Both the position numbers and the translations under genes were made by a program. From a bacterium (lineage in GTDB: Bacteria > Bacillota > Clostridia > Christensenellales > UBA1242): a stretch of 24,454 nucleotides of DNA. Every line of letters begins with the position of its first letter. Position 1 is the first letter of the stretch. The stretch spans positions 1-24,454 of the forward strand of contig CAVBHV010000001.1 in NCBI GenBank assembly GCA_963595385.1, read 5' to 3'. Positions 1-24,454 of this stretch are shown one piece after another. Below the pieces are notes generated by a model. The model worked only from the letters and a program-made list of their open reading frames with translations. It ran no database searches and was not told the origin of the DNA.

Positions 1-1
1 G

Positions 2-94
2 AATTGGAGCGGTATAGCAATTTTGGCTGTTATCTTACTGAGTATCAGCCTTGCTGGTGTTATGTTTTTTGCTGGTTCATATAGAGCGAAAGCA
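2..94 (+). other. Sec signal peptide (h- and c-regions) of the giant + strand protein
   Basis: Hydrophobic stretch IAILAVILLSISLAGVMFFAG followed by an SPase I-type A-K-A|V. The charged n-region and start codon would lie upstream of base 1. Confidence 0.65.
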
Positions 95-3000
95 GTCACA
101 CAACCTACTTTTGCTGTACAAAAAGTATTCTTGCCAGATGCTTATGCAACTGACAGCGACTATGACCCAAAACTAAAAAGGCACATAGAGAGTACCGCAG
201 TTGATATTAGCGATGGGCAATTCGTTATGCTCAATACAAATGCGGACACTCGCGATGATGATGCAGGGCTTACCGTAGTTGGGCGTGAAGCAGTGTTTAT
301 CACTTTTTCGGGCGTAACTCTACTCAATAATGTTTCACTCCGCTTTAATGGTACTGTTATTGAACACACACAATTTGATGCCGATAGCGAAGATATTTCG
401 ATTTACAATCAATATCTCCACGCACTCACACCTACCGAAGTTACTGGTGCAACACCTGCATTAAATAATGACTATATCACCAAATATTCGCGTGGCACAG
501 AGCCTTATGTGAATTACCCAGAGGGCAAATATGATATTACTATTCAGTATAGAGATAAATCTTCCTCCCAAACACAAACTTGGACTTATTCATTCTATAT
601 AACTACTCAAAACACATATTCAGCCCTTTTTGAAAAAACTACTTTCAACGACACTGAAAAATTTGAGTTAGCAAACCAAACAAGTTCAATGTTGCACTAC
701 TTTAATTTTAACAACTCATTTACTACTATTTACGATGAAAATAATGAGGAAACCATACGCTCAAATGCAGAAAAAGACCAACTTTACTACCCTCAAATGT
801 TTTACAACCCTGAAAAGTACGAAATAAAATACACTCGCACTTTGTACAACTATGTAGAAAATGTTAGCCTTGCCTTTAATGCAAAAATTTCAGGCTCAAC
901 AGAATATGGCGAACTTGTTGTCACCACAAGTACAAATTCGGGTTTATTGAATACGCGTACATACCGACTAGAAAAAGGTCTTGACGGCTACAAGGTTTGT
1001 ATTCAATTTGACCGCGTTGGTGAATATTTAATCAATAAAACTGCGCGTTTGCGTACTGGCATATTAGAGGGCACTGCGCAATATGCTTTGGCAAGTGGCG
1101 AAGTAGTAACCAGCAATGCAGACTTATTGAAAAGCGAAAGTCTCGTAATTAACGGTTACTCTGCTAGATACGCTGACACTCGCACTACAACCGCTCCGCT
1201 TTATGACAATACTTATTGCTATCAAGCAATGCAAAATCCAACCACTACGCCTAGCGTAATTTACGCTCACGACTTTTTAACTGCTAGTAGCGAAGTAATC
1301 AAAATCAGCAACAACGCCCCTACTCTTGCTGATACGGTTTACACAGCAGATTTTAGTTTTCAAAATGAAAATGCCGTAACTAGCCAAAATGGAATTACGC
1401 TTGATGATGTAATTTACGACTCAAACGGAATTTTGCTAAACAATACCGCATTAAATGATAAGTTGTTTAATCAAAATTCAAGCGATTTATTATTTAACTT
1501 AAATTCAACATTAGTAGAAAAAGCAAGCACAAATCTTGCGCCAGTTATGTTTGAATTTAACGGCAAAATGATTGCCACTTCCGCTAGTTGGTATGCATAT
1601 CGTGATAGTTTAGGAAATATTAGCGTACAGAACTACGCACGCGATTTTAGATTTCAAAATGCTGGTACATATATAGTTTATATCACTTATGAAAATTTAG
1701 TTTACGAGTCAGGTCAAGTGCAAAATAATGGTAAAAATTATCAGTACCACCACCAAGTATTCTATTTTGAAATTACAAATTCAACTCCGCAAATTGAAGT
1801 TTTTGCTACCGACAACCCTAATGATATAGTTGTAAAAGATATTCGCGCGACTACTTTGAATATGGAAGATTATACAAACAAATATGTATATTGCGCGTGG
1901 GAAGCGACAGGCCCTTTTGATGCAAAAATTAGCACGAAATACTATATCTACGACTGGGACGGCAAGTTGCTTGGGCAGTCAACTATTAATGGTTTAGTTT
2001 ACCAAAAAGGCAAAAACGGCACTTATTATGATGTTTCTACGACCTCTCCAACTATACTTTGTGGTGAAACTTTAAGTTGGAATGGTGTAAACGGAATTGA
2101 TGGCACATATTGCATACAAGCTTTCCGCGAGGACTCTCCAAATGCGTTTGTAAACTATATTTTCCAAATTGACACCTCACCTATCACTGGAATTTCCGCT
2201 CTACAAGTTATGGGCAAAAATCTATTGCCTGATGCAAATAATCAAGCAACCGTTATTTCTAGCCTTAGCGAATTTGCAAGTGATTTCAATATTGCTACTA
2301 ACAACTCGTTTGCGTGGACTTGGAATGACAAAAAGAGTGGCGCACAAATTAGCGCAAAATACATTTATTCTAGCCTTCAAACAGTGAGTGACTTTTCGAT
2401 TGATTTGGATAGTTATATCAACAATATGCGTATTTCTGCGCAAAATGGTGCTGTTTTGATGAAAACAAACGGCAATTTTGGTGGTTTCACTCCGCCAGTT
2501 GACTACTACAAAGTTGACGCTAATTCATTAAACACTCCTCTATCATCTTCGCAAATTATCTCTTCACCGCAACTTGCAATATTGTTGCTTAGCGATGAAG
2601 CGGGCAATACTGAAATTTTTGTGACAATTTTAGACACGACCAAAACTCAAATTTTGCAAAAGCCTGCTCAAAGTGCTTTTGTAAATGTAATAACCGATGA
2701 CACAGAATTTTACTGGGGTACGCACAAATCATTGAGCATTACTGATACCGCTAGCGTAGAAAATACGATAACTGATATTTTTGATTTTGCACAAAATGAT
2801 TTTATGTGGGCTTTGAATGGACAAACATATAAATCAAATTCTATTATTAAAAATGCATTTGCCAAAATGGATATTTTGAATACTAGAAGTATTGTTATCG
2901 AACTTGACAAAATTGAAATTGCTAGTGACACTCGCGATGATGCAGACATAATTCCTTATATAGATGATGAAAATGTTGCGCACAACTGGTTTGCGACTAT

Positions 3001-6000
3001 CAAGGTGAATAAGCCTACATTAGATGAGCCAAACAAGCCTTATACTACACAAGTTTATCCAGATGGAATAGCGAGTGCTAGTCACCCACTTCACAAGCTA
3101 ACTAACGAGCAATTTGGCTATACATTTATTGTTTCCGACATAATCGGCAACCACAATGAAAAATTTTATGTAGAAGTGAATCTTGACCGTTCAAGAGGTG
3201 CAATGTACAGTTATAGCGCGTTTGAGGATAGTTTTGGTAGCGATTTAACAACTTCAAGAACTCTTGAAAACACCACAATTAGACAATTAGTTTCAAATAG
3301 TTTTTCCACAAATCGCCGTTATGTGACATTTAGTTGGACAGAACCAAAAGATTATTTCCAAATTGAAAGTATTGTCTTGAAATATTACCCATTCTCATAC
3401 AACAAAAGTAATAAAAACTACCCATATAGTGATGAGTACACTGAAAAGACATTATTTAGTGATTCATCTAGTTATGACACTCTCTACACCATTGATAAAA
3501 ATGGTGCAACCTACTATCAAACTAAAATCTTAATGCCTATTGACTATGTGCAAGCATTTAACAATGGTACTGCTAGTAGTGACGGTATGTATGTAGTTAC
3601 TCGTAAGTATAAAGAAACTACGGAATCACAAAACAATCTTCAAATCACTGGTGATGTGCTAGAAAAAACCTATACATATTATATAGATAGAAATGCAATA
3701 ATTCCGTCTTCTACGACTGATTATGGTAGCGACATTAGCCTTAAATTTGGTTATAACAAGGGTGATTATGCAGATTATCCAAACTATGGTGGAAATTACT
3801 TCAATCAATTTAGCCGTACTACCAACTCTGAAAACTTTAATTCTAGTATCAAATTGGGCAAAAACACGCAAGACCCTGCTATTCCTTCTAATGTAGTAAT
3901 TGATAGTAATATTTTACCAGCAAGCGTGTATATGAGCACCTGGAAAGAATCTACGACTAGCGAAAATGGCGTAGTTACACCTGTTGCAAATTCTGCAAGT
4001 GTATATGACAAATATTACTTTGCGCCTGAGCCTACTCTCTCAGAGGGTGAAGCAACTGTTTACTTAAATAACATTTTTGATAAATACCGCAATTCTTCTC
4101 GCGTGCAAGTAGCCGTACAATATTTTAGGCACACTTCTGGTACAAGTTACGCTTACACTGGGCAAACTTTCTACTCAAATGTTTACACAAACGAAGGTAG
4201 TGACAACGATTGCAAGTCATTAGACAAATTGCGTTATGCCTTTAATGGAGTTGGTAAATATCGTGTAATTCTGTTCGATTTATCAAATTTCCAAGGTGTA
4301 TTGACTGGAAATGCAAGTTTCGACTTTGAAAACTTGACTTATGGCAACAATCTTGCGCCAAATTCAACTGTATTTAACTTTGAATTGACTGGTACTCCTC
4401 CTCAATTCACCTTCCAAAGTGGTGAAAACGCTTATACAAACATTGATACAACCTTTAACAATATCACCAACGACAAAAATGTGCGTATCACTTGGCTCGA
4501 CCCTACCGATGATTACAGCGCGCAAATTGCATTCAATGATGTAATAGTTACAAAATCAATTTACACAAAAGCAAATCCAAAAGTTGATGAAAACGGTAAT
4601 CAAAATATCGGTCTAAGCACTAAAACATTTACTTTTAGCAATCCTATTCTACTTACTTGCGATGTCAACGAATATGAGCGTCTAAAACAAGACACAAGCG
4701 AAATCGAAGGCACAACATTTATTTACAAAGAAACTCAAACCGCTCTAAACAATTTGTTAAATGCTTCTATGGCTGTAAATGAAACCAAATTTTACAAAAT
4801 GAGTATTGATGGCGTATATAATTACTACATTTTGTTGCCTAAGCCTGAATTTGAAAATGCCGAACTTTATGGCACTAAGTTGGTAGATGTAGAATACAGC
4901 GCAACTGCTCATTATATCTCAAAAAACAATGGTAGCGATTACGAGTTGCAAGATTATCAAACTACGCAAACGATTTATGTTGATAACACTGCACCATATC
5001 AAAATTTGATTAATTTAATTAAAAACGACCTATATATTCAATCATTAGGTAGTGATTTTGCAAATTACTTAATTAATAATATCGACAATCCACAAGTCAC
5101 CTTCCTCAAATCTTATGCATTTGCTGTGGAAAAGAATTTTGTCTTGAACTATCTCAACGATTATGAAAGCGGTATCAATTATTACTTCCGTAAATACGAT
5201 AATTACAATGGTAATCCTAACGAGCAAACGGTTATTGAAGGTCAACCTGATGCATCTCCAAATGCTTCGCACAAGTTCTCTCCTACCTCTGCCGAATATA
5301 CTATTGCGCGTTACAAAACGGCAAATATGACCGAGGGCTTGACTTATATTAGCGAGGTTGGTTATTACGACATAATCGAACAAGACCGCGCGGGCAACAA
5401 GCGTGTATATACAATTTTTGTGACAGAAAGCAAAAATTCTATTGATGCAAGTATTGGACTAAATCATTACTTTATTGATTCAAATATTGATGACGGAACG
5501 ACTGTAACTTATGACAACAATATTTTGTTTAACCGAAATGACACAATCAATTTCAACAGTAATGAGTTTAGAATTGAATCAATTACCAACGATGATGCTT
5601 GGCAAAAATATACTTTCAAAAACTTGGTTACTGGCGAAACGGAAGTTTATTACCTAGCCCCTATCAATATTCCTATGTATAGTGGCAATATCGTGTCTAG
5701 TCTTGATGAAATAAAAGCAAAATTTAATGCTTTTGTAGAGAGAATGGCTGTGGCTGGTTATGGTAGCACTGGTAGTCGCATACAAGTAGTGATTGATGAT
5801 AGACTTGATACAGGCAACAATATTAATTTCTATGTTAATACTCAAGGACTTGATTTAATTCCTGATGAAAAGACTTTCTTAACTCTTATTACTATTAACG
5901 ATGATGGCACATTTACAATTCGTTTACCTGACACAAGCGCTATACTTTCGACTCAATTAGTTGATTTTAAAGTATACCTAAACAACGCTTTGCAAGTAAA

Positions 6001-8326
6001 CGACTCAAACCTCAAACCTTTGCCTTTGACAAGTGCTGATTTTAAACCTAGCGATGTTACCGAAGGATTTACATTTAACCTTTCGACTGGTTCAAATCTA
6101 ATCTACAAATTTGAATTTACCGATAACTTTGGTAGAACTACTAGATTTTCATACCCTATTGACGAAAGTTTGGTTAAATACATTGTAGATTGGGGCACAA
6201 ACAAATTTGCAAATCAAGTGTTTAATAATGAAACTTATGCCTACACTTCGAGCGAAACTCAATTCGTTTATCAATCAAATGCGTTGCGTATTCAATTAAG
6301 TATAAAAGATTTGGACAACAACAAGGCTGTGCTTTATACAAATGTAGTAAATGACAGAATAGTTGCACTTGATACAAAATCATCTTACTTCAAACTCGAA
6401 CTTGATGATTTGACTTCAAGTATAACAACACTCACATTCTATGCACCTATGAACATTCACTATTTATACGAAATTTCCGTTGACAACTATACCGATACTG
6501 CTACAAATTTTGTATTTGCAATTTATACTTATTTCCCTAAGATTGCACTTACTGATACTGCTGGAAGCCCATTACTCAATCAAGTGACATCAAAATCGGT
6601 ATTGATTAGTTGGGTAAATATTGATGCAATGTTTAGCCCATATGTAACTCTTGTATTGCCAAACGGAGTTGAAAGCACTATCACCTCACCTACCACAGTT
6701 GATACAGAAGGCGTATATATGGTAAACATTTACAATTCATTTGGTAAATTTACCGCAGGCAGTCAAACATTTACGATAAGGTCGTATGATGTGGCAGTTT
6801 ATGGTGTAAACCAAATCAATTCGGACGGCACTACAAAAACGCTTAGCCCTCATTCCACTCAGTACAACTATACAATTTTGGGTGTAAAATATACAATGCC
6901 TCATTACTTCTTCTTGAGTTCGGATAGCAACTGGGACCGCACGATTGAGATAATTTGTAATGAAGATAAAGGTCTATCTTATAGAGTTGTAGCAACTAAT
7001 GGGAATACCCGCATTTACAATGTATCTGGAAATACAACCCACATACTTAGCACATACTTTGCAGTAACGCGTATTCCATCTGACAATATTTCTACAAATA
7101 CTGATTTCCGTATCAATAGTGAAATAATGTCAACAAACCTCAAAAATATTTACACCAAAGTAACTGATACAGAAACCGCAAAAGCAGTCTTAACTTGGAA
7201 TACCACCTTCCTTGACAAATCTGTATTTGAAAGCGGATTGTACGATTACATTTACAATGATTTCTACTACCTCGAACTTTGGTACAATGGCGTAAAAGTT
7301 GGTACTTACACCTCAGGAAGTATTACGCTCACTGAATCAGGCGTTTACACAATCAGCGTAAAAGATGCTGTTGGACAAACTCAATATTTTGGCTCAGGCT
7401 ACTCGGAATTTACTCTTACTATTATCAATGATGTAGTGTACTATGTCAATAATCTCGCCCCTATTCAATTTGCGACCTTCTCAAAAGATGTAGATTTGTA
7501 TATTCCTCTTACATTCTCTGGCGACCTAAGACAATATGACTCAATGGCTATTACAATTACTCGAAACAATGTTGAATATCAAGTTAAACCAACAAATGGA
7601 CATTATATATTCACCGAACCTGGTGTTTATAATGTATCAATGCGTGGCTCAATAAAATCAATCGTTGGTACAAATTCTGCTGACTTGCTTGCTAACTATC
7701 AATTTACAATCCTATCAAGTACAGAAGCAATATCAAGTTATGAATTTTCATCAATGACTGGTTATGAAATAATCAAAATCACACGCTCTGGTGTCGATAT
7801 TACCGATGAAGTGCGCGGTGAAAATGCAAAAATTCACACTTTCTACGCTGACCCTGATACTTATGGTGTTGGCAAATATGAGATTACTGTTCGTTATGCT
7901 GGCTCTGGATACAATCCTAGCCAAGATTACACTTTCAATTTCTGGATAAATAATGAAGAGCCTACTATCAAGAGTAGCCGTCAATGGGGCTCATCTAGCA
8001 CTAGTGGTTTTACAATCACCGTAAACCCTGCTAGCATATATGAGCGTGTTGGTGACTGTTACTTAGTGATTAATAACGAGCGTGTGCTTACTATTGATGC
8101 AACAAATGGCACTAGTGTTGACCCACTTACCTTTACTTACACAGATGCAAAAACTTATGTAATTCAAATCCAATCAGCAAGTGGAAATATTTTGACAAGT
8201 AATAGAATTACAATTTCCGTTCCATTAAATACGGCAGCAATTATTTTGATTGTTGTTGCAGTGATTGTATTTGTAGCACTTGTGATTACATTTATTGTAA
8301 TGCGTACTCGTATGAAAGTGAAATAA
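2..8326 (+). CDS. Giant secreted, C-terminally membrane-anchored surface protein with tandem Ig-like (beta-sandwich) repeats; 5' end probably outside the window
   Basis: The frame is open from base 2 (N-W-S-G-I-A-I-L-A-V...), so the TTG at 23 is probably not the true start. A hydrophobic signal region ends in A-K-A (86-94). Recurrent G-x-Y-x-[IV] and D-x-[AIF]-G-[NRQ] motifs (PEGKYDITI, NAGTYIVYI, SDEAGN, EVGYYDIIEQDRAGN, ESGVYTISVKDAVGQ, GVGKYEITV) and D/N-x-T-x-P-like linkers (TNSTPQI, VDNTAPY, NNEEPTI). C-terminal TM helix followed by RTRMKVK; stop TAA at 8324-8326. Confidence 0.85.
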   Translation, partial: NWSGIAILAVILLSISLAGVMFFAGSYRAKAVTQPTFAVQKVFLPDAYATDSDYDPKLKRHIESTAVDISDGQFVMLNTNADTRDDDAGLTVVGREAVFITFSGVTLLNNVSLRFNGTVIEHTQFDADSEDISIYNQYLHALTPTEVTGATPALNNDYITKYSRGTEPYVNYPEGKYDITIQYRDKSSSQTQTWTYSFYITTQNTYSALFEKTTFNDTEKFELANQTSSMLHYFNFNNSFTTIYDENNEETIRSNAEKDQLYYPQMFYNPEKYEIKYTRTLYNYVENVSLAFNAKISGSTEYGELVVTTSTNSGLLNTRTYRLEKGLDGYKVCIQFDRVGEYLINKTARLRTGILEGTAQYALASGEVVTSNADLLKSESLVINGYSARYADTRTTTAPLYDNTYCYQAMQNPTTTPSVIYAHDFLTASSEVIKISNNAPTLADTVYTADFSFQNENAVTSQNGITLDDVIYDSNGILLNNTALNDKLFNQNSSDLLFNLNSTLVEKASTNLAPVMFEFNGKMIATSASWYAYRDSLGNISVQNYARDFRFQNAGTYIVYITYENLVYESGQVQNNGKNYQYHHQVFYFEITNSTPQIEVFATDNPNDIVVKDIRATTLNMEDYTNKYVYCAWEATGPFDAKISTKYYIYDWDGKLLGQSTINGLVYQKGKNGTYYDVSTTSPTILCGETLSWNGVNGIDGTYCIQAFREDSPNAFVNYIFQIDTSPITGISALQVMGKNLLPDANNQATVISSLSEFASDFNIATNNSFAWTWNDKKSGAQISAKYIYSSLQTVSDFSIDLDSYINNMRISAQNGAVLMKTNGNFGGFTPPVDYYKVDANSLNTPLSSSQIISSPQLAILLLSDEAGNTEIFVTILDTTKTQILQKPAQSAFVNVITDDTEFYWGTHKSLSITDTASVENTITDIFDFAQNDFMWALNGQTYKSNSIIKNAFAKMDILNTRSIVIELDKIEIASDTRDDADIIPYIDDENVAHNWFATIKVNKPTLDEPNKPYTTQVYPDGIASASHPLHKLTNEQFGYTFIVSDIIGNHNEKFYVEVNLDRSRGAMYSYSAFEDSFGSDLTTSRTLENTTIRQLVSNSFSTNRRYVTFSWTEPKDYFQIESIVLKYYPFSYNKSNKNYPYSDEYTEKTLFSDSSSYDTLYTIDKNGATYYQTKILMPIDYVQAFNNGTASSDGMYVVTRKYKETTESQNNLQITGDVLEKTYTYYIDRNAIIPSSTTDYGSDISLKFGYNKGDYADYPNYGGNYFNQFSRTTNSENFNSSIKLGKNTQDPAIPSNVVIDSNILPASVYMSTWKESTTSENGVVTPVANSASVYDKYYFAPEPTLSEGEATVYLNNIFDKYRNSSRVQVAVQYFRHTSGTSYAYTGQTFYSNVYTNEGSDNDCKSLDKLRYAFNGVGKYRVILFDLSNFQGVLTGNASFDFENLTYGNNLAPNSTVFNFELTGTPPQFTFQSGENAYTNIDTTFNNITNDKNVRITWLDPTDDYSAQIAFNDVIVTKSIYTKANPKVDENGNQNIGLSTKTFTFSNPILLTCDVNEYERLKQDTSEIEGTTFIYKETQTALNNLLNASMAVNETKFYKMSIDGVYNYYILLPKPEFENAELYGTKLVDVEYSATAHYISKNNGSDYELQDYQTTQTIYVDNTAPYQNLINLIKNDLYIQSLGSDFANYLINNIDNPQVTFLKSYAFAVEKNFVLNYLNDYESGINYYFRKYDNYNGNPNEQTVIEGQPDASPNASHKFSPTSAEYTIARYKTANMTEGLTYISEVGYYDIIEQDRAGNKRVYTIFVTESKNSIDASIGLNHYFIDSNIDDGTTVTYDNNILFNRNDTINFNSNEFRIESITNDDAWQKYTFKNLVTGETEVYYLAPINIPMYSGNIVSSLDEIKAKFNAFVERMAVAGYGSTGSRIQVVIDDRLDTGNNINFYVNTQGLDLIPDEKTFLTLITINDDGTFTIRLPDTSAILSTQLVDFKVYLNNALQVNDSNLKPLPLTSADFKPSDVTEGFTFNLSTGSNLIYKFEFTDNFGRTTRFSYPIDESLVKYIVDWGTNKFANQVFNNETYAYTSSETQFVYQSNALRIQLSIKDLDNNKAVLYTNVVNDRIVALDTKSSYFKLELDDLTSSITTLTFYAPMNIHYLYEISVDNYTDTATNFVFAIYTYFPKIALTDTAGSPLLNQVTSKSVLISWVNIDAMFSPYVTLVLPNGVESTITSPTTVDTEGVYMVNIYNSFGKFTAGSQTFTIRSYDVAVYGVNQINSDGTTKTLSPHSTQYNYTILGVKYTMPHYFFLSSDSNWDRTIEIICNEDKGLSYRVVATNGNTRIYNVSGNTTHILSTYFAVTRIPSDNISTNTDFRINSEIMSTNLKNIYTKVTDTETAKAVLTWNTTFLDKSVFESGLYDYIYNDFYYLELWYNGVKVGTYTSGSITLTESGVYTISVKDAVGQTQYFGSGYSEFTLTIINDVVYYVNNLAPIQFATFSKDVDLYIPLTFSGDLRQYDSMAITITRNNVEYQVKPTNGHYIFTEPGVYNVSMRGSIKSIVGTNSADLLANYQFTILSSTEAISSYEFSSMTGYEIIKITRSGVDITDEVRGENAKIHTFYADPDTYGVGKYEITVRYAGSGYNPSQDYTFNFWINNEEPTIKSSRQWGSSSTSGFTITVNPASIYERVGDCYLVINNERVLTIDATNGTSVDPLTFTYTDAKTYVIQIQSASGNILTSNRITISVPLNTAAIILIVVAVIVFVALVITFIVMRTRMKVK
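8219..8326 (+). other. C-terminal membrane anchor (TM helix plus basic tail)
   Basis: VPLNT-AAIILIVVAVIVFVALVITFIVM-RTRMKVK*; no canonical LPxTG. Confidence 0.85.
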
Positions 8327-8329
8327 CTT

Positions 8330-8378
8330 AAAAAGACCAAAAATTAGTCAATAAAAAGGCAAATTTAGGTCTTTTTTT
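8330..8378 (+). terminator. Probable intrinsic terminator after the giant + strand gene
   Basis: AAAAAGACC (8330-8338) pairs with GGTCTTTTT (8368-8376) around an imperfect inner stem and is followed by a T-run. It begins 4 nt after the stop codon. Confidence 0.7.
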
Positions 8379-8399
8379 GTTTGCTCGAAATTATTTTTG

Positions 8400-8416
8400 T
8401 AGTTTTTGGAAAACTA
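8400..8416. promoter_or_regulatory. Perfect 7-3-7 palindrome, possible operator
   Basis: TAGTTTT-TGG-AAAACTA, 30 bp upstream of the predicted -35. It is AT-rich, so a chance occurrence is possible. Confidence 0.35.
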
Positions 8417-8446
8417 TGTTAAAGTGTTAAAAAATTTCAAAAATAG

Positions 8447-8475
8447 TTTACAAAAATATTGATTTATGATAAACT
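8447..8475 (+). promoter_or_regulatory. Sigma-A/sigma70-type promoter for the Rho-like gene
   Basis: -35 TTTACA (8447-8452), 17-nt spacer containing the extended -10 TG (8467-8468), -10 TAAACT (8470-8475), with an A-rich upstream element. Confidence 0.65.
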
Positions 8476-8493
8476 AGTCGTGTATATTTATGT

Positions 8494-8499
8494 GGAGGT
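8494..8499 (+). promoter_or_regulatory. Shine-Dalgarno site
   Basis: GGAGGT; GGAGG ends 7 nt before the ATG at 8506, which favours 8506 over the TTG at 8500 as the start. Confidence 0.85.
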
Positions 8500-8505
8500 T
8501 TGACT

Positions 8506-9747
8506 ATGACAAAAGAGAAATTTAATGTTGATATTAACAAATTATCCAAACTAAATTTGTATCAGTTGCGTGAAGTCGGCTCTAAAATTGGCGTGCGCAA
8601 CCCAACCTCAATGAAAACCGAAGAACTTAAAAATGCAATAAAACTCGTAGTAACTGGCAAAGTTGAACCTTACGAAAAAGTTAAAAGCGGTAGGCCACAT
8701 CGCAAGGAAATAATTAGCGATAACGAATGGGACACTTTGGTAGGCTTTGACACCAGTATTGATTACAACTTTTTTAAACAACCTACCGAATTAGGTATTT
8801 TTTGCTCACCACAAAATGTACTCAATTTTGATACAACACAGCCATTTACTGGTATTGTTGTACAAATTTCAAATGAAATAGTGATTTTTAATGGCAATGT
8901 TGCAAAACTTAATCTAGCAATGCATGCAAAGATTGACAACAAAACCTTAAATAAGGACCTAGTGCGTTTTGGTGACAGTGTTACCGCCGTTGTCGAATAT
9001 GACAACTTAAATTTATGCGCAAAAGAGATAATCTCTATTAACTCACACTCTCCTACTGAACTCAATAGACAAGATTTTGACTTAATGCAACCTAAATTTT
9101 TTGGAGAAACAATAAAATTTAATCTCCCTCAACTACAATTTATCAATGAGGTTGCTCCCATTAAACTCGGTCAAAGAGCGCTTATCCTTGGTGAGATTGG
9201 TAGCGGGCAAAACTATTTGGCTAACAGTATCGCAAAAGACTTGCAAGACAAATATTCGGTCATTTACTTAGCAACCAACAAACGCCCAGAGGAGCAAATT
9301 GTTCTAAATAATGCCGAATATATATTTACGACTTTTGATATTTTACCGCAAGAATTATGGCTTTATGTTGATACTGCCTACAATCGCGCAAAAAGGTTGT
9401 GTGAGCAAGGTGAAGATGTAGTCCTCATTGTTGATGATTTGATAATGCTAATGCAAAATTTAAGAAATATTTTGAGCGAAAAAGGCGTTGATGTCGAAAA
9501 GCACTATTACAACATCTTGCAACAATGCAAAAAGTTGTTTGCGTTGAGTAAAAATACCACTAATGGCAGTATAACTGTGATTTGCACAATTTCAAAATGT
9601 AGTATTACTAAATTTAATGAATTTGTAGATGATTTAAACGAATTATGCAACTGTCATATTGCACTTGTGCGCGAAGATTTTATCAAAGGCAAAGTTGAAT
9701 TTTTTGATAAAAATCTAACTTATACTGAAATGGTAAGAGAAGTTTAA
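8506..9747 (+). CDS. Divergent transcription termination factor Rho homolog (413 aa), probably ATPase-inactive
   Basis: Rho N-terminal helical motif LYQLREVGSKIGVRNPTSMKTEELKNAI; OB-fold remnant LVRFGDSVTA. ATPase-domain motifs collinear with Rho: APIKLGQRALI (Rho APIGxGQRGLI), KRPEE (ERPEE), TTFD (STFD), RAKRLCEQGEDVVLIVD (KAKRLVExxxDVxILLD), KKLF...NGSITVICT (KRFF...GGSLTIIAT). Catalytic residues are substituted, so no rho symbol is given. Confidence 0.85.
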   Translation: MTKEKFNVDINKLSKLNLYQLREVGSKIGVRNPTSMKTEELKNAIKLVVTGKVEPYEKVKSGRPHRKEIISDNEWDTLVGFDTSIDYNFFKQPTELGIFCSPQNVLNFDTTQPFTGIVVQISNEIVIFNGNVAKLNLAMHAKIDNKTLNKDLVRFGDSVTAVVEYDNLNLCAKEIISINSHSPTELNRQDFDLMQPKFFGETIKFNLPQLQFINEVAPIKLGQRALILGEIGSGQNYLANSIAKDLQDKYSVIYLATNKRPEEQIVLNNAEYIFTTFDILPQELWLYVDTAYNRAKRLCEQGEDVVLIVDDLIMLMQNLRNILSEKGVDVEKHYYNILQQCKKLFALSKNTTNGSITVICTISKCSITKFNEFVDDLNELCNCHIALVREDFIKGKVEFFDKNLTYTEMVREV

Positions 9748-9752
9748 CTTCA

Positions 9753-9780
9753 TTGACTATGCTCCAAATAAAAATATAAT
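9753..9780 (+). promoter_or_regulatory. Near-consensus sigma-A promoter pointing into the terminator and antisense to the lipoprotein gene
   Basis: TTGACT (9753-9758), 16 nt, TATAAT (9775-9780). Confidence 0.45.
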
Positions 9781-9782
9781 AC

Positions 9783-9819
9783 AAAAAAGGATACTTAGAT
9801 AAATTAAGTATCCTTTTTT
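9783..9819. terminator. Bidirectional intrinsic terminator between convergent genes
   Basis: Perfect 15-bp inverted repeat AAAAAAGGATACTTA (9783-9797) / 7-nt loop / TAAGTATCCTTTTTT (9805-9819). It gives a U6 tract on both strands and lies between the stops at 9747 (+) and 9827 (-). Confidence 0.9.
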
Positions 9820-9826
9820 ATTGCGC

Positions 9827-12800
9827 TTAATAACTGTAATTAAATATGCTTTCTGCACTCAAATTACTAGCATTTGTTTCTTGTTTGTCTAACGGAGTCA
9901 CTCTATTTAGATATGGCAAATATTCATTTTGATTTGCAACACCTAGGTTTCTAGTCCAACCAGATGTAATCCATTCAGCATAGAAGTCGCTACCCAAAGC
10001 CGTTGTCCTCATTTGAGTAATAGGTACTATCCTACACAAGTCATTTGCTAATTGTCTATTACCTACTTCGCCATCTTGAATACCCAACCAAACACTCACA
10101 ATACTTGTATTGTCATATGCACCAGTGATTGTATTTCCAGTCATACCAATATTTTGATAATTGCCTGCGCCAATATTGCTTGTATCGTTTGCGCTTGGAG
10201 TGTAGATATATGCATAAGTTCTATAAGTATTAAATTTAATCGCATTACCTATGAACGCGCCGACTTTTGAACCTTTGCTAGTTACTTGAATACGACTACC
10301 ATATACATAACAATTTTCAATACTTCTACCCATAGCAATTTCTGCATTTGCAAGTCCTACAAGTCCACCTACACTCGTTTCTGCATAAGCCTTTGTTGTA
10401 TCTTGCTTTACTATTAAGTTTCCGTTTGCAAAACTGTTGCGAATATATGCAGTACTTTCTGTTGAAGCAGAAGCACTCTTACCTAACAATCCTACAAGTC
10501 CGCCGATATAACCATCTTTTACATTAAAATCAATATCAGCCCAACTGTTTTGAATTGCACCCATATTTTGTGCCACAAGTCCACCAATCTTACTGTTTGG
10601 CAAACTTGCAAGCGATATTTCATTAGTAGCAGTTACCGCACAGTTTGAAATTGTACCTCTATTTTCACTTGCTAAGCCACCAAAGTTGATGATTAAGCCA
10701 GTGTCAATACCAAATTGATTTATTACAATTCCTAGCCCTTTAATTTCAGTTTGCTCAGAAATAGTCCTAAATAGTCCAATATTTACAGTCCCACCAGTTG
10801 ATGTAGGCGTAATGTATTTATCAATAACAACTACTTTTCCATTACCGCTAAGAGTTTTTGCATAAATAGTAGATTTTGCAGTGGTTTCCAAAATTTTACT
10901 AGATATTATGCTATCGCGTACAAGTACAAAATGCTTACCTGTTGCGTTTGAGAGCGTAACTCTCAAAATTTCTGTCCCTTCGCGTAATTGATAAGGATTA
11001 TCAACATTACCATTACCTGTATTCATCGAAATATTTGTAATACTCAGGTATGGATAGCCATAGTTTATAGTATTATTACCATACGACCAAATACTATTAA
11101 ATAAGTTTGCAGAATTTTTTGCGATTGCATTAAACCTTGATGCAGTCAGTAATTCTTGCGTAGTTAGAGCAAAATTGTAATTGTTATTTACATCATTTAC
11201 ACTCAAATTTCCACTCAAATCACTATTTACAACCACACCATTTGCGATACCTTCAAATGTACCAAACGCAAGCCCAACTTGATTGTAATTGCTAACAGTA
11301 AACACCATTACATTACCATTTGCAAGGATTGCATCAAACCTACTATTACTTACCTTACCCGCAACGCCACCAACATTTGTGGTATTGTTTGCTTTGCTTA
11401 CAAGTACCCTATTTTGAGCAATAGAGTTGTTTATCCAAGCATTTTCAGCGTATCCAACTAGCCCACCGATATTGATAGCACCAGTAGAAAGGTTTTCCAC
11501 ACTCAAATCAACGATTGCTACGCTAGCGGTAATATTTCCATTATTGATACCAGCAATTGCACCGATATTTGAATTGCTTGCCCCTGTGAGTTCAAGTGCG
11601 AAGATTGAATTTGATTTTTCAGTCAAACCAGCAAAGTTATCTGCGTAAGTTTCTCTCAATTTAGTGAAACTTGAAGCATAATTTATGCTAGGTGTGTATT
11701 CATCCAAACTACCGACCACACAATTAAATATTGCACCGTTATTTACGCCCGCAATTCCACCAAAATTGATGTCTGTGCTTGTGCGAATACTTGTTTGATT
11801 GATAGCAAGTGTAATACTTGACACTACAACATTTTGAGGAATTGTACCAAACAAACCAATATTTTGAGAAGTGCTACCAGTAAAATTAGATGAATTTACT
11901 TCAATTTTCACTCCATTACCTACAATTTTACGAACATTGCTTATTTCGAGTTTTGGTAATTCCGCAATATTGATTGTAGTAGCATCAAATATAACCATTT
12001 TGTTTGGTTTTTCCGTATCATCAATTAGTCCTAGCAACATTTCTAAGTTACTAACCACATAAGGAGTCACCATACCACCACGAGTAGTATCAATATTATC
12101 TCTTACTGCAAGTGGGTATAGTATAGAAGATTGAATTTCATCGCCATTTTCGTTTTGCGCAACTGCATAAGTCCATTTATCATTGCTTAGAGTTTGTGTA
12201 CCATTGACCTTGAAATTATCAATATCTAGCATCTGCATAGCGGTTAAGTTTGTTGCGTAATTGTCTAGTAAGCCACACAAATCTCCACTATAATATGTGT
12301 TGATAATTCGCCCATTATCGTTTTGTTGTACACCACAAACTGCCCCGATTGCAGAAATATTTGCATTTGCACTGAGTGAAGTTTGTACCGATGAAACCGC
12401 AATCGAATAACTAATATCTTTGTTGGTTGCACCCGCAATTCCGCCCGCATAAATTGATATTGCGTGGCTAGCCTCAAAGCGAATCGCGCCATTTGACAAC
12501 ACATCGTTTATACTTATTTGAGTATCACCTACGATACCACCAAAGTAGTTGTAACTACCAGCAGTCTGATTGTTTTTGCCGTAAATCTCACCAACGAAAG
12601 CACTTTCTGCAATTCTCAAAATAGTATTTGGCTTATCTAACTCAGTATAGCCTTCGCTGTTTGACAAACGACCCTGAATTGCTCTACCGATAATTCCACC
12701 TATATACATTCTACTGCTTGCACTCTCAACATTTAACTTGCTGTCACTAAACAAACCGTAGTAGATATTTCTTGCCTGTCCACTAGGCACAACCTTTGAA

Positions 12801-15800
12801 TTTGCCAAAATCAAATCGTTTTCACTCAACCCAAAGATTCCACCGAGATAAATTGCGCTATTTGTGGTTGAATTTAGGTCAAAATTGCTGTGTGAAGTCA
12901 AGTATTCGGCAGTAAATCCGCTAAATTGCATCGAAATGCCTGAACCAGAAAATTCTTGCTCATTGACTAAGTTTCCAGCAATACCACCAGCAAATATGTT
13001 ACCCTTGTTTGCGTTTGCGGTAAAGTTAACTTTTGATGTAAGGCTAGAAAGGTTAGAATTATGCAACTTCCCTGCAATACCACCTAAGTTTACCATAGAA
13101 TTATCTTGACCTGTTGTTCTTGTCAAATTAACTTCGCCACTGGCGACTAGATTTTGTATTCTTGCTGTTCCGTTTGCGTTACCAACAATACCTGCTAAAT
13201 TAATTTCGTTACTATTGTTATTTGCAGTTACTTCCATAGAAATTTGCATATTATCTTGTGTGTCAAGCACTACGCCACGCACATTTAGTATGCCGTTTGT
13301 CTCACCAGCAAGTCCACCAAATGACAATGTGTAGTTGTTGTTTGATTTATAAACAATACTCAACTTGCCTGCGTTTGTGCAATTTATGGTATTTGTCACC
13401 TTACCTTGACCAAACATAGCACCGATATTTACAGCACTACCGCTTGCGTAATTTTCAACTGTTTCAATCACCGCATCAACTTGTACATTCACAAAATTAT
13501 TTGATTGACTAACACCTGAAATTACAGCAATATTTTCAAGATTGTTAACTTTTAGAATATTGTCATTTATCAATTTAACCGAGATGTTTTCAAAATAAGT
13601 ACTGCTACTTTCTTGCGCAAGTAAACCGAAATTTGAAATTGTATTTTTAGTCAAACTTAAACCATTTTCACTCAAATCAGGTGTAAAATCAAACTCAAAA
13701 TTGATATTTAATACCCTAAATTTTTGAGTATAGCCAAATAGCGAATCAAACGCCTTTGCTTGTTCTTCGGTGAAATCTCTAAATATTACAGTCGCAGTCT
13801 TTGTGGTTGTCTGCCCCTCAATTTCGTATGGCACAGCACCTTCTAGCCTGCCTGTGACTGCCTCATCCATTGAAGTAGCGATGGTGTATTTTGAACTTAC
13901 TGTATCAACTACATAATTTACCCAATCTGCACCAGTAATAATCAAGTTATCTTTAATAATTTTACCATAACTGTTTGTGTTTGTATTGCTCAAAAATTCC
14001 AAAAATTCTTGCGCTGTTTCAATATTCGTTACAGTTGCAGAATATGAAGAATTTAAAATTGCAAATCTATGACTTGTCTTTGTCTTGTCGATATTCCAAA
14101 CTGTTTCATTAAAGCCATCAAAAGTTTTGTCTTCTACATCAGTTGCAACACTCAAAAAGTCAGTATTTAATGCAGTGTGGTTAGGATTTGACACATTACC
14201 GATAGTAGGAATAGTCTTTCCATTTACACTTGCAACTAATTTTGATTTTAGACTTGCAGTACCTAGACTAAATTCTCCACTTACCTCCAAAGCACTAACG
14301 ATAGGCACAACGCCTTCATTCGTTTCACTTACTTTGAAACCTAAGTAACCAGTGAGTCCGCCCACATAGTAGTCTATGTTGTTGAGTTTATCGGTAAATG
14401 TCTTGTCTTGTGCATCAAAATTGTTAATTCCAGCAACCAGCGCCTCAGTTGAATTTGCAAATAATGGAGCGCCCATTACTGCACCAACTACGCCACCGAT
14501 AACTTTTTTACCATTCACCCCACCAGTTGTATATACCTCTTTTAGAGTTGCACTAAACGAGAACGCACCACGAACCTTAATTTTTGAATTTTCAAGCGTG
14601 TAACTTGCGCCGACCGTATTAAATACATTGTCAATATTTGATAGGCTACGCAAATAATTAAGCGTTGCATCATTGTCGCTTGGCGCATAACTTGTAGGAG
14701 CATTTATAGCCATACCGACAATACCACCTGCAATGTACGCATTAGTTGCATACACCTCTGCACGCGAATAACTTTCTGCAATCCAACCACCAGCATTTAG
14801 ACCTACCAAACCACCAACAGCAGTTGCAGAGTCGTTTGATGCAAACAATCTCGTGTAGCCTATGTAGTCGCGCGCGCGGTCAGTAGTAGAAATTTGTTCA
14901 TCAAGGCTAATTTGCTTGCTAATTTCCATACCAACGCGTGACTGCATCACTCTACCACGATTTTCACCAACTAGTCCGCCAGCAAAGTTGCTACCATTGA
15001 TATTTGGAGCATTTTCATCTTCTGTATCAATCACAAATTCAAGTTGTTTTGCCTCTGATTTTTGGTCAATTACACCGATTACACCACCCGCAATTTCTGC
15101 AAAAATATTTGCATTTCCGCGAGTGCGCAAGTTTTGTACACGAGGGTTTTCGGCAGAATTATCCTCTTCATTCAAGTCAAGCACGCCGATTATACCACCT
15201 GCATAAGAGAAGTCGGATTCACTCACATTTAAGGCATTTCTATAATAATAACTATAATTTCCACTTGCACTAGTTGCGTTAATCGCGTTTACCGAAATTG
15301 TACTTTCAATATTTCTAATTTCGCTATCGCCCAACACAAGTCCAGCAAGCGCACCCGCCATATTCAAGCCCGTGATACTACTATTTTGCGTTTCGCCAGA
15401 AATTGTGATATTTTCAGCATAAACATCTCTTAGTGTTCCTGCAAGACTACCTATATGCCTAGCACGAATAGAAATTTCACTTGCGATAGTCAAGTTTAAG
15501 TTTGTCACTATCGCATTTTCAAGAGTATTGAATAAACCAAAGTCTTTTTGAGTTGCTGTTACACTGCTTGATTGTCTATAAGACAAACCAGAAAGCGTGT
15601 AGCCGTTACCATTAAGTTGCCCCTTGAAAATTGTATTGTAACTCGTTGTGTGCATAGAGTTGTTGAAACTAATATCGCTTGCAATGTTTACAGAATAATT
15701 CCCAAACACATACTTTGCGCCACCAGAAGAAACTGTGCTATTCGCTTCCATAAATGCTGAACGGAAATTTCCGCTAGTGTCTGAGTAATTAAATACATTT

Positions 15801-18800
15801 TCCCAGTCGGTTAAACTTGCAATTAATATAGGGTTTGTTTCGCTACCTAGTTCGCAAGTTTTGTCATAACTATAATCATCGGTACGGAACGAGTAGTAAA
15901 CTTTATCAGCCAAACGGAGTTGAGGTCCTAAATAAGTCTTTTCAGTATCTATGTACCAAGTACTTGCTTCATTGTCCGCAATCGCAAAGCCGTCAAACGC
16001 AACACCTTGAGCATTACTCCATTCAAGTGAAGATATTGCTGTTGCTGGTTCTTTTGCATCTACTAAGTCATTATTTAACGCCAAATAATAGCATTTTTCA
16101 ATAGTAGCATTTTCACCATTCAAGACATTGCCCTCTTGGTCAACACCCACAAACACACCATTAATCAAGCCCGTACTATTGATTTTACTCATTGAATAAC
16201 AATACTCAATATTCCCTCTTGCTGTGTTTTGATATACAAAACCACCCATAGCATTTGAGCTAGACAAAGGCATATTTGCATAACTATTTTTGATACTTCC
16301 CGCGTTTGAGTGTACAAGTCCACCGATTGTACCGTACGCTTTTACACCACCCAAAATTGCTTGCGCGGAGTCACTTGCTTGACCTTTTGCAAAACTACTT
16401 TCAATCCTACCATTTGCGGTTTGGTCCGCAACTAAGCCACCAGTTTTTGCACCGTTTGCGTTTGTTGCACTAAAAATTGACATACTGTAATTTACGATAG
16501 TACCATTAGCGAAGTAACTATTAGCAATTACACCATTATTTTGTCCAACAAGTCCACCTATATTACCAGAAGCAAAGAGGTTTATACCTTGCAATGGGTA
16601 ATGTCTATCAATTCTATTTGAACCTAAAATATTACTATCAATTCTACCTACTCTACAATTTGTGATATAACCGTTATTTTGCCCAACAAGTCCACCTATG
16701 CATGTAGTTACGGTTGTATTTGTAGTCGATTTATCAGTCAAGATAAATGTTGAAGCCAAGGTGTTTGAGTTTGCATAATCTCCCGTACCTTGCAACATTT
16801 GATTAAATACATTACTTGCAAAAGCGTAGTTTGAATTATTGCTTACTTTTCTAGCAGAATTATTGTAAATTGTAGTCCAGTTTTCTTTTGATTGACTCAC
16901 AACAATATCGCAGTTGTAAATTATACCACCGTCATTTACACCCGCAATAAATCCAAAGTTAACATTACTTGTATTTTGCAAATCTACAAAAATACTGTAC
17001 GATACATCAATAATCAAGTTTTTCAAAACTGTACCGCTAGGCAATGTATCAAAGAGTCCATAATTTGCTGTATCTGTGTTTGTATTGTCCGCAAAACTAC
17101 GAATGTAGATAATGTGTCCGTTACCATCAAGCGACTTGATAGCGGTTTTCATTGGAGTCCAGTTATCAAGCACAATGTCAGTAGTAAGCATATAACTTAC
17201 GCCCTCGCCGTTTTGCTCCATTGAACGGAATTTTTCAACAGAATCAATCAAGTCTGGCGTGTCATCAGTTGTATTATTGATAACATTAATGATAAATTGT
17301 TGCTCAAATACATTTTGATATGTTGCAAGTATATTTGCGCTATCTAAACTGTCTAATTCACTTTCAATCACAAATTTATAACAATTTGTAGTTGTATCGT
17401 AAACATAATAGCCTTTGAAATATAACTTAAAGTTGATATTTTGAGTGATTGTCTTACCTTTTATTATATAGTAAGAATTATTGTCATTCATAGTTGTGTA
17501 ACTAATAATAAAGTCTGGATATGAGTATGCCGATTGCACTACGCTATAACCGCTACCATTATTGTACCACCAAACACCACCCAAACCATCGCCTTGCTCA
17601 TTAATCACTTTTAATTTTTGCGTAGCGTTTGCAATAATGTTTTCTAACTCAGTATTAAAACTCAATACATCTGCATCAGTTGCCCCGATATAAGTATCAA
17701 AATCAGTTAAAAGCGGTGCTTGCAAATTCCATTTTGCTTCCAAAGTCTTGTATGTACGAATACTTGCGTTTAAAATACCAGTTTCAGCATCGTTTGTATA
17801 TATACTTTGTACATTATAATCAACTATATAGATTGTGTATTCCAAAATCAATGGATTGAGCGAGCCACCAGTCGGCGTTGTGGAATCAATTTGTATGGTT
17901 ATGGTAATCTTTGAGTTGTTTGGAGTTGCTAAAATTCCCACATAGAAAGGAATAATCAAGTCAACATTTTCTTTTGCATTTTGACCAAATTGCTTTCTTA
18001 TATCACCAAAAGCACAAAGTTGCAACTTACTCAAATCTGCACTCATTCCATAATCTGCTCTCAACACACTGATTGTACTATTTAACAGTGTACCTTGCAA
18101 ACGGAAGTTTGCTATCGTTCCACGCGCTATTGTGTCGCCGTTTGAATTGTCCAAAGTAAGGCTAGCAAAAGGAGCGAAGGTAGAAATTAGATTGTACGAA
18201 GTTGGAGGAAAAATATAAGTACTCTCGTTATTTTTCATTGGTACAATACTGATATAGAATTGTACACCCTCCAACAAGCCCTCACTAACCAAAGTTGTTA
18301 AGTAAATCGTGCCATCAAAATATGCATTACCTAGGCTATCGTAACCTGTTAATTTTTGAACAATCAAATTGCCCGCAGAATTGTATTGCGCCTCTATATA
18401 CTTAAATACACCATTTCTTTGCACCATTTGCAACAATTCTACTTTTTCGTTAGTTGCAGTATCTACTGTACTTGATGCAATGATATAGTCAAAAAATGCA
18501 TAGTTTGGTGTAATATCTACTTTTAGCAAGCCTTTTGTCCCTGGCGAAATTAGGTTACTCGAAACCTCACCATTGAGCATTGATTGCGTACCATAAGTGT
18601 AGTGCGAAATATCAATTCGCGTAATAGGTGCAGGCGTTACCGTCAAGTTGAACACAAACTTGCCATAAAGCGTGCCATTTTCATCAAGTACACTAAACTC
18701 AATTTTGTATGTCACATTTTCGGTAATTGCTCTATCATTTTCTCTAAGTTGCAAAATATATCTATTTGTAATCAACTCATTTTCAATATTTTCACTAGCA

Positions 18801-21800
18801 ATAGGCGCCAACTGTGACAAAATTTCGCCATTGTCAGTAAGGACAACATCTGAACCATTTTTGTAAATTGTTGGTTGTAAAATCTCAGCAGTTAGAGTGT
18901 TGTCAGTGTAAACCTCTAATTTTAGATTTACCATTTCACTACTAGTGATATTTGCCTCCGTTGCACTCAACCCCGCCGAAGTGATACCATTGTAAATTTT
19001 AATGTAGAAATTCTTTTTCAAATCTTCAAAAGTGAGTTTAAATACGCCATAATCACCAAAATTGAGCGTTACATAAGGAGTTGCGAATATTTCTTGATAA
19101 TCTGTTGTAGCATTTGCACTCAACAAGTGCGGTGCAGTCGTTGGAATGTAAGTAAGTCCACCGCTAAATGGATAATTTGTAAAATTGAAAAATTCCTCAC
19201 TAGCGACTGAGTATTTAACACCCAAGTCATCAACAAAATCAGTTAATTTGGCAAATTCAGGTATGATTAATTTCCCGTAGCCGTTTTTGATAGCAATATG
19301 GTTATTTGTGTCGCTTGTAAGCGAATTATCTTGTTCATCAAGAATATCAAAGTCAGCAAAACCACCTATTACATAAATCAAAATTTCTTGTTTTTCGCTT
19401 GCATCAAGTAAAGATTGTAAAGTAATTACCGCAAAACCAGTTTGACTAAAAATCAATCTTGTATTTAGCAAATTCAAACTATTTTGCTCTACATCAACTA
19501 CCGCACGATTTGATGATGTAACCGAAATTGCCCATTTTGTAGGGTCAATTTCAGGCAAAACTGTAATATCATACATACCACCATTTAAGGTACTGTTATA
19601 TAGATATAGACTGCGTTCGCCTCTATCATCTATTGCAATATTTTCAAGCACAACTACACTAGTTGTCTTGCCCGTGCCGTTATATTGTAAATATGTAGGC
19701 AACTTGTTGCTTTCTTCTTGATATGTACGCGCAGTTACCTCAATATCAGTAATCGCTTGATTGTATAACCAACCTCTATCTCTATCATATAAAATAGGCA
19801 AATTGTCATTCACGCCCAACATATCAAGGCTAGGGTCGTATTTAACCCACGCACTAGTCGAATCTTTGTCACCAAAACTCCAACCTAGGTAAACCTTGCT
19901 AGTGTCATAGTCGCCTAGACTTTCGTTTAATTTCATATCACTTTCAGTAGCAGAGCCTATGGCAGAATCAGTGGTATCTGCAAGGTAAAAACACTTTTGC
20001 ACATTCGCATTTGTTGCATTTGTACCTATCAAATTACGACTGATAACCTCTGTGCCACCAGCAAGATTTGTTAGCAACACATAACCGTAACAAGTATCGA
20101 CATAGTTATTTCCGCTTGCAGGTGAAACTGTATAACTACCTATCAATTCACCAGATTTGGTTATATCACCATTTGAGATAATCTTACCATTAGCATAACT
20201 ATTCAAAATTACGCTCACACTCAAACTCAAACTACCATCTACAAGGTAATTACCTACCAAACCACCAACAATGTTTGTAGTTAGGCTGTTATCTAAGTCT
20301 TTCACTACTTGAATATTTGACTTTGCAAAACTGCTCATAATATAAGCATTTTGTGCAAAACCTACTAAACCGCCGACATTATTTACACCTATTATGTCAC
20401 CACTATAACTTGAAACATTGTATTGAGCCATTTCAAGTTGCTTGATATAACTCATTGCATATGAATAGATAATTCGACCACCGTTACCAAACCCAACCAG
20501 ACCACCAACATTTTCAATACCGCTAGCGAGCGCTTGTTCGCTATTATTTATGCCAGCAATTTCATAATTTTCTACGCGCGCATAACCAATAGTACCCGCA
20601 CTATTAAGTCCTACCAAACCACCGACATTTTTTCGCCCAACTACTTTGACAGAAGCAAACACTTTGTATTCAACATTATCTTCAAATAGCCCCAACGCGC
20701 CATAGTTGATACCAGCCATACCACCGACATTTGAGTAAAGCCTTGCAGTAACATTACCAGTAACATTCATTGAATAAACATTTGATTGCGCACTCACAAC
20801 ACCTACAAGTCCACCGATTGCGCTTTCATCATCAATAGCAATATCACGAATAGCGACTAAATTTACTCTTGATAGCAAGGTTTCAGTTTGGCCTAACCTG
20901 TTTCCCGTAAATTCACCGATTAAGCCACCAGCGATGACCTTTGTTGCCCCTAAACTAATTTGAGCCGAAATATTTGCGTAAGTATTTTGAATATTTCCGT
21001 TTACTTGCCCCGCTAGCGCACCAAAATAAACTTGATATTCTATATCATCTACGCCCAAAATATATACTTTGCGTTCTGTGTAGTTGCTTAATGTGATGAC
21101 TACATTATCAATACTTACATCATCATTTGCTATAATTTGTCCAGCAAGCAAACCTAAGTAAATATTTTTACCTTCTAACTCAACATTTGCGATTTGCCCG
21201 ATAGAATTTTCAAGGTTGATTTGGCAATCGGTAAAACTAAAATCAATATTAGAAATTTTACCACTTATCGTACCAAATAGCCCACCAAACACACCCTGTT
21301 CCGTCACAAAAGTGCCACTAGGTTTGATACCTAAAACAGCCATTTTTGCGTTTCTGCCGTATCTATATGAATCGAGCGAACCACTAAATACCGAGCCAAA
21401 TTCTTTACCCAAAGGCAAAGCGTTTGAGTAGCGCGAAATATCTATTGTGCGCATCAAAACATAGTGTTTTGTAAGCGCTAGTTCACTGCTACCGATTGCA
21501 ATAAATTCTTCCGCATTGTAAATGGAATATGGGTTAGTTTCATCACCATTTTCTACAATTACCCACACATCAACATACCATTCTGGCGACAAAAGCGTAT
21601 CTTCTGCAATAATTCTATCCAAAGGATAAATACGCACAACTGCAATACCAGCATTTTTAGCAATAATAGTATTTTGATTATTTGGGTCTAACGCGATAAT
21701 TTCAGTGTCGGTTTCACTATTAAATTCAGTCGAAGCAACAGGAATTACGCTTTCGTTGTACACAGCGTTGTAAATCTTGTAACCTAATTTGCTATTAAAT

Positions 21801-24385
21801 GCATTTTTAGGCAAAACATTTGTGTTTAGCGTAAATTGAGTACGACTAGCGCTACCTAAATCGTTTAATCTAATCCCTTCCGATTTATTAAAGTTTGTTA
21901 CTGTGATACTTTGTACCATTTGAGGGCGCAAAATAATAACTTTACAAGTAATTGTGGTCTTTTTGCCATACTCAACAACTGATGCGTAAACATAAGTTTC
22001 ATATCTATTGTTTGTATAGAAAGCGCTATCCAACTGAGCGGTAATTTTCATACCGTTTTCGCTAGGAGCGATAGACAAAATTTCTTCATTTTCAAGAGTC
22101 CATTCAATCTCCCCACCATTCAAAAGCACCGATGCGCTTGAATTTACAACAACATTTAATTCCGCGCTAGCCAAATCTTGTTGCTCATAGTACAGACTAT
22201 TTTTATCATAAACTTGACAAGTTAGATTTTTTTGATTGTTTGTACCAGCCCAGTAAAAGGTAGTTACTGGCACATAAATAGTTACCGAAATTCTACGCTC
22301 AGCAACTACTGATACCCACTCGCCATTTTCGTTTTGCCTATTAAATGTAAATTTAACCACTATTTCAACTGGATTATCTAGTTGAGTGGCAAGTTTAGTG
22401 TAAAAACTAAATCTATTATCTACACCCACATCGGAAACTTGTATATAGTCGCCCGTAGCATCGGTCGAAGATGCACTAATTGAAATCGTGCTCCTATCGT
22501 TTCCTTTTGGCGAATAAATGCAGTCAACATTTATCAAACTGTTACGCTTAACTGTAAGGCTTGTTACACCCTTATCTAACAACTTGTCCGTACCATTTAC
22601 ATTGTCTTGTTCGTTCCAAACTTCTTCCACAATGTTGCTATTTTCATAAGTGTGGTCCGTTTTTAGATAAAATTCATTTACCACTTGATAAACAGTGACA
22701 TTGACAGTCACTTCAACGCCATTATCTGCGCGGATAGTTAATTGTGTCTTGCCGTCAGTAATACCTATTAAATTGTATTGGAAAAGTGTTTCAGTTGCTT
22801 CAATTTTAGCGATACTTTTATCAGCAAATTCAAATGTAAAGTTAGGATTACCGATATTTTCACCACGACTGGTGGTAAAATCAACTTTTAATGTAGCGCT
22901 ACCATTTACGCTAGTTTTGTTGTCAAACTCGCTTGGAGTAATAGTCATTACCCCCGCTTTTACCATTAATAAAACTTCGTTTGACACCATCGGCAACGCC
23001 TCATCATAAGTGTTTGCCCTAATCGACAATTTCACACTTTCTGCAATATCTGTACCAGTGAGTGTTACATAAAAACTTGTGTCACTGCGCAATAGTTCGC
23101 CAGATTCGTAAAGTTTCAATCCATTATAATCTTTGATAGTTGCATAACTTTTACCAGAAACATAGATGCCTAAACTTTTAGATTTTTCTTCCAAATTTTC
23201 AGTAGAGCCGTCAATTTCCTCTACCACTATTTCATAATTTGTATCTTTTGCCTCTTGTGGAGATACCAAAATATGAATTTCCGTTCCGCGAATATTCTCA
23301 TAGTAGTCTTGCACTTCCATTGTAACAGGAGCAGTAGAAGGTGCAACTGTTGCAGAAGAAATGGTCACATTTTTGGCAATTCGCACCACTTCTACATCAT
23401 AGACGCGAGAAAATGATTTGTAAATTTCATTGTTTATAGGGTTTATTAAATCTGCATAAATAGTAAGTTTTGCTAGACCACTATCAAATGCGATTAAGTC
23501 GAAGTCACCGTTTTCATCTGGCATAGATGCAGTAACAATATCATCACTAACTGCCGTACGCAAATTGCAACTTTGCCCTTGGCTATTTACAAATAGATTT
23601 AATTTTGCCTTGTTGTTTACATCATCATAGTTAATGACTAATTTTAGATTATCTACTTCATCTCCATTATTAAATAAGGTAAAGGCTTCTTGTGGAATAT
23701 CTTTGTAAACCAGCACATACACAGCACAACTAATGTTATTTGCCATTTTTGCTTCGATTTGTGCGATACCGCAACTAGCCCCTTCTTCGGCATAAAGCAC
23801 ACTATTTTCAATATGCACTCCACTCAAAGTAGCAGTACCCAAATTTTCATTCCACAAAGAATTTTCAGGTGTCATCAATTCGAAAACCGCTTCATTCGGG
23901 TAAACGATTGCTGGTTCAAAACTAATCAGTGATGCGGTTTCTAGTTTGATACTCTCGCCCGCACACAATGCTAATTTCTGGTCCCTAAAAATCATCGAAT
24001 CTGCATTACGAAAGACCGCAATCGTGATTTCGTCACTCTTTACCTTGTTGTATTCTTTTGACACAACACGCAAAGTAGTTATACCCGCACGAATTGCCGT
24101 AATTTGAATGGTAGATTCATTGTCTTTTTGCGAAATCACCTCCGCTTTTGCAATTCCTCTATCTTTAAATTCAAACTCAACACTCGTAAGCATATCCTCA
24201 GTTATGCCCTCAACCGTTGCTGTAAAAGTAGCGGTTGTGTCACCATCTTCTTCCCGCTCAAACACAGAAATTGTATCAACTGAAACCGAAACTTTGAGAT
24301 TGTCGTAATTTGTACCACAACCCGCAAAGCCCAAAAATACAGTAGATATCATTAAAAATAAAAGCGCATAATACTTACTTTTCAT
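9827..24385 (-). CDS. Giant (4852 aa) surface lipoprotein with Big_2-like Ig domains and six GLUG-motif beta-helix modules; putative adhesin or surface scaffold
   Basis: Uninterrupted 14.6-kb ORF. Signal peptide MKSKYYALLFLMISTVFLG-FAGC with lipobox Cys23. Big_2-like patterns (VEFEFKDRGIA...ITAIRAGITTLRV; FEFADKSIAKI...GITDGKTQLTIRADNG). Dozens of [NI]VGGLVG / AGGIVG / FGGLAG GLUG-type repeats, grouped in modules that open with G-x-x-x-[NT]-P-[YI]-x-I. Confidence 0.88.
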   Translation of the reverse strand: MKSKYYALLFLMISTVFLGFAGCGTNYDNLKVSVSVDTISVFEREEDGDTTATFTATVEGITEDMLTSVEFEFKDRGIAKAEVISQKDNESTIQITAIRAGITTLRVVSKEYNKVKSDEITIAVFRNADSMIFRDQKLALCAGESIKLETASLISFEPAIVYPNEAVFELMTPENSLWNENLGTATLSGVHIENSVLYAEEGASCGIAQIEAKMANNISCAVYVLVYKDIPQEAFTLFNNGDEVDNLKLVINYDDVNNKAKLNLFVNSQGQSCNLRTAVSDDIVTASMPDENGDFDLIAFDSGLAKLTIYADLINPINNEIYKSFSRVYDVEVVRIAKNVTISSATVAPSTAPVTMEVQDYYENIRGTEIHILVSPQEAKDTNYEIVVEEIDGSTENLEEKSKSLGIYVSGKSYATIKDYNGLKLYESGELLRSDTSFYVTLTGTDIAESVKLSIRANTYDEALPMVSNEVLLMVKAGVMTITPSEFDNKTSVNGSATLKVDFTTSRGENIGNPNFTFEFADKSIAKIEATETLFQYNLIGITDGKTQLTIRADNGVEVTVNVTVYQVVNEFYLKTDHTYENSNIVEEVWNEQDNVNGTDKLLDKGVTSLTVKRNSLINVDCIYSPKGNDRSTISISASSTDATGDYIQVSDVGVDNRFSFYTKLATQLDNPVEIVVKFTFNRQNENGEWVSVVAERRISVTIYVPVTTFYWAGTNNQKNLTCQVYDKNSLYYEQQDLASAELNVVVNSSASVLLNGGEIEWTLENEEILSIAPSENGMKITAQLDSAFYTNNRYETYVYASVVEYGKKTTITCKVIILRPQMVQSITVTNFNKSEGIRLNDLGSASRTQFTLNTNVLPKNAFNSKLGYKIYNAVYNESVIPVASTEFNSETDTEIIALDPNNQNTIIAKNAGIAVVRIYPLDRIIAEDTLLSPEWYVDVWVIVENGDETNPYSIYNAEEFIAIGSSELALTKHYVLMRTIDISRYSNALPLGKEFGSVFSGSLDSYRYGRNAKMAVLGIKPSGTFVTEQGVFGGLFGTISGKISNIDFSFTDCQINLENSIGQIANVELEGKNIYLGLLAGQIIANDDVSIDNVVITLSNYTERKVYILGVDDIEYQVYFGALAGQVNGNIQNTYANISAQISLGATKVIAGGLIGEFTGNRLGQTETLLSRVNLVAIRDIAIDDESAIGGLVGVVSAQSNVYSMNVTGNVTARLYSNVGGMAGINYGALGLFEDNVEYKVFASVKVVGRKNVGGLVGLNSAGTIGYARVENYEIAGINNSEQALASGIENVGGLVGFGNGGRIIYSYAMSYIKQLEMAQYNVSSYSGDIIGVNNVGGLVGFAQNAYIMSSFAKSNIQVVKDLDNSLTTNIVGGLVGNYLVDGSLSLSVSVILNSYANGKIISNGDITKSGELIGSYTVSPASGNNYVDTCYGYVLLTNLAGGTEVISRNLIGTNATNANVQKCFYLADTTDSAIGSATESDMKLNESLGDYDTSKVYLGWSFGDKDSTSAWVKYDPSLDMLGVNDNLPILYDRDRGWLYNQAITDIEVTARTYQEESNKLPTYLQYNGTGKTTSVVVLENIAIDDRGERSLYLYNSTLNGGMYDITVLPEIDPTKWAISVTSSNRAVVDVEQNSLNLLNTRLIFSQTGFAVITLQSLLDASEKQEILIYVIGGFADFDILDEQDNSLTSDTNNHIAIKNGYGKLIIPEFAKLTDFVDDLGVKYSVASEEFFNFTNYPFSGGLTYIPTTAPHLLSANATTDYQEIFATPYVTLNFGDYGVFKLTFEDLKKNFYIKIYNGITSAGLSATEANITSSEMVNLKLEVYTDNTLTAEILQPTIYKNGSDVVLTDNGEILSQLAPIASENIENELITNRYILQLRENDRAITENVTYKIEFSVLDENGTLYGKFVFNLTVTPAPITRIDISHYTYGTQSMLNGEVSSNLISPGTKGLLKVDITPNYAFFDYIIASSTVDTATNEKVELLQMVQRNGVFKYIEAQYNSAGNLIVQKLTGYDSLGNAYFDGTIYLTTLVSEGLLEGVQFYISIVPMKNNESTYIFPPTSYNLISTFAPFASLTLDNSNGDTIARGTIANFRLQGTLLNSTISVLRADYGMSADLSKLQLCAFGDIRKQFGQNAKENVDLIIPFYVGILATPNNSKITITIQIDSTTPTGGSLNPLILEYTIYIVDYNVQSIYTNDAETGILNASIRTYKTLEAKWNLQAPLLTDFDTYIGATDADVLSFNTELENIIANATQKLKVINEQGDGLGGVWWYNNGSGYSVVQSAYSYPDFIISYTTMNDNNSYYIIKGKTITQNINFKLYFKGYYVYDTTTNCYKFVIESELDSLDSANILATYQNVFEQQFIINVINNTTDDTPDLIDSVEKFRSMEQNGEGVSYMLTTDIVLDNWTPMKTAIKSLDGNGHIIYIRSFADNTNTDTANYGLFDTLPSGTVLKNLIIDVSYSIFVDLQNTSNVNFGFIAGVNDGGIIYNCDIVVSQSKENWTTIYNNSARKVSNNSNYAFASNVFNQMLQGTGDYANSNTLASTFILTDKSTTNTTVTTCIGGLVGQNNGYITNCRVGRIDSNILGSNRIDRHYPLQGINLFASGNIGGLVGQNNGVIANSYFANGTIVNYSMSIFSATNANGAKTGGLVADQTANGRIESSFAKGQASDSAQAILGGVKAYGTIGGLVHSNAGSIKNSYANMPLSSSNAMGGFVYQNTARGNIEYCYSMSKINSTGLINGVFVGVDQEGNVLNGENATIEKCYYLALNNDLVDAKEPATAISSLEWSNAQGVAFDGFAIADNEASTWYIDTEKTYLGPQLRLADKVYYSFRTDDYSYDKTCELGSETNPILIASLTDWENVFNYSDTSGNFRSAFMEANSTVSSGGAKYVFGNYSVNIASDISFNNSMHTTSYNTIFKGQLNGNGYTLSGLSYRQSSSVTATQKDFGLFNTLENAIVTNLNLTIASEISIRARHIGSLAGTLRDVYAENITISGETQNSSITGLNMAGALAGLVLGDSEIRNIESTISVNAINATSASGNYSYYYRNALNVSESDFSYAGGIIGVLDLNEEDNSAENPRVQNLRTRGNANIFAEIAGGVIGVIDQKSEAKQLEFVIDTEDENAPNINGSNFAGGLVGENRGRVMQSRVGMEISKQISLDEQISTTDRARDYIGYTRLFASNDSATAVGGLVGLNAGGWIAESYSRAEVYATNAYIAGGIVGMAINAPTSYAPSDNDATLNYLRSLSNIDNVFNTVGASYTLENSKIKVRGAFSFSATLKEVYTTGGVNGKKVIGGVVGAVMGAPLFANSTEALVAGINNFDAQDKTFTDKLNNIDYYVGGLTGYLGFKVSETNEGVVPIVSALEVSGEFSLGTASLKSKLVASVNGKTIPTIGNVSNPNHTALNTDFLSVATDVEDKTFDGFNETVWNIDKTKTSHRFAILNSSYSATVTNIETAQEFLEFLSNTNTNSYGKIIKDNLIITGADWVNYVVDTVSSKYTIATSMDEAVTGRLEGAVPYEIEGQTTTKTATVIFRDFTEEQAKAFDSLFGYTQKFRVLNINFEFDFTPDLSENGLSLTKNTISNFGLLAQESSSTYFENISVKLINDNILKVNNLENIAVISGVSQSNNFVNVQVDAVIETVENYASGSAVNIGAMFGQGKVTNTINCTNAGKLSIVYKSNNNYTLSFGGLAGETNGILNVRGVVLDTQDNMQISMEVTANNNSNEINLAGIVGNANGTARIQNLVASGEVNLTRTTGQDNSMVNLGGIAGKLHNSNLSSLTSKVNFTANANKGNIFAGGIAGNLVNEQEFSGSGISMQFSGFTAEYLTSHSNFDLNSTTNSAIYLGGIFGLSENDLILANSKVVPSGQARNIYYGLFSDSKLNVESASSRMYIGGIIGRAIQGRLSNSEGYTELDKPNTILRIAESAFVGEIYGKNNQTAGSYNYFGGIVGDTQISINDVLSNGAIRFEASHAISIYAGGIAGATNKDISYSIAVSSVQTSLSANANISAIGAVCGVQQNDNGRIINTYYSGDLCGLLDNYATNLTAMQMLDIDNFKVNGTQTLSNDKWTYAVAQNENGDEIQSSILYPLAVRDNIDTTRGGMVTPYVVSNLEMLLGLIDDTEKPNKMVIFDATTINIAELPKLEISNVRKIVGNGVKIEVNSSNFTGSTSQNIGLFGTIPQNVVVSSITLAINQTSIRTSTDINFGGIAGVNNGAIFNCVVGSLDEYTPSINYASSFTKLRETYADNFAGLTEKSNSIFALELTGASNSNIGAIAGINNGNITASVAIVDLSVENLSTGAINIGGLVGYAENAWINNSIAQNRVLVSKANNTTNVGGVAGKVSNSRFDAILANGNVMVFTVSNYNQVGLAFGTFEGIANGVVVNSDLSGNLSVNDVNNNYNFALTTQELLTASRFNAIAKNSANLFNSIWSYGNNTINYGYPYLSITNISMNTGNGNVDNPYQLREGTEILRVTLSNATGKHFVLVRDSIISSKILETTAKSTIYAKTLSGNGKVVVIDKYITPTSTGGTVNIGLFRTISEQTEIKGLGIVINQFGIDTGLIINFGGLASENRGTISNCAVTATNEISLASLPNSKIGGLVAQNMGAIQNSWADIDFNVKDGYIGGLVGLLGKSASASTESTAYIRNSFANGNLIVKQDTTKAYAETSVGGLVGLANAEIAMGRSIENCYVYGSRIQVTSKGSKVGAFIGNAIKFNTYRTYAYIYTPSANDTSNIGAGNYQNIGMTGNTITGAYDNTSIVSVWLGIQDGEVGNRQLANDLCRIVPITQMRTTALGSDFYAEWITSGWTRNLGVANQNEYLPYLNRVTPLDKQETNASNLSAESIFNYSY
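24317..24385 (-). other. Lipoprotein signal peptide (SPase II) with lipobox F-A-G-C
   Basis: Basic n-region MKSK, hydrophobic core, Cys codon at 24319-24317. Confidence 0.85.
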
Positions 24386-24393
24386 AATTCTTT

Positions 24394-24398
24394 TCCCT
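24394..24398 (-). promoter_or_regulatory. Probable Shine-Dalgarno site for the lipoprotein gene
   Basis: The minus strand reads ATAGGGAAAAGAATT-ATG; AGGGA lies 8 nt before the start. Confidence 0.55.
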
Positions 24399-24454
24399 AT
24401 TTTTATTTTGTCAATTTTGTTTACATTTATTTACAAAATTGCAAAAAATTCTAC

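Follow-up and report, generated by a model that had tools for sequence, protein, structure and literature searches.

A small-genome clostridial family keeps a motor-dead Rho-like protein whose strongest constraint lies in its N-terminal module

What does a bacterium keep when its only rho-like gene has lost the residues of the Rho motor? The question is raised by the 24,454-nt stretch of Christensenellales DNA analysed here (the window, from genome G000), in which an unbroken rho-like gene encoding the protein P0001 stands between two giant ORFs. A sequence-only reading had described a Rho paralogue with replaced ATPase residues, starting at 9190. The gene itself begins at 8506, and its most strongly constrained part (residues 1–68) lies outside the segment described then (Table 1).

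Table 1. Features of the rho-like gene and its surroundings (positions are those of the window)
Feature	Position	Strand	Basis
Motor-dead rho-like ORF P0001, 413 aa	8506..9747	+	Unbroken ORF; TIGR00767/PF00006 match
Rho N-terminal helix bundle (HeH/SAP-like, ~residues 9–52)	8530..8661	+	Weak PF07498; model fit to 1a62
SGRPH, AT-hook-like basic Gly-Arg-Pro motif ("hook")	8686..8700	+	Alignment A1
Linker/insertion, residues 81–104, low confidence	8746..8817	+	pLDDT <50 in model
OB-like beta domain, RNP1/RNP2 eroded	8836..9060	+	Beta strands in model; motif table; without PF07497 match
RecA-type pseudo-ATPase domain, stopping 5 residues past the arginine-finger position	9061..9744	+	PF00006 E 2.8e-12
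Degenerate P-loop GEIGSGQN (Lys>Gln, Thr>Asn)	9190..9213	+	phmmer and MAFFT alignments
NKRPEE within ATNKRPEE (9271–9294): Lys at catalytic Glu, Arg valve kept	9277..9294	+	phmmer and MAFFT alignments
DDLIML: Walker B Asp kept, Met at R269 position	9433..9450	+	MAFFT alignment
LTYTE: Glu at arginine finger	9715..9729	+	MAFFT alignment
SigmaA-like (sigma70-like) promoter TTTACA, 17 nt, TG-TAAACT	8447..8475	+	9/12 matches
Shine-Dalgarno GGAGG, 7 nt before ATG 8506	8494..8498	+	Read directly in sequence
Bidirectional intrinsic-terminator-like hairpin, common to the rho-like gene and the convergent 4852-aa gene	9781..9821		Folding z
Hairpin and T run closing the upstream 2767-aa gene	8330..8377	+	z −3.0; 3/200 shuffles as good
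Giant ORF, 2767 aa	23..8326	+	N-terminal signal-like stretch; without Pfam match
Giant ORF, 4852 aa	9827..24385	−	N-terminal signal-like stretch; without Pfam match

P0001 matched Rho models best, with scores below the family cut-offs (60.3 against 509.45 bits for TIGR00767; 71 against 315 bits for NF006886); PF00006 was present and Rho_N weak. All 11 PDB sequence matches were Rho, as were the top Foldseek matches (E 1e-19, TM ~0.63) of an AlphaFold2 model with a pLDDT of 87. Profiles, model and Foldseek agree on a Rho_N, OB and RecA-type architecture and fold. An origin from an F/V-ATPase or FliI subunit was rejected, since P0001 scores far better on Rho models and is the only PF00006 gene of G000. 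Separately, a search of five family genomes found no F-/V-type ATPase subunit in four (G000, G007, G057 and G064) and two in G020.

Motor residues were mapped by aligning P0001 in MAFFT with 12 intact same-order Rho proteins and again in phmmer alignments to PDB Rho chains, which reach residue 385 and so exclude the arginine finger. In E. coli numbering T185 and R366 are the Walker A Thr and the arginine finger. The positions K184, D210, E211, R212, D265 and R269 are listed in PMC11347177. Both alignments placed Q235 and N236 at the Walker A Lys and Thr (K184Q, T185N), and N258 and K259 at D210 and E211, so that the catalytic Glu is replaced by Lys (E211K). M314 occupies the R269 position after Walker B in the MAFFT alignment (R269M), as does E408 that of the arginine finger (R366E), a column that rests on the multiple alignment near the protein end. 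The replacements named in the sequence-only reading, in the P-loop, at the catalytic Glu, after Walker B and at the finger, were thus borne out. The arginine valve R212 (R260) and the Walker B D265 (D310) are both retained. That reading had missed further losses: the RNP1/RNP2 motifs of the primary RNA site are unrecognisable in the same-order alignment, a profile search gave no PF07497 match at the gene, the Q- and R-loops of the secondary RNA site are gone from the alignment with the 12 intact proteins, and ~50 C-terminal residues (the C-terminal cap) are absent relative to intact Rho.

None of 52 family sequences, the top-scoring ones included, keeps all seven catalytic residues scored, and the erosion is graded from five down to none. 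The substitutions seen in P0001 are conserved at genus level, with Q235 and K259 invariant in 12/12 sequences, but both columns vary across 49 family sequences. The least eroded members, L046 and L052 of genus g67, keep the catalytic Glu, Arg valve and arginine finger and have lost Walker A; genus g5 is the opposite, with Walker A kept (four sequences retain GxxGxGK[ST]) and Glu and finger lost. These are two different first steps of motor loss. Of the 20 family sequences with Lys at the E211 position, 17 have Asp or Glu at the finger; none of the 13 other sequences in which the finger position is occupied has an acidic residue. A charge-swap salt bridge between the two positions was set aside as a lead, since those sequences form one part of the tree and K259 lies outside the predicted interface residues.

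In G000, which is 89% complete, profile searches found no canonical rho; the one TIGR00767 match and the one PF00006 match were both P0001. No genome passed the TIGR00767 cut-off among the 16 others of the genus or among the 201 of the family (best 197 of 509 bits), while 109 of 151 Christensenellales genomes searched did so. As intact Rho sometimes falls somewhat under this cut-off, the seven catalytic residues were scored directly. P0001 is therefore the sole rho-like gene found in its genome rather than a paralogue, as had been supposed. Two other profile matches in G000 were discarded: a PF07497 match on contig C35 belongs to a 705-aa protein that, by its sequence, we take to be RNase R-like and not rho, and a second PF07498 match falls by chance in a presumably GIY-YIG-like ORF. 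At L223 (G000:C123) a GIY-YIG-like 95-aa ORF is followed, at ~520–750, by short imperfect repeats that look REP-type by eye. Six of six genomes searched from family f37 gave no rho match at E≤1e-19; this family has either lost rho completely or holds a further eroded form.

The P0001 ORF is under purifying selection, strongest in its N-terminal module. The Nei–Gojobori dN/dS of a single pair, G000 against G007 (93% identical), was 0.087, on which a simple pseudogene was rejected; this is the 78th percentile of the genome comparison (median 0.044 for 237 of 238 reciprocal orthologues in 400 kb of G007). By region, the ratio was 0.03 for residues 1–68, 0.15 for the OB domain and 0.115 for the ATPase domain. 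Together with the Rho fold and an N-module found in 186 of 201 family genomes (15 gave no match), this sustains the earlier proposal of a maintained, non-catalytic Rho-fold protein rather than a decaying gene.

All seven invariant columns of alignment A1 (49 family proteins) fall within residues 22–64; they include G62, R63 and P64 and the surface residues R22, P33 and T34. Mean identity over N-module, OB and ATPase domains was 47/23/24% in 51 family proteins; in the sister family it was 35/25/28% for 28 dead proteins, against 37/41/67% for 29 intact ones. These means and the trees exclude sequences under 340 aa, and the rows L014, L023, L031 and L155 and duplicate loci were dropped. Among close pairs hand-picked from the tree, dN was lower in the N-module than in the ATPase domain in 9/9 dead pairs, and the reverse held in 8/8 intact pairs, of which two share a sequence and two have tiny values. 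When N-module dN was scaled to whole-gene dS, most dead pairs gave smaller values than most intact pairs. The strongest constraint has thus shifted to the helix bundle and hook at the N-terminus, the reverse of intact Rho.

The N-module has a pI of 10.0 and a weak PF07498 signal (44 of 48 members at E≤0.1), and its model best fits E. coli Rho 1a62 (45 residues aligned at Z 6.6 and rmsd 1.7); fits to SAP and LEM domains (Z 4–5) are within the chance range for helical bundles. An AT-hook is defined by a Gly-Arg-Pro core among basic residues, and we take the motif at 8686–8700 to be AT-hook-like. GRP is present in 49/51 family sequences, the Arg before it is usually Lys, Gln or Ser, and there is no Pfam AT-hook match.

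Shortened forms show which parts can go. Among 20 loci with short frames there are 3 complete genes of N-module plus OB domain, 4 stand-alone N-modules of ~100 aa, 3 with a much eroded ATPase part, 8 cut at contig ends and 2 without an N-module; the 100% complete genome G064 has no PF00006 match. The dead ATPase scaffold is dispensable in some genera. The N-module is not the sole part kept, since genera g3, g6 and g66 retain the OB domain and an ATPase remnant with the N-module absent or eroded (7/9 loci without an HMM match). The stand-alone Rho_N-plus-hook genes (L228, L233, L234 and L235, ~100–130 aa) may be mobile, as three of them accompany a long form as second copies and two stand divergently to an ORF-like stretch that by eye resembles a helix-turn-helix regulator.

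Sister family f8 has both dead and intact Rho at one locus. A rho match was found in 59/61 genomes, 13 of them above the cut-off; of 57 sequences 29 keep all seven catalytic residues and 28 do not, and in none of the 61 genomes do an intact and a dead copy occur together. The gene preceding dead and intact copies alike is metal-dependent-hydrolase-like (its match falls below the cut-off of that family), and each of four genera contains both kinds. In a tree built without ATPase columns the dead copies group with intact congeners, implying at least nine changes of state, and a single clade for 26 dead rows among 57 was rejected (p-AU 0.00024; LG+G4, quick search) in a test run after that grouping had been seen. 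The motor was thus lost several times in f8. The full-length tree instead groups dead proteins of f1, f8, f16 and f20; for f8 we attribute this to long-branch attraction, since the tree without ATPase columns mixes dead with intact congeners. Families f9, f16 and f20 have eroded copies too.

The window's family is one clade (FastTree support 1.0) nested among families with small genomes in which intact Rho already has the hook. Small genomes with sporulation genes agree with family UBA1242 as described in PMC12306168. Its rho-like gene probably descends from the ordinary rho of the order: orthology is direct for f8 and inferred for the window's family, whose locus differs from the intact rho locus of sister families and whose place in the full tree is subject to long-branch attraction.

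Among 52 family loci, not all of them complete, 36 have a homologue of the 2767-aa giant next to dead rho; a homologue of the 4852-aa giant adjoins it in 11 genus loci. The former protein ends in a hydrophobic helix followed by a basic tail; the latter has many GGLVG-like repeats. In 24 loci of the window's family ypeB lies upstream of dead rho. The partly eroded Rho at L212 (G364, family f16) likewise has ypeB upstream and is a possible link between the gene orders of the window's family and other families.

Of the promoter, ribosome-binding site and terminator that had been called good, the ribosome-binding site and the 3′ hairpin (folding z −6.3 on the plus and −7.1 on the minus strand) hold up; the promoter call alone is weak evidence, as the region holds 12 sigma70-like sites where its shuffles gave 7.4 ± 2.3. 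The −35 element overlaps a one-mismatch copy of a family motif, TTTT(GT/AC)AAAA. This motif flanks or overlaps the −35 in the family and was found within 200 nt upstream in 30 of the 48 family loci (of 51) with enough upstream sequence, against a shuffle mean of 1.4, and in 8/27 further loci against 0.6, kin loci among these counts not being independent. Of 270 promoter regions in G000, 13 have it (1 of the 59 sigmaA-like ones); it occurs in 1/28, 1/29 and 1/46 loci of other families, and in 0/9 loci of genera with a lost or eroded N-module; dead Rho of the sister family has the N-module and lacks the motif. The motif resembles an UP element and could serve as one, as a Spo0A-type site or as the protein's own operator. 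A Spo0A box as a family-wide feature was rejected: TGNCGAA was found at 4/48 loci, within shuffles, and only the second locus set was enriched, with TGTCGAA at 7/27 loci (shuffle 0.3) against 2/48 of the first. Spo0A-like domains were present in 40/40 family genomes tested, and a tie between N-module loss and loss of sporulation was not seen. These ~1-Mb genomes have 1–4 genes for a Spo0A C-terminal domain, some with frames of only 120–190 aa, and the best G000 match (1e-25) is weaker than most relatives'.

According to PMC4499133, Rho needs a catalytically competent ATPase pocket for duplex unwinding and termination, so classical termination by P0001 is not expected. We give about an even chance to P0001 being an ATP-independent, likely oligomeric nucleic-acid binder. 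By this proposal, rho lost its ATP-motor residues and RNA-recognition motifs and the gene was kept by purifying selection; the helix bundle and Gly-Arg-Pro hook would likely grip DNA or RNA without base-specific reading of rut sites, and the dead ATPase domain, predicted to hold subunits together, would display several N-modules on a ring or open oligomer. AT-rich double-stranded DNA, in a nucleoid or promoter-covering role, would be favoured over RNA. E. coli Rho, according to PMC12133298, binds double-stranded DNA non-specifically and coats the stationary-phase chromosome via its primary binding site.

The oligomer is suggested by a model of three copies of residues 108–413, with a head-to-tail, Rho-like interface scoring 0.47 against 0.00 for the best control, which may be a memory of solved Rho rings. 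The score mark was reached by 20/30 solved pairs and 1/23 single chains; runs agreed on at least 82% of contacts with pLDDT of at least 85. Conservation of interface residues did not exceed that of the remaining domain (p 0.44 in the family, 0.23 in the genus); polar interface residues in the genus gave p 0.017, one of four tests of which the other three were not significant. For the dead ATPase domain, the "scaffold" of the sequence-only reading is plausible, though it is residues 1–68 that are most strongly constrained. Against a nucleic-acid binder stand the purifying selection on the ATPase domain itself, the loss or erosion of the module in g3, g6 and g66, and the interface that is not clearly more conserved. 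A bolder form, which we consider doubtful, would make P0001 an AT-rich-DNA-binding ring, a nucleoid organiser or repressor derived from an RNA motor, that reads TTTT(GT/AC)AAAA at its own promoter through module and hook; it would have arisen repeatedly from an ATP-independent function latent in its ancestors.

The main rival to the nucleic-acid binder, less probable and still to be taken seriously, is a motor-free adaptor in transcription or RNA decay, for which plant RHON1 is an analogue: the N-module would dock on nascent RNA or on a protein such as RNA polymerase, NusA/NusG or a ribonuclease and tune elongation, pausing or decay. It predicts the same constraint pattern, with the N-module kept best; the invariant surface residues R22, P33 and T34 are what a partner-binding patch would look like, NusG is present in G000 and Rho–RNA polymerase complexes are among the fold matches. 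The loss of the RNP motifs, Q/R loops and C-terminal cap argues against it, as does the hook, which resembles a minor-groove grip. The same N-terminal domain is needed for RNA binding in E. coli Rho, according to PMC11347177, which favours the adaptor. It is improbable, at a lower level again, that P0001 is a sequence-preferring DNA-binding regulator, acting at TTTT(GT/AC)AAAA to repress its own and perhaps other promoters in place of termination-based autoregulation. The enrichment of the motif and its absence where the N-module is lost or eroded fit; yet it sits at the −35, resembles both an UP element and a Spo0A box in genomes that all have Spo0A-like domains, is missing beside the module of sister-family dead Rho, has a mismatch in the window and was counted in kin. 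In its favour, PMC11599450 describes rho as autoregulated in several bacteria and as re-expressed during sporulation in B. subtilis.

A slowly eroding vestige, leaving the genome because Rho termination is dispensable and retained only through weak selection for a product that folds and does no harm, is about as unlikely as such a regulator. Graded erosion, the loss of different halves in different genera, a dN/dS above the genome median and the absence of Rho from 30% of Bacillota (PMC11347177) all suit it; persistence of the N-module in 186 of 201 genomes of ~1 Mb, its dN/dS below the genome median, its lower relative dN in most dead pairs, the open frames and the conserved promoter motif do not. 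That P0001 is still active, as a divergent ATPase or a nucleotide sensor relying on substitute residues, is very improbable: a glycine-rich loop, R212 and D265 are kept, Q235 and K259 are invariant in the genus and four g5 sequences keep their Walker A motif, but five catalytic positions are replaced in P0001 and no common substitute runs through the family. Given the g5 motif, nucleotide binding without hydrolysis may persist. The dominant-negative or modulatory subunit proposed earlier, co-assembling with canonical Rho, is the least credible of all. The Rho fold and the predicted Rho-like self interface would allow it, but the searches of G000, of 16 other genomes of the genus and of 201 family genomes found no canonical rho for it to act on, so this reading fails, and no f8 genome holds both an intact and a dead copy.

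How does P0001 compare with known systems? It shares with canonical Rho (TIGR00767, NF006886; PDB 1pv4, 3l0o, 7oqh, 8hsj) the order Rho_N, insertion, OB and RecA-type domain, single copy, its top Foldseek matches and the predicted head-to-tail self interface. Unlike canonical Rho it lacks the Walker A Lys and Thr, catalytic Glu, R269, finger, Q/R loops, RNP1/RNP2 and C-terminal cap, and constraint in its family is highest in the N-module and not in the ATPase domain, which PMC11347177 gives as highly conserved among functional Rho proteins. Motor-dead Rho-like proteins are already in print for other phyla, without an assigned function in that paper's supplement: those of Baekduia, Conexibacter and relatives have the catalytic Glu replaced and the Q/R loops missing, and in those of Alistipes only the RNA-binding domain is recognised. 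Like its Rho-like class having an N-terminal domain plus one for RNA binding, P0001 has lost the catalytic Glu and Q/R loops in a genome without functional Rho. That class has a conserved RNA-binding domain, unlike P0001, whose OB domain is eroded as far as the ATPase domain (mean identity 23%), and it belongs to a different phylum, so that a separate origin is likely. Group B or short Rho paralogues (NF041509) are likewise divergent Rho homologues, but according to PMC11347177 they lack the N-terminal domain, keep the ATPase residues and often lie beside a full Rho; P0001 is the reverse and scores 54 of 628 bits on their model. Stand-alone Rho_N (PF07498), HeH, SAP and LEM proteins with AT-hook-like motifs also have a small basic helical module, of which the family has stand-alone copies, and short Rho_N proteins are the nearest Atlas clusters (scores 0.87–0.90, leads only); in P0001, by contrast, the module remains joined to a dead Rho body that can be traced back to a rho gene. 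A full-text search that covered few subscription papers turned up no article on Rho in this clostridial family, on constraint shifted to the N-module or on the repeated losses. What is new here is a reduced-genome family whose only Rho is motor-dead, next to relatives in which independent losses form a natural series.

Rho is usually taken to be active wherever it is present, or else to be lost. A family with ~1-Mb genomes instead keeps a motor-dead Rho, and the N-terminal helix bundle with its hook, usually seen as an accessory RNA contact, is a unit that selection keeps by itself. Annotation by the presence of Rho domains overcounts functional Rho in gut Clostridia, and bicyclomycin would find no working target in bacteria of this kind. 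The intact and dead versions in f8, at the same locus and even within genera, form a natural series for two questions: what role Rho has without ATP hydrolysis, and by which route lineages give up Rho-dependent termination.
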